A stretch of DNA of 64,000 nucleotides from Nanobdellota archaeon (GTDB lineage: Archaea; Nanobdellota; Nanobdellia; Woesearchaeales; GW2011-AR4). The notes under the pieces were generated by a model, which saw only the letters and a list, made by a program, of their open reading frames with translations, had not been told where the DNA came from and made no database searches. Positions 1 through 64,000 of this stretch are shown one piece after another. The first letter of the stretch is position 1. The number at the start of each line of letters is the position of its first letter. Both the position numbers and the translations under genes were made by a program. The DNA lies in contig JADFLA010000001.1 in NCBI GenBank assembly GCA_022564635.1, positions 7,041-71,040 on the forward strand, written 5' to 3'.

Positions 1-23
1 CTGAGAAAAGATTAAAAGAGCAT

Positions 24-560
24 ATGGATGATTTTGGATGGGACTGGAAAGAGCTGGAAAACAAAGGATTGCTTAAGATTATGCGTAAAGAGCCATTTAA
101 CTTTACAAACACTATAGAAGCAATGACAGAAAAAGCGAAAGGAGAGCTTTTGATAGACATTAATGAGGTGCTTGAGATAATACCGGAAGGGTTTATACCT
201 GACAGGATTGTTTTGGACTCTGTAACAGCAATTGCAGCTGCATTTAGCGGAAAAGAAGAGAGTTATAGAATTTTTATAGAGCAGCTGTTTAGGTATCTTG
301 AATCATTGCATGCAACAACATTCTTAATATCTGAAACGGAACAGATGCCTACTATTTATTCACGAACTGGTGTTGAAGAGTTTCTTGCTGATGGTGTAAT
401 TGTTCTTTATGCCATAAGAATCGGGAATATAAGAGAAAATGGCATAGAGGTTTTGAAACTTAGAGGAGCAAAGCATGAGAAGAAAATAGTTGCTATGCAG
501 ATTAAAAATAAAGGCATAGAGGTTTATCCGCAACAAGAGGTTCTTAGCGAGATGAAGTGA
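24..560 (+). CDS. KaiC/RecA-superfamily ATPase, C-terminal part (ORF open to window edge, probably 5'-truncated by window)
   Basis: C-terminal motif LKLRGAKHEKKIVAMQIKNKGIEVYP typical of archaeal KaiC-like ATPases; no in-frame stop upstream of pos 24. Confidence 0.55.
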   Translation: MDDFGWDWKELENKGLLKIMRKEPFNFTNTIEAMTEKAKGELLIDINEVLEIIPEGFIPDRIVLDSVTAIAAAFSGKEESYRIFIEQLFRYLESLHATTFLISETEQMPTIYSRTGVEEFLADGVIVLYAIRIGNIRENGIEVLKLRGAKHEKKIVAMQIKNKGIEVYPQQEVLSEMK

Positions 561-2354
561 TTATTTTTTCTGTTCATTTTTTCCTAATTTATTTTGTAGC
601 TTAAGTTTTTTCTCTTTTAGATCAGACATGCGTTCTCTGTATTTTAACATGAGCTTGTCATAATCATCTCTGCTTAAAGAATGATGCTTAAAATATTTCC
701 TTTGAGTATATTTTTGCATCTCGAAAGTCCTTTTTTCATCTTCAATTGATTTTTTTAAACTGGATTTCAAGTGGCTACGATGCCATACTGGTTGTGTGAC
801 GATGACAAGAACTATTGTTCCAATAATTATGGCATAACCATATCGCAACAACACGTTGTTGTAGAAAACTCTTGCTTTGAACTCAAAGTTACCAATAGCT
901 TCTACGCTTATAGCTTTCCTAGGTAATTTAACCGAATTTCCATAGATATCAGAAGCGTCAAGTTGCAAAGACTGAAGATCTACATCTTCTTGGGTAAACA
1001 AGTAAGAACTTGTGTAGATTCCTGGTTTGCGCTCTGTTAATTTAATTGTTTTTTCCCCTATTTTTAATAAGACATTTGCGTTTTCAACTACAGTGGCATC
1101 AGTATAGCCCAGACTAGCTTCAATATTTATTTTTTGTCCTGTAAAGAAATCTGTTGTTGTTGGCTTTGAAAGAGTTAGGATCATGGATGCTGGTCTGATT
1201 GTTACTGGAATTCTGCTTCCACCTGCTTTGGTAACATTATCTTTTGTTTTTATGGCTTGTACGCTAATGTACCATAAACCTAGAGGATCATTAGGACTTG
1301 TTTGGTATTCTGATGTGTATGTTCCCGGGCGTATTTCTTCAAGTGTTTTTATGTCTCCGAAAGGATTCTTGAAATCAACTATTGCACCTTCTAAAGGTTT
1401 TCCCTCATCCTTTACTTCTACTGTTATTGGTATTGAAGATCCTCTTTTATATTCTCCATCCTTTAATGGACTCAAAAATGTTACAGTATAGAAAGCAACT
1501 CCTTCTGGAGTTGAAACTGTTGTTGCAAGATTTGCAGTTCCCTCGTTACCATCTTCATCAGTTGCATGGATCTTAATATCCCACTTCCCATCAGGCTCAG
1601 CAAAACTTATTAGATGACTATCAATAAATTTTCCTTCATCGTCAGAAATTAGTGTTTTATTAAGAAGAAAATCTTCTGCAGAAACAGTTAGTTGTGCAGC
1701 AACATTTTTTATAGGTTCCTGATTAAAATAAGTCATATCCCCTGAAAATACAATCCGTTCTCCTTTGAAATACTCTTCTTTTCCCAAGGATGTACTGATA
1801 TAAATGGTAGGATCTACATTAATTAAAATTCTTTCTTCGTCATATGCTGCAGCTTGTCCTCTAAAAATAATAGCATATTCTCCTTTCTCAATCTCATTTC
1901 CAATAGTTACATTCGCTCCAAATATATTATAATCCATCCTGCCAAAATTGCTAACTAACTTAACAGTTCCAAAAAGTTCTGATTCTGCAGACATTTTTAC
2001 ATCAGAAACAAAACTATAGCCTCTAACCACTTTTGCAAGAATTGTAAGTATACCTCTTTTTATCGTGTCACCATCTTTAGGATTTTCTATAACTATTTTT
2101 ATTGGCCTAACACCTACACCTATAGTTGTTGTTTCTCCTCCAGTAGTTGTTGTTGTTCCATCAGTGCCTCCAGTGGTTGTAGAAGAAGTTGTAGTTCCAT
2201 CTGTGGTAGTTGTTCCAGGGACACCTTCATGGCCTTCTTTATGATGCAATCCTGTAGGACTATCCAGCGGTCTAAAGACAATAATAACAGCTGTTACTAT
2301 GATAATTAGAATTAGTACTGCACTTACATTCACCTCTTTTTTCATATTAAACAT
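561..2354 (-). CDS. cell-surface protein: N-terminal TM/signal anchor, Thr-rich stalk, large extracellular region, C-terminal TM plus charged coiled-coil tail
   Basis: hydrophobic N-terminus, TTTTDGTTTSSTTTGG low-complexity linker, C-terminal hydrophobic stretch followed by K/E-rich tail; no recognisable catalytic motif. Confidence 0.45.
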   Translation of the reverse strand: MFNMKKEVNVSAVLILIIIVTAVIIVFRPLDSPTGLHHKEGHEGVPGTTTTDGTTTSSTTTGGTDGTTTTTGGETTTIGVGVRPIKIVIENPKDGDTIKRGILTILAKVVRGYSFVSDVKMSAESELFGTVKLVSNFGRMDYNIFGANVTIGNEIEKGEYAIIFRGQAAAYDEERILINVDPTIYISTSLGKEEYFKGERIVFSGDMTYFNQEPIKNVAAQLTVSAEDFLLNKTLISDDEGKFIDSHLISFAEPDGKWDIKIHATDEDGNEGTANLATTVSTPEGVAFYTVTFLSPLKDGEYKRGSSIPITVEVKDEGKPLEGAIVDFKNPFGDIKTLEEIRPGTYTSEYQTSPNDPLGLWYISVQAIKTKDNVTKAGGSRIPVTIRPASMILTLSKPTTTDFFTGQKINIEASLGYTDATVVENANVLLKIGEKTIKLTERKPGIYTSSYLFTQEDVDLQSLQLDASDIYGNSVKLPRKAISVEAIGNFEFKARVFYNNVLLRYGYAIIIGTIVLVIVTQPVWHRSHLKSSLKKSIEDEKRTFEMQKYTQRKYFKHHSLSRDDYDKLMLKYRERMSDLKEKKLKLQNKLGKNEQKK

Positions 2355-2749
2355 CTAGCTATAAGAATTAGTATTTAAATAATTTGCCAAATAAACCGCC
2401 GTGAACGGAAACTACTCAAAAAGAAACCCAATATCCTTCTTAAAAAAGGAATAGACGAGATACAGTATGTTGTGGCATACAACCCTCGACAATATCTCAT
2501 TTATCTTATACTTATTTTGAATCCTGAGCCGTCTATAGCAAAGAACCTTTCTTTTTTAGATAATTGGAAATTGCAACAAAGAAAATTCAGAAAAATATAA
2601 ACAGGCTTTGCACATTAACTATGTTCTAGAAAGAGCTTTGGCTATAAAGTCCATAACAAGGAAAAAAATATCCAAGAAAAATTTAGCCAATAGTTTCAAA
2701 TATTAAATCAAACAAATACTAAAAATTATTTACTGAAGTTTACTAATAC

Positions 2750-3475
2750 TTAAAATATATTTTGTGCTGGATAAATAATAATACCATTATTATCTTTTAT
2801 TTGCATGGGGAATGTTTTAGTGGTATGTTTTGTCCCTCTCATCTTAAAAATTTCAAGACTTCTTGTCCTGATACCCTTAATTTTGGAATTATAAATCCAT
2901 AAAATGCTATCTACTTCAAAATCTAATGGGGTTACCTTATGTCCCTCAATATCATATTCCGAAGTAAGTAATGAACATAATTTCCAATTGCGTAACATTT
3001 TAAATAAATTTAAATAAGACGCTCTTAAAACTAATTCACTTTTAAATAATAAAGAGTATGATGTCATCGAGTCAATTACAATCCTTTTAGCTTTTAGTTT
3101 ATTAATTATTTGAGATTCCAACTTTTCAACCTGTTTATGAACTTCCAATTGAATATCTGTTGGTGATATTTCTATTATACTAACTTTAATTTCTTTATCT
3201 AATTTTTCTAAATCCCACCCAAAACTATTCATATTCTTCATAATATTATCTTTCCCTTCCTCAAGTGTTATATATACTCCAGGCTCATTATATTTTGTTG
3301 CACCATTAACTAGGTATTGCATTGCAAAAATACTTTTTCCGCTACCAGGACCACCAGCTATCATATTTATGCTGTTTCTTACTAAACCACCCATCATCCC
3401 ATCATCTAAATTCTTTATTCCAGTAGGAACCCTTTCCATAGTATCATCTTTTTTTATCAATTTATATTCCTCCAA
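2750..3475 (-). CDS. KaiC-like / RadB-like RecA-superfamily ATPase
   Basis: Walker A GGPGSGKS, FAMQYL...GVYITLEE, C-terminal KMRGTKH...IIYP motif. Confidence 0.75.
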   Translation of the reverse strand: MEEYKLIKKDDTMERVPTGIKNLDDGMMGGLVRNSINMIAGGPGSGKSIFAMQYLVNGATKYNEPGVYITLEEGKDNIMKNMNSFGWDLEKLDKEIKVSIIEISPTDIQLEVHKQVEKLESQIINKLKAKRIVIDSMTSYSLLFKSELVLRASYLNLFKMLRNWKLCSLLTSEYDIEGHKVTPLDFEVDSILWIYNSKIKGIRTRSLEIFKMRGTKHTTKTFPMQIKDNNGIIIYPAQNIF

Positions 3476-3772
3476 TCTGTATTTACAAAATCAGCATAAC
3501 TTATTAATAAACTTATTTATTTTTAGGGCTTTGTATTTTTAACCCTTGAAAAACCCTCCTCTTAAATTAGGGCTTTTTGGGCAAATTTTTTATAGAGTTC
3601 TTTTATGATGGGACTATAACCTTTAGTATACATCCCGATGGGAGCACCACTTCTTAATTTATCGATGAGAAAAAAGACTTTTTTTGAGATGTACTGGGGC
3701 ATTTAACCTTTTGTACCTATCCCTATAGGACTTGGTTTTTGGGCAAAGTTTTTATATCGTTCTATATGATAT

Positions 3773-4726
3773 GTGTTTATGGGTATAACACCAAGAGCTC
3801 GGATTCTTGTTTTATTCTTGTCAATAGTTGTAGTTTCCGGTATGTACTTCTTATTTTATGATGAAGATATTTCTAGCAAATATAATTCAAAAACCCCCTG
3901 CGAACTCAATGACCCAGATTTCATGGAAATAATAATGGTTGCGGTAAACGGTAGTGGAGATTATAAAATAATCTGCCGAGAAAAGACTGAGGAAGAAAAA
4001 CACAAACCTGAGAACTTAGAAGAACACATTATTCCAGAAAATATTCCTATTCGGAGGGAAATTATTGATTTTTGGCAAAATTTTAGGGGTCCTGGAAATT
4101 GTACAGCAAATGAATGTGATGCTTATTGCTCAGAACAAGAAAATTTAAATGAATGCATTTCTTGGTGTAAAAACAATTCAGATTTGTGTCCTGATTTTAA
4201 GTTAGAAGAATGGCAAAGTAAACTAAAACAAAATATAATCTTTGTACCTGTAGATGTCTATATAATAAAATATAATGACGATGATTTAAGTAGCATCAGA
4301 AACAAAGAAAATATCAACTCACTTTTTAGTAATGTTAACATAATATGGAATCAAGCAAATATTAGTGCAAATATAACTAAAATTGAATTCCTTATGATAA
4401 ATGATAACTCTATTTATTCAAGTACAGAAAGATTATATTCTTATGTTATTCAAACTGGAAATTATGATAAAAATAAAATAAATGCATATTTTGTAAAAAC
4501 ATTACATGGTTCTAATGGAATTGCACTTCCAGGTAATGTTATAATGATTGCAGACAGAACAACTGTATTTGATTATAGGGCAACATCTCATGAAATAGGA
4601 CATGTCCTAGGGCTTAAACATGTTGGACCTATTAATAGATTGATGGCTAGGGGTGTAAATGGATTTGATTTAACAGATGATGAGATAGAAATTGCGCAGA
4701 GTAATGCTTTAAGTAAATTTTACTAA
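3773..4726 (+). CDS. membrane-anchored metzincin-type zinc metalloprotease
   Basis: N-terminal TM; Cys-rich segment; HEIGHVLGLKH (HExxHxxGxxH) zinc-binding signature. Confidence 0.7.
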   Translation: MFMGITPRARILVLFLSIVVVSGMYFLFYDEDISSKYNSKTPCELNDPDFMEIIMVAVNGSGDYKIICREKTEEEKHKPENLEEHIIPENIPIRREIIDFWQNFRGPGNCTANECDAYCSEQENLNECISWCKNNSDLCPDFKLEEWQSKLKQNIIFVPVDVYIIKYNDDDLSSIRNKENINSLFSNVNIIWNQANISANITKIEFLMINDNSIYSSTERLYSYVIQTGNYDKNKINAYFVKTLHGSNGIALPGNVIMIADRTTVFDYRATSHEIGHVLGLKHVGPINRLMARGVNGFDLTDDEIEIAQSNALSKFY

Positions 4727-4853
4727 AGAGGTTATTATTAATAATTTAAAAAATATCTTATTAAATTATAGCTAAATAAAGTATCTACATACCATAATGT
4801 AAACACAATATTTATTAACCAGCATTGTATTTATATGTAAAGAGGGTGGTGAT

Positions 4854-5618
4854 ATGGCTTTACAATTCACTTTTCTATATGGAATTATAGTTTTAGTGGT
4901 TTTATATGTCTTATCTAGTTTAAAGATAGTCAACGAATACGAAAGGGGGGTGCTATTTTTCTTAGGAAAATATATTGGATTAATGAAACCAGGATTAAAG
5001 ATAGTATTGCCAGTTATAATGAGCTGGGAAAGAGTAGATTTAAGAGTTAAAGCAGTAGATGTTCCAGATCAAGATGCTATTACAAAAGACAATGTCTCTA
5101 TTAAAGTAAATGCTGTACTTTATTATAAGGTAGATGATGCAACAAAAGCTATACTTGCAGTTGAACATTATAGATTTGCAATATCTCAATTAGCACAAAC
5201 TACAATGAGGGATGTTGTTGGTGAGGTAAGCTTGGATGAGTTATTGAGCAAAAGAGATTCTGTTTCTAAACGAATAAGGGAAATTGTTGATGAATCAAGT
5301 GACCCTTGGGGTATCAAAGTAGAAGGTGTAGAACTTAAACACGTTGAGCTTCCTGAGTCATTAAAACGAATTATTGGAAAAGAAGCAGAAGCTGAGCGTG
5401 AAAAAAGAGCTGTTATCATTAAAGCTGCTGGAGAAGTAATTGCTTCAACTAATATGGCAAAAGCCGCTGATACCTTGGCAAAAGCCCCTGGAGCTCTACA
5501 TTTAAGAACATTACAAAGTATTAATAATATTTCCAGTGATGCCTCAAATACAGTAATCTTTGCAATCCCTCTTGAAGTCCTCAGAGCAATTGAAGGGTTT
5601 AAGGATAAGAAAACCTAA
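4854..5618 (+). CDS. SPFH/band-7 (stomatin/prohibitin-like) membrane protein
   Basis: N-terminal TM then conserved SPFH core (NEYERGVLFFLGKY...), coiled-coil tail; SD-like GAGGGTGGTGA upstream. Confidence 0.8.
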   Translation: MALQFTFLYGIIVLVVLYVLSSLKIVNEYERGVLFFLGKYIGLMKPGLKIVLPVIMSWERVDLRVKAVDVPDQDAITKDNVSIKVNAVLYYKVDDATKAILAVEHYRFAISQLAQTTMRDVVGEVSLDELLSKRDSVSKRIREIVDESSDPWGIKVEGVELKHVELPESLKRIIGKEAEAEREKRAVIIKAAGEVIASTNMAKAADTLAKAPGALHLRTLQSINNISSDASNTVIFAIPLEVLRAIEGFKDKKT

Positions 5619-5690
5619 GATTAAGTCTCTTTTCTTTTTTCCATGCACATTATCGTAATATTAAAATTTTACGTTTTTATTTAAATTAAG

Positions 5691-6722
5691 TTATAGCTTA
5701 TACCTCAGTGTAGCTACAACGCTTCCATGTTTGTGAAGCTTTTCTAGAACTTCATTATTAGTTATAAACTCAACTTCAACAGAAGTTTTCTCTGCAAGCT
5801 CAATCATATTAATAATTATACTATTCTCTTCTGGAGTTTTTGCATAATAATCAGATGCTATAAGCAATGTATCTACAGCTCCTGTGCGCAAAGCTGTATG
5901 TATAATGCTATTTTCCTTTTCTGCCAGACCTTTCTTAACCCTAGCTTCTACTTTTTGAAGCTGCTGTAGCTCAAGCTGTTTCCTTAAATGGTCAAGTGCG
6001 TTTATAACCTTAGTTGTTATATTATCATCTGGAGTGGAAAAGTAAATGCCATCAATGATTCTTGTCTTTTTTCTTACATTCTTGTTTATGTATGATTGCA
6101 TAAATTCTTTCTTTGCCAAACCTGGACCTGCAAGAAGAATAAGTTCTATCTGAGTAAGATTAATGTTCTTTAAACGTTCTTTAACTTTATTGAAGAAATG
6201 CTTGATCTGCAAATCTCTAAGCCTTTCAAATCTTCCCTGACTCCAACCTCCTTTACTATGTTTTCCTTTGAGATAGGTCTTAATCTTAGCATGTTGTAAT
6301 ATATCCTTGCCTTTGTAATGTCGAATCATTGCTTCCTTATGGTCCAATACAATTAACAACACATCGTAGTTTATCTCAAGTATATCATGTAAAGGTTCTG
6401 TATATGGCTTTTTTCCAACTATATAAACTGGTGGCAATGCCTTTGATACAACAAACTCCTTAATAACTATATCCTCTTTAGCATTCCAACCAAAAATACA
6501 AATACTGCCATTATAAATTTTTTTGGATGCTAACCTTTTCTCAATAATAGCTTCTATTTCCTCAATCTCTGGCAATCTTTCAGTTTCCCTAAGAGTATTT
6601 ATCATGTTAGAGGCTTCGCTTATTGGGACATAAACAGAAACTACAGGTGAGTAAGATTGATTAAGTTCTTTAAGAAAACGATTTATTGAATACCACTCCT
6701 TTGGTAATAAGATATCTCTCAT
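5691..6722 (-). CDS. eRF1/aRF1-family protein, divergent: NIKS region absent, GGQ replaced by GGW
   Basis: Collinear with eRF1 domains N-M-C (SVYVPIS ~ SLIIPP; KGKHSKGGWSQGRFERLRD ~ KKHGRGGQSALRFARLR; C-terminal ...ATLRYKL ~ ...GGILRYRV). Codon TGG verified at the Q position. Confidence 0.7.
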   Translation of the reverse strand: MRDILLPKEWYSINRFLKELNQSYSPVVSVYVPISEASNMINTLRETERLPEIEEIEAIIEKRLASKKIYNGSICIFGWNAKEDIVIKEFVVSKALPPVYIVGKKPYTEPLHDILEINYDVLLIVLDHKEAMIRHYKGKDILQHAKIKTYLKGKHSKGGWSQGRFERLRDLQIKHFFNKVKERLKNINLTQIELILLAGPGLAKKEFMQSYINKNVRKKTRIIDGIYFSTPDDNITTKVINALDHLRKQLELQQLQKVEARVKKGLAEKENSIIHTALRTGAVDTLLIASDYYAKTPEENSIIINMIELAEKTSVEVEFITNNEVLEKLHKHGSVVATLRYKL

Positions 6723-6773
6723 TATGAGTGCTTTAATATTAAACTATTAAATTCTTTCGAAACATGTATTTTT

Positions 6774-6917
6774 TTATTTTTTCTTTTTAAAAATAAAATA
6801 CAAGATAATTGCAAGTATTAAAATCCCAATTAAAATAAAAAACCAACCTGCAGGTGAAATTCCACTTCCCACTTCCGCAGTTGGCAGTGGTTGCCCTCCT
6901 ATAGGATGATGTCCCAT
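6774..6917 (-). CDS. small (47 aa) His/Gly-rich N-terminus plus C-terminal TM protein, probably cotranscribed with upstream cupredoxin-like gene
   Basis: ATG 1 nt after stop of 6919..7290; MGHHPIGGQPLP... then hydrophobic helix and KKKK tail; not in ORF track (<60 aa). Confidence 0.3.
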   Translation of the reverse strand: MGHHPIGGQPLPTAEVGSGISPAGWFFILIGILILAIILYFIFKKKK

Positions 6918-6918
6918 T

Positions 6919-7290
6919 TTAAATCACATTTATTAATAATTTCTCACCATGATCTGTGCTGCAAAACGTTTCTGGATTACCTTTCTGATTTGCTACAAAC
7001 TGGATTGTTGTTGTTTGTCCTGGCCTTACAAATTCTCTTACCCCGAAAACTGGCAAAGAAATTCCATGTGTAACGCCATCATTGTTTTTTATATTAATTC
7101 TTACAGTATCTCCAAAATTAACATTAATGCTTTGAGGATTATACTGAAAATTTTGAATAGCTGTGTTAAATTCTTTTACTTCTGCAGAAGATGCTGGAGC
7201 ATAACCACTTGTATTTGATGCTGCTTTGCATCCTGCTACAAAAATAATAAAAATTGACAGTAAAATCAATAAATAATATTTTCTATTCAT
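6919..7290 (-). CDS. cupredoxin-like domain lipoprotein
   Basis: signal peptide with lipobox VAGC; beta-rich domain with GDTV...THG...FCSTDHG pattern resembling cupredoxin-like copper-binding fold (non-canonical ligand spacing). Confidence 0.5.
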   Translation of the reverse strand: MNRKYYLLILLSIFIIFVAGCKAASNTSGYAPASSAEVKEFNTAIQNFQYNPQSINVNFGDTVRINIKNNDGVTHGISLPVFGVREFVRPGQTTTIQFVANQKGNPETFCSTDHGEKLLINVI

Positions 7291-7410
7291 AAAATACCCA
7301 ACCCTATAGTAACAAAATTAGTATTGTTTATAAATATTTTGATTGAAATTAAAAATGTTTATAAGTATGCTTATGTTAATAAGGATAATAAATTATGGGG
7401 GTGTCAAAAA

Positions 7411-7767
7411 ATGGAAAAAGTTTTAGTACATACGACATGGGGTCCTACAGACCCAACAAGAGCTGGGCTTGCCTTTGCTTATGCTATGGTGTCTAAAAAG
7501 CAAGGTGCAGAAGTAGAGATGTTTCTTTTCCACGATGCTGTGTTGCTTGCGAGGAAACAGATGTATCCATTAGCTGTACCGATAGGTCCACCACCAATAA
7601 AGGATTGTATGGAATATCTTTTAGAGCAGAAAGTAAAAATATACGTTTGTAAACCTTGTTACGAATTAAGAGGAATGGACGAAAAAGATTTAGTGGAAAT
7701 GGCAGAATTAAAGGGCATGGACTATTTTGTTGAGTTAGCAAAAACGAGTAAAGTTGTAAGTTTTTAA
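7411..7767 (+). CDS. DsrE/DsrF-like family protein
   Basis: ~118 aa from ATG 7411 (GGGGGTG SD-like 8 nt upstream); TTWGPTDPTRAGLAF...YVCKPCYELRG resembles DsrE-family fold; ORF-track start 7324 probably too far upstream. Confidence 0.55.
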   Translation: MEKVLVHTTWGPTDPTRAGLAFAYAMVSKKQGAEVEMFLFHDAVLLARKQMYPLAVPIGPPPIKDCMEYLLEQKVKIYVCKPCYELRGMDEKDLVEMAELKGMDYFVELAKTSKVVSF

Positions 7768-7817
7768 TAAAAAGATGTTTGTGATTTATTATATCACAAA
7801 AATAAGGAGATGAAAAT

Positions 7818-7943
7818 ATGGCTAAAAAGCATAAATACAAATGTCCGAAATGCGGATGTGAATTTGAAGGGACAAAAGAAGAATGTAAATGCACAAAGTG
7901 TGGATGTGATGCAAGCTCAGATAAGTGTGAGTGTTGTAAGTAA
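7818..7943 (+). CDS. 41-aa cysteine-rich metallothionein-like peptide (MAKKHKYKCPKCGCEFEGTKEECKCTKCGCDASSDKCECCK)
   Basis: AAGGAG SD 7 nt upstream of ATG; 12 Cys in CxxC/CxC/CC arrays; sits between DsrE-like gene and CDF metal exporter; absent from ORF track (<60 aa). Confidence 0.5.
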   Translation: MAKKHKYKCPKCGCEFEGTKEECKCTKCGCDASSDKCECCK

Positions 7944-8006
7944 TGGAGATGAAAAAGAAGGTTAAAAAACAAAAAAATAATAAACCAAAGATTTGTTAGT
8001 ATATAC

Positions 8007-8885
8007 ATGCAAGACAATAGTATTGAAAAATCTTTGAAAATTGCTATAATATTAACTTCTATATTCTTTGTTGTTGAGGTTGTAGGTTCCTTAATTTCAG
8101 GGTCCTTATCGTTGCTAGGAGATGCTGTGCATATGTTTAGGGATGTATTTGCTCTGTTAATATCATTAAGCGCAATTAATATTGCAAAAAAATTGCCTTC
8201 GATGACAAAAACATTTGGGTACCATAGAGTAGAAATTTTCGCATCCTTCCTTAACGGGATTTTACTTTTTGGGGTAAGTGGATGGATTTTCTGGGAAGCA
8301 TATCAAAGATTTTTTACACCAAAACCAATTGAAAGTGCAACTATGTTTGTTGTTGCGTTTATTGGCCTTTTAGTAAATTTGTATGTTGTTTCAAAGCTCC
8401 ATGGAAGCCATGACCTAAATGTTAAGAGTGCATTTGTGCATGTTCTTGCAGATACACTCTCTTCGATAGCAGTTATTTTTGCCTCAATCTGGATATTTTT
8501 CACAAATCAAACTATTATTGACCCAATATTAGGCGGTGTAATAGCCTTGTTTATTTTGTTTTCTGCATTTGTAATAATAAAAGACTCTGTACATGTACTT
8601 CTGGGGTTTGCCCCGAAAAATGTTGATTTTGATGATGTCATTAAAGATATTGAAAGAGTTAAAGGTGTAGATGGCGTTCATAATGTCCATTTATGGACTT
8701 TATGCTCAAATATAAATATCATAGATGCGCATGTATTTACAAATGAACCAAGTACGGCTAAAATAGAAGGGATAAAGGAAAAAATCAAGAAAAACCTGGA
8801 AAAATACAACATAAAACATGTTACTCTTGAATTTGAATGCAAAGAGTGTATTGAAAAAGATAAAATTAAGAAAGTAAAGCATTAA
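8007..8885 (+). CDS. czcD: cation diffusion facilitator (CzcD/ZitB-type) metal efflux transporter
   Basis: 6-TM core with CDF signature (GSLSLLGDAVHMFRD, HVLADTLSS) and C-terminal cytoplasmic domain. Confidence 0.85.
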   Translation: MQDNSIEKSLKIAIILTSIFFVVEVVGSLISGSLSLLGDAVHMFRDVFALLISLSAINIAKKLPSMTKTFGYHRVEIFASFLNGILLFGVSGWIFWEAYQRFFTPKPIESATMFVVAFIGLLVNLYVVSKLHGSHDLNVKSAFVHVLADTLSSIAVIFASIWIFFTNQTIIDPILGGVIALFILFSAFVIIKDSVHVLLGFAPKNVDFDDVIKDIERVKGVDGVHNVHLWTLCSNINIIDAHVFTNEPSTAKIEGIKEKIKKNLEKYNIKHVTLEFECKECIEKDKIKKVKH

Positions 8886-9125
8886 TTTAAGAAAAAGAAA
8901 ATTCGGAACAATAATTGAATGAAGGCTGTTTGTGGCTGCCGATAATAACAGTACCTCAAGTTTTGGTGCTTGGGTATTTGTTTAATGTGTTGCTTTAGGA
9001 AAAAAGTGGATATAACAATTTTTAAATGCACTTTTTCTGCACCTTATTTACTAATTCTCTTACGAGAGAGGTAGACTAACGGATAATGAAGTTTTATTAA
9101 AGGAATATTTAAAAGTAAGATCACA

Positions 9126-9584
9126 TTATTTTTTCCTTTGTTTTTTATTTTTTCTTTTCGTAATATTTCGTGATTTTAAAGAAGTTTCGCGTAATGCTTC
9201 ATAAAAATCCAAATAAGCTTCTGCATCAATTTTTGCAAATTCATTTTCCATTCTCTTAACAGCTTCTTTTAATTCTGGATCCTTTATATTTTTTGGATCG
9301 AAATAGTCTAGTACATTTACTCTAATTTTCTTTTTTCGTTTGTCAAAATTAATTAATGGAGGAGAACTATAGAGATATCTCCTTAATTTGTTTTTTAAAA
9401 GATCTGCTCTCAAATCTTTTATAGAATGATCAATATTTTCCATTTGTTCAAAATCTTTCCATAAAAGATTTAATAAAAGTTGATGCCTCATTGATTCACT
9501 GATTTGGTAAAAAATATATGCAATAGTTATCAAGGCTAAACCTATAAGGAAAAAATTATTCCATATATCCCTATCCAAATGCAA
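9126..9584 (-). CDS. hypothetical membrane-anchored protein (N-terminal TM, basic tail)
   Basis: ORF with hydrophobic N-terminus and K/R-rich C-terminus; no family recognised. Confidence 0.35.
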   Translation of the reverse strand: MHLDRDIWNNFFLIGLALITIAYIFYQISESMRHQLLLNLLWKDFEQMENIDHSIKDLRADLLKNKLRRYLYSSPPLINFDKRKKKIRVNVLDYFDPKNIKDPELKEAVKRMENEFAKIDAEAYLDFYEALRETSLKSRNITKRKNKKQRKK

Positions 9585-9591
9585 GTTGACC

Positions 9592-9861
9592 CTAAATATA
9601 GTAAGATTGGTGTCTACCCCCTACAACCAAAAAAGATAATGAGAAAATAATAATAATCACTCCTATCGATATAATTAATAAAGAATATATTTTATGTTTT
9701 TTCCAAAATTTACTATCCTTTATAAATGTTTGACTTTTTCTCCCTAGCAATAAATTAAGATTTTTTATCTCATCCTTAATACGTCTAATTTCTCTTTCAG
9801 AATAGCGCTTTTCTACTGTTTTTTTTAATTTATTAAAATAATTTTCAGATTCTTGTTCCAT
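9592..9861 (-). CDS. hypothetical tail-anchored small membrane protein
   Basis: charged N-terminal half, single C-terminal TM; 7 nt upstream of 9126..9584 (same strand). Confidence 0.35.
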   Translation of the reverse strand: MEQESENYFNKLKKTVEKRYSEREIRRIKDEIKNLNLLLGRKSQTFIKDSKFWKKHKIYSLLIISIGVIIIIFSLSFLVVGGRHQSYYI

Positions 9862-10051
9862 AAAATAGTTATTTTACGGTTCTAATATATAAAAAATTCT
9901 ATATTTTAATACGATATCTTAACAAAGATTTTGATATTTATTAAATATTATTTAAAAAAGTTCACATAATATCGCAAATTCTATTATCAAATCTCATTAG
10001 CTCTTTGAGCCTTCGCATAATCTATTGAAGACTATACGGCTTCGCTACGAC

Positions 10052-10747
10052 CTAACTTTTCCTAAATTTTCTTGATAAGTACTCAATCAATCTGAATGTA
10101 CGCTCTCCAAATATGGAAGCGGTACCTATAACAATTGCTATAAGCGTAATAATAAGATTCAAAATAGGCAAGTATCCTTTAACAATTAAGTATATGGTGA
10201 AGGATATAAATAAGATTACAAATATACCAATAAACGCTTTAATACGCCCAATTTTATTTAACCATGAAAGAATTATAAAGACCAAAGCGTATAATAAAAA
10301 TGTGTACATTACTCCCCACATAAATGAAGAGAGGAGTGCATCACTTAATGAAGGGGAATTTTGGAAGATTGCGGAATATTCTTCTGAATAGAATAAAACA
10401 ATAATACTAAAAAGCGCATATGTTACAAGAAAAGCTATTGCTATAACGGTCATTTCGCTAGACCAGTGAATAATTGAAATTCTCTCTTGAAATTTTTTTA
10501 ACTGAGATTTTCCTTTTTCATCTTTTGGGAGATATATATCAAATTTGGCGTTATGTTTAGATACCACATTTTGTCTTGTTAAATCATCTAATGCTGTTCT
10601 AAGAATCTTAGGTTTCAAGGATAATTTGTTTCTTATATATTTGAATGAGAATTCTTCTATATTCGAATCTTTTTTAGTTATAAGATCATATAAATGGTTT
10701 CTTACTTTTGCTCTTGTTTCTTCTCTCGTCAATAATTTTTTTGACAT
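10052..10747 (-). CDS. membrane-tethered winged-helix-like protein (N-terminal HTH-like domain fused to 4-5 TM helices)
   Basis: N-terminal 90 aa soluble, helix-rich (…LRTALDDLTRQNVVSKHNAKFDIYLP…), followed by multiple hydrophobic helices. Confidence 0.4.
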   Translation of the reverse strand: MSKKLLTREETRAKVRNHLYDLITKKDSNIEEFSFKYIRNKLSLKPKILRTALDDLTRQNVVSKHNAKFDIYLPKDEKGKSQLKKFQERISIIHWSSEMTVIAIAFLVTYALFSIIVLFYSEEYSAIFQNSPSLSDALLSSFMWGVMYTFLLYALVFIILSWLNKIGRIKAFIGIFVILFISFTIYLIVKGYLPILNLIITLIAIVIGTASIFGERTFRLIEYLSRKFRKS

Positions 10748-10873
10748 TACTTAAAAGGTTACATTGTTATGTTAATAAATATTTGGAAAAAGTCGCATCA
10801 AACATACTAAGCGCAGAAAAAGTGGTAATCCTTCACCCAACACACAAACCAATAATATTTTTTATTTAACATT

Positions 10874-11665
10874 TTAACCAAGCTGTTTTAATAAATCTTC
10901 CATTTCCTCTTGTTGTCTTAATATAGCGTCATTTACAGTAAATGATTTTGTTTTGCTGTCCAATTTATTGAAGTCAGAATCCAATAAATCTATTCTCATA
11001 GTATAATCATCATTCTCTTCAAATATACAACCCATTAGTATAATTTCATCTGTTTTCTTTTCTTTTGATGCAATACTCTCAAAGAGAAAAGCAAAAGTAG
11101 GACTCCCAGCACATATTTCCTTGTTCCCTTGATAGACATACATATCAAACTTGGGACTTATAGTAGTATCGCCGGTATTTGTAACAGTAACTCTGGTAGG
11201 ATAGAGATTTGCTAATTGTATTTGGATTCTATCAATATTCAAAGTAGCACTTTTAATCTTCTGCTTTTTAGGTTCTTCTTTAGGTTGAATCTCTTCCACT
11301 TTGGTTTCTGTTTTAACTTCTTCTATTGGAGTCTGTTCTACTTTTTGAACTTGTTCAGTCGGTTTAACAACAACATCTTTTCCACTAGTTTGAGTCAATG
11401 ATGCACCCACACTAATTAAAATGAGGAACACAATAAATCTTAACCATCCAGTTAAATGAACATTATATTTTTTCTTGATAAAATCTCCAAAGGGAGGTAG
11501 TATAATAATCCCACCAAGTATTATCAGTAATGCACCGATAATATTATCAAATAAACTAGCAGCCCCAGCAAGAATAAAAAGAATACCAACTATCCAAGAG
11601 AGTATAAATAGAACTCCAATTTTTCTTACCTCTTTTGTCATTGAACCACCCTCAATCATTGACAA
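10874..11665 (-). CDS. hypothetical membrane protein with extracellular C-terminal domain
   Basis: three N-terminal TM helices, K/E/P-rich linker, beta-rich C-terminal domain. Confidence 0.4.
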   Translation of the reverse strand: MSMIEGGSMTKEVRKIGVLFILSWIVGILFILAGAASLFDNIIGALLIILGGIIILPPFGDFIKKKYNVHLTGWLRFIVFLILISVGASLTQTSGKDVVVKPTEQVQKVEQTPIEEVKTETKVEEIQPKEEPKKQKIKSATLNIDRIQIQLANLYPTRVTVTNTGDTTISPKFDMYVYQGNKEICAGSPTFAFLFESIASKEKKTDEIILMGCIFEENDDYTMRIDLLDSDFNKLDSKTKSFTVNDAILRQQEEMEDLLKQLG

Positions 11666-11762
11666 AGTCTCTACTTTAATATATAAAGATTTCTTTTTAT
11701 ATTCGTTTGATACTGCCAGAAAGAATATATTTATAAGTCCTAGGTTTTTAATCTAACACCTA

Positions 11763-12101
11763 ATGAATACAACAAAAATAATAGAATCTGTTAGCATTCA
11801 AAGATTTAAGGATATATTGTCTAAATATAAATCGAAGATTAAAGTGGGTCCTCATGCTCTTGACCATTTAAGCGATTCTCAAAGAAAAGTATTTAAAGAA
11901 GAAGATTTGATAAATATATTATTAAGAGAAACTCCAAGAGGTATCGGATTGCAGCGAAATGGGAGATATGCTGTCTTTTTTCGCAGGAAAGAAGGCTTTT
12001 TAAGGATAATATTTGAAGTCAAAAAAGACAGATTGGTGATAATAACTTTTATAAATACAGACTATATGCCTAATCTAAAACTGTTAGGAGATAAAAAATG
12101 A
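11763..12101 (+). CDS. DUF4258-family protein (putative toxin of DUF4258/DUF2283 pair)
   Basis: VGPHALDHLSDSQRKVFKEEDLINIL matches the HAleRm..Rgis.eev core of DUF4258; 4-nt overlap (ATGA) with downstream partner. Confidence 0.55.
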   Translation: MNTTKIIESVSIQRFKDILSKYKSKIKVGPHALDHLSDSQRKVFKEEDLINILLRETPRGIGLQRNGRYAVFFRRKEGFLRIIFEVKKDRLVIITFINTDYMPNLKLLGDKK

Positions 12102-12484
12102 AAGGAAGACATCTTGAAGCAAAAGGAAAAGGAGAATATACTTATGATTATGCGAATGATATGCTTCTATTTAAGATTAAAAATAGAGATTATTTGAAAT
12201 CGTTAGATTTTGATAATCTTATTGTTGATATAGATAAGGAAGGTTTTATTACTGGATTACGTATTTTTGATGCTTCTAAGATATTTAACATACCTAAACT
12301 CGCACTAAAAAATATCAAATCGTGGAGATTTAATGCAAGCATTGAGGACAAAAAAGTCACAATACAATTAGAATTTATACCAATATTAAGAAATAAACCA
12401 TTAATTAAACAAGGACAAAATCTAGTTAGAGAAGCTATTGGCTCAAAAGTTAGTAATTCTGAAGTGCTTTGTACTGTCGCATAA
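12098..12484 (+). CDS. DUF2283-family protein (putative antitoxin partner)
   Basis: YTYDYANDMLLFKI...IVDIDKEGFITGLRIFDASK matches DUF2283 pattern (YDxExDxLyi.l....iD.D.dG.ivGiEil.AS). Confidence 0.6.
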   Translation: MKGRHLEAKGKGEYTYDYANDMLLFKIKNRDYLKSLDFDNLIVDIDKEGFITGLRIFDASKIFNIPKLALKNIKSWRFNASIEDKKVTIQLEFIPILRNKPLIKQGQNLVREAIGSKVSNSEVLCTVA

Positions 12485-12674
12485 CTTTTTGTTAATTGTT
12501 AATTTACTTCTATTAAAGAAAAAAGTACATCCCTCATAAAATAAAAACTGTGACGAGAAAAAAACTATTCTTCAGTTCGCAATCTTTTCCATATAGAAAA
12601 CAATTACCGCCTATTTGAAAAATACGTTCATAAAATCACAAATTATTTATAGGTAAAGCTCTATTATCTATGTT

Positions 12675-12827
12675 ATGGAAACAATAACATTGCCTAAAAC
12701 AGAATTTGAACAGATGCATAGAGAAATAGAAACATTAAGAAATTCAGACCTATACAAAAGACTCTTGGAATTTGAAAAAAATATCGCTGAAGGAAAAAGA
12801 TTTGCCAGAGCAGATTTAGGATTTTAA
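12675..12827 (+). CDS. small (50 aa) antitoxin-like ORF (ITLPKTEFEQMHREIETLRN...)
   Basis: leaderless-type context: TATA-like ttatttata ~26 nt upstream; sequence resembles Phd/RelB-type antitoxin N-termini; converges on and overlaps RelE pseudogene end. Confidence 0.3.
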   Translation: METITLPKTEFEQMHREIETLRNSDLYKRLLEFEKNIAEGKRFARADLGF

Positions 12828-13138
12828 ACCTTTGGCTTTTTGTTTTACTTTTTCTATGGTTGCTTTTTGCTTTTCTGGGCTTGTTTTCATCTCAAATTCA
12901 AATACATAGATTTCATTTGTTTGTTGATTGTGCTTAAAATATAACCTAATAGGTGGATGTTTGTTTTTCACTTCATAAATGAAAAGTTGAGAATCAAGAA
13001 GATTGCCAGCATCTGGCCCTAAAAATTCTAATTATCCGGCATTTTAGTTAGAATTATTTTAATATTTTGATTTTTGGCAGCTCTCTTTAGCTGTTTAATC
13101 ATAATATCATCAAAAACAAGATTATAGTGCTTCTCCAT
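12816..13138 (-). pseudogene. RelE/ParE-family toxin gene interrupted by a -1 frameshift
   Basis: N-terminal frame MEKHYNLVFDDIMIKQLKRAAKNQNIKIILTKM then stop; continues in another frame as LEFLGPDAGNLLDSQLFIYEVKNKHPPIRLYFKHNQQTNEIYVFEFEM (RelE fold); shift lies in a short A-run near 13028-13037. Confidence 0.55.
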
Positions 13139-13409
13139 ATGATAATAATTTGAAAGATTCTATTTAAAGATAACGATTTAAGCCTCCAACTCCCTAAACT
13201 GCTCCGCAGAAATCTATTACCGTGCCTCGGTCGTCTTGCTCTATAACGTTAGGCGTCCTTTTTCCTCATTAAAATTATCAATCATCCATTTCATTGTTAA
13301 ATCTTTTCTATATTGAAAATAAATAACAAAAACCACAAATTATTTATATAAACGCAACTTTTTTTGATAATGCAACTAACAAATATTTCTAATAAAGCTT
13401 TTTTAGAGG

Positions 13410-15137
13410 ATGGTATCTATGACTAAGTTTATTGTAGTAGCTGGAGGCGTTATGTCCGGAGTAGGAAAAGGTGTTACAACAGCTTCTATTGCAAGAATAT
13501 TAATGGAATATGGCTACAATGTAGCACCTATAAAAATAGACCCATACATTAATTATGATGCAGGAACCTTAAGGCCGACAGAGCATGGCGAGGTATGGGT
13601 TACCGATGACGGTGGAGAGATTGACCAGGATTTAGGTACATATGAAAGATTTCTTGATATTAACATACCAAAGAACAACAACATAACAACCGGACAGATA
13701 TACAAAACAATAATTGATAGGGAAAGAAAAGGTAAATATTTAGGACAAACAGTCCAGTTCATCCCGCATGTTCCTGATGAAATAAAGAGAAGAATAAGGG
13801 AAGCAGGAAAAGATAATGATATTGTTATTGTCGAAATTGGTGGAACAATAGGAGATTATGAAAACATACCCTACCTGTTTGCAATGAAAAGCTTAGAGAG
13901 AGAAATCGGTAAGGAAAATGTAGTTTATGTTTTAGTCACTTACTTGCCCATACCATCCCACATAGAAGAGATGAAAACCAAGCCAACACAACAAGCCATT
14001 AGATTATTAGGAGAGACCGGTATTTTCCCGGATTTCATTATTTGCAGGGCAAAGATAGCATTAGATAAGATCAGAAAGAAAAAAATAGAAACATACGCAA
14101 ACATTCCCTCTACACATGTAATTTCCGAACCAGATATAGACACTGTTTATTCTATTCCGCTAGATTTAGAAAAGGAGCAATTGGGATTAAAGATCTTGAA
14201 TGAGTTAAAGCTAAAGCCAAAAAAGCATTCAAACTGGAATGATTGGAAAAATCTTGTCAATAAAATAAAACATCCTAAGAAACATGTTAAGGTTGCTATT
14301 GTTGGAAAATATATTGATATTGGTGACTATAATTTAGCGGATAGCTATGTGAGCATCAACCAGTCATTGCTGCATGCAGGTGCTGCATTAAATGTTGGTG
14401 TTGACATTAACTGGTTAGATGCAAAAATATTTGAAAATAGCCCCAAAAAAATTAATGATTTAAAAAAATTCAACGGAATTATTGTTCCCGGAGGTTTCGG
14501 TTCCTCAGGTGTGGAGGGAAAAATAAAAGCAATTAATTTTTCAAGATTAAATAACAAACCTTATCTTGGATTGTGTTATGGTTTACAACTAGCTATTGTT
14601 GAATATGCAAGGAATGTCTGCAAAATGGGCAATGCCAATACAACCGAGAATAATGAAAAAACAAAATTTCCTGTAATTGATATATTGCCGACACAAAAGG
14701 AGATTATGGAGAAAAGCGATTATGGTGCTACTATGCGTTTAGGTGCTTACGCAGCTGTCTTAAAAGAAAATAGCAAGGTCTTGAAATTATATAAGGAAAC
14801 TAACAGATTAAAAGAAGATATGAAAATGATTGAAAAGTTAAAAAAAGACAAAAGCCAGAAATTTAGATTAGGTATCTTAAACAAAAGCAAAAATATTGTT
14901 TTAGAGCGGCATAGGCATAGATATGAAGTAAATCCAAAATTTGTTGATCAACTAGAAAAGAAGGGTTTAGTATTTTCAGGCTATCATCTAAGGGAAGATA
15001 ATACAAAATTGATGGAGTATATTGAGTTGCCTAACCACAAAAGCTTTATTTCAACCCAAGCGCACCCAGAATTTAAGAGTCGTCTAGGAAATCCTTCTCC
15101 ACTATTTTATGGTTTTGTTAAGGCTTGTGCGAAATAA
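13410..15137 (+). CDS. pyrG: CTP synthase
   Basis: GGVMSGVGKGV, YINYDAGTLRPTEHGEVWVTDDGGEIDQDLGTYERFL, glutaminase GLCYGLQ and HRHRYEVN motifs; true start may be ATG 13419; ~30-aa K/E-rich insertion before HRHRYE. Confidence 0.9.
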   Translation: MVSMTKFIVVAGGVMSGVGKGVTTASIARILMEYGYNVAPIKIDPYINYDAGTLRPTEHGEVWVTDDGGEIDQDLGTYERFLDINIPKNNNITTGQIYKTIIDRERKGKYLGQTVQFIPHVPDEIKRRIREAGKDNDIVIVEIGGTIGDYENIPYLFAMKSLEREIGKENVVYVLVTYLPIPSHIEEMKTKPTQQAIRLLGETGIFPDFIICRAKIALDKIRKKKIETYANIPSTHVISEPDIDTVYSIPLDLEKEQLGLKILNELKLKPKKHSNWNDWKNLVNKIKHPKKHVKVAIVGKYIDIGDYNLADSYVSINQSLLHAGAALNVGVDINWLDAKIFENSPKKINDLKKFNGIIVPGGFGSSGVEGKIKAINFSRLNNKPYLGLCYGLQLAIVEYARNVCKMGNANTTENNEKTKFPVIDILPTQKEIMEKSDYGATMRLGAYAAVLKENSKVLKLYKETNRLKEDMKMIEKLKKDKSQKFRLGILNKSKNIVLERHRHRYEVNPKFVDQLEKKGLVFSGYHLREDNTKLMEYIELPNHKSFISTQAHPEFKSRLGNPSPLFYGFVKACAK

Positions 15138-15467
15138 TCAAACAGTTACTTTAACTTTACGTTTTCCTGCTTTATTTCTTAGTTCTTCAAGAATTAGCAT
15201 GTCATCTATTTCCATTAATTTCTTAATTTTAGGATTTTCAATATTTAATTTATATAATTTTGATTTACCAATCGTTCTAGTGGGCATTATCATTTTATTT
15301 TTGATTAATTGGTCCCAAATTCTGTACAATGTTGCCCTCCCTATTCCCGCGTTCCTGGCCATGTCGGATATTGAGAAATCTAGTTCACGTTCTGTTAATA
15401 AGTAATCCAATACTTTTATTGATGGAGAGTCTCCAAGCAATTCAATGAATAAAGATTTTTTTGTCAT
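15138..15467 (-). CDS. winged-helix transcription regulator (paralogue of 57767..58099)
   Basis: LGDSPSIKVLDYLL...DFSISDMARNAGIGRATLYRIW...TRTIGKSKLYKLNIENP; ~35% identical and collinear with 57767..58099. Confidence 0.6.
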   Translation of the reverse strand: MTKKSLFIELLGDSPSIKVLDYLLTERELDFSISDMARNAGIGRATLYRIWDQLIKNKMIMPTRTIGKSKLYKLNIENPKIKKLMEIDDMLILEELRNKAGKRKVKVTV

Positions 15468-15602
15468 TTTTTACTATGTCATACTAGTTTATACTATTAT
15501 ATATCACTATATACCACGATATATATAAATCTTCCTATTTTGAGACAATGTTGTATCAAAAAGCAAAACATTTAAATAGGTCAATGACGCTAATTTTTAT
15601 TT

Positions 15603-15872
15603 ATGTTGTCAAAACTGGATATTAAAGCAAGAATAATAAGAAAACTTGTAAGATGGCAGAAATGGGGTGGAGCTCATACTGAAAATATTCTGAAAGGGCT
15701 GCCTTCTCATTTAATAGGAGATAAAAACACTAAGAAAGCTTTAAAGGAACTAGAAAAAGACAAATGGATTATTCCAGCAAAGAAAACAGGAGAAATTCAT
15801 TATTCATTAAATCCAGAAAAAGCTGATGAAATATTGCAATTTTATGAAAAATACTGTAAAACTGCAGATTAA
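15603..15872 (+). CDS. small wHTH-like protein, divergent partner of regulator (paralogue of 57432..57698)
   Basis: IKARIIRKLVRW...HTENILKGL...TKKALKELEKDKWIIPAKKTGEIHYSLNPEK collinear with 57432..57698 product. Confidence 0.45.
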   Translation: MLSKLDIKARIIRKLVRWQKWGGAHTENILKGLPSHLIGDKNTKKALKELEKDKWIIPAKKTGEIHYSLNPEKADEILQFYEKYCKTAD

Positions 15873-15935
15873 TACTTTCCATAGTATCTAAATCCATAAT
15901 CTTTATAAAAACCCTATTTTTCTTCTAAACTTGTT

Positions 15936-17012
15936 ATGGAAGACAATAAACCAGAAGAGCAATCATCAGAGAGTTCTGCTGAGGGCCAGGAAAGTACACA
16001 GGAAAGCAATACAACAGAAACTAATACTTCTGAAGAAAACAAAGACATTGAAGAAAATAAAAAAGAACCCTTTAAAATAAAATTTCCCAGTTTTAAATTA
16101 AATTTATCCAAAATTAAAAATATATATGAAACCCAATACAAAAAACTCTTGATACTGCCTATTTCTCTTTTATTGATAGCAATATTATTGATTGGATTTA
16201 GTGTAGCAACAACAGGAGATTTTATTCAAAGAGATGTAAGCCTTAAAGGTGGTGTTACAGTAACAATCCCTTCAACGCAACAAATAGATATTTCACAATT
16301 AAAAAATGCTATTTCTCAAAAATTTCCTCAAAATGATATATCAACAAAATCATTAAGCAAGTTTGGATCTCAAGTAGGTGTTATTGTAGAAGCGGATATT
16401 ACACAAGCAGAAGTAAACAATTTAATAGAAGAAATAGGCGAAGCCTTAAACCTAAAACTGACAACTATTGATTACTCTATTCAAATAGTGGGCTCTAGTT
16501 TGGGAGCTTCTTTTTTCAAAGAGATAGTTGTAGCATTGCTAATAGCATTCTTGTTAATGGCATTAGTTGTTTTTATTTATTTTAGAACAATAATCCCATC
16601 AGCAGCTGTTGTCCTAGCAGTTTTCTCTGATATCCTGATAACATTAGCAATAGTTAATCTGTTGGGATTAAGGATAAGCTCAGCAGGCATAGCTGCTTTC
16701 TTGATGTTGATAGGTTACTCTGTTGATACAAATATTTTGCTCTCTACTAGAGTTCTAAAAAGAAAAGAGGGAACAGAAAACGAGAGGTTTTACGGTGCTT
16801 TGAAGACTGGATTAATGATGTCTTCCACAACCTTAATTGCAGTAACTACTGCATTAATATTTACCCAGTCAGAAATAATTAAACAAATTATGATAATTTT
16901 GTTGATTGGATTATTAATTGATTTGATTAATACCTGGATACAGAATGTTGCAATTTTAAGGTTATATTTAGCAAGAAAAGCGAGAAAGGCAATGGGGGAT
17001 GTGCCAACTTAG
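15936..17012 (+). CDS. secF: protein-export membrane protein SecF (with unusual acidic low-complexity N-terminal extension)
   Basis: TM1, ~110-aa periplasmic loop, 5 C-terminal TMs with SecDF signature; archaeal secF-secD order. Confidence 0.8.
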   Translation: MEDNKPEEQSSESSAEGQESTQESNTTETNTSEENKDIEENKKEPFKIKFPSFKLNLSKIKNIYETQYKKLLILPISLLLIAILLIGFSVATTGDFIQRDVSLKGGVTVTIPSTQQIDISQLKNAISQKFPQNDISTKSLSKFGSQVGVIVEADITQAEVNNLIEEIGEALNLKLTTIDYSIQIVGSSLGASFFKEIVVALLIAFLLMALVVFIYFRTIIPSAAVVLAVFSDILITLAIVNLLGLRISSAGIAAFLMLIGYSVDTNILLSTRVLKRKEGTENERFYGALKTGLMMSSTTLIAVTTALIFTQSEIIKQIMIILLIGLLIDLINTWIQNVAILRLYLARKARKAMGDVPT

Positions 17013-17024
17013 GAGAATATTACA

Positions 17025-18770
17025 ATGAACTACAAATTCAAAAAAATAATTACAAATGTACGAGTAATAATTTTGCTGGTTTTCTTAGTTTTGGCTATAG
17101 TTGCCATAAGCCCAAGGCCCGGAATAGAAGGCGTTATAATAGGAAATATAATAACCAACAGCAGTGCATCTGAAGCCGGTATACAACAGCCAGCACCAAC
17201 CACAAGACCAGTAAACAGAGAAAGAATTTTAGAAATTGATAACAAACCTGTAAAAAATGTAGTGGATTATTATAAATATATAAGCCCATTAGATCCCAAT
17301 CAGTCTGTTCAGATAAAGACAAACAGAGCTCTGTACAGGCTAACAACAAGGGAAGATATAGAAATAATAGAATTAAATGAAACTATAACAAAAACAATAG
17401 AAGAAATCATAACTGTAAATGAAACAGTAAATGGAACTATAGTTGAGAAAAACAAGACAATAAAGAAAATAATTGAAGTTCCGAAAACAAAAAAAATAAG
17501 CAAAGGAACACAAGATATTGGAATTAAGGTTTTTAATGCTCCCAGGACAAACATAAAGAAAGGCCTTGACCTGCAGGGTGGTACCAGAGTTCTTTTACAG
17601 CCAGAAACACTATTGCTTCCACAAGATCTGCAAACTTTAATTGACACTATGAAGCAAAGGCTTAATGTTTATGGTTTATCCGATCTAATTATAAGGGATG
17701 CATCTGACTTATCAGGAAATCAATATATTTTAGTAGAGATAGCAGGGGCTAATGAAGAGGAAATAAGGAATTTATTAGCAAGGCAAGGAAAATTTGAAGC
17801 AAAAATAGCTAATCAAACTGTTTTTGTTGGTGGCAAAGACATACTTTTTGTTTGTAGAAGTGCAGATTGTGCTGGAATAGATCCTAATGTAGGTTGCTCT
17901 TCATCCCGCGGACAAACAACATGTGGTTTTAGATTTTCAATTACTTTATCACAAGAAGCAGCGCAGAAACATGCTGATGTGACAAGAGATTTACCAATAA
18001 TAGGAGGCGATGGAACAGGACGAGTAAGTTCAAGAAGCTCTGGTTATTTATCAGAGCCCTTAGAACTGTACCTTGATAATGTAAAGGTAGATGAGCTTAG
18101 TATAGGTGCAAGCTTAAAGGGCAGTGTAACAACACAAATACAGATATCAGGATCCGGTACAGGTTTCTCTCAACAAGAAGCAGTTCTTAATACATTAAAT
18201 AATATGAAAAGACTGCAAACAGTTCTAATCACAGGATCACTGCCTGTTAAATTGAATATAGTTAAGATAGATGCCATAAGCCCTTTCCTTGGAGAAGAAT
18301 TTTTAAAAAATGCATTGTTTGTAGGATTGCTTGCTTTAATTTCCGTTGGTATTGTTGTATTTATAAGATATAGAAAGCTGCAGGTAGCTATACCCATGGT
18401 TTTAATGTCCATATCAGAGGTTATACTTTTATTGGGAGTTGCAGCTGTGATAGGCTGGAATATTGACCTAGCGGCAGTTGCAGGAATTATAATAGCAGTA
18501 GGTATTGGTATAGACCACCAAATTATTATAGCGGATGAGACTTTAAGGGGCAAGGAAGTAATATACGATTGGAAGCAAAGAATAAAAAATGCTTTTTTCA
18601 TCATAATGGCATCCTACTTTACTGTTCTTGTAGCCTTAATACCCTTAATATTCGCAGGAGCCGGTTTGTTAAAGGGCTTTGCAATAACAACAATTTTAGG
18701 GGCATCCATAGGAGTTTTCATCTCCCGTCCAGTATTTGCAAAAGTTATCGAGATTTTAATAAGGGAATAA
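17025..18770 (+). CDS. secD: protein-export membrane protein SecD
   Basis: TM1, large periplasmic domain, 5 C-terminal TMs (…LISVGIVVFIRYRKL…GIDHQIII…); SD AGGAG upstream. Confidence 0.8.
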   Translation: MNYKFKKIITNVRVIILLVFLVLAIVAISPRPGIEGVIIGNIITNSSASEAGIQQPAPTTRPVNRERILEIDNKPVKNVVDYYKYISPLDPNQSVQIKTNRALYRLTTREDIEIIELNETITKTIEEIITVNETVNGTIVEKNKTIKKIIEVPKTKKISKGTQDIGIKVFNAPRTNIKKGLDLQGGTRVLLQPETLLLPQDLQTLIDTMKQRLNVYGLSDLIIRDASDLSGNQYILVEIAGANEEEIRNLLARQGKFEAKIANQTVFVGGKDILFVCRSADCAGIDPNVGCSSSRGQTTCGFRFSITLSQEAAQKHADVTRDLPIIGGDGTGRVSSRSSGYLSEPLELYLDNVKVDELSIGASLKGSVTTQIQISGSGTGFSQQEAVLNTLNNMKRLQTVLITGSLPVKLNIVKIDAISPFLGEEFLKNALFVGLLALISVGIVVFIRYRKLQVAIPMVLMSISEVILLLGVAAVIGWNIDLAAVAGIIIAVGIGIDHQIIIADETLRGKEVIYDWKQRIKNAFFIIMASYFTVLVALIPLIFAGAGLLKGFAITTILGASIGVFISRPVFAKVIEILIRE

Positions 18771-19117
18771 TTTAAAATAAAGCATAAATCTTAAAAAACA
18801 ATAAAGTTCAGAACTGCATTCATAATTAATTCATTAATATTTTAGTTAAATACTATAAAAAATCAAAAAGCAATAAAATAAGAAAATAATAATTCGGTGT
18901 TTTGCTAGTGAATTGCTGCGAACTTGTGAGCAGACGCTTGCAGTACAATAATGCAAAACACCACCTTAAGATTGGTTGTTAAAGATACGAAATAAGATGA
19001 AATTTTCCTTTAAGAAGTTATGAGAGAAAATTTTCGAATTATTAAAAATAAATTTCATTGTTAAAAAGATATAAAAGGTGAAATTAAAAAACATCTGAAC
19101 AAATAATTGTGAACACA

Positions 19118-19224
19118 CGCGAAAATTGAAAATTTTCGGTGAACTGGGAAATTTCAAAGAAATTTCCGGTTTCCCAAAAATTGCAAAGCAATTTTTTAGG
19201 ATCCTGAAAATTCAAAGAATTTTC
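19118..19224. repeat. tandem array of four related 21-bp inverted repeats (9-nt arms, 3-nt spacer) at 28-29-bp spacing, 20 bp upstream of 19245 start
   Basis: gcgaaaatt-gaa-aattttcgg (19118), ggaaatttc-aaa-gaaatttcc (19146), aaaaattgc-aaa-gcaattttt (19175), tgaaaattc-aaa-gaattttca (19204); arms verified as reverse complements. Confidence 0.8.
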
Positions 19225-19244
19225 ATGATAAGATAATAAAACTA

Positions 19245-19637
19245 TTGATAAAAATGGCAACTAAGCTTTGGGCAATGGGGATTGTTTTAGGATGTACCTT
19301 GCTTACTTCAACCGCTCAATTATTCTGGAAATTTGGAGCAGATAAATTAGAATTTAATTTATTAAGCATAATCACCAATATAGAAATACTTGCAGGAATA
19401 TTAATATACTCGATTGCTGGAATATTATTGATTATTAGCTTTAGAGGCGGAGAAGTTTCTGTCTTGTATCCTATATTCGCTACAAGCTATGTATGGGTTA
19501 GTTTCTTGTCTATATTTTTTCTGGGTGAGGTAATGAGTTTATTTAAATGGTTGGGTATCTTTACTATAATTGCCGGAATAGTTCTAATAGGTTTTAGCAG
19601 CAAAAAAACAAGTGCAGATGCAGCAGGAGCGTTTTAA
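19245..19637 (+). CDS. 4-TM EamA/DMT-like small transporter subunit (first of tandem pair)
   Basis: four hydrophobic helices, half-size DMT architecture; translationally coupled (TAATG) to next gene. Confidence 0.6.
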   Translation: MIKMATKLWAMGIVLGCTLLTSTAQLFWKFGADKLEFNLLSIITNIEILAGILIYSIAGILLIISFRGGEVSVLYPIFATSYVWVSFLSIFFLGEVMSLFKWLGIFTIIAGIVLIGFSSKKTSADAAGAF

Positions 19638-19987
19638 TGCCAGCAGAGCTATGGGCAATAGGACTTGTAATCTCAGCTACTTTAGTTGGTTCGTTTGGAC
19701 CTATTTTATTAAAAAAAGCTTCAGCAAAAAAATTATCTAAAATAAGTTCTTTAATGAAAAATTATCATTTATTTGGTGGTGTTGCTCTGTACGCCCTAGG
19801 AACAATACTTTTTATTCCTGCATTAAAAGGCGGTGATTTGTCTATTTTATATCCTTTTGTTGCTTTAACATACATCTGGGTAAGTTTGCTCTCTGTCAAA
19901 TTCCTAGGAGAAAAAATGAATTCAATCAAGTGGTTGGGAATATTGTTTATTATAATTGGTGTTAGTTTTATTGGGATTGGGAGTTGA
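19637..19987 (+). CDS. 4-TM EamA/DMT-like small transporter subunit (second of tandem pair)
   Basis: paralogous to upstream ORF (…GGDLSILYPFVALTYIWVSLLSVKFLGEKM…). Confidence 0.6.
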   Translation: MPAELWAIGLVISATLVGSFGPILLKKASAKKLSKISSLMKNYHLFGGVALYALGTILFIPALKGGDLSILYPFVALTYIWVSLLSVKFLGEKMNSIKWLGILFIIIGVSFIGIGS

Positions 19988-21593
19988 GTCCTTGTCTATT
20001 TCTAACTAATAAATCTGGAAAATGATTAAAGAAATGTTCTGTTCTAGTATCTCTGCCACCATATACTGGAATTTTTTCTCCTGCTCTTGAAAAAGAATCG
20101 TATAATAGAAATTCTCCTAATTTTCTGTCTTCAGTAGAACCAGAATAAATCATTTGAATTGGGTAAGCCGCATTTCCAAATGTTGGAATCATTCCTACTG
20201 CAAGAGCAATAAGACGGGATTGTTCCTTTCCCAGGTTAGGTTTAATCTTACTATACCCTATTTTACCTAAAGTATAAGTTGACCTCAAAATAGGACCTCC
20301 TAAAAGCGCTAGTAAACCTGATTCTATGGGACCTGTAATACCTTTAAAATATGTGGTTCCGCTAGCAAAGACTATTCCCCAGTCAACAAACTTAAGACCG
20401 GCATGGAAAAGAAGATCTGTTAAATAAGGACTTGTTGTTTCAGTTTCTAATTGAGAACGTAAATAATCAGATTCTTCGGGTTCCAACTGACTTCTTTCTT
20501 TCCAAAGATTTATTCTACTCCTTACATAGTTTGTAGCTACTTCTGACCTATACTTTCCAGAAGAAATAAATCTCCAAACGTTTGAAGCTGCCTTTTTGTA
20601 GTCGAATAATGTTAACCTAAGATCAATCTCATAGGGTATATCTGCTATTAACCCACTATAAGCCTTCCAAGACAGCCTTGCAATTTCCCTCCCATACCAC
20701 ACAGCATCATGCAATTTATCAGGATGTTCAAAATACCAGTTAGCGTGTTTTTGTGAAATCTTATCTTTTTTTAATCTATACGTTATGCTTCTATGAGCTC
20801 TTCTCAAAGATTTCCATTTTTTTTGATGAAATTCTAAAGAATCTATATTTCCCAAAAGAATGGAGTATCTTCCAGCATCAATCTTACTTTCTAAACCTTC
20901 TTTATTTTCATCAATATAAGCTCGTAATTTATCCATATCAACATCATCAAATAAAGGGTGTTTATGTTTTATTGATTTTAGCAGGTAAAATGAAAAAAAG
21001 CTGATTGGATTTAGTGGAGCTACTGCTGGCAATCCAGATTCAAGATCTATCCATGCCCATTCATTTTCATCTCCATTACTTTGCTCCAGCATAAAATTAG
21101 CTGAAGCTGCTGGAATCCCCTTACCTGCTTGCCATAATAAACCATCAAAACCAGATTCTATTAATCTGTCCTGAAGCGGTTCCATAATATTTTTTATCAA
21201 ATCACTTAATTCCTCTTCTTTTTGTTTAGAAAATGGATGGTGTAAACTAGCATGTCTTCCATCAATATATTCTGTTGTAATTTCGTACCCTTTAAATTCC
21301 TCATTCCATTTAGTATCCAATGATTTTGCGACTCTAAGCTTGGAACCGAACCAATAATCAACCAATTCAGCAAGAACTTGTCTTCTATAATATGCAGAAA
21401 GAATTGCATCTTCATTCCAGTTATAAGCATTTGGAGCTCCTAAAAAGAAATAATTAGCCGATATGGATAATAAACCACCTTCAGTAACGACTTTAATTGC
21501 AATATCATTTCCATCTTTATCTCTACTTTGAAAAACTTTTCCATTTCTCCCTTCGGCAATAAATTCTCTTTGTGTAGTCTCTTCTAAATCCAT
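19968..21593 (-). CDS. hypothetical 541-aa protein with protein-kinase-like N-terminal domain
   Basis: Gly-rich loop AEGRNGKVF, IAIKV lysine motif, WIDLESG (DFG-like); C-terminal 300 aa unrecognised; GC-richer than neighbours. Confidence 0.4.
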   Translation of the reverse strand: MDLEETTQREFIAEGRNGKVFQSRDKDGNDIAIKVVTEGGLLSISANYFFLGAPNAYNWNEDAILSAYYRRQVLAELVDYWFGSKLRVAKSLDTKWNEEFKGYEITTEYIDGRHASLHHPFSKQKEEELSDLIKNIMEPLQDRLIESGFDGLLWQAGKGIPAASANFMLEQSNGDENEWAWIDLESGLPAVAPLNPISFFSFYLLKSIKHKHPLFDDVDMDKLRAYIDENKEGLESKIDAGRYSILLGNIDSLEFHQKKWKSLRRAHRSITYRLKKDKISQKHANWYFEHPDKLHDAVWYGREIARLSWKAYSGLIADIPYEIDLRLTLFDYKKAASNVWRFISSGKYRSEVATNYVRSRINLWKERSQLEPEESDYLRSQLETETTSPYLTDLLFHAGLKFVDWGIVFASGTTYFKGITGPIESGLLALLGGPILRSTYTLGKIGYSKIKPNLGKEQSRLIALAVGMIPTFGNAAYPIQMIYSGSTEDRKLGEFLLYDSFSRAGEKIPVYGGRDTRTEHFFNHFPDLLVRNRQGLNSQSQ

Positions 21594-21686
21594 TTTTCAA
21601 TATTCTTATATCATAAATAACCATTCTAGCCTCTCTTTCAACATCTAAAAAGTGTATTTTTTTATAAAGATTATCTAATTCTGCTA

Positions 21687-22331
21687 TTAACAAAATTTCC
21701 TTGCCTCTTCCAAATAAAACCTAACCTCTTCATCCTCTAATTGCAAAAATTCCTGATAGAAAGATCCAACAGCTCCAAAGAATACTGGAACATGTAAACA
21801 AATAATTTCATCTACAACCTGTTTAACTTTTTCAAAGCTATCTTGGGCTGCAACTGGAACTGCGACAATAAGCCTTTGAGGGTTTTTGCTTTTTACGTAT
21901 TTAACAGCAGCAAGCATTGTAAAGCCAGTAGCCAAGCCATCATCAACAACAATTACAATTTTATCTTTAAGTTCTGGCATTTTCCCTTTTGTATATTTTT
22001 TATATCTCCTTTTTATTTCCCTGTTCATTTCTCTAACTGTTTTTTTTATATAATCCTCTCCAGCTTCCTTTCCATAATTTTCATCAACAATATAATTGCC
22101 TGGACTTACAGCCCCTATTGCAAACTCAGATTCAAAAGGATGGCCTATTTTTTTAGTCACAACGATGCTTAATGGTACTTTTAATATTTTGGCTACTTCA
22201 AAAGCAACTTCAACACCGCCTCTAGGAATTCCTAAAACAATGGCTTCTTTCTTGTCTTTGTATTTACTTAATTTCTTAGTTAATTTCTTACCAGCTTCAT
22301 GTCTGTCTTTGAATATCATTTTTATAACCAT
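21687..22331 (-). CDS. type I phosphoribosyltransferase-family protein (COG1926-like)
   Basis: PRPP-binding motif IVIVVDDGLATGFTM; LGIPRGGVEVAFEVA. Confidence 0.7.
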   Translation of the reverse strand: MVIKMIFKDRHEAGKKLTKKLSKYKDKKEAIVLGIPRGGVEVAFEVAKILKVPLSIVVTKKIGHPFESEFAIGAVSPGNYIVDENYGKEAGEDYIKKTVREMNREIKRRYKKYTKGKMPELKDKIVIVVDDGLATGFTMLAAVKYVKSKNPQRLIVAVPVAAQDSFEKVKQVVDEIICLHVPVFFGAVGSFYQEFLQLEDEEVRFYLEEARKFC

Positions 22332-22334
22332 GAT

Positions 22335-22598
22335 TTAATATAATTGAGACCTTGAATAAACCATTATTACCAATATAATAATCATTACTACAACTAAAAT
22401 TATTAATGGAATTGTTTCAACTTGATTTTTGGTATTGCTCTTTTCTATTGTAGGTAAATCAGGCTCAAATTTATGCAATGCAACATTATATTTCATTGGA
22501 GGTTCATGATATGCATAAAAATGCTTTTGCATTTTTGGCATCCTAGAAATCCGAGAGGATTTCTTTGATATTATTTTTTTCTTGCTTTTCTTCTTCAT
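22335..22598 (-). CDS. hypothetical small membrane protein
   Basis: basic N-terminus, single C-terminal TM. Confidence 0.3.
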   Translation of the reverse strand: MKKKSKKKIISKKSSRISRMPKMQKHFYAYHEPPMKYNVALHKFEPDLPTIEKSNTKNQVETIPLIILVVVMIIILVIMVYSRSQLY

Positions 22599-22645
22599 TT
22601 TCTCATTTAGAAAGGTTTATATAAACAGAATTTAAATTATTTTCC

Positions 22646-23338
22646 ATGCAAAAGACAATTATTATGTCATTGGGCGGTTCTGTTGTAGTTCCTGATAAAA
22701 TAGATGTAAAATTCTTAAGAAGCTTTAAAAAAATTATCAATAAATTCATTAAAAAAAATTATAGATTTGTAATATATTGTGGTGGTGGAAATGTAGCAAG
22801 AAATTATCAAAAAACCGCTTCTCAGATTGCTAAATTAAATAACAATGATTTAGATTGGTTGGGCATACATGCAACAAGGTTAAATGCAAATTTATTAAAA
22901 ATATTATTTGAAGATAATTCAGAAAACATTATTATAGAAAATCCAAATAAAAAAATAAAATTCAATAAAAAAATTTTAATTGCAGCTGGTTGGCTTCCTG
23001 GCTGGTCAACTGATTATGATGCTGTTTTATTGGCAAAGAACCTTAAAATCAAAACAATAATAAATATGAGCAACGTTAATTATGTTTATGACAAAGATCC
23101 CAAAAAAAATAAAAATGCAAAGAAAATAAAAAATATCTGTTGGAAACACTATAGAAAAATTATTGGAGTAAAATGGAAAGCTGGCTTAAACAAGCCTTTT
23201 GACCCAGTTGCCGCAAAAGAAGCTGAAAAATTAGGATCAAAAGTTATTATAATAGGAAAAAATTTAAAAAATTTTGAGAATTTGTTGAACAATAAAAGAT
23301 TTGATGGTACCATAATTAAAAAATCAATAAAATTTTAA
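22646..23338 (+). CDS. pyrH: uridylate (UMP) kinase, archaeal type
   Basis: amino-acid-kinase fold motifs SLGGSVVVP, CGGGNVAR, AAGWLPGWSTDYDAVLLA; collinear with archaeal UMPK. Confidence 0.7.
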   Translation: MQKTIIMSLGGSVVVPDKIDVKFLRSFKKIINKFIKKNYRFVIYCGGGNVARNYQKTASQIAKLNNNDLDWLGIHATRLNANLLKILFEDNSENIIIENPNKKIKFNKKILIAAGWLPGWSTDYDAVLLAKNLKIKTIINMSNVNYVYDKDPKKNKNAKKIKNICWKHYRKIIGVKWKAGLNKPFDPVAAKEAEKLGSKVIIIGKNLKNFENLLNNKRFDGTIIKKSIKF

Positions 23339-23375
23339 TTCAATAATTAAAAATAAAAATACTAAAAAATAATTA

Positions 23376-23630
23376 ATGGAAATGGAAAAAGAATATAATT
23401 GGAAAACAATTTTGCTTGGAGCAGTGCCTGTTTCAATAGTTATGTTTTTTGTCTTTAATTCAGGTATTCCAATAAACCTAAAGTGGTTTTATTTAGTTGT
23501 TGGAATGGCAGCTTCATCGGGAATAACTTACTATAAAGACAAGAAAAAACAAAATATCTTTACATCCGCATTTGTAGTTCTTATTGTGGCTTTAATAGTT
23601 CATGGTTTGAGGAATCTTGGTTTGTTATAG
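23376..23630 (+). CDS. hypothetical 2-TM small membrane protein
   Basis: two hydrophobic helices; no family. Confidence 0.3.
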   Translation: MEMEKEYNWKTILLGAVPVSIVMFFVFNSGIPINLKWFYLVVGMAASSGITYYKDKKKQNIFTSAFVVLIVALIVHGLRNLGLL

Positions 23631-23844
23631 GACACATCCAAAATAAAATTCTAGAAAGGAGGTATTTTAACTTTGTTAGCTTAAAGAGTAGCAACCATTA
23701 ATAGATACGAACGTAAGTGAGAATAAATAATCGTAAAAGACAAAGAGACACTTTTTTATTTCTTATGCAAACTAATTTATAAATCTCACGCGCAAAAGTC
23801 CAGTAGAAAAACTACAAATTAGGTTATTAAGTAAATACTTTATA

Positions 23845-24255
23845 TCAAATTGAACGGTAAAAGAGAAAAAACAGCCTCTTAAAGCCATGGTCCCGATAAA
23901 AAACGTATGAACTCTTTCTATGGGGTGCACAGAGCAAAAAGATGAAATTACATGAATTTTGTTTAGAGAAATAATATACTTTTTCAAGTAAATGCGTTCC
24001 AACGTGATGATGTTTTTTATGTACTATAAGCTCATCAAGGAAAGCAATCTTACCTAAAATAATCCTTGTAATTGCTACACCCAATACTCTCTTCCCACCT
24101 TTAGCGACAATTACTTCTTTATGTTTGATTTCATGTAAAAACTCAGATTTTTCTGCAGCCTTATTGAATTTCTTATTCGGCCATAATCCTTTAGTTAATT
24201 TAAATACATCTTCGAAATCACTCTCAATTGCGTTTTTAAGAGTTAACTTAGGCAT
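23845..24255 (-). CDS. GNAT-family N-acetyltransferase
   Basis: acetyl-CoA binding region VLGVAITRI...VGTHLLEKV, C-terminal FYRDHGFKR. Confidence 0.6.
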   Translation of the reverse strand: MPKLTLKNAIESDFEDVFKLTKGLWPNKKFNKAAEKSEFLHEIKHKEVIVAKGGKRVLGVAITRIILGKIAFLDELIVHKKHHHVGTHLLEKVYYFSKQNSCNFIFLLCAPHRKSSYVFYRDHGFKRLFFLFYRSI

Positions 24256-24502
24256 AGCTCCTAAATGAAAGAACTAGTTTAAAAAAGTTTTTAATATAAA
24301 GTAATTAGATTCAGATTCTGTTTAATATTGCTTTCTAGTGTTTCATCAAGCAAAGACAGATAGTACACGCCAGTATTGTAGGCGTGGTTCTACACTCGTC
24401 CAGTCCAATGTTGCGAGCTCGTTATGTAGCGAGCCCAAATTCCCGAGGAAACGAAGTTTCCGGGTTATTATTAAAAAAGTACCTCTTTGTCTTCTAAAAA
24501 TT

Positions 24503-25000
24503 CTAGATAAAATCACTTATCTTGTGCTTTATTTCTTCGTGCCATAGCCATAATAGCAATATTATTGCATCCATTCCAGCACTAGCCATACGACTAAAGT
24601 TAATTGCTATATTTAATCCAAATGTGAAATCAGATAAAGGGTAAAAAATTAATATACCTGCTCCAAAAATTAAATCAAGAAAAATATGAAATAATATACC
24701 AAAACAAACAACAAAAAAATACATTGCTGTTTTATGTTTCTTTTGATGCCATAAAATAAATGCAGGAATTAAAAAAATCAATCCAAATAATGGTGTATGT
24801 GTAATGGTTCCATGTGCTATACCTAATCCAAAAAAATTAAGAAGCCAGTTTAGGGGTATATCAATATCTGGTAATAAGCCAGCAACACCTGCAATAAAAA
24901 TAGTATGCAGGGTAAAGTATTTCTTGTACTTTGTAATGTAGTCTCTATAAAGATCAACCAAAATTATAGTCAATAAAACATGGGTTACTGCAAAAGGCAT
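24503..25000 (-). CDS. DUF457/YdjM-like membrane-bound metal-dependent hydrolase
   Basis: THVLLT...LLPDIDIP...HGTITHTPLF motif set typical of DUF457. Confidence 0.55.
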   Translation of the reverse strand: MPFAVTHVLLTIILVDLYRDYITKYKKYFTLHTIFIAGVAGLLPDIDIPLNWLLNFFGLGIAHGTITHTPLFGLIFLIPAFILWHQKKHKTAMYFFVVCFGILFHIFLDLIFGAGILIFYPLSDFTFGLNIAINFSRMASAGMDAIILLLWLWHEEIKHKISDFI

Positions 25001-25001
25001 C

Positions 25002-25343
25002 TTACTTTGAAAGTTCCTTCATTATTTTCTTTAAAGTCTGTTTCCCTCTGCTGCTTAATTCCTTGTCTATGGTTTTTAACCTTTTCTTAACTTTCCCAAT
25101 TTGGCTTTTAGATATAATACCCAGCTTTCCTCCTACTCTTTTTACTTCTATCTCTACAAGCTTTCTTACCCTATTGGTTTCATTAATGGCTTCTTTTTTT
25201 ACTCTCTTAATCAAATCTCTGCCTTCCTTTATCGATATTGCATTCTTCCTAACTAATTCTTTTACTATCTTTTGTGCCTGGTTTTTTGTCAAAGTTGCAG
25301 CTCCCAATCCAAGCAAAAAACTCTTTTTTATTATTTCTTTCAT
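25002..25343 (-). CDS. hypothetical small basic helical protein
   Basis: K/E-rich helical ORF immediately downstream (same strand) of UbiB-family kinase. Confidence 0.3.
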   Translation of the reverse strand: MKEIIKKSFLLGLGAATLTKNQAQKIVKELVRKNAISIKEGRDLIKRVKKEAINETNRVRKLVEIEVKRVGGKLGIISKSQIGKVKKRLKTIDKELSSRGKQTLKKIMKELSK

Positions 25344-25362
25344 TTAAATCACCTCAATTATT

Positions 25363-27030
25363 TTATAATATTTTTTCCTTTAATATTGAAAAAAACAAAA
25401 TTAATAATAAAACCAGTGCAACTAAAAAGCTCAAAAACGGAATTAATGGCATATTCAAAATAAATGGATTTCCATAATTAATTGTTAAGGCTGCAACAAT
25501 AAGCAGAGCAGCTATCAACATGCTATAAGCAACCCTGTTTCCAGACTTGTCTATCTCCATAGACAGCTTTTTTACGTCTGTATCTTCTATGTCTACTTTA
25601 ATTGTTCCTTTTTCTATCTTTTTTAATGCTTTTGATGTCTGGTCTGGAAGCTCTTCTGCAAATTTTTTAAATCTGAGCATATTCTTCATGAAATTATTAA
25701 ATACATATACTGGATTGTATCTTCTGGCTATTAATTTTTCTATAAAGGGCTTTGAATTTTCAACTAAATTAAATTTTGGATCGTATTCTATAGCAACTCC
25801 TTCCAGGGTTATAATAGTTTTTCCGAATAAAACAAATGCTGTGGGCATCTTTAAACCATGATTCAGTGCTATATCTAAAATATTCTCAAGAATATAACTT
25901 ACTTTTACCTTGTTGATATCACCAGTCTGCAACGGCTCCAATATGTCACCAATCTCATACTCCAGCTCTTCCCTGTTCTCAATTTCTGTATCACTTAATT
26001 CAATTAATGTCTCTACTATTTTTTCTGCATCATTTTCAATGACACCATAAAATAAATCTATTGATTTTGCCTTTAGATTTTCATCAAAATGTCCAACTAT
26101 TCCAAAATCAACAAAAGCAATCTTTTTGTCTTTAGTAATGAAAATATTTCCAGGATGCGGGTCTGCATGGAAGAATCCATGTACAAAAACTTGTGTCAAT
26201 ATTACTTCAAAACTCTTATCTATCAATGGTCTTAAGTTTATTCCTTTCTTTTTTATTTGTTTAATATTATGAAGCTCTATGCCATCTATGAATTCCATTA
26301 CTAGGATTTTGTTTGTAGTTAATTCATCATATATCTTAGGTATTTTTACATCCTTATCTGCAGAAAAATTCTTTGCAAATCTTTTTGCATTTAATGCTTC
26401 TCTTTTGAAATCAAGCTCTTTTTCAGTCCATTTTGCAAATTCCTCAATTATTTGTATAGGATTAAATTTTTTTATTTTTGGTATATGTTTTTCCAGCAAT
26501 TTTGCAATATAAAACATTATCTCAATATCAGATTCCATTATTTCTTTTGCATTAGGTCTTTGTATTTTGACTGCTACAATATTCCCATCTTTTAGTGTAG
26601 CTTTATGAACTTGGCTTATAGAAGCAGAAGCAATTTGTTTTTTCTCAAAGTTTAAGAATATTTCATTAATATCTTTTCCAAGCTCTTTTTTTATCTGTTC
26701 TTCAACAATGGAATAAGGAAATGCAGGCACTTCGTCTTGCAGTACTTCCAGTTCTTTGACATAACTTTTGGGTATTAAATCCGGCCTCACGCTCAAAATC
26801 TGCCCGAATTTTATGAATGTAGGACCTAACCTTTCCAAAGTAAGCCTTAACCTTTTTTCTATGGAAATTTTTTTTTTCTTTTCAATTCTTGCTCTTAAGC
26901 GTTTTGTTAATGGAATCTTATGCTTTAGCCTTATTTTTCCTATCAAGAAATCAAACCCTTCCTCAAATAGCACTGTAAGAATTTCCCTTAACCTATTGAT
27001 GTCCCTTACCTCTTTTATTATTTTAAACAT
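25363..27030 (-). CDS. ubiB: ABC1/UbiB/AarF atypical kinase family protein
   Basis: ABC1 motifs (…FGQILSVRPDLIPKSYVKELEVLQDEVPAFP…ASISQVHKATLKDGNIVAVKIQRP…HADPHPGNIFI…VDFGIV) and C-terminal TMs. Confidence 0.8.
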   Translation of the reverse strand: MFKIIKEVRDINRLREILTVLFEEGFDFLIGKIRLKHKIPLTKRLRARIEKKKKISIEKRLRLTLERLGPTFIKFGQILSVRPDLIPKSYVKELEVLQDEVPAFPYSIVEEQIKKELGKDINEIFLNFEKKQIASASISQVHKATLKDGNIVAVKIQRPNAKEIMESDIEIMFYIAKLLEKHIPKIKKFNPIQIIEEFAKWTEKELDFKREALNAKRFAKNFSADKDVKIPKIYDELTTNKILVMEFIDGIELHNIKQIKKKGINLRPLIDKSFEVILTQVFVHGFFHADPHPGNIFITKDKKIAFVDFGIVGHFDENLKAKSIDLFYGVIENDAEKIVETLIELSDTEIENREELEYEIGDILEPLQTGDINKVKVSYILENILDIALNHGLKMPTAFVLFGKTIITLEGVAIEYDPKFNLVENSKPFIEKLIARRYNPVYVFNNFMKNMLRFKKFAEELPDQTSKALKKIEKGTIKVDIEDTDVKKLSMEIDKSGNRVAYSMLIAALLIVAALTINYGNPFILNMPLIPFLSFLVALVLLLILFFSILKEKIL

Positions 27031-27117
27031 AAACTAACTAAGAAAAAGGTTGTTTATAAATTTTATTAATATGATTAATTTTATGGGTTTTTAATATTAT
27101 TTTTTAATTATGAATTA

Positions 27118-27612
27118 TTATTGATTTAAAATCAAAGCCTTATTCCCTAAACCTTCAACAACAAAACTTATTTTTCCTCCAACCGGTTTAAAGCATTTAA
27201 AATATGGTTCATTTATTTCAATATCTCCAATATAATATGATTCAAAAATTACTTCGTTAAATACAAAAGCATTGTTTTTTACATTACTCTCTATACTATC
27301 TTTAATTAAAGGATTGAAATTTGAAGGCAAATTACTTAATATTTCATTTTTTCTATCTAAATCAATTAAACATAGCTCAGTTTGACCTGGAATTGAATAA
27401 GAAACCCTTTTTGTAGAACCAAAATCAGAGCTTATAGCCCTTATATCAGAAGTAAGTCTGTTTTTTAACAATATTAAATCTGTTTTTACAATATTTTCTT
27501 TTGTACCAGAAATATATTTGTAGCCAAGAATTAAAATCAATGCAATAACAACTACTGCAAATATATAGATAAAGACATTACCGCTCAACTGACCTCTTTT
27601 TATTTTTGACAT
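27118..27612 (-). CDS. archaeal type IV pilin-like protein (class III signal peptide)
   Basis: N-terminus KRGQ then LSGNVFIYIFAVVVIALILILG hydrophobic stretch (prepilin-peptidase-type signal). Confidence 0.55.
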   Translation of the reverse strand: MSKIKRGQLSGNVFIYIFAVVVIALILILGYKYISGTKENIVKTDLILLKNRLTSDIRAISSDFGSTKRVSYSIPGQTELCLIDLDRKNEILSNLPSNFNPLIKDSIESNVKNNAFVFNEVIFESYYIGDIEINEPYFKCFKPVGGKISFVVEGLGNKALILNQ

Positions 27613-27649
27613 TTTTATTAACTTTTTTAAAATTTAATTATTATATTAT

Positions 27650-27952
27650 TCATTTAACCTCTTCATTAACCCATTTATTGTAACTTTCATTCGCTTCTGC
27701 ATCAATTTTAAGTATGCATGGAACATCATAGCTATGAATCTTTTTAACTTCCTCTTTTATTTTTCCATAGTTTTTTTCTTTTGTTTTTGCCATTAAGACA
27801 AATTCCTTTTCATCTTGTATCTTTCCTTGCCACCTATACATGCTTCTTATAGGATACATATTTGAGCATGCAATTAATCTTTTCTCTAGCAAATGCTTGG
27901 ATATTTTAACTGCTTCTTTCTCATCCTTGCATGTTATGTAAATTAAGGTCAT
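27650..27952 (-). CDS. cutA: divalent-cation tolerance protein CutA
   Basis: collinear with CutA1 (ITCKDEKEAVKISKHLLEKRLIACSNMYP.RSMYRWQGKI…). Confidence 0.8.
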   Translation of the reverse strand: MTLIYITCKDEKEAVKISKHLLEKRLIACSNMYPIRSMYRWQGKIQDEKEFVLMAKTKEKNYGKIKEEVKKIHSYDVPCILKIDAEANESYNKWVNEEVK

Positions 27953-28085
27953 TTTAAATTCTAATCATTAAATATATTACAATATCAGTCATTACCCCTA
28001 TATTTATATTTATTTCTATTTTCTTATTTTTAATAAATATTAGAAATGCTTAAATAAAGTTTTTACAATAATAACTAAAAAAGAG

Positions 28086-28700
28086 GTGTTTTTGATTAAA
28101 AATAAGGAAAGCCATAAATTTCTACGAAATTTAAATTCACAAGCAGCAATGGAATTCTTAATGACTTATGGCTGGGCTATCCTTGTAGTTTTAGTTGCTA
28201 TTGCTGCATTAGCTTATTTTGGGGTTTTGAGTCCTGATAAGTTTATATCCACAAAATGTTATTTACCAATAGGCATATCATGCCTTGATTATAATGTAGA
28301 AACTTCAAGAATTATTTTGGTCTTACAAAATAGTCTTGGGGAGAATATAATCATAAATAGAGTAGCTGTTGGGAAAGTAGAAGGTGATTCATGTTCTAAT
28401 GTAGATTCAATTTCTGTACTAAATAATCAGAAAGCAATAATTACAATTTTGGATTGTAATAATGGAAACATGGGAGGTAGGTTTAAAGGAGATTTAAATG
28501 TAACTTACACAAAAGAAAGCTTATTGACTCATATCACAAAGGGCAGCATTGTTGCAAGGATAACAGAGGGAACAGCTATTTCATCTTCCAGCATATGCCA
28601 AAATGCAGAAAATGATGATTTATGCGAAGGCTTAGATATAGTGTTTGGTGTAGGCTATAAGGCTGCATGCTGCAGTGAACAAGGCTTATGCTGCCCTTAA
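28086..28700 (+). CDS. archaeal type IV pilin-like protein (class III signal peptide; Cys-rich C-terminus)
   Basis: QAAMEFLMTYGWAILVVLVAIAALA canonical archaeal prepilin motif; C-terminal ACCSEQGLCCP. Confidence 0.6.
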   Translation: MFLIKNKESHKFLRNLNSQAAMEFLMTYGWAILVVLVAIAALAYFGVLSPDKFISTKCYLPIGISCLDYNVETSRIILVLQNSLGENIIINRVAVGKVEGDSCSNVDSISVLNNQKAIITILDCNNGNMGGRFKGDLNVTYTKESLLTHITKGSIVARITEGTAISSSSICQNAENDDLCEGLDIVFGVGYKAACCSEQGLCCP

Positions 28701-28759
28701 AACAAAAGTTTAATAAATAAATAAAAAGATGAGTAAGTAATTCAAAAGAGGTTTAATGT

Positions 28760-29017
28760 ATGAAAAAAATAATTTTAGTTCTTGTATTATTATTACTTGT
28801 AATTGGTTGCACAAAGATTCCTAAAGAAATTTCTGAAGAGGAACAAGAAGAAAGTGAAGTATCTAAAGAAACTCCTGAAGATGCATCTACTTTATCAGAG
28901 CTCCAAGTTGCAGCTTGTGATGCGGCTGATGAAGCGGGAACATGTACTACAAGATTAGCAGAATTAGGTATAGTTTTGAATGAAGAATGCTGTCAAATTT
29001 TGGGAAAATGCTGTTAA
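28760..29017 (+). CDS. small secreted lipoprotein with acidic linker and CCxxxGxCC tail
   Basis: signal peptide with lipobox IGC; tail EECCQILGKCC resembles tail of 28086..28700. Confidence 0.4.
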   Translation: MKKIILVLVLLLLVIGCTKIPKEISEEEQEESEVSKETPEDASTLSELQVAACDAADEAGTCTTRLAELGIVLNEECCQILGKCC

Positions 29018-29050
29018 AGAGGTGTTAAATATCAAGAAACTTTTGTTTTT

Positions 29051-30608
29051 GATGGTAATGTTTTTGTTTGTTTTTTCCAGTGTAACATATGCACAAACAT
29101 TTTGTGAGGTAAATGATGTCAAACAGGTATTAAAAAAAGTTCTTTTTCTTCGCTTTACAGATGCGTCATCCAGTCCTTTAATATTGGATGAGGTCAGAGA
29201 TTTGTTGGTTTTTTATCTAGGGATAGGGGAAGGCATATCCTCAGTAGATTGTTCAGCGACAGGCAGCAGATCAAATAAGAAGATTTCAGATATTATAATT
29301 TTAGGAGGAAATGCCACTAATCAAATTCCTAAATGCTCTGATGGAACTGAATATGGCGAATGCTCAACATTTAAGCCAAAGTACTGTTATGCAGGCTCTT
29401 TACTACATAGATGTAATTACTGCAGCTGTCCAAGCGATAGTAGCTGTACTACCAGCGGAAAATGTGAGACTATTGAAAATGGTAGTAGCTGGTCTTATAG
29501 AAAGCCAATAAATATTGCCAATCCAGGCTCTGCTTTAACTGATTATCAAGTTTTAGTTACTTTAGATACAGCTAGTCTAATTTCAGCTGGAAAAATGCAA
29601 GCCGATTGCGATGATATTAGGTCTACTAATTCTGATGGTACGACTTTAATAAACCACTGGCTTGATTCAGGCTGCAACTCAGCTAATACAAATATCTGGG
29701 TACAAGTTCCTTCAATTCCCACCGCTGGAGCAACTATTTTTATCCTCTACGGCAATACCGAGGCAGCTACGGGTTCAAGTTTCACCTCCACCTTTCCGAA
29801 ACGGTACATCCTTGCTAGTGGTACGGATACTTCCAGCGGCGCCCAAAATTATGACTGGTTTGAAGTCCAATCAGGAGCAACCTTCACCATTACAGACAAA
29901 ATTCCTCAAAGCATCACTGCTCGCAAGATTCTTATTGCCGGGACTGTTAATGGAGCCGGTCGTGGATTCGATGGTGCTGCCTCTGTAGGAAGTGGACAGG
30001 GACCAGGAGCAGGATCAAACAAAAGCGGTGGAGCATATGGAGGCGCAGGTGGTCAGGGTAAATTGAGTGCCTGGGGTGCTGGCGGTACGCCTGGCTCAAC
30101 CTATGGGAGTGCCTCATCTCAGGCAATCCAGATGGGATCAGGCGGAGGAGCTTCCGATAGCATACAAGCTCCGGGAGGAGATGGTGGCGGAGCCGTAACA
30201 TTCAATTCGAATGAAATTGTAATCTCCGGAACAGTCACGATGAACGGTGGGATGCATAGTACGGGGACTAATCAAAATGGTGGTGGTGGTGGTGGCGGCA
30301 TTCTCATCCTGTCAAACCGTGTCAACCTCGCGGGTACGCTCTCGGCTAGTGGCGGAAACGCAGACGACGGCACAGTTCGTGCGGGTGGTGCAGGAGGTGG
30401 TGGAGGCGGCCGTATCAAGATCTTCAGTGATGAATCCATCTCTGACACTTCCAGCAAGAGTGTCAGTGGCGGGACTGCGAGTACTGGAGGTACGAACGGC
30501 GGCACTTACGATCCTGGCGAACCTGGCGCAGCAGGAACCACACACACAGGGACCTTCACCTCCTCCGAGCCAACCACAAGCGTAGGAGCAGAAGAACAAA
30601 TACCTTAA
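29051..30608 (+). CDS. secreted surface protein with DUF2341-like domain and long Gly-rich (GGxGG) C-terminal region
   Basis: signal peptide; SWSYRKPINIANPGSALTDYQVLVTLDT...NIWVQVPSIP...IFILYGN matches DUF2341 pattern; 3' half GC-rich because of Gly codons; ORF-track start 28980 overlaps previous gene. Confidence 0.5.
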
Positions 30609-30792
30609 TCTCAGATAACAATATGACAACCAACGGTCAGGTTATCATCAAGTACTAATAAGAATGATTACAGTTAATTTAAGAATCTAAGGCATAAGGA
30701 ATGTTACGGCATAAACATCAAAGGAGACATTTACACTGCAACAATTCCCTAAAATCTAAATCTTTAAAAGTCAACACTTATTATCTTTCTTC

Positions 30793-31749
30793 ATGACCAA
30801 ATTCATTTTTTCAAATGTAATTGGAACCTTTGTTTTTGATGAAAATTACAAATTAGTAGATGGACTATTGTTTAAAGACATTAATCAATATAAAAATAAA
30901 AAAATATATGAAAAAAAATTAGTCAAAAAACATAATAATCTTGCAACACCAAAAGATAATGATTTATATAATATATTATTGTTTTTTAAAAATAAAAAAT
31001 ATTATTCTCAGTTTCACAATAAAAATATTGAATTTACAAAAAACTCAATAAAAGAATCTGTAAATAATGATGCTTTAATTATCCAAACTATAAATGGAAT
31101 TGAGGAGATTGATAAGACAATAAATTTATTGACAAAAAGGTTAAGAGAATGGTATTCTCTCTATAATCCAGAGATTTCATATAAAATTGAGGATCATGAA
31201 AAATTGGTTTCTTTAATAATAAAAAAACCAAAAAAACAATTATTGAAAGAATTAAATATTGATGAAAATGATTCAATGGGAGCTGATTTAAAAGAAAAAG
31301 ATATTTCTACAATATTACTCTTAGCTACCCAGATAAGTAATTTTTACAAGTTAAGGAGTCATTATGAACGCTACCTTAACGAATTAGAAAAGGAAACATG
31401 CCCTAATTTTTCCACTGTAGCTGGAAATACGATAGCTGCTAAATTAATAAGTCATGCCGGAAGCTTGAAAAGATTGGTGGAGATGCCTGCTTCTACAATA
31501 CAAATTCTTGGAGCTGAGAAAGCGTTGTTCAGGCACATGAGAAACAAAAGAAGGAATTTGCCTCCAAAATATGGAATTATAATTCAACACCAATTAATAC
31601 AAAAATCAAAGAGTAATATGCACGGTAAGGCTGCAAGAGCTTTGGCAGATAAATTAAGTATAGCAGTAAAAATAGATTACTTTAAAGGTAAATTTATTGG
31701 TGACAAGTTAAAGAAAGAGTTGGTTGATAAGTTTAAGATTCAATATTAA
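30793..31749 (+). CDS. nop5: C/D box sRNP protein Nop5 (Nop56/58 homologue)
   Basis: Nop domain (…AAKLISHAGSLKRLVEMPASTIQILGAEKALFRHMRN…PKYGIIIQHQLI). Confidence 0.8.
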   Translation: MTKFIFSNVIGTFVFDENYKLVDGLLFKDINQYKNKKIYEKKLVKKHNNLATPKDNDLYNILLFFKNKKYYSQFHNKNIEFTKNSIKESVNNDALIIQTINGIEEIDKTINLLTKRLREWYSLYNPEISYKIEDHEKLVSLIIKKPKKQLLKELNIDENDSMGADLKEKDISTILLLATQISNFYKLRSHYERYLNELEKETCPNFSTVAGNTIAAKLISHAGSLKRLVEMPASTIQILGAEKALFRHMRNKRRNLPPKYGIIIQHQLIQKSKSNMHGKAARALADKLSIAVKIDYFKGKFIGDKLKKELVDKFKIQY

Positions 31750-31750
31750 A

Positions 31751-32413
31751 ATGATAACAAAATCAAGAATATTTGAAGTTTATCAGGATGGGAATAAACT
31801 CTATACAGTAAATTTAACTCCGGGAAAAAAAGTTTATGACGAACAATTAATAAAACAAAACAATATTGAGTATAGAGAATGGGATGCATATGGAAGCAAA
31901 TTAGCATCTGCTATTTTGAATGGTTCCAAAAATATTTTTTTAAGAAAAGATGATGTTGTTTTATATCTCGGTTCTGCTTCTGGAACCACTGTAAGCCATG
32001 TTTCTGATATTGTAGGCAAAGACGGCTTTGTTTTTGCTGTTGATGTTGCTCCTAGAGTCATGAGAGATTTAATCTTCAATTTAGAATCTAGAAAAAATAT
32101 TGCTCCGATTTTAGAAGATGCTAATAAAACTAAAAATCTATTGGAAAAAATTAGTATTGTTGATGTTATTTACCAGGATATTGCCCAAAAAAACCAAGTA
32201 GAGATATTAATAAAAAATATAAACATGTTTTTGAAAAAGGACGGTTACGCAATTGTTGCAATAAAGGCTAGAAGCATAGACGTTACCAAGAACCCAAAGC
32301 AAATATTCAAAGAGGTAAGAGAAAAGCTGGAAAAAGAATTAATCATAGTGGATTATAGAACTTTAGAGCCATATCAACGTGATCATTGCTTCTTTATATG
32401 CAAGAATAAGTAA
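31751..32413 (+). CDS. flpA: fibrillarin (rRNA/tRNA 2'-O-methyltransferase)
   Basis: VLYLGSASGTTVSHVSDIVG…VFAVDVAPRVMRDL; immediately follows nop5 (classic operon); start ATG 31751 preferred over ORF-track 31724. Confidence 0.85.
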   Translation: MITKSRIFEVYQDGNKLYTVNLTPGKKVYDEQLIKQNNIEYREWDAYGSKLASAILNGSKNIFLRKDDVVLYLGSASGTTVSHVSDIVGKDGFVFAVDVAPRVMRDLIFNLESRKNIAPILEDANKTKNLLEKISIVDVIYQDIAQKNQVEILIKNINMFLKKDGYAIVAIKARSIDVTKNPKQIFKEVREKLEKELIIVDYRTLEPYQRDHCFFICKNK

Positions 32414-32494
32414 AAATAAAATTTCAATAAAAAAAATAAACTCATTAAAAAAACAATATAAAATAAAAATAATAATTAATAAAAATAAAAACCA

Positions 32495-32558
32495 TTGGAA
32501 ATTTCCAAAACCGGTGGAAAACAAAGTTTTCCTGGGCTTTGAAAATTAAAAATTTCCA
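32495..32558. repeat. cluster of three GAAA/TTTC-type palindromes related to the dispersed paired-palindrome family
   Basis: ttggaaatttccaa (32495, perfect 14-bp palindrome), ggaaaac-aaa-gttttcc (32516), tgaaaatt-aaa-aatttcca (32540, 1 mismatch). Confidence 0.6.
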
Positions 32559-32610
32559 AAACCATTAAAAATAATAAGAAAATTAAATTAAAAAAATAAT
32601 GTATTGACAA

Positions 32611-33021
32611 ATGGAAGACTGTATTTTCTGCAAAATAGCTGATGGAAAAATACCCGCTGCAAAAGTTTATGAAGATAATAACATAATAAGCTTTCTTGAT
32701 ATAATGCCGGCTAATAAAGGACATTGTTTAGTAGTTCCAAAAAAACATTATGAAACTCTGCTTGATATTTCTGATGATGATTTAAAAAATTTAATAATAA
32801 CAACAAAAAAAATTGCAAAAGCATTGTCATTATCAATAGGCAATGGAAGCTTTAATCTTGTGATGAATAATGGCAAGGTAGCAGGACAATTAGTAGATCA
32901 TGCACATATTCATATAATACCAAGATTTAAAGGTGATAGATTGCGACTAAAATGGTCCCATAAGAAATATGTTAACAAACAGATGAAAGAAATCCAAGAG
33001 AAGATTAAGAAGTTTGTTTGA
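32611..33021 (+). CDS. HIT-family (histidine triad) nucleotide hydrolase
   Basis: CIFCKI…HAHIHIIPR histidine triad. Confidence 0.8.
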   Translation: MEDCIFCKIADGKIPAAKVYEDNNIISFLDIMPANKGHCLVVPKKHYETLLDISDDDLKNLIITTKKIAKALSLSIGNGSFNLVMNNGKVAGQLVDHAHIHIIPRFKGDRLRLKWSHKKYVNKQMKEIQEKIKKFV

Positions 33022-33043
33022 TTATGTTAAGTCCAATTTCTGA

Positions 33044-33753
33044 CTATGGATATCTATATATTATTCTATCTCTAACTAAATCATGTACAATCTTTTCATC
33101 AGCTTCAACTAATTTATTCAATTCCATACCTTCACGTAATCTGAGTGAAGAAAAATGATCATGTCCTCCAATATGTGCTAAAACCGTTGTATTATTAAAT
33201 AAATAATTTATTGCATCACTAGTGAATTGATTTCTAGCTTCTAAATTAAAAAAATCAATAGAAAATCTTCCATTTGGAAGTCTTTCATATTCATGTAGAT
33301 AATTTTGATAGGTTGTTTTACCTTCTAAAGAAATTGGTTTTACTGTTCCATCTTCAAAAACAAAAATTCTATTGCCAAACTCATGTTGTCCTTTTTCAAC
33401 AAAATAGAATGGTACCTCATTCTTTAAAGCAAATTCTATGCCACTATTATATTCAGATGTTCTTCCATGACGAGAGTTTGGATCTCCATAAACATATAAA
33501 TCACCTACTCTTATTGTGGTTTTTTCCTTCCCCAATTTAATTACTTGAAATTCTATACCACCCTCACTTAAGAGTTCTTTTATACGTGCTTCCCCCTCGG
33601 ATCAATGTCTGGGTGTGCTTCACCAAAATTGTATGGATACATAGAAAGTTCTAATGTTACCCCATCAATGGGATATTCTCGAAGAATAGATTGGACTCTA
33701 TCAAAAACATCAGTTTCATGGTCTGAGTATAAGCCAATAAAAGTTTTTTCCAT
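33044..33753 (-). pseudogene. metallophosphoesterase (calcineurin-like) gene split by a frameshift in a C5 run
   Basis: N-terminal frame MEKTFIGLYSDHETDVFDRVQSILREYPIDG…GEAHPDIDPRGKHV stops at ~33602; continues in another frame as …GKEKTTIRVGDLYVYGDPNSRHG…IGGHDH (33044..33535 ORF); shift coincides with ccccc at 33592-33596. Confidence 0.5.
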
Positions 33754-33916
33754 AAGAAATAAGAAACCTCTTGTTTTTATAAATTTTTTTATTTGTCACT
33801 ACTTATTAGTCTATGTAACAATTTTGCATTTCGTACAACTCAAAAATTTTGTATACTATTTTTATCATTAAATTTTCAAAAACCATTAAATATATCTGCA
33901 TATTAGAGCCCTGAAG

Positions 33917-34531
33917 ATGGTAACAAAGATAAAGGAAAAAATCATAGTTGAGGGTGATGATAGCAAGGAACATCTTGGCCTTGTTCATGTTGTAACAGGT
34001 GATGGAAAAGGTAAAACTACCTCATCATTAGGTTTAGCTGTTCGTGCTTTAGGTAGCAACTTAAGGGTTTGCATGATACAATTCCTCAAGTCTGGAACTA
34101 CTGGAGAGCTTTATACAATAAAAAAACACCTTCCAGGAATGGAAATAGAGCAATTCGGTGTTGATGCAGTAAAGGAAAGGCAGCAGAAACTTGATGCTTT
34201 TAGAGATAAAGGAAGCAAGTTTGTTTTTAATCCCGATGAGCAGGAGAAAGAAGCTGCCATACTTGGATTCCAGCATGCAAAAAAAATAATTAATTCTAAA
34301 GAGTATGAATTGGTAATCTTGGATGAGATAAATGTTGTTTTGGATAAATCTTTAATACCAATAAAAGATGTTCTTGATTTAATGGAAAACCATGGAAAAG
34401 TTGAATTATATTTTACTGGCAGGGATGCACCTCAGGAATTAATGGATAAAGCAGATTATGTTAATATTATCAAGGGAGTAAAGCATCCATGGCAGAAAGG
34501 TATAAAAGCAAGAAAAGGGATTGAGTATTAA
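33917..34531 (+). CDS. cobA: cob(I)alamin adenosyltransferase (CobA/CobO/BtuR family)
   Basis: P-loop GDGKGKTTSSLGLAVRALG…RVCMIQFLK…GE family signature. Confidence 0.75.
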   Translation: MVTKIKEKIIVEGDDSKEHLGLVHVVTGDGKGKTTSSLGLAVRALGSNLRVCMIQFLKSGTTGELYTIKKHLPGMEIEQFGVDAVKERQQKLDAFRDKGSKFVFNPDEQEKEAAILGFQHAKKIINSKEYELVILDEINVVLDKSLIPIKDVLDLMENHGKVELYFTGRDAPQELMDKADYVNIIKGVKHPWQKGIKARKGIEY

Positions 34532-34585
34532 AACCATGAAAATTTTCAATTTTCAGGGTACAAAAAATCCGGAGGATTTTTAAGT

Positions 34586-36457
34586 ATGCCAAAACTAAAG
34601 TTGAGCAACAACGCAATAAAAATACTTGAAAAAAGGTATCTGATAAAAGATGATAATGGCAAAGTAATTGAAAAACCAGAAGATTTGTTCAAAAGAGTTG
34701 CAAATAACATAGCATTAGCAGATGCAAAATATCTATTAAAGGAAGAAATAGCAAATTTAGAGAGCAATGAAGAATACTTTGAATTAGTAAAAACAAAACT
34801 CTTCCAAAAATTATTAAATAAAAACAAAAAAGTTAAGAAAAAAATAGAAAAAACAGAAAAAGAATTCTATAATTTAATGATTAGTTTAGATTTTTTACCT
34901 AATTCTCCAACCTTATTTAATGCTGGCAGAGATTTACAACAGCTTGCTGCATGTTTTGTTCTGCCTGTTGAAGATAATCTTGACTCAATCTTCAAAGCAT
35001 TGCATTATGCTGCAAAAATATCAAAATCAGGCTCCGGAACCGGATTTAACTTCTCAAGATTAAGGCCAAAAAATGATGTGATAAAATCAGTTGCCGGTTT
35101 TTCTTCTGGACCTTTATCATTTATGAAGATTTTTGATGCAGTAACAGAGCAAATTAAATTAGGAGGTCTAAGAAGAGGAGCTCATATGGGTATATTAAGA
35201 GTCGACCATCCAGATATAGAAGAATTTGTCACAATTAAATCCCGCGAAAAGGTTCTGGAAAATTTCAATATTTCTGTCGCAGTTACAGATAAATTCATGA
35301 ATGCTGTTCTGAAAAATAAGGACTATAAACTCATAAACCCTAGGACTCAAAGTGAAGTTAAGGAGGAAAATGCAGAAAAAATTTTTGAGCTTATATGCGA
35401 AGAAGCCAACAAAACTGGAGATCCAGGCATAATTTTCCTTGATAGAATAAACAAAGACAATCCAATACCAGAGCTGGGTATTCTAGAGGCTACTGACTCA
35501 TGTGGTGAACAACCCTTATTACCCTATGAATCAGCTAATTTAGGTTCCATTAATCTTTCTAATATGGCTAAGAATGGTAATATTAATTTTAATAAATTAA
35601 AAACAACTATTCACAATGCAATCCATTTCCTGGATAATGTAATTGATATGTGCCACTACCCTAGTCCTGAAACAAAAGAAATTGTTCATGCAAACAGAAA
35701 AATAGGTTTGGGTGTAATGGGATTTGCTGATATGCTCATTAAATTAAAAATTCCTTACAACTCTGAAAAAGCAGTAAAAACAGCAGAAAAAATTATTGCC
35801 TTCATCAGGAAAGAGGCTGATAATGCTTCTGCAAACCTTGCAAGAGAAAGGATGACATTCCCAAACTGGGATAATAGCATTTACAATAGAAAAAGCAAGC
35901 ACTTTAAAGGAAAACATCTACCATTAAGAAATGCTACTAGATTAACTTTAGCCCCTACAGGAAGCATAAGCATCATAGCTAACACTTCTTTTGGCATCGA
36001 ACCATTATTTGCATTGTCTTTTGTTAGAGCTTTAGATGATGGTACAGAGCTTTTAATTGTTGATAAGAATTTTAAGGAAGCTATGGAGAAAAAAAAGCTT
36101 TACGATAAGGATTTTATGAAATATATAGCAAAAAAAGGCACTATTCAAAATATGGAATCAATACCAAAAGATATTAGAAATACATTTGTAGTTTCTTATG
36201 ACATAAGCCCGGAATATCATGTAAAAATACAGGCAGCTTTTCAAAAATATGTTGATAATGCTGTTTCAAAAACGGTAACATTGCCTGAAATAGCAACTGT
36301 AGAAGATGTGAAAAATACATTTTTACTTGCACACAAACTTGGATGCAAAGGCATTTCCATCTACCGTTTTGGTTCAAGAGATGACCAGGTATTGTTTTTA
36401 AGAGCAATGAAGGAAGAACAGATTAATTTGACTAATTGGCTAAGACATTTGAGATAA
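34586..36457 (+). CDS. nrdJ: adenosylcobalamin-dependent (class II) ribonucleotide reductase
   Basis: LPNSPTLFNAGR, ACFVLPVEDNLDSI, catalytic Cys/Glu region SCGEQPL; adjacent to cobA-family gene. Confidence 0.8.
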   Translation: MPKLKLSNNAIKILEKRYLIKDDNGKVIEKPEDLFKRVANNIALADAKYLLKEEIANLESNEEYFELVKTKLFQKLLNKNKKVKKKIEKTEKEFYNLMISLDFLPNSPTLFNAGRDLQQLAACFVLPVEDNLDSIFKALHYAAKISKSGSGTGFNFSRLRPKNDVIKSVAGFSSGPLSFMKIFDAVTEQIKLGGLRRGAHMGILRVDHPDIEEFVTIKSREKVLENFNISVAVTDKFMNAVLKNKDYKLINPRTQSEVKEENAEKIFELICEEANKTGDPGIIFLDRINKDNPIPELGILEATDSCGEQPLLPYESANLGSINLSNMAKNGNINFNKLKTTIHNAIHFLDNVIDMCHYPSPETKEIVHANRKIGLGVMGFADMLIKLKIPYNSEKAVKTAEKIIAFIRKEADNASANLARERMTFPNWDNSIYNRKSKHFKGKHLPLRNATRLTLAPTGSISIIANTSFGIEPLFALSFVRALDDGTELLIVDKNFKEAMEKKKLYDKDFMKYIAKKGTIQNMESIPKDIRNTFVVSYDISPEYHVKIQAAFQKYVDNAVSKTVTLPEIATVEDVKNTFLLAHKLGCKGISIYRFGSRDDQVLFLRAMKEEQINLTNWLRHLR

Positions 36458-36458
36458 A

Positions 36459-37019
36459 ATGAACCCTTCTATCCAAAAACTATTAAACGAACTAGAAGAG
36501 TTTGGCCAGAAAAATAGAGGTTACTTTAATATTCCAGCTTCAACAGGAAAATTTTTCTACAATCTTGTTTTGATTTCTAAAGCAAAAAATATTCTTGAAA
36601 TAGGAACCTCTAATGGCTACTCAACAATCTGGCTTTCAGAAGCAATTAAACAAAACAATGGAAAAATAACAACAATGGAAATATCAGATTTTAAAATAAA
36701 AATAGCAAAAGAAAACTTTAAAAGGGCAAATTTAAACAAAACAATAAAAATCATTCACGGAGACGCATTAAAAGAAATACCAAAATTAAAAGAAAAATTT
36801 GATTTCATGTTTATCGACGCAATAAAAAAAGATTATATTAATTATTTAAAATTAGCAGAAAAAAATCTAAAAAAAGGATCAATTATCGTTGCTGATAATG
36901 CAATTATGTTTAAGGATAAAATGCAAGACTATTTAAATTATGTAGAAAACAATAAAAACTATTCAAGTGTTTTAGTTCCTATCGGAAGTGGTGTTGAGTT
37001 TAGCATTAAGGTTAAATAG
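36459..37019 (+). CDS. class I SAM-dependent O-methyltransferase (family 3, YrrM-like)
   Basis: ILEIGTSNGYSTIWLSEA SAM-binding motif; MFIDA…KKDYINYL. Confidence 0.75.
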   Translation: MNPSIQKLLNELEEFGQKNRGYFNIPASTGKFFYNLVLISKAKNILEIGTSNGYSTIWLSEAIKQNNGKITTMEISDFKIKIAKENFKRANLNKTIKIIHGDALKEIPKLKEKFDFMFIDAIKKDYINYLKLAEKNLKKGSIIVADNAIMFKDKMQDYLNYVENNKNYSSVLVPIGSGVEFSIKVK

Positions 37020-37184
37020 TTGCAATTTATTTGGTTAAGAAAGCAACAACCTTTATTCCCGCCAAAATAATGCAGGCGGGTTTTACGAGTTGTATATACA
37101 AATAGATGGCGAGCGTATTGGCGAGCCCTAAAATTCGAAGGAATTATAAAATAATAAATAAGTTGGAAAATAAAATAATTAAAA

Positions 37185-37910
37185 ATGCAAACAATAAAAC
37201 TATCAGACAGCATGCATATAAGAAACCTGAAAAAAGAGTATCTCCTTAAAAAAGATAAAATAAACAATAGATTAAGAGATTTTGATAAATTCTATAATGA
37301 ACCTTATTCTTGGTTTTATGAAAACAATAAGATGGAACTAAGGGAAGTAAATAAGAACGATGATGAAAGATTATTTGAAGAACTATGCTTCTGCATTTTT
37401 ACTGCTAACACTAGTGCTGAAATGGGCCTTAAAGCCATTGATGCTGTTAGAGATTTATTGATGAATGGAAAAGCAGAAGAAATGACCAAAAAATTAGAAG
37501 GAATTTACCGCTTTAATATCTTAAGGCCTTCATACATAATACATACAAGGGAATATCTTAAAAACAATTTTGATTTTAAAATAAAGGATAAAATTGAATC
37601 TCTGAGAAATGACGTAGAAGAATTAAGAAATTTTTTTGCTTTCAATCCCGGAATAAAAGGTTTAAGCTACAAGGAAGCATCCCATTTCTTAAGAAATATA
37701 GGTTTTAATGGCTATGCAATCCTAGACAAGCATATTCTTAATTCCTTGATAGAATTTGATATTATTGATAATATTAAAACTCCTGTAACAGCTAAATTAT
37801 ATCCAGAAATAGAGAAAAAAATGAAGCTTTTTTCAAATGAAATAGAGATTCCTATGGATGAATTAGACTTATTGCTATGGAGCAGAAGGAATGGTAAGAT
37901 TTTGAAATAA
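37185..37910 (+). CDS. ogg: archaeal-type 8-oxoguanine DNA glycosylase / AP lyase (Ogg2 family, HhH-GPD)
   Basis: HhH motif GIKGLSYKEASHFLRNIGFNGYAILDKHIL as in archaeal Ogg. Confidence 0.65.
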   Translation: MQTIKLSDSMHIRNLKKEYLLKKDKINNRLRDFDKFYNEPYSWFYENNKMELREVNKNDDERLFEELCFCIFTANTSAEMGLKAIDAVRDLLMNGKAEEMTKKLEGIYRFNILRPSYIIHTREYLKNNFDFKIKDKIESLRNDVEELRNFFAFNPGIKGLSYKEASHFLRNIGFNGYAILDKHILNSLIEFDIIDNIKTPVTAKLYPEIEKKMKLFSNEIEIPMDELDLLLWSRRNGKILK

Positions 37911-37911
37911 T

Positions 37912-38376
37912 ATGATAACTCTGGAAGAAAAAGATAAGGCTCCCTATTTTGAACTTAGAGATACTAATGGAAAAAAGGTAAAGTTATCTGATTTTAGAGG
38001 AAAGAAAGTTGTTCTGTATTTTTATCCAAGAGACAACACTCCTGGATGTACATTACAAGCATGCCAATTTAGAGATAATCAGGAAAAATTAAAAAAATTA
38101 AATGCTGTTGTATTAGGAATAAGCAAAGATAATGAGCAATCACATCAAAAATTTACAGATAAATTTAATCTAAACTTTACCTTATTGTGCGATGAAGATA
38201 AAACAGTATCCAAAGCTTATGGAGTTTATGAGTTGAAAAGCTTCTTGGGAAAAAAATATCATGGAATTACAAGGTCAACATTTATTATTGATGAAAATGG
38301 AAAAATAGAAAAAATATTTTATAAAGTTAATCCTAAGAAGAGCATTGAAGAAGTGCATGAAGCATTAAAGAAATAA
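37912..38376 (+). CDS. bcp: peroxiredoxin Bcp (thiol peroxidase)
   Basis: FYPRDNTPGCTLQACQFRD peroxidatic Cys motif. Confidence 0.85.
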   Translation: MITLEEKDKAPYFELRDTNGKKVKLSDFRGKKVVLYFYPRDNTPGCTLQACQFRDNQEKLKKLNAVVLGISKDNEQSHQKFTDKFNLNFTLLCDEDKTVSKAYGVYELKSFLGKKYHGITRSTFIIDENGKIEKIFYKVNPKKSIEEVHEALKK

Positions 38377-38449
38377 ATTTTAGTTTACTAAATTGTAATA
38401 TGTTCTAAATTCCAAAATATTTATAAGTCAATAACTTATTAATTTCTTT

Positions 38450-38794
38450 ATGCCACACAGCGGTCTTGGATTGCATCACTTCCATAGAAGAATAAGGATT
38501 CATCAGAAACACGAACCCTACCCGCATCCAGATAAATGGATAAATTTTATGGATAAAGCGGTTTATGTCGTAGGAGCCATTGGCCCACTTATGACTTTAC
38601 CTCAAATAATTAAAATTTGGTTTGAAAAAAATGCATCTGGTGTTTCCATAGTAAGTTGGACTGGTTTTTTATTGTATGCAATTTTTTGGTTAATCTATGG
38701 AATAATGCACAGAGAAAAGCCAATTATATTTGCATATATTCTTTGGGTAACTCTTCAAGCTATTGTTGTAATTGGGATAATAATTTATGGTTAA
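38450..38794 (+). CDS. small PQ-loop-type (SemiSWEET-like) 3-TM membrane protein
   Basis: LMTLPQIIKIW PQ motif within TM1; ~100 aa 3-TM. Confidence 0.4.
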   Translation: MPHSGLGLHHFHRRIRIHQKHEPYPHPDKWINFMDKAVYVVGAIGPLMTLPQIIKIWFEKNASGVSIVSWTGFLLYAIFWLIYGIMHREKPIIFAYILWVTLQAIVVIGIIIYG

Positions 38795-38838
38795 AGAAAT
38801 TCAAAAAACTTTTATAATCTGTTGTAAATGATTAAATT

Positions 38839-40329
38839 ATGGCAGGATTAGAATTCCTTACAACATTTATTCCAGCAGATGGATCTGATTATCATCTTAC
38901 AAGATTTGTTTTCTTACGAGCCCTAGGCTTTGTTTACTTTTTTGCATTTCTTTCTCTCCTAAGACAAGTTATACCGCTATTAGGTGAAAAAGGACTAACT
39001 CCCGCTAAGGAGTACCTTAATGTAATAGGGCCTAATTTTAGAAACAAAGCAATAGCTTTTTGGAAGCTTCCTACCCTCTTTTGGTTCTATATTTCCGATA
39101 ATTTGCTTAAAATATTAGCATGGTTAGGTTTAATTTTATCTTTTTTATTAATGATAGGTTTTGGAAATGTAATTACATTATTTTTATTGTGGATTATTTA
39201 TCTTTCATTTGTCCATATTGGACAAGTATGGTATGGCTATGGCTGGGAGGGACAATTATTAGAAACAGGATTTGTAGCAATATTCATGGTTCCATTATTA
39301 AATCCAACACCATTTCCAAACTTTGCTCCTCCTATAGCTGTAATATGGCTTTTACTTTGGATTACATTTAGATTGCATCTAGGTTCTGGTTTAATTAAAT
39401 TTCGTGCAGACCCTTGTTGGAAAGACCTTACTTGCCTTAACTATCATTTTGAAACCCAACCAATTCCTAATCCATTAAGCCCATACTGGCATTTTCTTCC
39501 AAAACAAATCTTAAGATTAGGTGTTCTTTGGACTCATTTTGTACAGATAATAGTGCCATTTTTTCTTTTTATTCCAGGATTTCCAAGAGTTATTGCTGGT
39601 TTGCTCTTATTATCATTCCAAATTCAATTAATGCTTAGTGGGAATTTATCTTTTCTTAATGTAATCAGCATTGTTGGAATATTTGCAGCTTTCAATGACA
39701 ATTTTTTATCAAATTTATTACCTAATTTTATTGTTGAAAAGGCAGAACAAGCAGCTATTGCAACCTTACCCTCTATTAATTATGTTGCTTGGGCCTTGTT
39801 CCTTGTAGTTGCAATTTTAAGTATACCTGTTATAATAAATCTTTTTTCAAGATACCAATTCATGAATACCTCCTTTAATCAGTTTTATCTGGTAAATACC
39901 TATGGAGCTTTTGGAAGTGTTGGAAGGAAGCGGTATGAGCTTATTATTCAAGGTACAAATGATGGAATTATTAACACAAAAACAAAATGGAAAGAATATG
40001 AATTTAAAGCCAAACCCGGTAATATACATAGAAAACTTCCTATTATTGCACCTTACCAACCAAGAATAGACTGGCAAATTTGGTTTGCTGCAATGCAAAC
40101 ACCTGGACAAAATCCATGGATGTTAACCTTCATAAAAAAACTTTTAGATAATGATAAAAATACATTAAGTTTAATTGCACATAATCCATTTCTCGATAAA
40201 CCACCTAAATATATAAGGGTACAACATTACATATATAGTTTTGCTCCAATTCGCTTCAAAGCAGTATGGGAGCGTGAATATATTAGACCATGGCTTCCGC
40301 CGATGTCAAAAGAAGATATTCATAATTAA
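38839..40329 (+). CDS. lipase-maturation-factor (LMF)/HTTM-like polytopic membrane protein
   Basis: N-terminus YHLTRFVFLRALGFVYFFAFLSLLRQVIPLLGEKGLTPAKEYL collinear with LMF family; multiple TMs. Confidence 0.6.
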   Translation: MAGLEFLTTFIPADGSDYHLTRFVFLRALGFVYFFAFLSLLRQVIPLLGEKGLTPAKEYLNVIGPNFRNKAIAFWKLPTLFWFYISDNLLKILAWLGLILSFLLMIGFGNVITLFLLWIIYLSFVHIGQVWYGYGWEGQLLETGFVAIFMVPLLNPTPFPNFAPPIAVIWLLLWITFRLHLGSGLIKFRADPCWKDLTCLNYHFETQPIPNPLSPYWHFLPKQILRLGVLWTHFVQIIVPFFLFIPGFPRVIAGLLLLSFQIQLMLSGNLSFLNVISIVGIFAAFNDNFLSNLLPNFIVEKAEQAAIATLPSINYVAWALFLVVAILSIPVIINLFSRYQFMNTSFNQFYLVNTYGAFGSVGRKRYELIIQGTNDGIINTKTKWKEYEFKAKPGNIHRKLPIIAPYQPRIDWQIWFAAMQTPGQNPWMLTFIKKLLDNDKNTLSLIAHNPFLDKPPKYIRVQHYIYSFAPIRFKAVWEREYIRPWLPPMSKEDIHN

Positions 40330-40337
40330 TCATAAAA

Positions 40338-41003
40338 ATGCCAAAACCACCAAAAAATATAGGCAAAATAATCTCTTTACTAAAAAAAGAAATAAAACAA
40401 TTTGAAAATCCTGTTGCAACAGAAATAGGCGAAAGAACTAGAAGCCCATTTCAGGTATTGATTTCTTGCATATTAAGCTTAAGAACAAAAGACACAACAA
40501 CCGGTCCAGCAGCTAAAAGATTATTCAAACTAGCAGACAATCCAAAAGACATGCTTAAACTAACAAAAAAACAGATAGAGAAAGCAATCTTCCCAGTTGG
40601 CTTTTACCCAACAAAAGCAAAATATATCATAAAAACATGTAAAAAGTTAATTGATGATTACAAAGGAAAAGTTCCTAAAAGTGAAAAAGAGCTACTAAAA
40701 CTTCCAGGTATAGGAAGGAAATGCATGGGCATTGTAATGTGTTATGGATTTGGGAAAAATTCTCATATACCTGTAGACACTCACGTCCATAAGTTAACAA
40801 ATAGACTTGGTTGGGTTAAAACAAAGACACCGGAAAAAACAGAACAAGAATTAATGCAAATAATTCCAAAAAAATACTGGCACGACTTAAATAATTTATT
40901 AGTAGCTCACGGACAAAACATTTGTGTTCCTGTTTCTCCATATTGCTCCAAGTGCCCAATAAGAAAATATTGTCCTAGGATTGGAGTTAAGAGAAGTAGA
41001 TAA
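40338..41003 (+). CDS. nth: endonuclease III
   Basis: HhH LLKLPGIGRKCMGIVM and 4Fe-4S cluster C-x6-C-x2-C-x5-C (CVPVSPYCSKCPIRKYC). Confidence 0.85.
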   Translation: MPKPPKNIGKIISLLKKEIKQFENPVATEIGERTRSPFQVLISCILSLRTKDTTTGPAAKRLFKLADNPKDMLKLTKKQIEKAIFPVGFYPTKAKYIIKTCKKLIDDYKGKVPKSEKELLKLPGIGRKCMGIVMCYGFGKNSHIPVDTHVHKLTNRLGWVKTKTPEKTEQELMQIIPKKYWHDLNNLLVAHGQNICVPVSPYCSKCPIRKYCPRIGVKRSR

Positions 41004-41004
41004 C

Positions 41005-42207
41005 TTATCCCAAAACCAAAAACCCAGTTCCATACATTATCAATAGTCCTGCAAGAAATCCAAGAATATTTGTAACTGTAAATATCGAAAGCCAATTGCC
41101 TTTTGCCATGGACTTAGTTATGTCAAAAGAGACATCAAATATTGCACCTGCACCTATTGCTAGGAAAAGTACAGCTAATGCAGCAGAATAAGCAAAACCT
41201 CCAATTAAAGTTCCGATTATTGTAGGACCGCCCGCTATTAATCCCATAAGGACAAGATGAGGTATAAAGTGTTTGATCTGCCTAAAGGTCCTGGTTAGTG
41301 GAGAAACAATTGCAATGCCTTCTGTAACGTTATGGATCATAAATCCGATAACAAGTGTAGCGCCTAGAGCAATTTCTCCAATCGCATAAGCACTTCCAAT
41401 TGCAAGACCTTCTCCAAGATTATGCAAGCCAATCCCAAGAGCAATTAAATAACCCCAAACTAAAGCTTGATAATATTCTCCTCTCTCTTGTTTGTGATGT
41501 TGCGTTTTGTAGCTTACAGCGGATAATGTTAATACCGCTAACAAAAACCCAATTACCAAAATGCCTATTCCATTAAATGCTTGAGGTAAATTTCCTATTT
41601 GCTCAAAAGATTCTGATAGAGCATCAAATCCCAAAAATATAAGCAATCCAATAGTCAAAGAAAGCAAGAACTTATACCCCTTTCCTTTTAGTCTTTTAAG
41701 GAATGGAAACCACAACAATCCTAAAAGTACAGGAATGACACCAACATAAATTCCTAATAATACAAATGTCTTAAAGAAAAGAAAATTAAATTTTGGTGTC
41801 AAGGTTGCTACTCCTATCTCACCTTCAAAAGTTACTCCATCACTTGCAAAAAGGGTAATTCCATAAGGATCACCTTCTATCCATGGATAATTGAGCTTTA
41901 TCGTGCCTTTCTCAAGTGGCAGTAATGTTTTACTTGGTTCCATGGTATACTGCCAAAAAACCTCATTAACTGTTACTTGCGCTATTGTAACAGGCTCAGG
42001 ACCGTCATTAATTATCTCAATAAAAATTTGTTCTGGCTCTAAGATAAATCTTTGTATAAAAATTTCTTCAATAGGAGGCAGTTCTGCTTTAAAAACTCCT
42101 AAAGGACCAAATTTAAGAAAGACAAAAAGTAAGATAAATAACAAAATTATAGGTAATAAAGCACTTCCCCAAAATTTAATTCTATGATTCTTTTCTGGCT
42201 GTTCCAT
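41005..42207 (-). CDS. ZIP-family metal cation transporter with N-terminal extra domain
   Basis: C-terminal GLHNLGEGLAIG…HNVTEGIAI ZIP signature. Confidence 0.7.
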   Translation of the reverse strand: MEQPEKNHRIKFWGSALLPIILLFILLFVFLKFGPLGVFKAELPPIEEIFIQRFILEPEQIFIEIINDGPEPVTIAQVTVNEVFWQYTMEPSKTLLPLEKGTIKLNYPWIEGDPYGITLFASDGVTFEGEIGVATLTPKFNFLFFKTFVLLGIYVGVIPVLLGLLWFPFLKRLKGKGYKFLLSLTIGLLIFLGFDALSESFEQIGNLPQAFNGIGILVIGFLLAVLTLSAVSYKTQHHKQERGEYYQALVWGYLIALGIGLHNLGEGLAIGSAYAIGEIALGATLVIGFMIHNVTEGIAIVSPLTRTFRQIKHFIPHLVLMGLIAGGPTIIGTLIGGFAYSAALAVLFLAIGAGAIFDVSFDITKSMAKGNWLSIFTVTNILGFLAGLLIMYGTGFLVLG

Positions 42208-42209
42208 TT

Positions 42210-43274
42210 TTATTCCTCAACCTCGAAAAATCCCATCCATCCTAGTTCAGCAAACTCTGTTTTATGGGCATGGAACATATATTTTCCTGGAAATTTGAAT
42301 CTTATATCTAAAATAGACCTCTCTCCCTGACCCATAATTAATATGTCGGTGTAAAAATCAGGCTCGAGTTCTGTTCCAGTAGGATATTCATCAAAGAAGT
42401 TTGCATGCACATGGAATGAATTTATCTGGTCAAATTCCAAAATATTCGTTAAATAAATCCTTACTAATTCTCCCTGCTTTACTTTTATTGGGTTGTTTAT
42501 GAAATAGAAAGCAATTGTATTAACCGAGTAAATTTCATTTTCCCCGTCAAAGTTAACATCAAAACCATTCATCATCATTATTAGTTCCTTATCTGGTTTT
42601 GGCCTTGTATCCTCTTTAGGATCAACAATGTAAGTTCCATACAATCCCCTATGTATATGCTCGCTTACCGGCAAACTATGGCAATGATACAAATGAGTCC
42701 CAAATGGAACTGCTTCAAATTCATAAAAGAAAGTATCTCCAGGGTTAACAAACTGGTTTTTCATTGCACCATCCATTTCTGCAGTATGGAAGCCATGAAA
42801 GTGTATTGTATGTGGTTTTGTGCCTCTATTCTCAAAATGTATCCTTACTAAATCACCTTCTGTTACCCTTATTGTAGGTCCTGGAACCTGTCCATTATAA
42901 GCCCATGCTGGAAAGAAAATCCCAGGAGCAACCTCAATTTCCCTATCCTCAATATAGAACCAATATTCTCTAATCAAGCTTCCATCAGACCTTTTCGTTT
43001 CTTTGTAGAATTTTTTACGTTCCTCTTTTGGAAGATTATTGAAATTCCATGTTGTAAGATATTCCATTGGATCAATGCCAATTGCATCCTCTCCTACTTG
43101 TCCAACCATACCCATATTATGCTGAGCAATCTGCTGCAGTTTAGCAAAATCAACTTCATTATCTTGTGCAATAACCTCCGTAGGAGTTAATAACTTAAAA
43201 ATAAGAAATCCAAGTACTAAAAATACTATTAATAATGGAATTCTGATTTTATTCAATACAGCTTTTTCTAACAT
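42210..43274 (-). CDS. two-domain multicopper oxidase
   Basis: Cu-site motifs HTIHFHGFH, HCHSLPVSEHIHRGLYG, FHAH; signal/TM anchor. Confidence 0.7.
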   Translation of the reverse strand: MLEKAVLNKIRIPLLIVFLVLGFLIFKLLTPTEVIAQDNEVDFAKLQQIAQHNMGMVGQVGEDAIGIDPMEYLTTWNFNNLPKEERKKFYKETKRSDGSLIREYWFYIEDREIEVAPGIFFPAWAYNGQVPGPTIRVTEGDLVRIHFENRGTKPHTIHFHGFHTAEMDGAMKNQFVNPGDTFFYEFEAVPFGTHLYHCHSLPVSEHIHRGLYGTYIVDPKEDTRPKPDKELIMMMNGFDVNFDGENEIYSVNTIAFYFINNPIKVKQGELVRIYLTNILEFDQINSFHVHANFFDEYPTGTELEPDFYTDILIMGQGERSILDIRFKFPGKYMFHAHKTEFAELGWMGFFEVEE

Positions 43275-43369
43275 TTTATTTTTTATAATTTTAATTATTT
43301 TATAATTTTAATTGTTTTTATTATTATTAATTGTCGTTTTAGTTTTATTGTAATTATTAAATATTGTTT

Positions 43370-43774
43370 TTAAGAAAACTTCGGAATTGGTTTTCCGTGA
43401 GGGTCCTCTTGGGGATTTCCCAATAATCTCCTTAATTTTTCAATTGCTTCATCGCTAAAAGCATGCTCAAGCTTATGAGCTTCTTCATGTATACCCTCTG
43501 AATTTATACGCAATATATTTTTCAAAAAACTCTCAATTATTCTATGCTTGAATGTCAGTTTTTGTGCAATTTTTTTACCCTTAGATGTAAACTTCAGCTT
43601 TGAATATTTCTTATACTCCACCAATCCTTCCCTATTAAGCTGTTGAAGCATCTCAGAAACAGAAGGCTTTGTTATATTTAGATAATCAGCAAGATCAACT
43701 GATTTTACATAAGGATCATCTTCCATCAAATGATATATTCCCCTCAAATAATCTTCCTTATTAGCACTCTCCAT
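43370..43774 (-). CDS. DtxR/MntR-family metal-dependent transcriptional repressor
   Basis: EDYLRGIYHLMEDDPYVKSVDLADYLNITKPSVSEMLQQLNREGLV wHTH; metal-site region. Confidence 0.8.
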   Translation of the reverse strand: MESANKEDYLRGIYHLMEDDPYVKSVDLADYLNITKPSVSEMLQQLNREGLVEYKKYSKLKFTSKGKKIAQKLTFKHRIIESFLKNILRINSEGIHEEAHKLEHAFSDEAIEKLRRLLGNPQEDPHGKPIPKFS

Positions 43775-44047
43775 AAAAGTTAGGCTAACCTAACTTATAT
43801 ATAAAGGTTTCGGAAAAGTATAATTATTCAGCTTTACGAGGTCAATCATTTAATTTTATTGTTTATTTCTAATCTGTGCCTTCGGCACGAATTTTACTGC
43901 TCGGCAAAATTTGTCCTGCCATTAAATTTCGCCTCGCCTATTTATTCACTAAAAATAATTTTATTTTAAATTTTAAAAAAGTCAATAATGGTTATAATTT
44001 CTTAACAAAAAGATAAATTAATAAACGCCCTATATTTTACAATTTTA

Positions 44048-45547
44048 ATGCCACTAGAAACAGAAACAATAAGCAGTAAATTAGAAGAAATTAAAGACAA
44101 ATGTCTAGTAATAGCTTTCTTTGAAGACAAATTAAAATTAAACAACGAAATAAACAAACTTGACAACTCAATAAATAATGTTATTAATAATTCCATCAAA
44201 AACAAGGATTTTAAAGCAGAAAAAAATGAAATAAAATCATTTTACATCAATAATAAAAACCTCAAATATTTAACTTTGCTTGGCTTAGAGAAAGAAAAAG
44301 ATTTTAACCTCAACAAATTAATGGAAATAGTTAGCAATTTATCCAGAAAATTAAGATCCTCAGATATAAACTCCTTTACCATTGATCTAAATTCTTTCAA
44401 AAATAAAAAATTCAACAATGAAATATATCTAGAAAAGATAACACAAGCAATAATCCTTTCCTTGTACCAATTTAATAAATTCAAAACTAAAGATTTAGAT
44501 AAAATAAAGACAATAAAAAAAGTTTCAATAATTATAGATAATAAAAACTTAAAAAATTCTGAAAAAATAGTAAATGAAGCAATAATTTATTCAGAAGCAG
44601 TTAATAAGACAAGGGATTTAGTAAACACGCCCCCTAATATTGCAACCCCGGAGTATGTGGCAAATGATGCAATTGAAACTGCTAAAAGAAATAACCTAAA
44701 ATGTACAATTCTTGATGAAAAGCAAATTGAAAAATTAGGCATGGGATGCATGATGGCAGTTGCCCGCGGTAGTTCTAATAAACCAAGAATTTTTATTCTT
44801 GAGTATAAGGGCAATGGAAATGAAAAGCCAATTGTTTTGGTTGGAAAAGGAATAACATTTGATACTGGCGGCTTAAATATTAAACCATCTTCTTATTTAA
44901 CAACAATGAAGGATGATAAAGCAGGAGCTTGCGGCATAATAAATATTTTAGAAGCATGTTCAAAGTTAAAGTTAAAATTGAACATAGTTGGCATTGGAGC
45001 TTTAGCAGAAAACATGATAAGCAGCTCTTCTTACAGGCCTGACGATGTTTTAAAATCATATTCTGGATTAACAGTTGAAGTTACAAACACAGATGCAGAA
45101 GGTCGCTTAGTTGTAGCAGATGCCATATCTTATTCATTAAAATACAAGCCAAAAGCAATTATTGATGTCGCAACCTTAACAGGAGCTTCTATTGTAGCCT
45201 TAGGTTATTTTGCCAGCCCTGTTGTAGGTAACAATCAAAAACTTATAGATAAAATAAAAATAGCAAGCGAAAAAAGCCTTGAGAAAATATGGCAGTTCCC
45301 ATTATGGGAGGAATATAATGACCTCATAAAAAGCGATATTGCAGATATAAAACACTTAAATGAAGGCATTGATGCAGGCGTCATGGTAGGAGGAATTTTC
45401 CTAAAGAATTTTGTAGATGACATACCATGGGCACATATAGACATAGGTAACACCGTCTGGGCAAAGCAAGAAAAAAGCTACACAGTAAAAGGTGCAACTG
45501 GTTTTAGTGTTTTATTATTATTAAATTTGTTGAAGGATTGGAAATAA
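44048..45547 (+). CDS. pepA: leucyl aminopeptidase (M17)
   Basis: NTDAEGRLVVADA signature; VGKGITFDTGG. Confidence 0.85.
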   Translation: MPLETETISSKLEEIKDKCLVIAFFEDKLKLNNEINKLDNSINNVINNSIKNKDFKAEKNEIKSFYINNKNLKYLTLLGLEKEKDFNLNKLMEIVSNLSRKLRSSDINSFTIDLNSFKNKKFNNEIYLEKITQAIILSLYQFNKFKTKDLDKIKTIKKVSIIIDNKNLKNSEKIVNEAIIYSEAVNKTRDLVNTPPNIATPEYVANDAIETAKRNNLKCTILDEKQIEKLGMGCMMAVARGSSNKPRIFILEYKGNGNEKPIVLVGKGITFDTGGLNIKPSSYLTTMKDDKAGACGIINILEACSKLKLKLNIVGIGALAENMISSSSYRPDDVLKSYSGLTVEVTNTDAEGRLVVADAISYSLKYKPKAIIDVATLTGASIVALGYFASPVVGNNQKLIDKIKIASEKSLEKIWQFPLWEEYNDLIKSDIADIKHLNEGIDAGVMVGGIFLKNFVDDIPWAHIDIGNTVWAKQEKSYTVKGATGFSVLLLLNLLKDWK

Positions 45548-45556
45548 ATAAAGAAT

Positions 45557-45919
45557 TCAACCACAAATATCCATAAATTCTTTAGGAGAAACAATTTTTG
45601 TATTTCCAAACTTTTTAAGTTTCAGTAGATGTTTATTCCCAGAAACAATATAGTCTGCATTAATTCTTGCAGAACATCTTAATATCATATCATCATCAGG
45701 GTCTTCTTTAACGACATTTCCAATATATTTAGGAGCGACAATTTTAGCATAAGTTAAGATCAAGTTGATTTGCCTTTTAATCATTTCTTCTGGTTCATCA
45801 AAATCTCTTCTCATAACTTTCTCTACATCTTTAAGAATTTCTAAAGTGATAAAGACTTGAATTTTCTTGTCTATTGCTTTTTCTACAATCATATGTGGAT
45901 TTCCAAGTTCCCAGAACAC
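45557..45919 (-). CDS. PIN-domain (VapC-like, TIGR00305-type) toxin, N-terminally truncated (first catalytic Asp region missing; GTG/internal ATG start only)
   Basis: …IVAPKYIGNVVKEDPDDDMILRCSARINADYIVSGNKHLLKLKKFGNTKIVSPKEF collinear with PIN C-terminal two-thirds; upstream in-frame sequence is a palindromic element then a stop. Confidence 0.5.
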   Translation of the reverse strand: MFWELGNPHMIVEKAIDKKIQVFITLEILKDVEKVMRRDFDEPEEMIKRQINLILTYAKIVAPKYIGNVVKEDPDDDMILRCSARINADYIVSGNKHLLKLKKFGNTKIVSPKEFMDICG

Positions 45920-45920
45920 G

Positions 45921-45964
45921 CGAAAATCGAAGATTTTCGGTGTCCTGGAAATCTATGATTTCCA
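45921..45964. repeat. paired-palindrome element copy (minus orientation), ~89% identical to 52094..52137
   Basis: cgaaaatc-gaa-gattttcg + GGTGTCCTG + tggaaatc-tat-gatttcca; compensatory substitutions relative to copy D. Confidence 0.8.
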
Positions 45965-46004
45965 TGAGATAGAAGAAATGAATATGTTTGTGTCTAAAAC
46001 AACC

Positions 46005-46271
46005 TTAAGCACCTTTAATACCTCTACCTTTGTGTATGATTTTCATTACATCTTCTTCTTTTATTCCTTTCTTCTTAGCAAATTCTTGACCCCATTTTGT
46101 TAGTTTCTTAAATTCTTCCTTAGGATCAGGAATTTGTACTTTCTTAAGCAAGATCAAATCATCTGTTCTACTAACTACTAGAGTAGAACCTGTATCTAAG
46201 CCTAAATCTTTCCTCATATCATATGGAATTACAACTTGTCCTTTTGAAGACATTTTAGTTATTTCAGTCAT
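46005..46271 (-). CDS. AbrB/MazE/SpoVT-family antitoxin (VapB-like)
   Basis: SSKGQVVIPYDMRKDLGLDTGSTLVVSRTDD swapped-hairpin motif; upstream of PIN gene on same strand. Confidence 0.65.
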   Translation of the reverse strand: MTEITKMSSKGQVVIPYDMRKDLGLDTGSTLVVSRTDDLILLKKVQIPDPKEEFKKLTKWGQEFAKKKGIKEEDVMKIIHKGRGIKGA

Positions 46272-46470
46272 AGTATATCACCTAGTAAGATAGTAATACA
46301 TTCTTACTTATAAAGTTTATGGTTTTACTTTTTATATCGGGGCTAGTTAAGAATTTTTGGTGGGAAGGAGTTAGATGAGTTTTCTGAAAGAAAACCGAGC
46401 GGAACGGAGTTCTGTAAAGTATTGGGTTTCTGGCGATAAATTTATAAAATAATTGAAATAACTAGCATAC

Positions 46471-46665
46471 ATGCCATACCAAATGATAGGATCTGTTCCA
46501 AAATACGACCAGGATTTTAAAGCCATTAATATGGCAATGGATAAGGGTTCACGAAGATACGAAATTGGAGATCCTAATCGTGAAATAGGACAAATTGTTT
46601 CAGACAGAGAGTTATGGACTGGTAATAGACCAAGTCTTATTGGAAAAGTTCAATATTTGTTGTAA
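46471..46665 (+). CDS. hypothetical 64-aa protein; in-frame TAA followed by 38-codon His-rich extension (to 46790)
   Basis: ORF then TAA then VFGHSHGQWWEHIAHSHGSLGDYLHHNHGYGIYIPVNENK in same frame. Confidence 0.3.
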   Translation: MPYQMIGSVPKYDQDFKAINMAMDKGSRRYEIGDPNREIGQIVSDRELWTGNRPSLIGKVQYLL

Positions 46666-46928
46666 GTATTTGGACATAGTCACGGACAATGGTGGGAACA
46701 TATAGCCCATAGTCATGGTAGCTTGGGAGACTACTTACACCATAACCACGGTTATGGGATTTATATACCGGTCAATGAAAATAAATAGAATCCGAAACCC
46801 AATGTCATCTAACTCCTTCTCCATCTTTATTTATCAAAGATAAAGAAAAAGTTTAATAACAATTAAAAAATCTTATTAAAAAATTAATTAAAAATAATAA
46901 AATTGAAAATAAAAATATCAAAGAAATA

Positions 46929-47450
46929 TTGAAGGTGGTTTTAATTCCAAAAAAAATCCTAATTTTAGTAGAACATGATTTCCAGGATATGGAAGCAATG
47001 TACCCTTACTATAGACTAAAAGAAGCTGGCTTTGAAGTAAAAGTTGCTGGGACAGGAGAAAAAATTTACAAAGGAAAACATGGCTATCCTATTGAGACAG
47101 ACGGTAAGATTGATGACTTTAAAGCAGATGATTTTGATTGCATAGTAATTCCGGGAGGATGGGCACCTGATTATATGAGAAGAAATAAAGCAATGGTTGA
47201 TTTTGTTAAAGAAATGAATGAAAAAGGAAAAGTTGTAGCAGCAATATGCCATGCAGCATCCTTACTAGTTTCTGCGGATATATTAAAAAACAAAAAAATG
47301 ACATGCTTCATGGCTGTAAAAGACGATGCAGTAAACGCAGGAGCTAATTTTGTTGATCAAGAAGTTGTTGTTGACAAAAACCTAATAACCTCAAGAAAAC
47401 CAGATGATTTACCTGCTTTCTGTAAGGAAATAATAAAAGCGTTAAGTTAA
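46929..47450 (+). CDS. pfpI: DJ-1/PfpI-family intracellular protease/glyoxalase
   Basis: AICHAASLL nucleophile elbow; IVIPGGWAPDY. Confidence 0.8.
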   Translation: MKVVLIPKKILILVEHDFQDMEAMYPYYRLKEAGFEVKVAGTGEKIYKGKHGYPIETDGKIDDFKADDFDCIVIPGGWAPDYMRRNKAMVDFVKEMNEKGKVVAAICHAASLLVSADILKNKKMTCFMAVKDDAVNAGANFVDQEVVVDKNLITSRKPDDLPAFCKEIIKALS

Positions 47451-47505
47451 ACATATTCTTTAAAATAATTAATTTAAATAAACAAAAAATAGTTAAAAAT
47501 AGATT

Positions 47506-48921
47506 TCATTTAACCAACTTCTTAATAATCTCATTAACCTCTTTAGGACTAGCCTTTCCTTTAGACTTTCGCATCACAACTCCAACAATAAAATTCAAAG
47601 CCTTTTCCTCTCCTTTCTTATAATCCTCAACAGCCTGTAGATTCTCATTTATCGCTTCTTTGCAATATTTCTCTATTTCCTTAGTATCAGAAACAGCCTC
47701 TAAGTCCCCTTTCTTAACATATTCATCAACATCAAATGGCTTCTCAATTAATTTTTCTAAAATCTTTGAAGCAACATTGTCTGTTATTTTCTTACTCTCA
47801 ACCAACCTTAATAATTTAATCATATGCTTCTCATCCATCTCTATTTCATGCAATTCTTTCTTATTGTAATTCAAAACCCTAACCAACTCGCGTCTTAACC
47901 ATTTCGCAGCCAGAATAGGATCAATTTCCTCAGAAACTTTCTCAAACATCTCCGCTAACTGTTTCTCTGCAGCTATTATTTCAGCATCTTCTTGCTTTAT
48001 TTTGTGTTTAGAAACAAATTTCTTAATCTTATCATGAGCCAACTCTGGCATTTCTTTTTTGATTTTATCTAATATTTTTGTTGTAATCTCTGTTTTAACC
48101 AAATCAGAATCAAGAATATAGCCATAATCTTCTTCTGTCTCCTTTTTCCTCAACAAAAATGTAATTCCTTTTTCAGAGTCCCATGCCCTAGTTTCTTGAT
48201 CTAACTTTTTGCCAGCACTTATCTCAGTTTTCTGCCTTAATATTTCATACTGCAAAGCCCTTTCAATTTCCTTAAACCCAGTTATATTTTTAACTTCTTG
48301 CTTCACAAACCCACTTTCCTTAACAGAAACATTAGCATCCGCTTTTATTATATTTTGATTAATGTCAAATATTCCCAAATAGCCTAAAATTGTAATTAAT
48401 TGTTTCATAAATTCTCTTGCTTCCGCAGCACTTTCCAGTTCTGGCTCTGTAACTATCTCTAACAACGGATTTCCGCTCCTATTGTAATCTACCAAAACAT
48501 AAGCACTTTCCTGCATTCCAGCTGGATGCACTAAAGCAGCTGGATCCTCTTCCATATGCACCCTTGTAATGCCAATTTCTTTACCGGACCTTAATTTTAA
48601 ACTTCCTTTGCTACCAAGAGGGATATCATACTGAGAAATCTGGTAGTTCTTGGCCATATCAGGGTAAAAATAAGATTTCCTGGAAAAAATCAACTCTTTG
48701 CTTATTTTACAATTCAAAGCCAAGCATAATTTTAAAGCAAATTCAACTGCTTTTTTATTTAAAATTGGTTTGCTTCCCGGATGTCCCAAACAACATTCGC
48801 AGGTCCTAGTATTTGGTTCTTCAGAACCCTTAGTTGAACAACCACAGAATAATTTAGTATTAGTATTTAGTTCAATATGACTTTCAAGTCCTATTATGAC
48901 ACCACTTTTAGAGTTTTTCAT
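47506..48921 (-). CDS. gatB: Asp-tRNA(Asn)/Glu-tRNA(Gln) amidotransferase subunit B
   Basis: N-terminal GVIIGLESHIELNTNTKLFCGCS; 471 aa with YqeY-like tail. Confidence 0.85.
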   Translation of the reverse strand: MKNSKSGVIIGLESHIELNTNTKLFCGCSTKGSEEPNTRTCECCLGHPGSKPILNKKAVEFALKLCLALNCKISKELIFSRKSYFYPDMAKNYQISQYDIPLGSKGSLKLRSGKEIGITRVHMEEDPAALVHPAGMQESAYVLVDYNRSGNPLLEIVTEPELESAAEAREFMKQLITILGYLGIFDINQNIIKADANVSVKESGFVKQEVKNITGFKEIERALQYEILRQKTEISAGKKLDQETRAWDSEKGITFLLRKKETEEDYGYILDSDLVKTEITTKILDKIKKEMPELAHDKIKKFVSKHKIKQEDAEIIAAEKQLAEMFEKVSEEIDPILAAKWLRRELVRVLNYNKKELHEIEMDEKHMIKLLRLVESKKITDNVASKILEKLIEKPFDVDEYVKKGDLEAVSDTKEIEKYCKEAINENLQAVEDYKKGEEKALNFIVGVVMRKSKGKASPKEVNEIIKKLVK

Positions 48922-48956
48922 ATTATTTTATTAAATTCGAAGTTTTATTTAAATAT

Positions 48957-49460
48957 TTACTTCCCAAACACCCCAACAAAAACCTCTTTAGGAATCTCAA
49001 TACCAGCCTCCACAAAACATTTTGCCAAATAATAACTATCATTAGAATTAATATTAAATAATCTTCCTAAGGTAAAACTATTCAAAAAACCCTCATTCAT
49101 TCTCAAACTAATCTCTTTCTTTCCCTTCATAATTTTTTTATTAGTGAAATCAATGATAAATTCTTTATTGTTAATATTGTGCCTAAACAACTCCCATTCC
49201 ACCAAATCCCTAAATATCTTATTTTTATTATTATTTTTTAAGTATTGCTCTAAATTGTTAATATTTTTAAATGAAAAAAAATCAATGTCTTTTTCCTTAT
49301 TGAACCTATACACCCTGCCTAAATACTTAGAAACTTTCTGCCTAGGACCCTTATTTTTGCCTTTATGCCTTCTTTTATACCATTTGTTCTCAACAAGATA
49401 AGCATACTCCTTGCCAGCAATTTTCTTGACCCTAATAAAGCTCATATATGATTTAGGCAC
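48957..49460 (-). CDS. hypothetical basic protein
   Basis: ORF only; K/N-rich. Confidence 0.3.
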   Translation of the reverse strand: MPKSYMSFIRVKKIAGKEYAYLVENKWYKRRHKGKNKGPRQKVSKYLGRVYRFNKEKDIDFFSFKNINNLEQYLKNNNKNKIFRDLVEWELFRHNINNKEFIIDFTNKKIMKGKKEISLRMNEGFLNSFTLGRLFNINSNDSYYLAKCFVEAGIEIPKEVFVGVFGK

Positions 49461-49525
49461 TATACTACTTTATATTATTTTCTGAAAGATTTAAAAATTG
49501 ATAGTAATTCTTTGAAGTTATTAAG

Positions 49526-50569
49526 ATGATTCAGCTACAACCATTAATGCATGTTGAACGTACCATAATAGATAAAGGTACATTTACAGTTCAATTAGAT
49601 ATTCCTTATGGATCAACATTAACACAACCAGAAATAGAAAGAATAATGGCAATGAGTTCTTGGCAAATCGATCCTAATAAAAATATTGATGATTACGAAG
49701 GTGGACGTGGAGTTAAATTTCAAAGAGATAATCCAATTGACAAGAGAGGTTTGGAACTTGCAGCTTTGTATATTTCTGGGATAGGTTATAGGCCCATGAC
49801 CATTGAAGAGAAACTAGGATATGTTGAGAAAGATGCCTTACTTCTTCCACCATGTAAGGAAAATTTCATGGACCATGTAGTATATGATGGGGCGATGATG
49901 TCAGCACATTATGAAAATGGAGTAATAATTGAGTCTAAACCAGAATTTAGAGCCTTAGGAACTTACACAGCTAGCGAGTTGGAAACAAAAGTGGCCAATA
50001 CTGCACTGGTTTCAGGATTACCCCTATCTAATGCGAGAGTTCCACACATCGAGGCTTATGGAAGATACCTAGATACAAGCCTTTCTGATGAAAACGGAAA
50101 TTATGGTTTTATAGTTTTTCCCATACCGCAAGTAAGAATAAAAAGAGCTGACGAAGTTATTCAACATTCTCTGTTGCAACATATTTCGACTAGTAATCAA
50201 ATTAGTTCAATCGATTTTATGAATATAACACATCCATTCATGAGTAGCGCAATTAGAGGTCTATTGGATGTGCATAAAAATGGAGTCGTCCACTTACAAC
50301 CCCATTTAGGGAACTTTTATGTTGTAGGTATTCCAGAACAAAAAATGAATATGCCTTACTTTTTGGATTGGCATACAATGAGAACTCTAGGGAATGATTT
50401 TATGGATAATATACTAAATGTGGGAGTTGATTTGGATGCACTCATACATTCATTTCATATACTTTTTGCAAAATTTTTCACAGAGGTTACACAAGAGGAG
50501 AGAAGGAAATTTGAAGAAGTCACTAAAACATCTTTTATTGGATTATACACTAAGCTTCTTAAAGCATAA
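49526..50569 (+). CDS. hypothetical protein (GC-richer than flanks)
   Basis: 347-aa ORF without recognisable motifs; composition differs from neighbours. Confidence 0.35.
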   Translation: MIQLQPLMHVERTIIDKGTFTVQLDIPYGSTLTQPEIERIMAMSSWQIDPNKNIDDYEGGRGVKFQRDNPIDKRGLELAALYISGIGYRPMTIEEKLGYVEKDALLLPPCKENFMDHVVYDGAMMSAHYENGVIIESKPEFRALGTYTASELETKVANTALVSGLPLSNARVPHIEAYGRYLDTSLSDENGNYGFIVFPIPQVRIKRADEVIQHSLLQHISTSNQISSIDFMNITHPFMSSAIRGLLDVHKNGVVHLQPHLGNFYVVGIPEQKMNMPYFLDWHTMRTLGNDFMDNILNVGVDLDALIHSFHILFAKFFTEVTQEERRKFEEVTKTSFIGLYTKLLKA

Positions 50570-50659
50570 AGTATACCTATATTTCAACTTAGGCACTATA
50601 GAATATTTAATACTTTCCTTTTGTAGAAGCCTTAAAAACCAAGAATTTAGCCTTTTTAG

Positions 50660-50947
50660 CTATCTAATAGCAGACATTTCTTTCTTGAATCTCTCGGTAA
50701 GCTTCTTTAGCCTTCCCACAGCACTACCTAAGGCAGCTCTTGGACTTGCATCACCATCAGTTTCCAATATAAATTTAGGTTTGCTAACCTGGGGATGTTT
50801 AATAGCATAAGTAGCAACCTTAACATGGCTATCATTCCATAACTCATTCTTCAAAATATTGAGATAAGTATGACCCATACCTTCTATTTCAAAAACAAAC
50901 CTATTTTTCTTATCATCAACAACATCGATTTCCATAAAAACCAGCAA
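50660..50947 (-). CDS. rpoL: DNA-directed RNA polymerase subunit L (Rpo11)
   Basis: EIEGMGHTYLNILKNEL…VATYAIKHP…AALGSAV collinear with Rpo11/RpoL. Confidence 0.75.
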   Translation of the reverse strand: MLVFMEIDVVDDKKNRFVFEIEGMGHTYLNILKNELWNDSHVKVATYAIKHPQVSKPKFILETDGDASPRAALGSAVGRLKKLTERFKKEMSAIR

Positions 50948-51168
50948 CTTTGTTTTATTTAAATATGTTTTGCTTTCAAAATCATTATTTTAATTATTTT
51001 TAACAATTTAATAATTATTTTTTATTAATCTCCATCGTTTAATTTTTATTTTTAAAATTTTTATTATTAAATTCTTCTTTATTGTATTTTATTGAAATAT
51101 TGTTTGATTCCTATTGTTTTTTTCATTATTGAACTCTTTTTTTTTCGACGACAAAATCAAAAAACAAT

Positions 51169-51819
51169 TTATCGCTTCTCCATCCTAAAACAGCTGACAT
51201 CTATACGCTTAATTTTCCTTGTATGGTGCTTCATAGTAGCTTTCAAAGACCATTTAAAGTCAAAAATATCAGTAATTTCGAACCCATTATCCTTAGAAAA
51301 GCTCTCTACAAATTTTTTTGTTCCAGATTTATGAAAACTATAAACAATTTTACCAATTTCAAAGGCTTTTTTTAAAAAAATCTTGTCAATATGCCTCACT
51401 TTAGTTCCGAACGGAGGGTTCTGCACTACTAGATCTACCGGCTCATTAAAATCACCAATATCTTGACAGATAAATACTGCTTCTCCATCAATATTATACT
51501 CACTATTCAATTTTGCTAGGTTTTCCCTAGCTATACCTATCACTTTCTGATCTGAATCAACAAAATACACTTTATCAGCCCCCAAGACCAATAACCCAAT
51601 ACCTAGGATCCCAGTACCACACCCCAGATCAACACTCACTTTTACCATATCTCCCTTCATATACACATTCCATAACACTTCAGCAGCTATTTCAGGGTCT
51701 GTAGAGTACTGCTCAACCCTCACTTTTGGCCCTTTGAAGCCTTCTAAGCCTGACAATAGTACTGCCAAGGCCTTCTGTGACCCTATTTTGCCCTTATATG
51801 AACTCTCACTTTTTGCCAT
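51169..51819 (-). CDS. NPPF-motif class I methyltransferase (COG2263-like putative RNA/protein methylase)
   Basis: SAM motif VDLGCGTGILGI, catalytic VVQNPPFG. Confidence 0.7.
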   Translation of the reverse strand: MAKSESSYKGKIGSQKALAVLLSGLEGFKGPKVRVEQYSTDPEIAAEVLWNVYMKGDMVKVSVDLGCGTGILGIGLLVLGADKVYFVDSDQKVIGIARENLAKLNSEYNIDGEAVFICQDIGDFNEPVDLVVQNPPFGTKVRHIDKIFLKKAFEIGKIVYSFHKSGTKKFVESFSKDNGFEITDIFDFKWSLKATMKHHTRKIKRIDVSCFRMEKR

Positions 51820-52093
51820 TTTTACCCTATTTTAGCCATTATTTGACGCTCTAAAGCCCCTTCTGAACCCTTCACATTTGATACATTTTTGACCTTTTCC
51901 AGGCCTTCAAAAGCCTTTATGAGCAACTTACTTTCAGGGCTCTTAAAACCACTAATTCCATTGAATTTAAAAACCTTCATTTTTGATCCAAATTTTTGGA
52001 TTACTGATCCATAATTTTTTCTAAAATTTTTTATAATTAATTTTTAATTTACCATTAATTTATTTTTTATTATCAAATTTTTTAATGAATTCA

Positions 52094-52137
52094 TGAAAAT
52101 CGTAGATTTTCAGGACACCAAAAATCTTTGATTTTTG
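52094..52137. repeat. paired-palindrome element copy (plus orientation)
   Basis: tgaaaatc-gta-gattttca + GGACACC + caaaaatc-ttt-gatttttg, followed by GCGTGTT; near-identical to reverse complement of 45921..45964. Confidence 0.8.
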
Positions 52138-52196
52138 CGTGTTTTATTATTGTTTTTATTATTGAATTATCCTTTTTTTAATCTCTTTCCAGTCTC

Positions 52197-52317
52197 ATTC
52201 CCACTTAATTCCCATCATATTCCCAATATAATCCCATTTTATTCCCAAATATTTAAACTTTTCGTCTTATATCATTCCCAAATATGTCCCATTATATTCC
52301 CAATATAGTCCCAGAAA
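52197..52317 (+). repeat. 11-bp iteron array: nine ATTCCCAaTAT-like units in two clusters (5 + 4) on a strict 11-bp phase, 45 bp upstream of 52358
   Basis: CCCA cores at 52200, 52211, 52222, 52233, 52244, then 52277, 52288, 52299, 52310 (gap = 3 x 11); two pairs of units identical. Confidence 0.8.
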
Positions 52318-52357
52318 AACGAAATATTTAAATAAAATCTAATATAATAATACAATT

Positions 52358-53002
52358 ATGTTCGGAATTAAGATACAATCAAGCACTGATAAAAAACTAT
52401 CTCAAATGCAAAACCTTTTGATGAGATCCTTTTCTAATGTAAAAAATGACACCCAAAAACTCTTCCAATGGCTTAACCACATACATCAAAAAAATCTAGA
52501 CCAAGATAACCAGATAAAGCAGCTACAGCTAGAGCTGTCCTACATCCCAAAAAAACCAGAGGACATCAGAAAGATAATAGACAGCTATTATTCTTTTGAC
52601 AATCTTACAGAGAGGATAAAGATGCTAAATGAGAGGATAGACAGCATATCTGGAGGAAGAAGTGAGACTTACACACAAGCAATGCATCCAGAAATCAGCG
52701 AAATAGAATCCCGACTAACACAGCTAGAAGAGCAAAAAAAAGCAACAATAAGGGAAAAAGTAGTAAAAAGAGTCACAAGAAACTCAAAAGAATACGTAAA
52801 GCAACTAATGCTCTCCTACATTAGAAAATACACCCAAATAGGAGCCTTACAGCTAAAGGACATGATAGTTTATGACCAGGGTTTGTGCTCAAAAAGCTCA
52901 TTTTACAGGCTTTTAGACGAGATTGAAGCCCTAGATGATATAGGGATAGTAAAGAAAGGCAAGCAAAAGTACTATCTTTATAAACAAATAAAAGAGCAAT
53001 AA
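52358..53002 (+). CDS. hypothetical coiled-coil protein with C-terminal winged-helix-like domain
   Basis: heptad-rich N-terminus; C-terminal …LCSKSSFYRLLDEIEALDDIGIVKKGKQKYY wHTH-like. Confidence 0.4.
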   Translation: MFGIKIQSSTDKKLSQMQNLLMRSFSNVKNDTQKLFQWLNHIHQKNLDQDNQIKQLQLELSYIPKKPEDIRKIIDSYYSFDNLTERIKMLNERIDSISGGRSETYTQAMHPEISEIESRLTQLEEQKKATIREKVVKRVTRNSKEYVKQLMLSYIRKYTQIGALQLKDMIVYDQGLCSKSSFYRLLDEIEALDDIGIVKKGKQKYYLYKQIKEQ

Positions 53003-53070
53003 GTATGTTTAAACTAATATTTTACAAAATATAAATCTATTTAAACAAACTCTTTTAACAAAATTCTGGG

Positions 53071-53637
53071 GTGGTAATGATTTTTGACGAGTTTTTCAAG
53101 CAAAGAAAGCGCTATTTCTCAAAAAAGCCAAAAAACAACGATCTTGAGCTAAAAGAAAAATTAAAAGGCATTAAAAAGGAATTAAACGGGCATTTAGACG
53201 CTATTAACGAAAACACAAGCGAGATACAAACAAGCTATGAGTGCATGAATGAGATCAATGACAAGTTAGAAAAATTGACAGAAAGGGTAGAGGCAATAGA
53301 AATTTACCTCCAACAATACTCAAATTTCAACGCTGTAGAAAAAAGCTTTGACATAAAACCATTAACAAAAACAGAACAACATGTTTTCCTAGTTATTTAT
53401 GCCTTAGAGGACGAAAAAGGCCTTGTTTCTTATCCAGATATAATCAAAAAAACTGGTTTGCCCAGCTATGTTGTAAGTGAGTATATCGCAAGATTAGTAG
53501 AAAAAGGAATTCCATTATTAAAGAAATATGTAAATAACTTATCATATATAAAACTGAACCCCGAGTTTAAACGCTTGCAAGCAAAAGAAAATATCCTGAT
53601 GATAGACACAGCACAAAAAGAATTGGTTAATTTTTAA
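53071..53637 (+). CDS. hypothetical coiled-coil protein with C-terminal winged-helix-like domain (similar architecture to upstream gene)
   Basis: coiled-coil N-terminus; …LTKTEQHVFLVIYALEDEKGLVSYPDIIKKTGLPSYVVSEYIARLVEKG wHTH-like. Confidence 0.4.
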   Translation: MVMIFDEFFKQRKRYFSKKPKNNDLELKEKLKGIKKELNGHLDAINENTSEIQTSYECMNEINDKLEKLTERVEAIEIYLQQYSNFNAVEKSFDIKPLTKTEQHVFLVIYALEDEKGLVSYPDIIKKTGLPSYVVSEYIARLVEKGIPLLKKYVNNLSYIKLNPEFKRLQAKENILMIDTAQKELVNF

Positions 53638-53827
53638 CTTAAAATTTTTAATCAGTTCTTAAAACTTTTAATTCACACAATTCTTATATATTTTAGTTAT
53701 TGATTAAATATTTTAATTATTCTTAATACATTAATTTCTATATTGAAAAATAAAATTTAGACTATTGGAACTGAACTATTACTAGATCAGTAAAAACATA
53801 GAAACTTATTTTTGAGTATATATTGTG

Positions 53828-54574
53828 TTAATACAAATCCCTAAAGCTGAAAGAACCGTACAGATTAGTCCGTCTAAATTGAGAAACTAATGCCCTTAAC
53901 TCTTCTACACCAGGGGTTTCGTCAGAAGCTGACTCTAATGCTTCTTCCGCAAATCCTATTTGTCTAGAGAAATCAGTAGGATCTGTAAGGACTTTTGGTT
54001 CATATATACCAGACCCTGGTTTTATGTAAGATCTTACTAAATCCATAAATTCCCTTACAATATGTGAAAAATCACCATTATCCCTTACTTCATCTGTAAT
54101 ATCTGCCCAACTCCCCCTTATTTGCTCACTACCTTCTCTTTCTAATAATTTTTCTGGTTGATAAATCTGCGGATCAAACTTACTTCCCTTTTCCGTCATA
54201 GTATAAAATTTTTCCGCCATTTCTTCAATTGTTGGTGTAACAAAAACAGAAAAACCAAAAAAAGGACCTCTCACATCATCTTTAGATTCTGCCCCATAAG
54301 ACATAGGCCTTTGTAAGCCCCACAGTACATTAAAAAGTCCTCTATGAGATTCTTGATGATCAGAAAATTCAGTTCCAAATGCATTTTCAGCTCTCAAGTC
54401 ACAAAGTTCCTGATAAAAAGTAGCCATTCCACGAGCATCTTGGATCGTTCCTAATTTTTGAGCCAAATCAGGCATACCCTTTTCTTTTAAATAGTCCATT
54501 GGCTTATTTAATATAGTTCCTTGATCTTGAGTCATTGTATTTTCACCCCAATACGAACCATTAAAGTATAGCAA
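53828..54574 (-). CDS. hypothetical protein (GC-rich, probably acquired)
   Basis: ORF only; composition ~40% GC vs ~28% flanks. Confidence 0.35.
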   Translation of the reverse strand: MLYFNGSYWGENTMTQDQGTILNKPMDYLKEKGMPDLAQKLGTIQDARGMATFYQELCDLRAENAFGTEFSDHQESHRGLFNVLWGLQRPMSYGAESKDDVRGPFFGFSVFVTPTIEEMAEKFYTMTEKGSKFDPQIYQPEKLLEREGSEQIRGSWADITDEVRDNGDFSHIVREFMDLVRSYIKPGSGIYEPKVLTDPTDFSRQIGFAEEALESASDETPGVEELRALVSQFRRTNLYGSFSFRDLY

Positions 54575-54953
54575 CTATTTAAATCTTTCGTTTTTGTAGC
54601 CACAGTAAAGTGGTGAATAAAGTATCAAAATTAAAGGGTGGGCGGAGGCTTGAGTCATTCACTCAGTTCTGAGCACGGTGGTGGGTAACATTATTATTTT
54701 TATTGAATTTTAATTATTGTAAGCATTATCAACTTTACACTCAAATGCAACATTTTAGATAAAAAATCCAACTTTCACTTCAAAATCAACATCAGCAATG
54801 GAAAAATTTTATTGTAGCCTTGCTTAATCCTCAAAAACTAAAAATCTAATGCAAAAATATTTATACTCATTCCAATAAGGCTGTTAACACGTTCCAATAA
54901 GGGAACCCATACTGGAATGGTTAAAGGTCAAAAATTCGTAGGTTTTAAGGGCT

Positions 54954-55688
54954 ATGACTGAAAAAGTAGGCATTTATGTGCGTGTTTCAACTGAGGAGCA
55001 AGCAAAAGAAGGAATAAGTGTAGATGCGCAGATAGATAGGTGTAAGGCTTTTTGTAAAGCAAGGGCTTGGAAAGTATTTAGAATTTATACTGATGCTGGT
55101 TATTCAGCTGGATCAATGGATAGGCCTGCATTGAAGAATTTGTTTGATGATATTACCAATAAAAAAATTAATATTTTGCTGGTTTACAAAATTGACAGAT
55201 TTTCAAGAAAACTAAAGGATTTGATATCTATATTGGAGGACCTACAATCAAAAGGTGTTAACTTCACATCTGTTACTGAGCAGATCGATACAACAACAGC
55301 AATGGGGGAAGCCTTTTTCCAGATAATTGGTGTTTTTGCGCAACTTGAAAGAGGTATGGTAAAAGAAAGAGTTGAAATGGCTTTTGATAAAAAGATTAGT
55401 TCTGGTGAAATTCTTAATAGGGCTCCAATGGGTTATGTTTATAGAAATGGCAAGCTTTTCGTAAATGAGGAAGAGGCAGAGAAAGTTAGAGAAATCTTCA
55501 ATATGTGGGCAACTGGGATCAATTACAAAGAAATAGCTAAAAAATTCAATATTCCGGTTTCAACATTGTATGAAATTGTTAAGAATCCTACTTATATCGG
55601 AAAAGTAAAATATAGGAATAAATTATATGGTGGGGTTCATAAAGGCATTATTGATGAAGAATTATTCCAAAAAGTAAATGGTAAGTAA
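54954..55688 (+). CDS. serine recombinase (resolvase catalytic domain + partial recombinase domain; probably 3'-truncated large serine recombinase)
   Basis: GIYVRVSTEEQ (catalytic Ser), DRFSR, then recombinase-domain start APMGYVYRNGKLFVNEEEAEKVREIFNMW…; lacks zinc-ribbon/coiled-coil C-terminus. Confidence 0.75.
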   Translation: MTEKVGIYVRVSTEEQAKEGISVDAQIDRCKAFCKARAWKVFRIYTDAGYSAGSMDRPALKNLFDDITNKKINILLVYKIDRFSRKLKDLISILEDLQSKGVNFTSVTEQIDTTTAMGEAFFQIIGVFAQLERGMVKERVEMAFDKKISSGEILNRAPMGYVYRNGKLFVNEEEAEKVREIFNMWATGINYKEIAKKFNIPVSTLYEIVKNPTYIGKVKYRNKLYGGVHKGIIDEELFQKVNGK

Positions 55689-56035
55689 CCGTATCCAAGC
55701 GATTTTCATGATAGTCTATTAAATCTGATAAGATTTTTCCTTATAAGTCCAGGCAAAGCAAAAGTTCACATAATATACATTAGATGACGTTTTGCCCTGC
55801 CACGATTAATAGAACATTCTTTTCAGAACGAATAGACTGATAGATTATGAGGTTTGATATATTGATTACAATACGAAAATTACAATAATTCATTAAATTT
55901 TGATTCAATAAAAAAATTACAATGATCCTATCATGTCGTCATTCCACCACCCCCACCTTTTTATTTACTACTAAATAATGATTAAAAATAGAAAGATTTA
56001 TATACTAGTAGATCCTATTTCTTACAGTCAACAAA

Positions 56036-56959
56036 ATGTCAGAAACTGAAGATCTAAAACGTAGAGTAATGGAAGAGTATGTACAAATTATTAGCCCCGT
56101 TGTTGGGGAAAATACGGCATTAGCTAATAGATTAACTTCCGACTTAGATGGAATTCTTGATAGAGAATTAGGAAAATTACCCGATAATGAAGCTATTAAA
56201 GAACCAGCTGAAGTGTCGCAGTTAGATTATTCAAGATTAGGCCCTGTTACAAATGATGGCAATAGATATACTCTTGCTCAAATTTTGGAAATGCGTATCG
56301 ACATATTTGCTGAAAGACATACTGGGATTGATGGTACAGATAAAAGTATTTTGCATAATTATTTTAATCAAGTAGCGAAAGGTCATATTAAGGGTACCTC
56401 GTGGGATAGGGCAATGTATGGTTCTCGAGCAGATCATGAGAGAATAAAAAATCCAATTAGTAAAACTAAGGAACAAGCATTAGACTTTATTGGAGTTACA
56501 GAAGAAATGTTTGATACAGCTAATGAATTCTTGCAAAAGCATTATGGCATTAGCCTAGGGACAAAGATTGATGAAGTAGAATTAGCTCGAAATAAAGAAC
56601 TTACAGATGCACGAGAACTGTACACGACACAAGGCCCGTGTATGGAAGACGGACAGAGATATACAACTGCTCAAATCTTGGGTATGGACCTAAATTATTT
56701 TTTACGAACACATAGGGATTCTTTGAAACAAGAGGGTGTACAATCATTAATGACCAAATACTTTCACCAAGTAGATAGTCACAGCCAGCTAGAATGGGGA
56801 GACCTAACAAAAGTTATAGATGCAATTCAAATCTCGCCATTTGATAGCGGAAACCTGCCGGGCATAGGTAATACAACAATTGAAAAAGTTAACCAATATT
56901 TCCAAAACAATTACGACATCACATTAGGAACAAAATTTAGGTTGAGTTCACATAATTAA
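56036..56959 (+). CDS. hypothetical protein with two-fold internal repeat, GC-rich, bracketed by 15-bp inverted repeats
   Basis: repeat units NDGNRYTLAQILEMRIDIF…NYFNQV / EDGQRYTTAQILGMDLNYF…KYFHQV; no catalytic motif recognised. Confidence 0.4.
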   Translation: MSETEDLKRRVMEEYVQIISPVVGENTALANRLTSDLDGILDRELGKLPDNEAIKEPAEVSQLDYSRLGPVTNDGNRYTLAQILEMRIDIFAERHTGIDGTDKSILHNYFNQVAKGHIKGTSWDRAMYGSRADHERIKNPISKTKEQALDFIGVTEEMFDTANEFLQKHYGISLGTKIDEVELARNKELTDARELYTTQGPCMEDGQRYTTAQILGMDLNYFLRTHRDSLKQEGVQSLMTKYFHQVDSHSQLEWGDLTKVIDAIQISPFDSGNLPGIGNTTIEKVNQYFQNNYDITLGTKFRLSSHN

Positions 56960-57431
56960 TCTTAATTCTACTATCAAACCTCATAATCACTTCTCAGCTT
57001 CGCAAAAAGTATTGAACTTTTTACGCAGAGCTCTTCGAGACCTTTTTGTTCCAAAAAGTCGCTGAGAACAAGATACGGCAGGGCAAAACGTGTAACCCCT
57101 TCGGGCATCTAATGCACGCTTTATGGTTCGCTCCTTGTTCGCTCTGAGCTCACAATCTCGTTCAACCTACGTTTTTCTCAACTCTAAAAAAATTCCCACT
57201 CTACAACTTGTGGAATGCCTCAAGTTGTGAGGGCAATTTTATTGAGGAGAAAAACATCATAAAGCTTCCCATTAGGCGAACATTTTGAACTCCACTTTGT
57301 GTTTAATCTACTGATTTAAACCGTAATTTTAGCTTTACCGGTTTCGCAAAAAATTAAGATTTTTTACGTAAACCTTACAGGACGTTTTTCTTTTAACGGT
57401 TCTTTGAGATTACGGAATGTGTGTAAGATAT

Positions 57432-57698
57432 TTAATCCATCTTCAAAAATTCATCAATATATTCCATTATTTTCTCTTTCTTATCCAAATTGATAGACAC
57501 CTGTTTTCCATAACCTGTTTTCTTCAAATGTAATATTCCTTCTTTGATTAATTCTTGTGACATATCTTTGGTTCTTCCTCTCACTTCTGGTGAAAAACCT
57601 TTTGATAAATTATCTAACGCTGTATGACTATGTTCAAACTTTCCCTTACGAGTTAATTTATGCAATATCTTTCCTTTAATTTGATTATCAGTCCACAT
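57432..57698 (-). CDS. small wHTH-like protein (paralogue of 15603..15872), divergent partner of regulator
   Basis: IKGKILHKLTRKG…HTALDNLSKG…TKDMSQELIKEGILHLKKTGYGKQVSINLDKKEK collinear with 15603 product. Confidence 0.45.
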   Translation of the reverse strand: MWTDNQIKGKILHKLTRKGKFEHSHTALDNLSKGFSPEVRGRTKDMSQELIKEGILHLKKTGYGKQVSINLDKKEKIMEYIDEFLKMD

Positions 57699-57727
57699 TA
57701 AAAGTCCACCAAAATAGACTTTGAAAG

Positions 57728-57747
57728 GTAAAGTTTATATACTTTAC
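57728..57747. promoter_or_regulatory. divergent promoter/operator: GTAAAGT-ttatat-ACTTTAC dyad with TATA-like centre, 26 nt upstream of 57767 start
   Basis: 7-bp perfect inverted arms flanking tttatata in the 68-bp intergenic gap between the divergent pair. Confidence 0.5.
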
Positions 57748-57766
57748 TAATAACATTGTTAGTAAG

Positions 57767-58099
57767 ATGGAAGAAAGATCTTTATTACTAAACTTAACAG
57801 GAGATATGCCTTTGTTCAAGATAATTGATTTTCTATTAGAAAATAAGGGAAGTGATTTTAGCAAATTAGACATATCAAAAGGTGCAGAAATTTCCAGAGC
57901 TACTTTATTCAACTACTGGAATGAAATTGAAAAACACGGAATTGTTAAAGTAACCAGAAGTTTTGGAAAAACAAAACTTTACATATTAAATGTTAAAAAT
58001 CCAGTTACACAGAAAATAATGGAATTAGAAAAAACACTTATTGCTGAAGCTATGAATAAAGCTTACAATAAAAAGAAAGAAATAATTGTAGAGAACTAA
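57767..58099 (+). CDS. winged-helix transcription regulator (paralogue of 15138..15467)
   Basis: LTGDMPLFKIIDFLL…DFSKLDISKGAEISRATLFNYW…TRSFGKTKLYILNVKNP. Confidence 0.6.
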   Translation: MEERSLLLNLTGDMPLFKIIDFLLENKGSDFSKLDISKGAEISRATLFNYWNEIEKHGIVKVTRSFGKTKLYILNVKNPVTQKIMELEKTLIAEAMNKAYNKKKEIIVEN

Positions 58100-58217
58100 T
58101 GCTACACACATTCTTAATTTTACTTTTGCTTTCAGCTCAAATTTTATTATTTCTCAAAGAACCTAAGAAACATACGGGGCTCATCTTGCCTACTGACTCT
58201 AAAATTATTCCAAAAAC

Positions 58218-58535
58218 TTATTCTGCTATACAAACACCCATCTCATCCGCTATTTTTCCAGATAAACGGCATTTAAAGCCTTCTGGACAGCCAAATCCAG
58301 CTATTCCATTACATTCACATTGCACTTGGCAAACTTGTATACAAAAATCTGCATCAGTACCAGCACATGGACTTCCACATTCATTCCAATAACCATTAGC
58401 TTGCTCACATTGCTGCTTTGTAATGCCCGCAAAACCCACTTCACCAATTTCTTTATCTTCTTCAAGTACTATTGTTTCACAACTAACTAAAAAAACAAGA
58501 ATTACTGTAAATAAAAGTAAAATTATTTTAATCAT
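58218..58535 (-). CDS. small secreted Cys-rich lipoprotein
   Basis: signal peptide with lipobox VSC; 12 Cys (CEQANGYWNECGSPCAG…CIQVCQVQCECNG…GCPEGFKC). Confidence 0.4.
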   Translation of the reverse strand: MIKIILLLFTVILVFLVSCETIVLEEDKEIGEVGFAGITKQQCEQANGYWNECGSPCAGTDADFCIQVCQVQCECNGIAGFGCPEGFKCRLSGKIADEMGVCIAE

Positions 58536-58586
58536 TTTTTTAATTAATTCATTATTGTTTTTAATATTTTTTTAATAATTATCGAT

Positions 58587-59012
58587 TTATATCACAATTT
58601 TATTGCCTATTTTAACATCATTTTTAATTGTAAAATTGCCATTAACCTCTAAAACATATTTTGCTGGCTTTATCGGCTTGTAACTTTTACAAGAATCTTC
58701 TCTGCATGGCTCCGCATAAATAATATCCACTATCTCAAGATTTTCAGAAATAAAAATTATATCTAATGGTATTAAAGTATTTTTCATCCAAAAACTATAG
58801 TAATCTTCATCATCAAAAACAAAAAGCATTCCGGAATTCTCGTCTAAAAACTCCCTGAACATTAAACCACTAGATCTTTCCTCCAAGCTGTCTGCAATTT
58901 CCACATTAACTATTATATTTCCAACGCCGTTATCAACCAACACAACACTTTGCTTAGAACAAGAGGTAAGAATTATTAGAAATAAAAGCATTAACATTAC
59001 ATTTTTGCTGTT
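58587..59012 (-). CDS. DUF192-family secreted lipoprotein
   Basis: probable start MNSKNV… with lipobox LTSC; DUF192-like core (GLMFR…LPLDIIFI…). Confidence 0.45.
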   Translation of the reverse strand, partial: NSKNVMLMLLFLIILTSCSKQSVVLVDNGVGNIIVNVEIADSLEERSSGLMFREFLDENSGMLFVFDDEDYYSFWMKNTLIPLDIIFISENLEIVDIIYAEPCREDSCKSYKPIKPAKYVLEVNGNFTIKNDVKIGNKIVI

Positions 59013-59422
59013 CATGAATAACACCCACATATAATCACTTTTAATAGTTTCTAAAACGAAAAAGATTAGCATATTTTGTACTAATTTTCATAGTGCCTAA
59101 AACAACAGGTTCTATATTATTAAAAATAGTTTATACTAAATAATTATTCTGAACTATATTTTCCACACTAGATGTTATTTTTTATATTCTTTCTATATTG
59201 AAAATAATAAAATCCAAAATCCAAAAGTGAGAGTTAAAAAATAATCAAAAACAATAAAACCGTTAGAAATTAATGGAAATAAAGCAATATCAGAACTTTA
59301 GGCACTATAAAACTTAACAGTATTTTTATTACTAAAAGCCTTAAAAAAGCAAAATTTTGGCATTTCAGCACTTTAAATTAAACATAGATAATTATTAATA
59401 GTAATGAGTTTTCAATAAATTT

Positions 59423-60211
59423 ATGTACACAAACCGGCCTTATAGTATTGACGATATAGTAAGATATAATCCCAACAATCAATATAATAATAACCTAAAC
59501 TACCTCGTTTCTAAAAGTGAGAACTATAGTAATCCACTAGAAAACTCTCAACAAGTAGAACTGGAATACAAAGGAAATCATCAAAAACCAACAATTTATT
59601 CTGAAAATAATTATTTACCACAAGAACCAACAAAAACATACTATTTTACTCCTGAAATTTTCTTAAAACCCTTTAGACCATTAACTCAATTCATAAACAC
59701 AACGGAGCAAATACAAACTCTAATAGAAGAAACATTTGAATTAATGTTAAGTAAAAAATTACCAAATATCAACATTCAAGTTTGTAATAAAGAGGAATTA
59801 AAACAAATACACTCTAGATTTGGTTCTTGGAACGATAACATACAAGGTTTTGCCTTGAATAATAAACATTTAAAACAAATTTTTGTTAAAAACAATAACT
59901 TAGATGAACTAATGTTAACAATAGGCCACGAAATTGGCCATGTTTACACAAAATCTTTATCTAATAACCATGACGAGGAAGCAAAAGCATTCTCATTTGC
60001 AATAGAATGGACAAAAACAATTAAAAAGCATAATATTGGAAATTTAAACGAAAACATAAAAGATAATTTAGATTTTAATCCAGCTAGAAATGGTTTGCAT
60101 GATCTTGCATTCTTTTTTGTAAAAAACCTCGTCGATAAAGGCCTAAAGCCAATGCAGGTACATTGGGATTTAGTTAAGGGTTATGTTTCTTTGTTTGGGT
60201 TTTATAATTAA
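59423..60211 (+). CDS. HExxH zinc-metallopeptidase-like protein (ImmA/IrrE-M78-like)
   Basis: LTIGHEIGHVY…EEAKAFSFAIEW resembles M78 HEXXH…E…FA pattern. Confidence 0.4.
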   Translation: MYTNRPYSIDDIVRYNPNNQYNNNLNYLVSKSENYSNPLENSQQVELEYKGNHQKPTIYSENNYLPQEPTKTYYFTPEIFLKPFRPLTQFINTTEQIQTLIEETFELMLSKKLPNINIQVCNKEELKQIHSRFGSWNDNIQGFALNNKHLKQIFVKNNNLDELMLTIGHEIGHVYTKSLSNNHDEEAKAFSFAIEWTKTIKKHNIGNLNENIKDNLDFNPARNGLHDLAFFFVKNLVDKGLKPMQVHWDLVKGYVSLFGFYN

Positions 60212-60356
60212 GATTTTATTAAAAAAATAGGACTTTCGGTTTAATAGTGTTTTTGAGGGTAGAGTAAATAGGGTCGGCGAGGAATTAATTTTGTTACTTT
60301 TATTAAGTGGTTAAAAATAGATAAATATATAAAGCCGATTAATTTCTCCGTGCTAT

Positions 60357-61628
60357 ATGGTACAATCCTTGACAGAGAAATTAGTAGATGAATTGCGAGA
60401 GTTTTTAAGCGCTGCCAATTACTTGCGGTATCAGGAAGCTGTGCTGAAGCGGAACATTACAGGGGACATATTATCTGAAAAGGATAGGATACACTATGCG
60501 GAAAATATTATTCCTGAGATAGAACAAAAAATTGCTGCGATATCTATTCCAGAATCACTACGAGATACGCTAGATCAAATCGCTGGAGAGTTTCCAGAAA
60601 TGGATGATCTTGCCTTATCTGTAGATACTTTAGCTCGAACAGATTGGAATTCCGAAGAAACTGCTTTTATGAAACTCCACTTTCAATTGGATGAGTGGGG
60701 ATATTTCCTCAGTCCGATACTTGGAGAACAAGCCAAAGTCGAAATTCAGCCAATCGTTGAGCGGCAGGACATTCCCGGAACAGGAGTTCAATTACGTACT
60801 GTTTCCAAGCCATACCATTTGAACATATTTGAACCTACACTACATGGCTTTTTAAGTTTTGTCGGTGAGAGGCCTCTTGAACCAATTATATACCGATTCA
60901 GTGATAATTCGTATCATAATTTTGTGGAAGAATGTGCTAAAGGTGCGGCATATGATTGTAAAGAGGCGTGGTTTCCAACAAGAGAAGATTTTCAATTTGA
61001 TATGAATTATTATATGGATCCACAGGTAAATCAGCGATTGCGAATGGTATTTAAACCAGCTGGGCAACTTGATATTACAATGCTTAATGCAATGGCAGAG
61101 GTTTCTGGAAGTCCAGAATCCATGCGAAGTCATATTGTATCGATGAATCAAGGATATCGATGGGCCAGGATGGCAAAATCAGATCCGCGTAAAGTAGATC
61201 GAGATAAATTACAGTACCTACAAGAACGGTTAGTTGGAAATCATGAAGCACATCATTATCAAGCTTTTGAACGAGAACTTGATTATGGCAAGACTGAATG
61301 GGAAGAACATGGCGCCACTGCGGTAACCCTGGCTTATGATGAAGCTAATTTTGATCCTTTACTTTCATTAATTTCTAGGTATTTTGTGGGTGAACCTATG
61401 TTTGAGGGTGATATCTGCGATGAGAAGTTGTTTAAGCTTATGGATGATGTTCTAAGTAGTGCTCAAAGTAGATTCCGAGTCACTCAACATGATGATAAAA
61501 ACATAGCGGTTTTAAGCTTGTTACAGTTAAATCAAGCAGAAATATCTTTGATAGGGAAAGACATTTTAAAGCAAACTTATGGAAAACCCTACGAAGACGT
61601 CTTTGGGCAATATCAATCTGTTATGTGA
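60357..61628 (+). CDS. hypothetical protein (GC-richer, probably acquired)
   Basis: 423-aa ORF, no recognisable motif. Confidence 0.35.
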   Translation: MVQSLTEKLVDELREFLSAANYLRYQEAVLKRNITGDILSEKDRIHYAENIIPEIEQKIAAISIPESLRDTLDQIAGEFPEMDDLALSVDTLARTDWNSEETAFMKLHFQLDEWGYFLSPILGEQAKVEIQPIVERQDIPGTGVQLRTVSKPYHLNIFEPTLHGFLSFVGERPLEPIIYRFSDNSYHNFVEECAKGAAYDCKEAWFPTREDFQFDMNYYMDPQVNQRLRMVFKPAGQLDITMLNAMAEVSGSPESMRSHIVSMNQGYRWARMAKSDPRKVDRDKLQYLQERLVGNHEAHHYQAFERELDYGKTEWEEHGATAVTLAYDEANFDPLLSLISRYFVGEPMFEGDICDEKLFKLMDDVLSSAQSRFRVTQHDDKNIAVLSLLQLNQAEISLIGKDILKQTYGKPYEDVFGQYQSVM

Positions 61629-61720
61629 TATACACGAGCCGACCCTTAAATAGATTTCTCAAAAAACATGTAATTAAATCAATTGTTATTGAAATTTTTA
61701 TTTTAGTCATTGTATTTAAT

Positions 61721-63574
61721 TCATTTAATGCCTAATTTCTTTGAATATAATGGATTATCAGGTTCCAACTTAAAAGCAGTCTCAAACTCTTTATCAGCTA
61801 AATCATCCTGCTTCAAAAACTCCAATAAAATACCTAGATTATAATGTGCATCTGCATAATCCTTATCAATCCTTATAGCATCATTAAACTCAAGTAATGC
61901 CAAATCAATCTCTCCTATTCTACCATAAACTGTAGCCAAATCATTACGAGCTTTTGCATATCTTGGACTAATTCTAATTGCTTCCTTAAAACTATCAATA
62001 GCTTTTTCTTCCATCTTTATTTCCACATACACTAAACCTAATTTATCAAAGGTTTTATGATATTTATTTATTTTAATTGATTTTTCCAATGTTTTGATAG
62101 ATTTATTGTACAATCCTAATTTTGCATATGCAACTCCTAAATTTGCTAGCGCTCTAAAATTATCTGGTTGTAATTTAACTGATTTTTCAAATTCCACCAA
62201 AGCCTTTTCCGTATCTCCAGCCCTTTCATATGTAAAACCCAAATTATCATGGGCCCTGCTATTATTTGGATTGCTTGCAACAGTTTTGCTCCATAGCGTT
62301 AAATTATCCCTCCATTCATTATTTCTTTTTACCGTTGAGAAAACATAAAAACTTAGCAATAAAATAATAAAAACTACAACACTATACTTTATAATATTCT
62401 TACTTTTAAATTTATAATTAAATAATGTAATTAATAAATAAGATAATAATAATGAAAAAGCAATTGACGGAACATACAAATACCTTTCAGCCATAAAAAC
62501 TTGTAAAGGTAATATGTTAGAGAATGGAATCAATGCAATAAAAAACCAAAAAACAGAAAAAAACAAAATTCTATTCTTATTATATCTTAATGTAAAAAAG
62601 AAAATTGTAATCAAAATTAATACAGAAAAAAGAACTTTAAAATCAAATAAAGAAACTGCTGGAGAAATTTCATGAAATAATGTCAGATTTATTGGAACTA
62701 TCAATAAATAAATATAGTAAACATAAACTTTTAGCATTGTAAGCATTGTTAAAAAGAAGTTTCCTGCAAGATATTCTTCAATACGACCTCTGAATCCAAC
62801 AATAATGAATCTTACAATAATAAAAAATAAAGCAACAACAAAAAAAGGGATATATTTTTTAATATTGTTTTTAATTAATTTTTTATTGAAACTTTCTCTA
62901 TTGAAACAAAACTCATACAAAATAATAATTAATGGCAATACAATAGCTTCTTCTGACGAGAAAACCGCAAGTAAATAAATTAACAATGACGACAATAAAT
63001 ATTTATTTTTTAAAACATTAATTTTATTTGATGAATCTTTAATATTGTTTGAAAATTTGATATAAAAATAAAATGATAATAACATAAAAAATATACCCAA
63101 TAAGTCAAAGCCAGCTGTTATGTTTGTAACCCTACCAGTATGTATTGGATGAACAGCAAATATCAAAGCAGAAATTAAAGCAATATTTCTTCTATTAACA
63201 ATTTCATAAATAATTAAAAAAACTAATATTGAGATAATTGTGTGCAAAAAAATACTGTTAAAATGATACAGAAACTCATTCTTTCCAGCCATTGCATAGA
63301 TAAAAGTGTAATGCAAACTCCTTAAAGGCCTGTATAATCCATCAGTATCCTGTTTAAAAAACAAAGGCAAATTAGAAAAAGACCTTATATCTTGATTATC
63401 TAAAATGAAAACATGATCATCCCATACAAACTCATTCTTAAAAACATTAAAATAAGAAACTAAAGATAAAAGAATAATTAATATTATTGGAATTATAGTT
63501 TTATTCTTGTTCATAAAATTGTTGTTTAGATTATAAATATTAAAATCTTTGTAATAATTAGTTACTCTCATCAT
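61721..63574 (-). CDS. polytopic membrane protein with C-terminal TPR repeats (TMTC/DUF1736-type putative glycosyltransferase)
   Basis: ~10 N-terminal TMs followed by 6-7 TPR units (…AHDNLGFTYERAGD…ALANLGVAYAKLGLY…). Confidence 0.6.
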   Translation of the reverse strand: MMRVTNYYKDFNIYNLNNNFMNKNKTIIPIILIILLSLVSYFNVFKNEFVWDDHVFILDNQDIRSFSNLPLFFKQDTDGLYRPLRSLHYTFIYAMAGKNEFLYHFNSIFLHTIISILVFLIIYEIVNRRNIALISALIFAVHPIHTGRVTNITAGFDLLGIFFMLLSFYFYIKFSNNIKDSSNKINVLKNKYLLSSLLIYLLAVFSSEEAIVLPLIIILYEFCFNRESFNKKLIKNNIKKYIPFFVVALFFIIVRFIIVGFRGRIEEYLAGNFFLTMLTMLKVYVYYIYLLIVPINLTLFHEISPAVSLFDFKVLFSVLILITIFFFTLRYNKNRILFFSVFWFFIALIPFSNILPLQVFMAERYLYVPSIAFSLLLSYLLITLFNYKFKSKNIIKYSVVVFIILLLSFYVFSTVKRNNEWRDNLTLWSKTVASNPNNSRAHDNLGFTYERAGDTEKALVEFEKSVKLQPDNFRALANLGVAYAKLGLYNKSIKTLEKSIKINKYHKTFDKLGLVYVEIKMEEKAIDSFKEAIRISPRYAKARNDLATVYGRIGEIDLALLEFNDAIRIDKDYADAHYNLGILLEFLKQDDLADKEFETAFKLEPDNPLYSKKLGIK

Positions 63575-63635
63575 TCAAAAATATTAAATACTAGTAATTA
63601 AATAAGTTTAATAAAACTATAAGAGGTGCAACTAA

Positions 63636-63791
63636 ATGTTCAACAAAAAAGCCCAGCTCGGAATTATAGAATTTAAGTTTGCTATTATCGGTTTAATCTT
63701 GGGAATAATATTGACACTAGCAGTAGTCTACATGGCAAACAACGGCATATTAATCCCATTTAAATTGGGTTTTGTTTGTTCAAATGTATGA
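63636..63791 (+). CDS. small (51 aa) 2-TM membrane protein
   Basis: GAGGTG SD-like 8 nt upstream; hydrophobic helices; absent from ORF track. Confidence 0.3.
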   Translation: MFNKKAQLGIIEFKFAIIGLILGIILTLAVVYMANNGILIPFKLGFVCSNV

Positions 63792-64000
63792 GTTCACCCA
63801 AATTATGGTCAATAAATTAAAATCAGCCTTCTACGAGTTTTTTTGTTTCTCTATCAATGTACGTTAATGCCCTTAGAAAATGAATTATTTCAGCTGTTAT
63901 TTTTTTTACTTCCACCCAATTTTCCCTTCTTAGTTCGTCCTTTAAACGATTTGCAGTAGCTATTAAAATCCGACCCTCAAGTCTCCCCATATTCTGAACA

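What the first reader, a model, noticed from the sequence alone, without database searches (positions are those of the whole stretch)
52087..52147. A ~55-bp paired-palindrome element found twice almost unchanged (52094-52137 and 45921-45964), with compensatory substitutions that preserve dyad symmetry
Copy D reads TGAAAATC-gta-GATTTTCA / CAGGACACC / CAAAAATC-ttt-GATTTTTG / GCGTGTT. The reverse complement of 45905-45965 reads TGGAAATC-ata-GATTTCCA / CAGGACACC / CGAAAATC-ttc-GATTTTCG / GCGTGTT. That is about 89% identity over 54 bp. Four of the six differences occur as matched pairs in opposite arms of the same palindrome (G/A with C/T). This means the hairpin or dyad is under selection, not just the sequence. 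The GC-rich spacer CAGGACACC and the trailing GCGTGT also recur in degenerate form at 19110-19170. This looks like a REP/MITE-like or operator-like element family not tied to any annotated gene class.
Basis: seen in the sequence. Interest (0 to 1): 0.65.

Follow-up and report, generated by a model that had tools for sequence, protein, structure and literature searches.

The report
Tiny mobile hairpin-pair repeat, DPANN archaea
The two near-identical 51-bp "paired palindromes" are copies of a previously undescribed miniature mobile DNA element of Woesearchaeota/Nanoarchaeota-type archaea that inserts precisely without duplicating its target, even inside genes, while base-pairing of its two hairpins is preserved by compensating mutations.

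Summary
Copies D (52091-52141, +) and E (45917-45967, -) are 51-bp units reading TCA, hairpin 1, GG, hairpin 2. They differ at 6 positions: 2 in loops and 4 in two compensating pairs.

The window holds four more family members. One is a four-hairpin long form with the same ends.

A pattern scan found the core in 44 loci of about 12 DPANN-type archaeal MAGs and in 35 metagenome contigs. It found none in viral, phage or plasmid collections, and Rfam has no match.

Five filled/empty site comparisons show exact insertion with no target duplication and no terminal inverted repeats. The sites are a PIN toxin gene in the window, another repeat, two places in a Y1 transposase gene, and an EpsG-like gene.

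In the EpsG-like membrane-protein gene the unit is read in frame as 17 residues. There it evolves more slowly than the host gene, and its changes are compensatory.

So it is a REP/MITE-like mobile element, not an operator.

The mobilising enzyme was not identified. An HUH/Y1-type single-strand mechanism is my best inference, but insertion flanks are variable and the one Y1 IS found has unrelated ends.

Novelty: a new variant of a known kind. Interest is moderate to high.

The parts
52091..52141 (+). Copy D: 51-bp short-form unit. Layout: TCA lead; hairpin 1 at 52094-52112 (8-bp stem, loop gta); GG; hairpin 2 with lower stem ACAC 52115-52118 / GTGT 52139-52142, bulged C at 52138, and upper stem 52119-52137 (loop ttt). 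Lies in a divergent intergenic region.
   Evidence: 82.8 bits
45917..45967 (-). Copy E: 51-bp short-form unit inserted in frame into a PIN-domain (VapC-like) toxin gene. It brings in a TAG stop codon.
   Evidence: 83.4 bits. Empty site ...TCTTCTATC|TTCTGGGA... in intact orthologues
45557..46012 (-). Host gene of copy E: a PIN_3 toxin gene split by the insertion. The 5' fragment VLKVVLDTNIFISSISWKS* starts at 46012. The 3' part is ORF 45557-45919, called as 111 aa in public records. The AbrB/MazE-type antitoxin gene 46005-46271 upstream is intact.
19116..19228 (-). Copy A: four-hairpin long form. Layout: TCA-TGAAAATTC..-GGATCCTA-AAAAATTGC..-GGGAAACC-GGAAATTTC..-CAGTTCAC-CGAAAATT..-CGTG. Its two ends match those of the 51-bp form. 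The same architecture occurs at L148 445-560.
22511..22568 (-). Copy B: divergent two-hairpin member. Stems are AGAAATCC/GGATTTCT and AAAAATGC/GCATTTTT, with lower stem ATGC/GCAT.
   Evidence: (35.2 bits, E 1e-5)
32506..32563 (-). Copy F: weak, divergent member. Hairpin 1 is TTGGAAATT/AATTTTCAA with one G.T pair. Hairpin 2 is GGAAAAC/GTTTTCC.
   Evidence: (28.9 bits, E 3e-4)
34534..34587 (+). Copy C: divergent two-hairpin member, CCATGAAAATTttcAATTTTCAGGGTACAAAAAATCCggaGGATTTTTAAGTAT. It fills the 54-bp gap between the CobA/BtuR-type gene (33917-34531) and the ribonucleotide reductase gene (ATG at 34586).
   Evidence: (43 bits, E 1e-7)

Best explanation
The element is a family of miniature, non-autonomous mobile DNA elements of DPANN (Woesearchaeota/Nanoarchaeota-type) archaea.

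Anatomy. The common form is a 51-bp unit: 5'-TCA, then hairpin 1, then GG, then hairpin 2.
- Hairpin 1 is an 8-bp A-tract stem with a free 3-nt loop. At its foot an A.G mismatch is followed by C-G/T-A.
- Hairpin 2 has a lower stem ACAC/GTGT, a bulged C, an 8-bp A-tract upper stem and a free 3-nt loop.
- The unit ends in ..GCGTG-3'.
- A four-hairpin long form of about 113 bp has the same two ends. The short form therefore looks like an internal-deletion derivative that kept only the cis-acting ends.

Shown:
- The unit inserts as an exact block, with no target-site duplication and no terminal inverted repeats.
- It lands in intergenic DNA, in coding sequence (sometimes read through in frame), in other repeats and in hairpins of its own family.
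- Its stems are kept paired by compensatory change, while the loops vary freely.

Inferred:
- It is moved in trans by a sequence- and structure-specific enzyme that recognises the two imperfect hairpins on folded single-stranded DNA.
- That is a peel-and-paste mechanism of the IS200/IS605-TnpA / RAYT (HUH, Y1) kind. Such enzymes are encoded in these lineages.
- Once resident, copies probably act like bacterial REPs, as neutral or mildly useful hairpins in DNA or RNA.
For: Distribution.
- The 22-nt core pattern hits 44 loci, all in DPANN-type MAGs. One MAG holds about 22 copies.
- It hits 35 metagenome contigs.
- It hits nothing in viral contigs, phages or plasmids.

Mobility: five filled/empty comparisons, all exact blocks without target duplication.
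- PIN gene: 51 bp.
- The outer repeat of MAG CAYWNO occurs once without the core and at least 20 times with it: 51 bp.
- Two sites in a Y1 tnpA gene, L120 against L121/L124.
- EpsG-like gene, L104/L160/L163 against L165: 51 bp.

Nested insertions into hairpins of other family members occur in L129, L147 and L141. In the CAZBGH outer hairpin the core sits at two different positions and in two orientations.

The long and short forms share their ends.

Pairing is under selection.
- With N allowed at the four covarying positions, all 36 metagenome hits are A-T or G-C, with no mixed combination.
- In 25 distinct cores, 97.8% of cells are paired, and 0 of 500 shuffles reach the observed covariation.
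- In 29 diverse members, most stem positions show 2-4 Watson-Crick pair types with almost no mismatch.
- The lower stem of hairpin 2 covaries: ACAC/GTGT, ATGC/GCAT, GTGC/GCAC, GACAC/GTGTC, GCAC/GTGC.
- Between orthologous in-gene copies, the differences are in loops, in the bulge or in compensating pairs (C-G to T-A twice), plus one change (C31 to A in L163) that breaks a terminal pair. The compensating changes occur even though they alter the encoded residues.

Hints of folding on one strand, as protein-recognised hairpins.
- The A.G mismatch at the foot of hairpin 1 is conserved in 52 of 74 distinct copies.
- The bulge in hairpin 2 is conserved.
- Half-compensated states are G.T (7 cases) rather than A.C (0-1 cases).

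Copies lie in both orientations relative to neighbouring genes, which argues for a DNA-level process.

Y1_Tnp (PF01797) genes occur in the same lineages, and in two element-bearing genomes (L088, L120).
Against: No mobilising gene was linked to the element.
- The window has no Y1 transposase.
- Among about 560 kb of element-bearing DNA, only one Y1 fragment (L088) was found.
- The one Y1 IS family recovered has ends that do not resemble the GAAAATC hairpins. Its left end reads AATGAC..CCAGCTAAAGCTGG.
- No copy was found with the two ends separated by a gene.

IS200/IS605 elements insert 3' of a fixed tetra- or pentanucleotide. Here the bases flanking the insertions are variable: ATC|T, CTA|T, TTA|T, AAG|C, AAA|A, ACT|C and others.

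The excess of G.T over A.C rests on few independent events.

Strand bias relative to replication could not be tested on MAG fragments.

The in-gene copy evolves more slowly than its host gene: 84-90% against 73-81% nucleotide identity. That is more than a purely selfish, decaying insertion predicts.
Confidence: 0.55

Rival explanations
1. The same mobile element, but moved as double-stranded DNA by another recombinase that leaves no target duplication and has little target preference. Candidates are an IS607-type serine transposase or a tyrosine recombinase. On this reading the palindromes are protein-binding sites, not folded hairpins.
For: - No target duplication, and variable flanks.
- No link to a Y1 element.
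- A serine recombinase gene lies 2.8 kb from copy D.
- An integrase gene lies in L115.
Against: - A dimer binding a double-stranded palindrome does not require matched changes in both arms. Yet mixed arms are essentially absent: 0 of 36, and only G.T intermediates.
- The conserved mismatch and bulge at the hairpin feet have no meaning in duplex DNA.
- No dinucleotide is shared between the element ends and the targets, as serine-recombinase crossover would need. Only a 1-nt T ambiguity is seen.
- The recombinase in the window has the resolvase/large-recombinase layout and is not repeated next to other copies.
Confidence: 0.17
2. The hairpin pair is mainly a host-maintained structured element. 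It could be a REP-like mRNA 3'-end stabiliser or transcription stop, or a binding site for a DPANN-specific nucleic-acid-binding protein. Its spread would be secondary to that function.
For: - Copies are mostly intergenic, often 1-90 nt after gene ends and between convergent genes.
- T4-T5 runs follow stems on both strands.
- Copy C exactly fills an intergenic gap between two co-directional genes.
- The core is almost invariant across species.
- The in-gene copy is more conserved than its host gene and changes by compensation.
Against: - Copies lie in both orientations relative to genes and also in promoter-side positions.
- Copies sit inside intact ORFs, inside other repeats and inside each other. 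That is insertion behaviour, not placement by function.
- There is no Rfam match.
- No expression data are available.
Confidence: 0.15
3. Operator sites for the winged-helix regulators encoded near copy D.
For: - The element consists of two 17-bp palindromes 25 bp apart.
- Copy D lies upstream of ORFs 52358-53002 and 53071-53637, the latter with a weak MarR-type hit.
Against: - The other copies sit next to unrelated genes, inside coding regions and in many genomes.
- Precise insertion polymorphisms exist.
- The arms change by matched compensation.
- The 11-bp-phased ATTCCCA repeats at 52184-52324 are a better candidate for what those proteins bind.
Confidence: 0.03
4. A mobile mini-intron removed at the RNA level, for example by the archaeal splicing endonuclease. 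Interrupted genes such as the PIN toxin would then stay functional.
For: - The unit is 51 nt long, a multiple of three, and lies in frame in three genes.
- The termini CAUG and CGUG can pair with each other (seen directly in the sequence).
Against: - I could not draw a bulge-helix-bulge motif. That motif needs exon nucleotides in the central helix, and the flanks here are unrelated.
- Other family members are 53, about 57 or about 103 bp long.
- Most copies are intergenic and in either orientation.
- Public annotation translates the unit as protein (P0241).
Confidence: 0.02

Closest known systems
REP / REPIN elements mobilised by RAYT (Y1, IS200-like) transposases in bacteria (PMC3116915, PMC3337134)
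   Same: Both are very short, high-copy, mostly extragenic imperfect palindromes without terminal inverted repeats or target duplications. Both occur singly or in clusters, have stems maintained by compensatory change, and persist for long periods in a lineage.
   Different: - Here two different hairpins lie in direct order and each folds on itself. A REPIN is two inverted REPs forming one long hairpin.
- The head sequence is TCA/GGA..AC, not GTAG.
- No single-copy RAYT gene flanked by the repeats was found.
- The hosts are DPANN archaea.
- Copies also sit in frame inside genes.
IS200/IS605 family and its gene-less derivatives (PATEs of Haloquadratum, PMC3119063)
   Same: Both lack inverted terminal repeats and target duplication and have a subterminal imperfect hairpin at each end. 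The short form looks like an internal-deletion derivative that kept the ends. Y1 transposase genes are present in the same lineages.
   Different: - No fixed target tetra- or pentanucleotide lies 5' of the element.
- The ends are unrelated to those of the Y1 IS found here.
- The hairpins start only 3-5 nt from the ends.
- At 51 bp the unit is several-fold smaller than typical PATEs (the size comparison is from my own knowledge).
Rickettsia palindromic elements (RPEs) (reviewed in PMC10969869)
   Same: Both are palindromic repeats that insert in frame into protein-coding genes and are then translated as extra peptide segments in otherwise intact proteins. Here that is 17 residues in an EpsG-like membrane protein, conserved across orthologues. 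Both occur in reduced genomes of host-dependent organisms.
   Different: - RPEs are about 100-150 bp, bacterial, and unrelated in sequence.
- Here most copies are intergenic.
- One genic copy (the PIN gene) introduces a stop codon.
Modular hairpin mosaics: E. coli BIMEs and pneumococcal BOX elements (own knowledge)
   Same: All have a variable number of hairpin modules between conserved end modules. Here that is two-hairpin against four-hairpin forms, plus tandem and nested arrays.
   Different: The sequences, hosts and module orientations differ. BIMEs alternate inverted REPs, whereas here the modules are direct. No host-factor binding is known.
Classical MITEs (TIR plus TSD, moved by DDE transposases), including the archaeal ones of Sulfolobus and Halobacterium (PMC10969869)
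   Same: Both are small, non-coding, multi-copy, non-autonomous elements. Both insert into genes and into other repeats.
   Different: This element has no terminal inverted repeats and makes no target-site duplication, so it is not a member of this class.

Membership tests
IS200/IS605-derived miniature element (PATE-like) | No terminal inverted repeats and no target-site duplication | tested here: met
   Five filled/empty comparisons show exact blocks, with at most a 1-nt T ambiguity. The ends TCATG.. and ..GCGTG are not inverted repeats of each other beyond the hairpin stems.
IS200/IS605-derived miniature element (PATE-like) | A subterminal imperfect hairpin at each end | tested here: met
   Hairpin 1 has a conserved A.G mismatch at its foot. 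Hairpin 2 has a bulged C between its lower and upper stems. Both are supported by covariation.
IS200/IS605-derived miniature element (PATE-like) | Insertion 3' of a fixed tetra- or pentanucleotide that also flanks every copy | tested here: not met
   The bases 5' of TCATG are variable (..TA..TC..AA..TG..AG..TT..CT). The base 3' of the unit is T in only about 60% of copies.
IS200/IS605-derived miniature element (PATE-like) | Ends homologous to the left and right ends of a full-length IS with tnpA in the same genomes | tested here: not met
   The Y1 IS found (L088, L121, L124) has left end AATGAC..CCAGCTAAAGCTGG and no GAAAATC hairpins. No split-end copy exists in 590 kb. Other IS families in complete genomes could not be searched.
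IS200/IS605-derived miniature element (PATE-like) | Activity of one (top) strand only, with orientation tied to the lagging-strand template | tested here: inconclusive
   G.T (7) exceeds A.C (0-1) among half-compensated pairs, but these are few independent events. GC skew in the window follows gene direction and gives no replication direction.
REP / REPIN-RAYT system | Two REPs in inverted orientation forming one long hairpin (REPIN), each headed by a conserved tetranucleotide such as GTAG | tested here: not met
   The two hairpins are in direct order and each folds on itself. The conserved heads are TCA and GGA(C)AC.
REP / REPIN-RAYT system | A single-copy Y1 (RAYT) gene flanked by the repeats | tested here: inconclusive
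   The window has none. In L120 family members lie at both ends of a Y1 gene in inverted orientation, but comparison with L121/L124 shows they are insertions into an IS-type tnpA. Other homologues have ordinary termini. Whole genomes were not searchable.
Classical MITE (DDE-mobilised) | Terminal inverted repeats and a target-site duplication of fixed length | tested here: not met
Rickettsia palindromic elements (as a kind: in-frame, translated palindromic insertions) | Palindromic repeat inserted in frame in ORFs, with the host ORF staying intact and the repeat encoding a peptide segment | tested here: met
   The EpsG-like protein is 495-498 aa with the 17-aa insert YHGN(R/Q)RFPG.. and 476-482 aa without it. 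The insert is present in four orthologues, and the empty-site DNA is in L165. In the PIN gene the copy brings a stop codon instead.
Rickettsia palindromic elements (as a family) | Sequence relationship to RPE-1 to RPE-10, about 100-150 bp, in Rickettsia | not tested
   No RPE sequences were at hand. The host is an archaeon and the length is 51 bp, so membership is not claimed.
Any described RNA family (Rfam 15) | Match at or near the gathering score | tested here: not met
   No hit in the whole window at gathering thresholds. Only noise around copy D (best E = 1.6, far below gathering scores).

The most novel reading that the evidence does not exclude
The 51-nt hairpin pair is the cis-acting part of a so far unrecognised, DPANN-wide transposition system.

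- Its enzyme would not be the canonical IS200/IS605 TnpA. It might be a different HUH or other hairpin-recognising protein.
- The system would insert and also excise seamlessly, preferring folded or AT-rich single-stranded targets.
- In-frame insertions in genes would then be reversible and kept under selection in place. Examples are the PIN toxin in this window and the EpsG-like membrane protein elsewhere.

This reading would explain three observations:
- the patchy presence of the insert at one identical site among orthologues;
- a second, different family member at the same site;
- a resident copy that evolves more slowly than its host gene, by compensatory changes only.
Probability: 0.2. 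Interest if true: 0.75.

Novelty: new variant of a known kind. Interest (0 to 1): 0.6.

Why it matters
DPANN archaea have tiny, streamlined genomes, and almost nothing is known about their mobile DNA. A 2024 review lists archaeal MITEs only for Sulfolobus, Halobacterium, Haloquadratum, Desulfurococcus and a few others (PMC10969869). My text searches found nothing on such repeats in Woesearchaeota or DPANN.

This element matters for four reasons.
- It is among the smallest mobile units with exactly defined ends, at 51 bp.
- It is widespread across species-level lineages.
- It inactivates or remodels genes. It splits a toxin gene and adds 17 residues to a membrane protein.
- It builds nested arrays of hairpins.

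It gives an archaeal counterpart to bacterial REPs and rickettsial RPEs, and a clean case for finding the enzyme that moves hairpin DNA without target duplication. It is also a practical annotation warning: genes are split or lengthened by the unit, and MAG assemblies break at it.

Tried and rejected
- **Loose one-hairpin pattern.** CATGRAAAT-N5-9-ATTTYCAGG in viral contigs gave 68 hits. All were chance, none with a second hairpin, so I used longer patterns.
- **Rfam.** The search at gathering thresholds found nothing, and the permissive E-value search around copy D returned only noise.
- **Known RNA motifs, read by eye.** C/D-box sRNA (no RUGAUGA/CUGA), hammerhead core (junctions do not fit), K-turn (the GA positions are Watson-Crick paired) and bulge-helix-bulge intron (needs exon pairing) were all rejected.
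- **Truncated copies L078 and L111.** Both break right after the 5' arm of hairpin 2. I looked for a distant right end that would reveal a long autonomous element and found none within 2.7-7.7 kb.
- **Autonomous copy.** A search of all 590 kb held for the two ends separated by a gene found none.
- **Link to Y1 transposases.**
  - A remembered IS608/IS200 TnpA led to a real Y1 fragment in L088 and to full genes.
  - Their IS ends are unrelated to the element.
  - Y1 genes are not enriched near the elements.
  - The L120 arrangement is an insertion into tnpA, not a conserved RAYT-like layout.
- **Serine-recombinase crossover.** The two ends share no dinucleotide with their targets.
- **The 27-nt imperfect direct repeat flanking copy D**. 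I do not read it as a target duplication, because the five clean sites have none and the region is low-complexity AT.
- **GC skew** as a proxy for replication direction was uninformative.
- **Phage and plasmid collections** gave no match.
- **"Open in all forward frames".** I dropped this idea. The A-variant has TGA in frame 1, and the loops can create stop codons.
Full report
**1. The observation**

- Copy D on the + strand, 52091-52141, reads TCATGAAAATCgtaGATTTTCAGGACACCAAAAATCtttGATTTTTGCGTG.
- Copy E on the - strand, 45967-45917, reads TCATGGAAATCataGATTTCCAGGACACCGAAAATCttcGATTTTCGCGTG.

The two copies differ at six positions. Two are in the loops. Four form two matched pairs, A-T in D against G-C in E, one pair in each hairpin.

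Both strands fold into two hairpins far better than shuffled sequence does, z = -3.5 to -5.3. The trailing GTGT pairs with ACAC of the spacer across a bulged C, so hairpin 2 has a lower and an upper stem.

The window is 31.5% G+C and archaeal in gene content. It has no tRNA gene and no Rfam hit.

**2. More copies in the window**

The hairpin scan and a covariance model (R1, built from 25 distinct cores) find four more members.

- A: 19116-19228 (-), with four hairpins.
- B: 22511-22568 (-).
- F: 32506-32563 (-), a weak match.
- C: 34534-34587 (+). It exactly fills the gap between a CobA/BtuR-type gene and a ribonucleotide reductase gene.

**3. Distribution**

- The window's region also occurs in two ENA metagenome contigs, which carry copies D and E as well.
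- The window's own truncated PIN protein is held at NCBI under 'Nanoarchaeota archaeon'.
- A scan of one genome per GTDB species with GATTTYCAGGACACCRAAAATC gave 44 loci. Random expectation is below one (my own estimate from pattern length and collection size).
- All 44 loci are in AT-rich archaeal MAGs labelled Woesearchaeota, Nanoarchaeota or, for a set of TPA assemblies, 'uncultured Methanosarcinales'.
- That last label is doubtful. A protein of one such MAG is identical to an NCBI Woesearchaeota protein.
- One MAG has about 22 copies.
- A 51-nt pattern with four free positions found 35 more contigs in metagenomes.
- The core is absent from IMG/VR viral contigs, GenBank phages and PLSDB plasmids.
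- A looser one-hairpin pattern returned only chance hits.

**4. It is a mobile unit with exact ends**

Across genomes the 51 bp from TCATG to GCGTG are nearly constant, while the flanks are unrelated. Five filled/empty comparisons fix the boundaries.

- (a) Copy E lies in a PIN_3 toxin gene. Intact orthologues of 135 aa (79-87% identical) read ISSIFWELGNPH. Their DNA reads ..TCTTCTATC|TTCTGGGA... The window has exactly 51 extra bases at the bar. The insertion is in frame but brings a TAG, so the toxin is split while the AbrB/MazE-type antitoxin gene upstream is intact.
- (b) In MAG CAYWNO the core sits inside another repeat of about 95 bp. That repeat occurs once without the core (..CCAACACTA|TATCAAGAGG.., in L112) and at least 20 times with it. 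The insert is again 51 bp.
- (c, d) In L120 two divergent family members, about 103 bp and 53 bp, interrupt a Y1 transposase gene relative to L121/L124.
- (e) In an EpsG-like membrane-protein gene, 51 bp lie between ..TTA and TATTAAAATA.. in L104, L160 and L163. They are absent in L165.

None of these sites has a target duplication. The only ambiguity is a single T. The unit has no terminal inverted repeats.

Cores are also found inside hairpin 2 of other family members. L129 and L147 have it at the same position. L141 has it in a 5' arm. In the CAZBGH outer hairpin it sits at two different places and in two orientations. Arrays therefore grow by nested and adjacent insertion.

**5. Long and short forms**

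The four-hairpin form occurs as window copy A and at L148 445-560. It reads TCA-H1-GGA[TCC..Hx..GGGAAAC..Hy..AGTT]CAC-C-H2-CGTG. The 51-bp form reads TCA-H1-GGA|CAC-C-H2-CGTG. The short form thus looks like an internal deletion that kept both ends, as miniature derivatives of transposons do. I found no copy with a gene between the ends in the 590 kb held.

**6. The hairpins are under selection**

- In 25 distinct strict cores, 97.8% of cells pair, and 0 of 500 shuffles reach the observed covariation. Only two pairs vary: AU17/GC5/GU3 and GC14/AU8/GU3.
- The unbiased test is the metagenome scan with N at those four positions. All 36 hits are A-T or G-C, with no mixed combination.
- Divergent members give much more. 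In 29 members, most stem positions show two to four Watson-Crick pair types with almost no mismatch.
- The lower stem of hairpin 2 covaries: ACAC/GTGT, ATGC/GCAT, GTGC/GCAC, GACAC/GTGTC, GCAC/GTGC.
- The loops vary freely.
- Two imperfections are conserved: an A.G mismatch at the foot of hairpin 1 (52 of 74 distinct copies) and the bulge in hairpin 2.
- Half-compensated pairs are G.T (7) rather than A.C (0-1). This hints that the strand written above is the one that folds, but the independent events are few.

**7. Behaviour inside genes**

In the EpsG-like gene the unit is translated as YHGN(R/Q)RFPG(H/Y)(R/Q)K..IF... Proteins with it are 495-498 aa. Those without it are 476-482 aa. One is annotated at NCBI as an ordinary protein.

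The insert is present in four orthologues that do not group together on a quick distance tree. A different family member of about 57 nt occupies the same place in a fifth. The cause could be repeated insertion at one site, precise loss, or recombination between alleles. I cannot tell which.

Between orthologues the unit is 84-90% identical, while 300-nt coding flanks are 73-81% identical. Its differences are in loops, in the bulge or in compensating pairs. C38-G42 becomes T-A in L160, and C28-G53 becomes T-A in L163. The L163 change alters two residues. One change in L163, C31 to A, breaks a terminal pair.

A third in-frame case, near the N-terminus of an ORF in L073/L131, was not checked against an empty site.

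**8. Context**

Of 62 model hits, most are intergenic and lie in either orientation relative to their neighbours. Eighteen are antisense to both flanking genes, 9 are sense to both, 10 lie between convergent gene ends and 6 between divergent starts. The remaining 19 lie in ORFs or next to a locus end. This argues against a role tied to one transcript orientation and for a DNA-level process.

**9. Mechanism**

The following features are those of elements handled as folded single strands by HUH/Y1 enzymes (IS200/IS605, REP/RAYT):

- exact ends;
- no duplication and no inverted repeats;
- an imperfect hairpin at each end;
- selection for pairing with conserved irregularities;
- a liking for hairpins as targets.

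Such genes exist in these lineages. A fragment next to the element in L088 led to PF01797 proteins up to 86% identical, annotated as IS200/IS605 or RayT in Woesearchaeota and Nanoarchaeota MAGs.

The link is not demonstrated.

- That IS has unrelated ends.
- Y1 genes are not enriched near the elements, and there is none in the window.
- The insertion flanks show no fixed target tetranucleotide, which canonical IS200/IS605 transposition requires.

I therefore give the single-strand HUH model about 0.55. A duplication-free double-strand recombinase gets about 0.17. A mainly host-maintained structural role gets about 0.15. The operator and intron ideas get a few percent each.

**10. Comparison and novelty**

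The element works like bacterial REP/REPIN or IS200/IS605-derived miniature elements. In genes it behaves like the Rickettsia palindromic elements (PMC3116915, PMC3337134, PMC3119063, PMC10969869).

It fails defining tests for each family.

- Its hairpins are direct, not inverted, and no flanked RAYT gene was found.
- It has no fixed target and no matching IS ends.
- It has no TIR or TSD.

It has no Rfam family. Literature searches found no description in DPANN archaea.

I rate it a new variant of a known kind, with interest about 0.6.

Noticed in passing
window 52184-52324: There are two blocks of 11-bp-phased repeats of (A/T)TTCCCA, about nine copies. They lie 40 nt downstream of copy D and upstream of two ORFs (52358-53002 and 53071-53637, the latter with a weak MarR-type hit). 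A serine recombinase gene lies at 54954-55688. This looks like iterons or regulator sites of an integrated plasmid- or virus-like segment.
   Followed up: partly
window 45557-46271: The AbrB/MazE-type antitoxin gene (46005-46271) is intact, while its PIN toxin partner is split by the 51-bp insertion with a TAG stop. Public records call only the 111-aa 3' part. This leaves an orphan antitoxin and a probably dead toxin.
   Followed up: partly
window 52065-52091 and 52142-52168: A 27-nt imperfect direct repeat (78% identity) brackets copy D. It is AT-rich low-complexity sequence. I do not read it as a target duplication because the clean empty sites show none, but it is unexplained.
   Followed up: no
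L112 4930-5080; also L072-L114 (MAG CAYWNO): A separate repeat of about 95 bp is present in more than 20 copies. It has two hairpins (TAGTGTTGGA..TCCAACACTA and GGACGCAA..TTGCGTCC) and is bounded by TATA on both sides. It is nearly always carrying the 51-bp core between its two hairpins. A related module occurs in L088 and L130.
   Followed up: partly
L120 1-700; L088 6620-6962: In L120, a Y1 (IS200/IS605-type) transposase gene has hairpin-pair insertions near both ends. The called 146-aa protein (P0206) therefore starts and stops inside the inserts. L088 holds an internally deleted copy of the same IS, left end plus the 3' part of tnpA, abutting a composite repeat. Many database homologues are fragments, suggesting widespread decay of this IS in DPANN genomes.
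   Followed up: partly
L071-L114 (record titles); L104 1291-2778: Several TPA MAGs titled 'uncultured Methanosarcinales archaeon' carry the element. L104 encodes a protein identical to an NCBI Candidatus Woesearchaeota protein (P0241). The taxonomic label of these records is probably wrong.
   Followed up: partly
P0297 (alignment A5, columns 233-246): One EpsG-like homologue has a different 14-residue insertion, YPAPGYRKKLFFSE, at another place. It resembles the frame-3 translation of hairpin 2 (PGHRKS.IF). It may be a single-hairpin insertion of the same family.
   Followed up: no
P0242 against P0254 and P0241: P0242 is 88% identical to both P0254 (no insert) and P0241 (with insert), and its N-terminal part looks P0254-like. 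It is either a recombinant allele or an assembly chimera. This bears on how the insert became patchy among orthologues.
   Followed up: no
L078 233-284; L111 5248-5300: Two truncated copies from different MAGs both end immediately after the 5' arm of hairpin 2 (..GGACACCRAAAATC). No matching right end lies within several kb. The hairpin tip may be a breakage or recombination hot spot.
   Followed up: partly
L115 3592-3948: A bAvd-like gene (PF22296, an accessory gene of diversity-generating retroelements) lies next to the intact PIN/antitoxin pair in a related metagenome contig. A phage-type integrase gene is nearby.
   Followed up: no

What the first reader, a model, noticed from the sequence alone, without database searches (positions are those of the whole stretch)
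52197..52317. Strictly 11-bp-phased iteron array (5 + 4 copies of ATTCCCAaTAT) upstream of a coiled-coil/wHTH two-gene operon: candidate centromere, origin or cooperative operator of an integrated element
CCCA cores sit at 52200 + 11k for k = 0-4 and 7-10, and the 33-bp gap equals three missing units. Helical-repeat phasing over 120 bp puts all sites on one DNA face. Known examples of this architecture are plasmid partition centromeres, such as R1 parC with two clusters of five 11-bp iterons around a promoter, and iteron origins. The array lies between a paired-palindrome element at 52094-52137 and two consecutive genes encoding coiled-coil plus C-terminal winged-helix proteins. A serine recombinase follows 2 kb downstream. 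This suggests a remnant plasmid or integrated element carrying a segregation or replication-control module of an undescribed type, because no ParA/ParM/TubZ NTPase is present.
Basis: partly seen in the sequence, partly recalled or inferred. Interest (0 to 1): 0.7.

Follow-up and report, generated by a model that had tools for sequence, protein, structure and literature searches.

The report
Conserved 11-bp operator array, DPANN archaea
A strictly 11-bp-spaced row of nine TCCCA motifs is real and sits in front of the same two unknown DNA-binding genes in every related Woesearchaeota-type (DPANN) archaeal genome examined, so it is most likely their own chromosomal binding and control site, not a leftover plasmid or integrated element.

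Summary
CCCA cores sit at 52200+11k (k=0-4, 7-10), and shuffled sequence gives at most 4 in phase. The unit is 7 conserved bases, A[T/G]TCCCA, plus 4 AT-rich bases.

The "integrated element / plasmid remnant" reading is not supported. Both downstream proteins have hundreds of 60-93% identical homologues in Woesearchaeota/Nanoarchaeota MAGs. The order RpoL <- methyltransferase <- [array] -> protein 1 -> protein 2 recurs in all 15 sequences compared. No viral or plasmid relatives were found.

The array recurs upstream of protein 1 in essentially all 19 sequences. It is clear down to 31% protein identity and reduced to two units in L013. Of 141 adjacent TCCCA spacings, 100 are exactly 11 bp. The last unit starts 47-49 nt before the ATG in 12 of 16 cases. 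No TCCCA-N6-TCCCA pair occurs elsewhere in 245 kb.

Both proteins are a long helix plus a C-terminal winged helix. Protein 1's recognition helix (xSKSSFYR) is nearly invariant family-wide, as is TCCCA.

Best reading: a cooperative, one-face operator for these proteins that controls a leaderless promoter (P1) and a likely divergent promoter (P2) in the gap. A chromosomal centromere or organiser role remains open. An origin is unlikely. I rate it a new variant of a known kind.

The parts
52191..52197 (+). Left boundary motif AGTCTCA. It is a one-mismatch variant of the unit and overlaps unit 0 by one base. 'cAGTCTCAtTCCCA' recurs at the left edge of clusters in relatives.
   Evidence: The direct repeat 'cagtctcattCCCA' brackets the 37 bp that the window lacks relative to L001.
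52197..52251 (+). Cluster A: five 11-bp units (ATTCCCA x4, AATCCCA x1), with cores at 52200, 52211, 52222, 52233 and 52244.
   Evidence: Orthologous clusters of 3-6 units occur in the related loci.
52250..52264 (-). P2 (inferred): an archaeal BRE+TATA read on the minus strand (CGAAAAG-TTTAAATA), lying inside the inter-cluster gap and pointing left. Its TATA abuts the first unit of cluster A.
   Evidence: CGAAA-N1-4-TTTAAAT occurs only 3 times in 64 kb (0.2 expected), and this is one of them. AGACGAAAAGTTTAAATATT is conserved in about 10 of 16 orthologous gaps. No transcript evidence.
52274..52317 (+). Cluster B: four 11-bp units (ATTCCCA, TGTCCCA, ATTCCCA, AGTCCCA), with cores at 52277, 52288, 52299 and 52310.
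   Evidence: In 12 of 16 orthologous regions the last TCCCA starts 47-49 nt before the ATG.
52320..52335 (+). P1: BRE (CGAAA, 52320-52324) plus TATA box (TTTAAATA, 52328-52335). The TATA centre is 26.5 nt before the ATG, so the mRNA is leaderless or nearly so.
   Evidence: AAAACGAAATATTTAAATAAAA is nearly invariant in 14 of 16 loci. Many other genes of the window have a TATA-like box at a similar distance from the ATG.
52358..53002 (+). c2 (protein 1, 214 aa). It has a long N-terminal helix (residues 6-61), further helices, and a C-terminal winged helix (144-208) whose recognition helix DQGLCSKSSFYR is invariant. Predicted reader of the TCCCA unit.
53071..53637 (+). c3 (protein 2, 188 aa from the GTG; NCBI aa from the ATG at 53077). 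It has a long helix (23-83), a MarR/PadR-like winged helix (100-162) and a conserved C-terminal tail. It follows c2 in every locus.

Best explanation
The array is the chromosomal operator of a lineage-wide two-gene operon of Woesearchaeota-type DPANN archaea.

**Binding (inferred).**
- Each 11-bp unit has 7 conserved bases, A[T/G]TCCCA, and 4 AT-rich bases.
- Each unit is read by one winged-helix domain of c2: recognition helix xSKSSFYR in the major groove over TCCCA, and the basic wing (KKGKQK) in the AT-rich minor groove.
- All units point the same way and sit one helical turn apart. The proteins therefore stack head-to-tail on one DNA face.
- The long N-terminal helices of c2, and probably of c3, bundle alongside and make binding cooperative.

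**Promoter geometry.**
- Cluster B ends 6 nt upstream of the BRE of P1, the near-consensus leaderless promoter of c2-c3. This is the position of an upstream regulatory site.
- Cluster A abuts the TATA box of a second, leftward promoter-like element (P2) in the gap. It would cover that promoter's start site, which is the position of a repressing operator.

**Predicted outcome (inferred).** The loaded array shuts P2 and sets the level of P1, giving autoregulation.

**Shown versus inferred.**
- Shown: the array, its conservation, its exclusive linkage and orientation, its fixed position relative to BRE/TATA, the protein folds, and the co-invariance of helix and motif.
- Inferred: who binds, the stoichiometry, the sign of regulation, and P2 activity.
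For: 1. **Array.** It is real and non-random.
2. **Recurrence.** It recurs upstream of the c2 homologue in essentially all 19 sequences examined, at 31-100% protein identity. L013 keeps only two units. The orientation is always the same.
3. **Exclusivity.** Every TCCCA-N6-TCCCA in 245 kb lies in this intergenic region. TTCCCA is not enriched elsewhere in the window.
4. **Spacing.** 100 of 141 adjacent spacings are exactly 11 bp. The last unit starts 47-49 nt before the ATG in 12 of 16 regions.
5. **Selective conservation.** In the 14-sequence intergenic alignment only the units, the gap motif and P1 are conserved. The rest is unalignable.
6. **Folds.** Both proteins are a long helix plus a winged helix. 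Fold matches are to DNA-binding wHTH regulators and centromere-binding proteins.
7. **Co-invariance.** The c2 recognition helix is invariant in all 19 sequences and, allowing conservative changes, in about 135 of the 150 top 50%-identity cluster representatives. The DNA core TCCCA is likewise invariant.
8. **Promoters.** P1 and P2 match the rare CGAAA-N-TTTAAAT promoter pattern (3 per 64 kb, 0.2 expected). P2 is conserved in about 10 of 16 gaps.
9. **Precedents.** Winged-helix domains reading 7+4 = 11-bp direct repeats head-to-tail, with cooperative extension over up to 6-8 units, are documented for PhoP/PhoB (PMC2275107, PMC4832192). Two clusters of five 11-bp repeats flanking a promoter and serving as autoregulatory operator are documented for R1 parC (PMC2241845).
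Against: - There is no binding or transcript data of any kind. The organisms are uncultivated.
- P1 is already a near-consensus BRE/TATA, so why it would need an upstream activating array is unclear.
- P2 is absent or unrecognisable in about 6 of 16 loci (L007, L010, L011, L012, L079, partly L005), and no conserved product lies downstream of it.
- c3's helix 3 is variable, so its role is undefined.
- A parallel coiled-coil homodimer would favour palindromic rather than direct repeats, so head-to-tail stacking needs flexible linkers or a heteromer.
- c2 and c3 are about as conserved as RpoL. That is more than expected for a factor whose only target is its own promoter, so the array may serve a further function.
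- Only 245 kb was searched for other sites, and only 64 kb of this genome.
Confidence: 0.6

Rival explanations
1. Chromosomal centromere or organising site. The c2/c3-coated array is a segrosome-like or loading complex, working like ParR-parC, TubR-tubC or AspA. It would hand the chromosome to a motor or condensin encoded elsewhere, and autoregulation would be a by-product.
For: - The 5 + gap + 4 layout of 11-bp repeats with a promoter-like element in the gap matches R1 parC.
- It looks like a single site: none elsewhere in 245 kb.
- c2 and c3 are core genes, as conserved as RpoL.
- AspA and TubR appear among the fold matches.
- XerA, the chromosome-dimer resolvase, is the next gene in 10 of 15 loci.
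Against: - No ParA/ParM/TubZ-type NTPase or SMC gene lies in the conserved neighbourhood.
- The AspA and TubR matches are no better than generic MarR/ArsR/PadR matches (E about 1e-3 to 1e-1).
- The tight positional coupling of the last unit to the BRE/TATA is what a promoter element needs, not what a centromere needs.
- No conserved dif-like site lies nearby.
Confidence: 0.17
2. The array is bound by some other factor (another regulator, or a TBP/TFB paralogue). On this reading c2-c3 are merely the regulated genes and do not bind it.
For: - No direct evidence links c2 or c3 to the DNA.
- Extra conserved non-unit motifs (CTCGACGGTAAA, TTTTCGTCTTA, AGTCTCA) show that more than one specificity may be at work.
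Against: - Two DNA-binding-fold proteins are encoded immediately downstream in all 19 sequences.
- The recognition helix of c2 is frozen, as is the motif.
- Self-adjacent operators are the rule for such pairs.
Confidence: 0.12
3. Replication origin: iterons bound by a winged-helix initiator.
For: - There are phased direct repeats with a weak 22-bp super-period.
- AT-rich flanks are present.
- Plasmid Rep initiators are winged-helix proteins (textbook knowledge).
Against: - No Orc1/Cdc6, Rep or helicase gene lies in the conserved neighbourhood.
- There is no ORB-type dyad.
- The cumulative GC skew shows no inflection at 52 kb.
- The array sits exactly where promoter elements sit.
- No plasmid or viral relatives were found.
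Confidence: 0.04
4. Remnant plasmid or integrated element carrying its own segregation or replication-control module.
For: - A serine recombinase lies 2 kb downstream.
- A roughly 4.4-kb stretch (53.7-58.1 kb) is specific to this genome.
Against: - The array and c2-c3 lie outside that variable stretch.
- They occupy the same housekeeping context in all 15 sequences compared.
- Composition is uniform.
- No viral or plasmid homologues exist.
Confidence: 0.02
5. The repeats act as RNA, or are coding: a structured ncRNA, or the 57-aa ORF at 52135-52308.
For: - A mechanical ORF spans the array.
- P2 would transcribe part of cluster A.
Against: - An 11-bp period is out of frame with codons.
- Relatives differ by indels of 37, 38 and 12 bp.
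- Either strand of the array has only C-runs or only G-runs, so it cannot self-pair.
- There is no Rfam match.
Confidence: 0.02

Closest known systems
R1 plasmid parC / ParR (type II partition centromere and operator)
   Same: Both have two clusters of 11-bp direct repeats (5+5 in R1, 5+4 here). Both are separated by a short gap that holds promoter elements (39 bp in R1, 33 bp here). In R1 the repeats serve as the operator for the adjacent operon, with about one binding unit per 11-bp iteron and cooperative loading (PMC2241845).
   Different: ParR is a ribbon-helix-helix dimer, whereas c2 and c3 are coiled-coil plus winged-helix proteins. R1 has the ParM actin-like motor in the same operon, and none is present here. 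R1 is a plasmid, whereas this is a core chromosomal locus of an archaeal lineage. Here the main promoter (P1) lies outside the array, and only the inferred P2 lies in the gap.
PHO boxes of OmpR/PhoB-family regulators (PhoB, PhoP)
   Same: The unit anatomy matches: 11-bp direct-repeat units with about 7 conserved bases and about 4 spacer bases. They are read by winged-helix domains in tandem, with 2 to 8 units per operator, cooperative extension from core units, and loss of binding when a unit is shortened to 10 nt (PMC2275107, PMC4832192).
   Different: Those are bacterial response regulators with a receiver domain and large regulons. Here there is no receiver domain but a long coiled coil instead, two different proteins, nine or more units, and apparently a single site next to their own genes.
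TubR / tubC (type III partition) and pNOB8 AspA (archaeal centromere-binding protein)
   Same: These are winged-helix proteins that coat DNA cooperatively at or from a site next to their own operon. Both appear among the fold matches (3m8e, 4asn, 4rs8, 5k5o, 5k5q).
   Different: The matches are no stronger than to generic MarR/PadR/ArsR proteins. From textbook knowledge, not tested here, tubC units are 12 bp and AspA nucleates on a palindrome. Both of those systems have an adjacent NTPase (TubZ, ParA) and are plasmid-borne.
Archaeal autoregulators that bind just upstream of BRE or over TATA/TSS (e.g. Lrp-type Ss-LrpB, Ptr2; textbook knowledge)
   Same: They have regularly spaced sites next to their own BRE/TATA. 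Effect depends on position: activation from upstream of the BRE, repression from over or downstream of the TATA.
   Different: Those use a few palindromic boxes about 3 helical turns apart. None is known with 9-12 unidirectional 11-bp units or with a coiled-coil/wHTH pair.

Membership tests
R1-type parMRC partition locus | Two clusters of 11-bp direct repeats flanking a promoter core | tested here: met
   5 + 4 units and a 33-bp gap holding a BRE/TATA-like element on the minus strand. Activity of that promoter is inferred only.
R1-type parMRC partition locus | Ribbon-helix-helix ParR adaptor | tested here: not met
   AF2 models show a long helix plus a winged helix. There are no RHH or ParR Pfam hits.
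R1-type parMRC partition locus | Actin-like ParM NTPase in the operon | tested here: not met
   No such gene appears in the operon or in the conserved +/-6-10 kb neighbourhood.
R1-type parMRC partition locus | Carried on a plasmid or mobile replicon | tested here: not met
   Conserved housekeeping synteny in 15 sequences. No plasmid or viral homologues.
TubZRC (type III) / AspA-ParBA partition loci | Winged-helix centromere-binding protein homologous to TubR or AspA | tested here: inconclusive
   TubR and AspA appear among the Foldseek hits at E = 1.7e-3 to 0.1, on a par with MarR/ArsR/PadR. No sequence-level match to PDB chains.
TubZRC (type III) / AspA-ParBA partition loci | Adjacent TubZ GTPase or ParA ATPase | tested here: not met
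   Absent from the operon and its neighbourhood.
Archaeal oriC | ORB/mini-ORB dyad elements around an AT-rich unwinding element, next to orc1/cdc6 | tested here: not met
   The units are unidirectional with no dyad. No Orc1/Cdc6 among neighbours or among the 10 largest unassigned ORFs. No skew inflection.
Iteron-type plasmid origin | 17-22-bp iterons next to a Rep (WH1-WH2) initiator gene | tested here: not met
   No Rep family hit. The 22-bp super-period is weak and clade-specific. Chromosomal context.
OmpR/PhoB-type PHO-box operators | 11-bp direct-repeat units (about 7 conserved + 4 spacer bases) in tandem | tested here: met
   Logo of 133 units: A, T/G, T, C, C, C, A, then 4 variable bases. 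100 of 141 spacings are exactly 11 bp.
OmpR/PhoB-type PHO-box operators | Binder is a response regulator with receiver domain and OmpR-type wHTH (Trans_reg_C) | tested here: not met
   No Response_reg or Trans_reg_C hits. The architecture is coiled coil plus wHTH.
Archaeal BRE/TATA promoter (P1) | Purine-rich BRE directly upstream of an 8-bp TATA box about 26 nt before the start site | tested here: met
   CGAAA at 52320-52324 and TTTAAATA at 52328-52335, centred 26.5 nt before the ATG at 52358. Nearly invariant in orthologues. The start site itself is not mapped.
MarR family (for c3) | Pfam MarR/MarR_2 above the gathering score | tested here: not met
   MarR_2 scores 18.8 bits against a cut-off of 27. 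At fold level the top Foldseek matches are MarR-type (ZitR, AdcR, MepR; E about 1e-3).
Operator of c2/c3 (the claim made here) | Direct, sequence-specific binding of c2 and/or c3 to the units | not testable with these tools
   Only indirect support: exclusive linkage and co-invariance of the recognition helix and the motif.

The most novel reading that the evidence does not exclude
The array and the c2/c3 pair together form the chromosomal centromere or organising centre of Woesearchaeales-type DPANN archaea. On this reading it is a single-copy, ParR/TubR-like segrosome built from two new coiled-coil/winged-helix families. It would have no dedicated NTPase in cis. It would be placed beside the XerA dimer-resolution gene and would act through the long coiled coils on a motor, condensin or division protein encoded elsewhere, possibly even on the host cell of these episymbionts.
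Probability: 0.15. Interest if true: 0.85.

Novelty: new variant of a known kind. Interest (0 to 1): 0.55.

Why it matters
Non-coding elements conserved across an order-level archaeal radiation are rare and almost unstudied in DPANN archaea, which cannot be cultured.

This locus offers several things:
- **A defined DNA target.** It is about 120 bp long, with an invariant 5-bp core and an exact helical-repeat spacing.
- **Two candidate binders.** Two core proteins of unknown function with no Pfam family can be made recombinantly and tested in a day by EMSA or footprinting.
- **A model for archaeal wHTH filaments.** If the pair is a plain autoregulator, it shows how a winged-helix/coiled-coil filament reads unidirectional repeats next to a BRE/TATA.
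- **A possible DPANN segregation element.** If it is more than that, it would be the first cis-acting chromosome-segregation or chromosome-organisation element proposed for DPANN.
- **A possible marker.** The array's invariant core and fixed gene context might make it usable as a recognisable marker for this lineage in metagenomes; this was not tested.

Tried and rejected
- **Coding reading.** The mechanical 57-aa ORF at 52135-52308 is rejected. The 11-bp period is out of frame, and relatives differ by indels that are not multiples of three.
- **RNA reading.** There is no Rfam match in 51500-52600. Either strand of the array has only C-runs or only G-runs.
- **Small ORF 51822-51980(-).** It has no tblastn match in the 14 genome loci tested.
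- **Paralogy of c2 and c3.** None is detectable by BLASTP or by profile-profile comparison.
- **Sequence-level annotation.**
  - Pfam, NCBIfam and PHROGs give nothing above threshold for c2 or c3.
  - PDB sequence profiles give nothing significant.
- **Mobile-element test.** There are no relatives in viral contigs or plasmids.
- **Collection-wide pattern scan.** The pattern of four TCCCA at 11 bp was too permissive.
  - It therefore says nothing about extra sites. It did add four more c2-linked loci: L049, L079, L092 and L113.
- **dif search.** No conserved 11-6-11 inverted repeat, and no convincing match to the T. kodakarensis dif, occurs near XerA or the array.
- **Origin test.** No Orc1/Cdc6 was found among neighbours or large ORFs, and there is no skew inflection.
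- **T/G alternation.** A 22-bp super-period at unit position 2, as expected for an alternating c2/c3 heterodimer, holds only in the closest clade. It is not general.
- **C-terminal 'QKELVNF' of c3 as a PIP box.** It is not kept in distant homologues.
- **Literature.** Nothing on this array or these proteins was found in the searches made.
Full report
**1. The observation**

Window 52197-52317 holds nine copies of an 11-bp unit in two clusters. Five start at 52197, 52208, 52219, 52230 and 52241. Four start at 52274, 52285, 52296 and 52307. Their CCCA cores all fall at 52200+11k.

No other tetramer on the + strand reaches more than 6 phased copies in a 121-bp span. In 200 shuffles the best CCCA run was 1-2 in 198 shuffles, 3 in one and 4 in one. 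TCCCA-N6-TCCCA occurs exactly 7 times, all here. Tandem Repeats Finder sees period 11 and a slightly better period 22.

The conserved part of the unit is 7 bases. A logo of 133 units from 14 genomes gives A (88%), T/G/A (67/23/9%), T, C, C, C, A, followed by 4 variable AT-rich bases.

**2. Organism and context**

The window has 31.5% G+C and carries archaeal housekeeping genes: GatB-type amidotransferase, RpoL, an NPPF methyltransferase, ribonucleotide reductase and CTP synthase. The exact proteins are on record from a 'Nanoarchaeota archaeon' MAG, locus tags IH934_00395 and IH934_00400.

Both downstream proteins have hundreds of homologues at 60-93% identity, nearly all in Woesearchaeota/Nanoarchaeota bins, with adjacent locus tags in several. 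I call them c2 (52358-53002) and c3 (53071-53637).

Fourteen GTDB genome loci were fetched. With the window, all 15 sequences show the same order: a 167-aa protein <- RpoL <- methyltransferase <- [long intergenic region] -> c2 -> c3.

- In 10 of 15 the next gene is the archaeal Xer recombinase XerA (NF040815, 250 bits against a cut-off of 220 in L004).
- In the window, L011 and L012 a 244-aa serine recombinase sits there instead.
- A marine relative shows the wider frame: RNA_pol_L, methyltransferase, c2, c3, XerA, PAC2, then the S13-S4-S11-RpoD-L18e-L13-S9 operon.

Across the same genomes c2 and c3 are as conserved as RpoL. No relatives exist in the viral-contig or plasmid collections. This is a core chromosomal locus, not an integrated element. 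The recombinase and about 4.4 kb around it (53.7-58.1 kb) form a variable stretch downstream of the module.

**3. The array is conserved with the operon**

Upstream of every c2 homologue the same unit recurs on the same strand as c2. This holds for the 12 loci at 56-85% identity and for L049, L079, L092 and L113 at 46-80%. It also holds in L014 at 31% identity. L013 at 36% keeps only two units.

In 245 kb of window plus loci, every TCCCA-N6-TCCCA lies in this one intergenic region.

Over 16 regions there are 157 TCCCA and 141 adjacent spacings:

| Spacing (bp) | Count |
|---|---|
| 11 | 100 |
| 12 | 3 |
| 22 | 4 |
| 33 | 8 |

The gap between the two main clusters ranges from 32 to 55 bp, and is 33 bp in the window's clade. 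The last TCCCA starts 47-49 nt before the ATG in 12 of 16 regions.

In a 14-sequence alignment of the whole intergenic region, only three things are conserved: the units, a gap motif and the promoter. The methyltransferase-proximal half is unalignable.

Most relatives carry an extra distal mini-cluster (1-3 units) and a CTCGACGGTAAA motif that the window lacks. The window looks like a 37-bp deletion between two 'cagtctcattCCCA' direct repeats.

**4. Promoters**

*P1.* Directly after the last unit comes AAAAACGAAATATTTAAATAAAAT. CGAAA (52320-52324) reads as a BRE and TTTAAATA (52328-52335) as a TATA box. Its centre is 26.5 nt before the ATG at 52358, which implies a leaderless mRNA. Many other genes of the window also have a TATA-like box at a similar distance from the ATG. 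This P1 is nearly invariant in orthologues.

*P2.* The gap, read on the minus strand, is AGACGAAAAGTTTAAATATT-TGGGA. This is the same BRE+TATA pattern pointing left, with the first unit of cluster A abutting the TATA.

- CGAAA-N1-4-TTTAAAT occurs only three times in 64 kb (0.2 expected): P2, P1 and one site at 54577-54590.
- P2 is recognisable in about 10 of 16 gaps, including L113 at 46% identity.
- Its predicted start (about 52227, minus strand) lies inside cluster A.
- No conserved ORF or RNA family lies downstream.

P2 may be a distal promoter of the methyltransferase-RpoL operon or may make a short upstream transcript. It is inferred, not shown.

**5. The proteins**

AlphaFold2 with family alignments gives these models:

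| Protein | Helices | Winged helix | Mean pLDDT |
|---|---|---|---|
| c2 | 6-61, 67-77, 80-98, 111-141 | 144-208 | 76 |
| c3 | 23-83 | 100-162, plus two short C-terminal helices | 74 |

There is no Pfam, NCBIfam or PHROG family above threshold and no PDB sequence match. c2 and c3 are not detectably related to each other.

The c2 family comprises 391 clusters at 50% identity (E <= 1e-3) and shows no extra domains.

Within c2 the stretch DQGLCSKSSFYR (turn plus recognition helix) is invariant in 32 aligned homologues. Its CSKSSFYR part is unchanged in all 19 sequences, down to 31% overall identity. Allowing only conservative changes ([CAT]S[KR]S[ST]FYR), it is present in about 135 of the top 150 cluster representatives, and several of the other 15 differ only at the first position. 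An unchanging reading head paired with an unchanging TCCCA core is the best available indication that c2 reads the unit.

Helix 3 of c3 is variable. Its conserved parts are the long helix (LxxxNxNTxEIQ) and a C-terminal tail.

**6. Mechanism proposed**

The unit anatomy (7 conserved + 4 AT-rich = 11 bp, all in one orientation) is the one read head-to-tail by OmpR/PhoB-type winged helices. There, 2 to 8 units are filled cooperatively from core units, and a 10-nt unit binds poorly (PMC2275107, PMC4832192).

The cluster layout is that of R1 parC, where two sets of five 11-bp repeats flank the promoter and act as operator for the adjacent operon (PMC2241845).

I therefore propose that c2 winged helices occupy successive units on one DNA face. 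The coiled coils of c2, and probably c3, would zip the row together. The geometry gives two outcomes:

- Cluster A lies over P2's start, which favours repression.
- Cluster B lies 6 nt upstream of P1's BRE, which is an upstream regulatory position.

The sign of the effect on P1 is open. P1 is near-consensus, so repression by spreading is as plausible as activation.

**7. Rivals**

- *Centromere or organiser* is the main rival and is compatible with autoregulation, as in R1. In its favour: apparent single-site status, core-gene conservation and the XerA neighbour. Against it: no NTPase or SMC nearby, and the tight coupling of the array to the BRE/TATA.
- *Another factor binds* cannot be excluded without biochemistry.
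- *Origin, mobile element, RNA and coding* readings are each contradicted by specific tests, listed under tried and rejected.

**8. Comparison and novelty**

It works like a parC or PHO-box type phased direct-repeat operator. It is not a member of any of those families: fold, partner genes and replicon all differ, and c2/c3 belong to no described family. I found no description of the array or the proteins in the literature searches made. A 2026 preprint lists a winged-helix regulator among Nanobdellota single-copy core markers, but I could not verify that it is c2 or c3. I rate the finding a new variant of a known kind.

**9. Verdict**

- Interest is 0.55. This is a deeply conserved, cleanly defined cis element paired with two unknown core proteins of an uncultured lineage, and it is readily testable in vitro.

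Noticed in passing
window 52090-52141 (+) and 45917-45970 (-): The 'paired palindrome' next to the array is a roughly 52-nt two-hairpin element with a second, inverted copy 6.1 kb away. Two compensatory changes preserve both stems (GAAAATC/GATTTTC against GGAAATC/GATTTCC, and CAAAAATC/GATTTTTG against CGAAAATC/GATTTTCG). The two copies bracket gatB, the 167-aa gene, a 347-aa ORF unique to this genome, rpoL and the methyltransferase. The element is absent from the orthologous intergenic regions of the relatives aligned. Possibilities include a small structured RNA or DNA element, a MITE-like repeat, or a recombinase site.
   Followed up: partly
window 54954-55688; L011 8150-8887; L012 7468-8205; XerA e.g. 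L004 7521-8345: The slot just downstream of c3 holds the archaeal Xer recombinase XerA in 10 of 15 loci, in either orientation. In the window, L011 and L012 it holds a short (244-aa) serine recombinase instead, and no XerA is seen in those loci. This could be a functional replacement or a recombinase hot spot.
   Followed up: partly
window 53700-58100: About 4.4 kb between c3 and the next conserved genes is not shared with the other loci. It holds ORF 53828-54574(-), the serine recombinase, ORF 56036-56959 and two small HTH-like ORFs. None of these ORFs except the recombinase has a family hit. ORF 53828-54574 is preceded by the third CGAAA-N-TTTAAAT promoter of the window, at 54577-54590.
   Followed up: partly
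window about 52186-52200, compared with L001 about 1985-2030: The window lacks the distal mini-cluster and the CTCGACGGTAAA motif found in most relatives. It looks like a 37-bp deletion between two 'cagtctcattCCCA' direct repeats. The functions of the conserved non-unit motifs are unknown: CTCGACGGTAAA, the gap's TTTTCGTCTTA, and the AGTCTCA edge motif.
   Followed up: partly
window 51819-51900 (minus strand): Just upstream of the methyltransferase ATG the minus strand reads TCAAATAATGG CTAAAATAGGG TAAAAATGG CAAAAAGTG. These are roughly 10-bp-spaced G-N-[CT]-AAAA repeats that look like decayed copies of the gene's own start (ATGGCAAAAAGTG). Similar GGCTAAAA / CTCACTTTTAGCC repeats occur in L007, L008 and L011. 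A conserved AAGGTTTTTAAAAT about 150 nt upstream may be that gene's promoter.
   Followed up: no
c3, residues 166-188 (window 53566-53637): The C-terminal tail FKRLQAKENILMIDTAQKELVNF is almost invariant among close homologues. It ends in Q-x-x-L-x-x-F, which is reminiscent of a C-terminal PCNA-interacting box lacking the second aromatic residue. It is not kept in distant homologues, so it is probably a partner-binding tail of another kind.
   Followed up: partly
viral contig loci L135-L254 (e.g. L182, L189, L194, L226, L252): Many IMG/VR phage contigs carry unrelated arrays of 11-bp direct repeats, such as CTATCCCA[CT]GG in 4 to 12 or more copies, and TTTTCCCAAGA-type repeats. These are probably phage iteron or operator arrays.
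   Followed up: no
window 1-64000: ARAGORN finds no tRNA gene in the whole 64-kb window. This is unusual for that much prokaryotic sequence. It may reflect split or intron-containing DPANN tRNA genes, or simply local gene content.
   Followed up: no
L113 about 1860-1900 (minus strand) and L014 about 5870-5920: In distant relatives some units are inverted. In L113 a TGGGACT sits directly downstream of the P1 TATA, a repressor-type position. In L014 palindromic pairs (AGTCCCAttctGGGACT) and inverted units precede the BRE. The operator grammar therefore varies between clades.
   Followed up: no

What the first reader, a model, noticed from the sequence alone, without database searches (positions are those of the whole stretch)
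55787..57091. Single GC-rich ORF bracketed by a perfect 15-bp GC-rich inverted repeat (ACGTTTTGCCCTGCC ... GGCAGGGCAAAACGT)
A 15/15 inverted repeat with 10 G+C is very unlikely by chance in a genome with about 28% GC. The repeats flank a 1.3-kb segment containing only 56036..56959, a protein with a two-fold internal repeat and no recognisable family. The segment begins about 100 bp after the truncated serine-recombinase gene. This may be a MITE-like or non-autonomous cassette whose insertion truncated the recombinase, or a stem bringing the transcript ends together. A related motif TTTGYCCTGCCA also occurs at 43895-43906 in the dtxR promoter region.
Basis: seen in the sequence. Interest (0 to 1): 0.55.

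Follow-up and report, generated by a model that had tools for sequence, protein, structure and literature searches.

The report
Gene cassette inserted at archaeal Xer site
The inverted repeat is real and appears to be the two halves of a hairpin-forming attachment site, split when a small one-gene cassette inserted at the XerA recombinase (dif-like) site of a DPANN archaeon, a gene-capture arrangement I found no report of in archaea.

Summary
The 15/15 inverted repeat is real. It extends to 24/24 once a 14-nt bulge in the right arm is allowed.

It is not a pair of transposon ends. The left arm contains the right half of an 11-6-11 dif-like site (AGTTCACATAA|TATACA|TTAGATGACGT, 55763-55790). 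In every close relative examined, that site lies directly upstream of xerA, the host's Xer recombinase gene.

The repeat belongs to a 1,492-bp cassette (55778-57269). Relatives keep the same arms but carry different genes between them. Two near-identical contigs differ only by a related 1,810-bp cassette, inserted exactly at the spacer edge. That is an occupied/empty pair.

Six cassette types each have their own arm sequences. The arms are complementary within a cassette but differ between types. Joined as an excised circle, they fold into one conserved hairpin with strong covariation.

Best reading: a non-autonomous cassette integrated by XerA-type site-specific recombination. It resembles bacterial Xer-exploiting elements (IMEX) and integron cassettes. 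The catalyst and any single-stranded intermediate are inferred, not shown.

The neighbouring serine recombinase is probably not truncated. In this genome it occupies the slot where relatives have xerA. The function of the 307-aa cargo protein is unknown.

The parts
55763..55790 (.). dif-like Xer core site. Left arm AGTTCACATAA (55763-55773), spacer TATACA (55774-55779), right arm TTAGATGACGT (55780-55790).
   Evidence: It has the 11-6-11 architecture described for archaeal dif (PMC2958812, PMC8371274). The same site, with the same TATACA spacer, lies 30-50 bp upstream of xerA in L008, L011, L012, L016, L017, L018 and L021. L013 has a TCACCA spacer and L010 has GGTACA. Homology between loci breaks at the spacer/right-arm edge.
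55778..55801 (+). It forms the left end of the cassette.
   Evidence: It is 24/24 complementary to the right arm. Conservation in L001, L008, L010, L011, L012 and L013 starts exactly here.
55778..57269 (+). The whole integrated cassette, 1,492 bp.
   Evidence: It corresponds to the 1,810-bp segment (L008 22-1831) that is present in L008 and absent from the otherwise identical L016. It is bounded on the right by the next CATTAGGCGA arm at 57270.
55802..55960 (+). Conserved non-coding leader. It includes the left half of the nested 17-bp inverted repeat (55843-55859) and ends in a C-rich motif.
   Evidence: It is 78-93% identical in L001, L008, L010, L011, L012 and L014, although the genes that follow differ.
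55997..56004 (+). TATA-like box (TTTATATA), about 32 nt upstream of the ATG. This is the cassette's own promoter (inferred).
   Evidence: Read directly from the sequence. The same AAAGATTTATATA block precedes cargo genes in L003-L006 and L014, and a similar AAAGTTTATATA box is present in the L010 copy that lacks this gene.
56036..56959 (+). Cargo gene: a 307-aa protein made of two copies of a ~125-aa unit, each ending in a helix-hairpin-helix-like motif. Function unknown.
   Evidence: Internal repeat E = 2e-12. Only 3 homologues among 5.8 billion proteins, two of them single-unit proteins. No family, PDB or fold match.
56945..56972 (+). Second site-like element: AGTTCACATAA | TTAATC | TTAATTCTACT. 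It marks the right edge of the variable cargo slot.
   Evidence: The arms are conserved and the 6-bp centre varies in L008, L012 and L014. The same left arm occurs at 55763 and at 9959.
56972..56988 (+). Right half of the nested 17/17 inverted repeat.
   Evidence: pair I15. It is conserved in all relatives.
56999..57025 (+). A 'TTCGCA-stem-loop-stem-TACG' hairpin. Its 3' foot is a second breakpoint.
   Evidence: L001 homology ends at 57023. L010 carries a 630-bp insert with a toxin-antitoxin-type gene pair at 57024. Hairpins of this type with different upper stems occur at 57345-57375, at 10012-10040 and in L008 and L010.
57077..57114 (+). Right arm of the inverted repeat: the inner 15-mer (57077-57091), a 14-nt inserted mini-hairpin GTAACCCCTTCGGG (57092-57105), and the outer CATCTAATG (57106-57114).
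   Evidence: In 8 of 9 cassette copies examined the right arm is split by a 10-26 nt insert at this position. L012 is the exception.
57115..57269 (+). Segment Y, the apical part of the attachment hairpin. An 8-bp helix closes it (57118-57125 with 57258-57265), and it contains an 85-nt hairpin (57171-57255) with a conserved loop.
   Evidence: The closing helix is 8/8 in 7 cases, with 5 different sequences. In the inner hairpin, 8 of 35 pairs show changes on both sides. For the whole junction, 20 of 69 pairs do, against 2-5 in slid controls.
57270..57405 (+). The next Xer-type arm (CATTAGGCGAACATTTTGAACTCC) and the sequence after it. This is the chromosomal side of the site, or an older decayed unit with no right arm.
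   Evidence: It is homologous to the sequence that follows the site directly in the empty allele L016 and follows the cassette in L008. No partner arm was detected.
53756..55762 (.). Context: ORF248 (53828-54574, minus strand) and a 244-aa serine recombinase (54954-55688, plus strand) occupy the slot that holds xerA in relatives.
   Evidence: Relatives have the gene order xerA, 188-aa gene, 214-aa gene, methyltransferase, RpoL, GatB. Homology to L013 stops at about window 53755, where xerA ends in L013. No XerA homologue is encoded in the window.

Best explanation
Window 55778-57269 is a small, non-autonomous gene cassette. It integrated by tyrosine-recombinase (XerA-type) site-specific recombination at a dif-like site that in related Woesearchaeota-like DPANN archaea lies directly upstream of xerA.

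Proposed mechanism:
1. As an excised circle, the cassette would carry a long imperfect palindrome. This is the right arm, the ~155-nt segment Y, and the left arm.
2. The palindrome folds into a hairpin. One stem reproduces a Xer binding arm (TTAGATGAC / GTCATCTAA). A small internal loop lies at the crossover point (CA|TTA).
3. Recombination with the chromosomal site opens the palindrome. One half (the left arm) becomes the left end of the integrated cassette. The other half (right arm plus Y) ends up at its right end.
5. The xerA-proximal junction stays a good site, so further cassettes can stack there. Arrays of two or three are seen in relatives.

Shown: the site and its link to xerA; the sharp junctions; the occupied/empty alleles; arms specific to each cassette; hairpin covariation.

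Inferred: XerA is the catalyst; the site is the chromosomal dif; a circular intermediate exists; the hairpin acts as folded single-stranded DNA, as in CTXphi attP or integron attC.
For: 1. The repeat is exact and extends to 24/24 around a 14-nt bulge.

2. The left arm overlaps an 11-6-11 site. The same site (spacer TATACA in most loci; TCACCA in L013, GGTACA in L010) lies 30-50 bp upstream of xerA in L008, L010, L011, L012, L013, L016, L017, L018 and L021. A genome whose XerA is only 67% identical (L019) keeps the identical arm ACGTCATCTAA 1.2 kb from xerA.

3. The recombinase passes the archaeal XerA equivalog model (259 bits, cutoff 220). It has over 5,400 homologues at E < 1e-30, those with names being Woesearchaeota/Nanoarchaeota, so it looks like a host housekeeping gene.

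4. Occupied/empty pair: L016 and L008 are 100% identical over 1,088 bp. L008 has 1,810 extra bp inserted between ...GTAATATA and CATTATGTGACG, and the insert begins CATTAGATGACG.

5. Homology boundaries fall at the same point in L001, L008, L010, L011, L012 and L013.

6. The same frame carries different cargo. L008 has 225-aa and 130-aa ORFs. L012 has a 138-aa ORF. L014 has 369-aa and 323-aa ORFs. L010 has a DUF2283/DUF4258 pair. The cassette family also sits in front of different neighbours and at first or second array position.

7. Six cassette types each have their own arm pair. Complementarity within a cassette is 20-24 of 24-26 positions in seven copies scored in register. Inner arms of different types share only 6-10 of 14 positions.

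8. Reconstructed circle junctions of 6 cassettes fold into one architecture. On their alignment, 92.5% of cells pair, against 43-54% when partners are slid. 20 of 69 pairs change on both sides, against 2-5 slid and 7.5 +/- 2 shuffled (0 of 500 shuffles reach it).

9. Precedent: archaeal dif is 11-6-11 with cleavage at the spacer edges (PMC2958812, PMC8371274). Some archaea have a linked xerA/dif module, and CTXphi integrates through a folded hairpin of two inverted attP sites about 90 nt apart (PMC5357621).
Against: - No biochemical or read-level evidence exists for excision, circles or XerA activity.
- All data come from metagenomic contigs.
- The window itself encodes no XerA in its 64 kb, so this copy may be immobile or depend on a gene elsewhere.
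- The cassette-side left arm of the reconstructed site (ACATCATAAAG) matches the arm consensus poorly, and its spacing is 7-8 nt rather than 6.
- L001 carries the gene with only the left arm. It ends at the foot of an internal hairpin (57023), which the simple model does not predict.
- How cargo is exchanged inside a conserved frame is not explained. Homologous recombination between frames, or the second site at 56945, could contribute.
- Covariation cannot tell folded DNA from RNA.
- The covariation sample is small (5 sequences, three sharing the same arms), and the tested structure was derived from one of them.
- The dimer-resolution role of the site is untested.
Confidence: 0.65

Rival explanations
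1. The arms and segment Y are parts of a structured RNA. This could be a long 5'/3' pairing or a 3'-UTR/terminator structure that controls expression or stability of whatever gene lies between them. The locus would then vary by ordinary recombination.
For: - Strong covariation in all stems.
- The inserts form mini-hairpins with UUCG- and GCAA-type loops, which are typical RNA motifs.
- The region is a G+C-rich island in an A+T-rich genome.
- Several oligo-T runs follow the ORF.
- The units fold much better than shuffled sequence (z = -4.4 to -6.9).
Against: - No Rfam family matches, even at E = 10.
- The left arm lies about 200 nt upstream of the cargo's own TATA box, so one transcript would need a second, unseen promoter.
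- Both strands fold about equally well.
- An RNA role does not explain the 11-6-11 site next to xerA, the junction at the spacer edge, or the occupied/empty alleles.
- The two readings are not exclusive. The right arm and Y could also act as a terminator.
Confidence: 0.12
2. This is a hypervariable chromosomal locus. Conserved non-coding flanks serve as homology for gene replacement by homologous recombination. The inverted repeat is a palindromic regulatory or structural element, not a recombination site.
For: - The leader and right block are conserved at 78-93% while the cargo differs.
- The locus is syntenic in several relatives.
- Exchange of cargo inside the frame is otherwise unexplained.
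Against: - The L008/L016 insertion has no flanking homology beyond about 16 bp.
- L001 carries the block in unrelated flanks on both sides.
- Boundaries coincide with the spacer of a Xer-type site.
- Arms specific to each cassette and tandem arrays are not expected from simple replacement.
Confidence: 0.08
3. The 1.3-kb segment is an invertible DNA switch. The adjacent serine recombinase would flip it between the inverted repeats, as in Hin/Gin systems.
For: - A serine recombinase gene ends 99 bp from the left arm.
- The repeats are inverted and perfect.
- PHROG and NCBIfam list DNA-invertase families among its matches.
Against: - The same repeats bracket cassettes next to xerA, with no serine recombinase, in L008, L010 and L012.
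- Wherever both arms are seen (window, L008, L010, L012), the frame has the same orientation relative to its flanks.
- The right arm is split by a 14-nt insert.
- The cargo carries its own promoter, so flipping would not switch it.
- The recombinase's best matches are integrase-type large serine recombinases.
Confidence: 0.05
4. It is a MITE or mobile insertion cassette: transposon ends with terminal inverted repeats, moved in trans by a transposase.
For: - Inverted repeats bracket a passenger gene, and no transposase lies inside.
- Small ORF-less units with similar arms exist (L010 units A and C).
- A related repeat block occurs elsewhere in the window, at 9956-10066.
Against: - The right repeat is not terminal. 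The insertion in L008 runs 133 bp past the end of the right arm (about 155 bp in the window).
- There is no target-site duplication. The shared CATTA is part of a 14/16 match between the element end and the target.
- All integrations seen with a resolvable junction are at one specific site type.
- The inner arm sequence differs between cassette types, which a common transposase would not tolerate.
- No transposase was found nearby.
Confidence: 0.05

Closest known systems
[quoted passage not shown]
   Same: - The element has no recombinase of its own.
- It integrates at the host Xer/dif-type site, with the crossover at a spacer edge.
- Elements stack in tandem at the site.
- The attachment region consists of two inverted site copies about 90-155 nt apart that can fold into a hairpin presenting a Xer-like duplex with an unpaired centre (PMC5357621).
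   Different: - The host is archaeal, with a single XerA rather than XerC/XerD.
- The elements are one- or two-gene cassettes of 0.3-2.6 kb, not phages or islands.
- The palindrome is split so that its halves bracket the cargo.
- The right arm carries a bulged mini-hairpin.
- No single-stranded life stage is known.
Integron gene cassettes and attC sites, including the archaeal integrons of Ghaly et al. 2022 (PMC9668308)
   Same: - A tyrosine recombinase gene lies beside an insertion site and reads away from an array of small cassettes.
- Cargo is mostly hypothetical, secreted or toxin-antitoxin genes.
- Recombination sites are conserved in structure more than in sequence: conserved outer box, variable but complementary inner box, bulges, variable apex.
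- Sites are more alike within a lineage than between lineages.
   Different: - The recombinase is XerA, not IntI. It falls below the IntI model cutoff and matches it in two pieces.
- The core is CATTAGRYGAC, not GTTRRRY.
- The crossover splits the hairpin so that about 24 nt go to the 5' end of the cassette.
- Cassettes carry their own TATA-box promoter.
Acinetobacter pdif (dif) modules
   Same: Discrete modules, often toxin-antitoxin or accessory genes, are bounded by Xer-type sites in inverted orientation and occur in different contexts and orders (PMC6449649, PMC13141974).
   Different: - Those are on Rep_3 plasmids of a bacterial genus and have complete XerC-spacer-XerD sites at both ends.
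- Here the context is chromosomal and archaeal.
- Only half-sites bracket the module.
- The arms extend into sequences specific to each cassette.
Linked recombinase/site modules (XerS/difSL of streptococci; xerA/dif modules noted in some archaea)
   Same: A single Xer recombinase gene is genetically linked to its cognate site (PMC5357621).
   Different: Those descriptions concern chromosome dimer resolution only. No cassette arrays at the site have been reported there.

Membership tests
IMEX (Xer-exploiting integrative element) | The element encodes no recombinase of its own. | tested here: met
   55778-57269 contains only ORF307, which matches no recombinase family.
IMEX (Xer-exploiting integrative element) | It is integrated at the host Xer recombination (dif-type) site, with the junction in or at the central region. 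| tested here: met
   The junction lies at the spacer/right-arm edge of the xerA-linked 11-6-11 site. The empty allele L016 and the occupied allele L008 show this directly. Whether the site is the chromosomal dimer-resolution site was not tested.
IMEX (Xer-exploiting integrative element) | The element carries a dif-like attP. | tested here: inconclusive
   The reconstructed junction gives ACATCATAAAG|CTTCCCA|TTAGATGACGT as duplex DNA (poor left arm, 7-nt spacer). Alternatively it gives a folded hairpin whose stem reproduces the arm.
IMEX (Xer-exploiting integrative element) | Integration is catalysed by the host Xer recombinase. | not testable with these tools
   This is inferred only from the linkage of the site to xerA.
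Integron | An IntI integrase with the IntI-specific additional domain. | tested here: not met
   TIGR02249 scores 222 bits, below its cutoff of 265, and matches in two stretches. The XerA equivalog NF040815 passes at 259 bits against 220. The protein is 273 aa.
Integron | attC sites with R''/R' cores (RYYYAAC / GTTRRRY) and crossover at G|TT. | tested here: not met
   The conserved core is CATTAGRYGAC / GTCRYCTAATG, and the crossover is at CA|TTA.
Integron | A recombination site conserved as a folded hairpin with bulges and a variable apex. | tested here: met
   Common fold of 6 junctions. Covariation: 20 of 69 pairs change on both sides, and 92.5% of cells pair. This shows resemblance in mode of action only.
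Integron | Promoterless cassettes expressed from a common promoter. | tested here: not met
   A TATA-like box lies inside the cassette at 55997-56004. Cargo genes occur in both orientations in L008 and L014.
MITE / mobile insertion cassette | Inverted repeats at both termini, flanked by a target-site duplication. | tested here: not met
   The right repeat lies inside the right junction (about 155 bp in the window, 133 bp in L008). There is no duplication beyond a CATTA core within a 14/16 match between the element end and the target.
Serine-recombinase invertible segment (Hin/Gin type) | Both orientations of the segment occur, and the recombinase is consistently linked to it. | tested here: not met
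   Only one orientation is seen wherever both arms are visible (window, L008, L010, L012). The serine recombinase is present only in the window arrangement.
Archaeal dif site | Two 11-bp imperfect inverted arms separated by a 6-bp spacer. | tested here: met
   Window: AGTTCACATAA|TATACA|TTAGATGACGT (7 of 11 symmetric). L021: ACGTCGCCTAA|TATACA|TTAGGTGACGT (10 of 11). L013: 10 of 11.
Archaeal dif site | Single copy, located at the replication terminus, and used for dimer resolution. | not testable with these tools
   Only fragments of genomes were available. The degenerate site scan of species-representative genomes returned only chance-level hits.

The most novel reading that the evidence does not exclude
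Woesearchaeota-like DPANN archaea have a gene-capture platform that is independent of integrons. In it, the housekeeping XerA recombinase and its linked dif-like site would act as integrase and attI. Small cassettes would carry their own promoters and be captured through structure-specific, hairpin-forming attachment sites. In the integrated state the two halves of each hairpin bracket the cargo.
Probability: 0.35. Interest if true: 0.85.

Novelty: new variant of a known kind. Interest (0 to 1): 0.68.

Why it matters
- Xer-exploiting elements and integrons are major routes of gene acquisition in bacteria. Neither has been described for archaeal XerA in the literature I could search.
- DPANN archaea have tiny genomes and depend on other cells. 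How they acquire and exchange accessory genes is poorly understood.
- A cassette array at the XerA site would give them a simple way to shuffle genes using a housekeeping enzyme.
- It would provide a sequence signature (CATTAGRYGAC arms plus the Y hairpin) for finding such cassettes in metagenomes.
- It would add a third example, after CTXphi attP and integron attC, of a tyrosine-recombinase site recognised as a folded structure.
- It also offers a testable XerA substrate for biochemistry.

Tried and rejected
- **Rfam:** whole window at gathering threshold and 55600-57500 at E <= 10. Nothing credible.
- **tRNA scan:** none, so this is not a tRNA-gene integration site.
- **Archaeal intron or rRNA-type processing stem (bulge-helix-bulge):** considered and dropped. 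The long helix contains no 3-4-3 bulge-helix-bulge motif, and there are no conserved exons outside the arms.
- **Interrupted serine recombinase gene continuing downstream:** rejected. No ORF continues after 57100, and the short length is native to the subfamily.
- **Replication origin or DtxR operator readings of the arms:** dropped, as the motifs do not match. A separate, genuine DtxR box lies at 43781-43794.
- **Cargo function:** Pfam, NCBIfam, PHROGs, PDB sequence search, an AlphaFold2 model (pLDDT 66) and Foldseek all gave nothing significant.
- **Exact 24-mer scans:** no hits in species-representative genomes or in viral contigs.
- **Degenerate site scan of genomes:** 28 hits, all but one (an Altiarchaeota MAG) in bacteria and none in Woesearchaeota, at about the number expected by chance.
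- **Bacterial promoter/terminator scan:** uninformative for an archaeon.
- **Exact-sequence look-up of the serine recombinase:** returned only the window's own arrangement. ORF248 was not on record.
- **Strand of folding from G-T versus A-C mismatches:** too few informative positions to decide.
Full report
**The observation.** ACGTTTTGCCCTGCC (55787-55801) and its reverse complement (57077-57091) are exact and are the only exact copies in the window. The pairing extends outward: CATTAGATG (55778-55786) is complementary to CATCTAATG (57106-57114). The arms are therefore 24/24 complementary, interrupted only by a 14-nt insert in the right arm (GTAACCCCTTCGGG, 57092-57105) that can form its own mini-hairpin. 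A second perfect 17/17 inverted repeat is nested inside, at 55843-55859 and 56972-56988. The spacing between the two helices is asymmetric, 41 nt on one side and 88 nt on the other. This is not what simple terminal inverted repeats look like.

**The cargo.** The single ORF (56036-56959, 307 aa) has a real two-fold internal repeat (E = 2e-12). It matches nothing in Pfam, NCBIfam, PHROGs or the PDB. It has only three homologues among 5.8 billion proteins. One is 93% identical. The other two are single-unit proteins of 168-172 aa, one of which is named as coming from a Nanoarchaeota MAG. An AlphaFold2 model is weak (pLDDT 66), and Foldseek finds nothing below E = 1. The only recurring hits, to the RNA polymerase alpha C-terminal domain, fit a helix-hairpin-helix-like GIG motif at the end of each repeat but are not significant.

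**The frame is conserved and the cargo is not.** A gapped pattern that matches both arms found seven metagenomic loci. It found none in viral contigs or species-representative genomes.
- In L008, L010, L012 and L014 the non-coding parts (window ~55771-55950 and ~56945-57350) are 78-92% identical to the window. The DNA between them is unrelated: two ORFs of 225 and 130 aa, one of 138 aa, two of 369 and 323 aa, or almost nothing.
- L010 also has a 630-bp insert carrying a DUF2283/DUF4258 gene pair. It sits exactly at the 3' foot of an internal hairpin, at window 57024.
- L001 carries the 93%-identical gene in unrelated flanks. It shares window 55778-57023 at 96%. It therefore starts at the first base of the extended left arm and lacks the right arm.
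- The arms are better conserved than neighbouring protein-coding DNA, which is about 76% identical.

**The arms are Xer-type site arms.** In the syntenic relatives L009, L010 and L013, the gene beside the left arm is a 273-aa tyrosine recombinase.
- It passes NCBI's archaeal XerA equivalog model (259 bits, cutoff 220) and fails the integron-integrase model (222 bits, cutoff 265, matched in two pieces).
- It has more than 5,400 homologues at E < 1e-30. Those that carry names are from Woesearchaeota or Nanoarchaeota. It looks like the host's housekeeping Xer enzyme.
- Contexts of homologues that are 79-81% identical show a fixed gene order: xerA, a 188-aa gene, a ~214-aa gene, a methyltransferase, RpoL and GatB. 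This matches window 53637 down to 47506.
- Directly upstream of xerA, every one of these loci has an imperfect palindrome of two 11-bp (up to 15-bp) arms around a 6-bp spacer. Examples are AAAACGTCGCCTAA|TATACA|TTAGGTGACGTTTT in L021 and CAAAACGTCGTCTAA|TCACCA|TTAGATGACGTTTTG in L013. The window has CAAAAGTTCACATAA|TATACA|TTAGATGACGTTTTG at 55759-55794.
- This is the architecture described for archaeal dif, whose cleavage points lie at the spacer edges (PMC2958812, PMC8371274). A linked xerA/dif module has been noted in some archaea (PMC5357621).
- A genome whose XerA is only 67% identical (L019, from a 1.3-Mb contig) keeps the identical arm ACGTCATCTAA 1.2 kb from xerA.

**Evidence of mobility.**
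- L016 (a Tara Oceans assembly) and L008 are 100% identical over 1,088 bp to the right of the site.
- L008 has an extra 1,810 bp inserted between …GTAATATA and CATTATGTGACG. The insert starts with CATTAGATGACGTTTTGCCCTGCC.
- The insert consists of the repeat-bracketed unit plus a further 133 bp, which I call segment Y. The window equivalent of the insert is 55778-57269.
- The two junctions share only CATTA, within a 14/16 match between the element end and the target. This is expected for recombination between related att sites. It is not expected for a target-site duplication or for homologous recombination.
- The same cassette family is followed by different neighbours in L008, L012 and window/L010. 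It is first in the array in L008 and L012 and second in L010 and L011.
- Several contigs end at or within a few dozen bases of the site (L002, L008, L011, L015). This fits assembly-graph branching there but is weak evidence.

**Why the repeats are inverted.**
- L010, L011 and L018 contain tandem units of the same design: CATTA-KRYGM plus about 14 variable bases on the left, and the complement of those bases, a 10-26 nt insert and the complement of the outer motif on the right.
- Six cassette types have different inner arms, sharing 6-10 of 14 positions. Within a cassette, complementarity is 24/24, 24/26, 24/25, 22/24 or 20/24 in the seven copies scored in register; two others need a gapped alignment.
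- After each right arm, an 8-nt strand pairs with the 8 nt just before the next CATTA. This helix is 8/8 in all seven cases, with five different sequences.
- I joined each right arm and Y to the cassette's own left arm, as an excised circle would. All six junctions fold the same way under both DNA and RNA parameters. The fold is stem I, a bulged mini-hairpin, stem II (the conserved Xer arm), a small internal loop at the crossover point, stem III, and a branched apex with a conserved loop.
- On an alignment of these junctions, 92.5% of cells pair, against 43-54% when partners are slid. 20 of 69 pairs change on both sides, against 2-5 slid and 7.5 +/- 2 shuffled (0 of 500).
- Caveats: there are only five sequences, three share the same arms, the left-arm part is reconstructed, and the structure was derived from one member.

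**Model.** The cassette's attachment site is a long hairpin-forming palindrome. Recombination at the CA|TTA edge with the xerA-linked site opens it. One half becomes the cassette's left end. The other half, plus Y, becomes its right end. The bracket of inverted repeats is the scar of that event.
- The xerA-proximal junction (chromosomal left arm plus cassette right arm) remains a good site. The distal junction is poor. This would favour stacking of new cassettes next to xerA and decay of older ones.
- In keeping with this, the unit beyond 57270 in the window has no right arm.
- The insert that splits nearly every right arm would inactivate it as a duplex site, yet it can be looped out in a folded form. 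This recalls the extrahelical bases of integron attC and the folded attP of CTXphi (PMC5357621). That part is inference.

**What the model does not explain.**
- The window lacks xerA in its 64 kb. The xerA slot, from the xerA stop codon to the site spacer (53756-55762), holds ORF248 and a 244-aa serine recombinase.
- The closest relatives of that recombinase (40-53% identical) are 247-318 aa and align almost to their C-termini. The protein is therefore probably a native short form, not a truncation caused by the cassette.
- The left flank of the site in the window mirrors the first ~60 nt of the cassette at about 70% identity. This forms a 126-bp palindrome that I cannot account for.
- L001 ends at the internal hairpin foot rather than at an arm.
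- How cargo is swapped within a conserved frame is unclear. The second site-like element at 56945-56972, which has conserved arms and a variable centre, may be involved.

**Rivals.**
- A structured-RNA role fits the covariation, the tetraloop-like inserts and the G+C-rich island. It does not explain the xerA linkage, the junction position or the occupied/empty alleles, and no Rfam family matches.
- Serine-recombinase inversion, terminal-inverted-repeat transposition, and plain homologous replacement each conflict with specific observations, as set out in the rival entries.

**Comparison with known systems.** The system works most like a Xer-exploiting integrative element of the CTXphi type, and like integron cassettes.
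- It fails integron membership on the integrase, the attC core and the promoterless-cassette criteria.
- It differs from Acinetobacter pdif modules in host, replicon and site structure.
- My searches of the paper library found canonical IntI/attC integrons in archaea (PMC9668308) but no archaeal Xer-exploiting elements and no cassette arrays linked to XerA. That library is incomplete, so novelty is probable rather than certain.

**Verdict.** I rate this a new variant of a known kind of system, with interest about 0.68.

Noticed in passing
window 53756-55762: The conserved slot that holds xerA in at least six related loci holds ORF248 (no known family) and a short 244-aa serine recombinase here. 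The replacement runs from the xerA stop codon to the spacer of the dif-like site. This could be a recombinase swap or a remnant of another element.
   Followed up: partly
window 55713-55838: A 126-bp imperfect palindrome (about 70% identity, E = 1.4e-14) is centred on the site spacer. The left flank mirrors the first ~60 nt of the cassette. Relatives that have xerA on that side do not show this. Its origin is unexplained.
   Followed up: partly
window 9740-10070: A second, partial copy of the cassette's right block. It starts with AAAAGTTCACATAATAT (17/17 identical to 55760-55776). A block about 78% identical to 56945-57016 follows. A TTCGCA...TACG hairpin region homologous to L010 5713-5772 is also present, and another hairpin-type match lies at 9747-9778. 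Part of this lies inside the listed ORF 9592-9861, which may therefore not be a real gene.
   Followed up: partly
window 43866-43935: A small stretch richer in G+C upstream of dtxR. It has a GTGCCTTCGGCAC hairpin, and TTTGTCCTGCCATTAA at 43910-43925 resembles the left arm (TTTGCCCTGCCAcgATTAA). It may be a degenerate relative of the arm or an unrelated small RNA.
   Followed up: no
window 43781-43794: A classical DtxR/IdeR-type operator palindrome (TTAGGCTAACCTAA) lies next to a TATA-like box, just upstream of the dtxR-family gene (43370-43774, minus strand). This suggests autoregulation.
   Followed up: no
window 57171-57255 and the Y segments of L010, L011 and L018: The apical hairpin of segment Y carries a conserved loop motif (GGRWTGCC, for example TGGAATGCCT or TGGGTTGCCT) in cassettes with otherwise different arms. 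It may be a binding site for an accessory factor.
   Followed up: partly
window 55940-55960: The conserved cassette leader ends in a C-rich motif (CATTCCACCACCCCCACC; G-rich on the other strand) just before the cargo promoter. It is conserved in L001, L010, L011 and L014.
   Followed up: no
L018 (about 30 nt from the xerA start, reverse strand) and L010 5497-5525: A second, inverted copy of the dif-like site lies between xerA and the main site: GGTCACATAA-TATA-TTACGCGTCC in L018 and GTTCGCATAA-TGCC-TTATTC in L010. The xerA promoter may therefore sit between two inverted sites in these genomes.
   Followed up: no
L001 1-152 and 932-1083: A 152-nt, 98% inverted repeat brackets a 279-aa ORF at the very start of the contig. 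It could be an assembly foldback artefact or another bracketed gene.
   Followed up: no
L018 (upstream of xerA), L003-L006: Genes near these arrays and near the single-unit homologue of the cargo protein are often toxin-antitoxin pairs (MazE/PIN, DUF2283/DUF4258) or small hypothetical proteins. This resembles the cargo typical of chromosomal integrons.
   Followed up: partly
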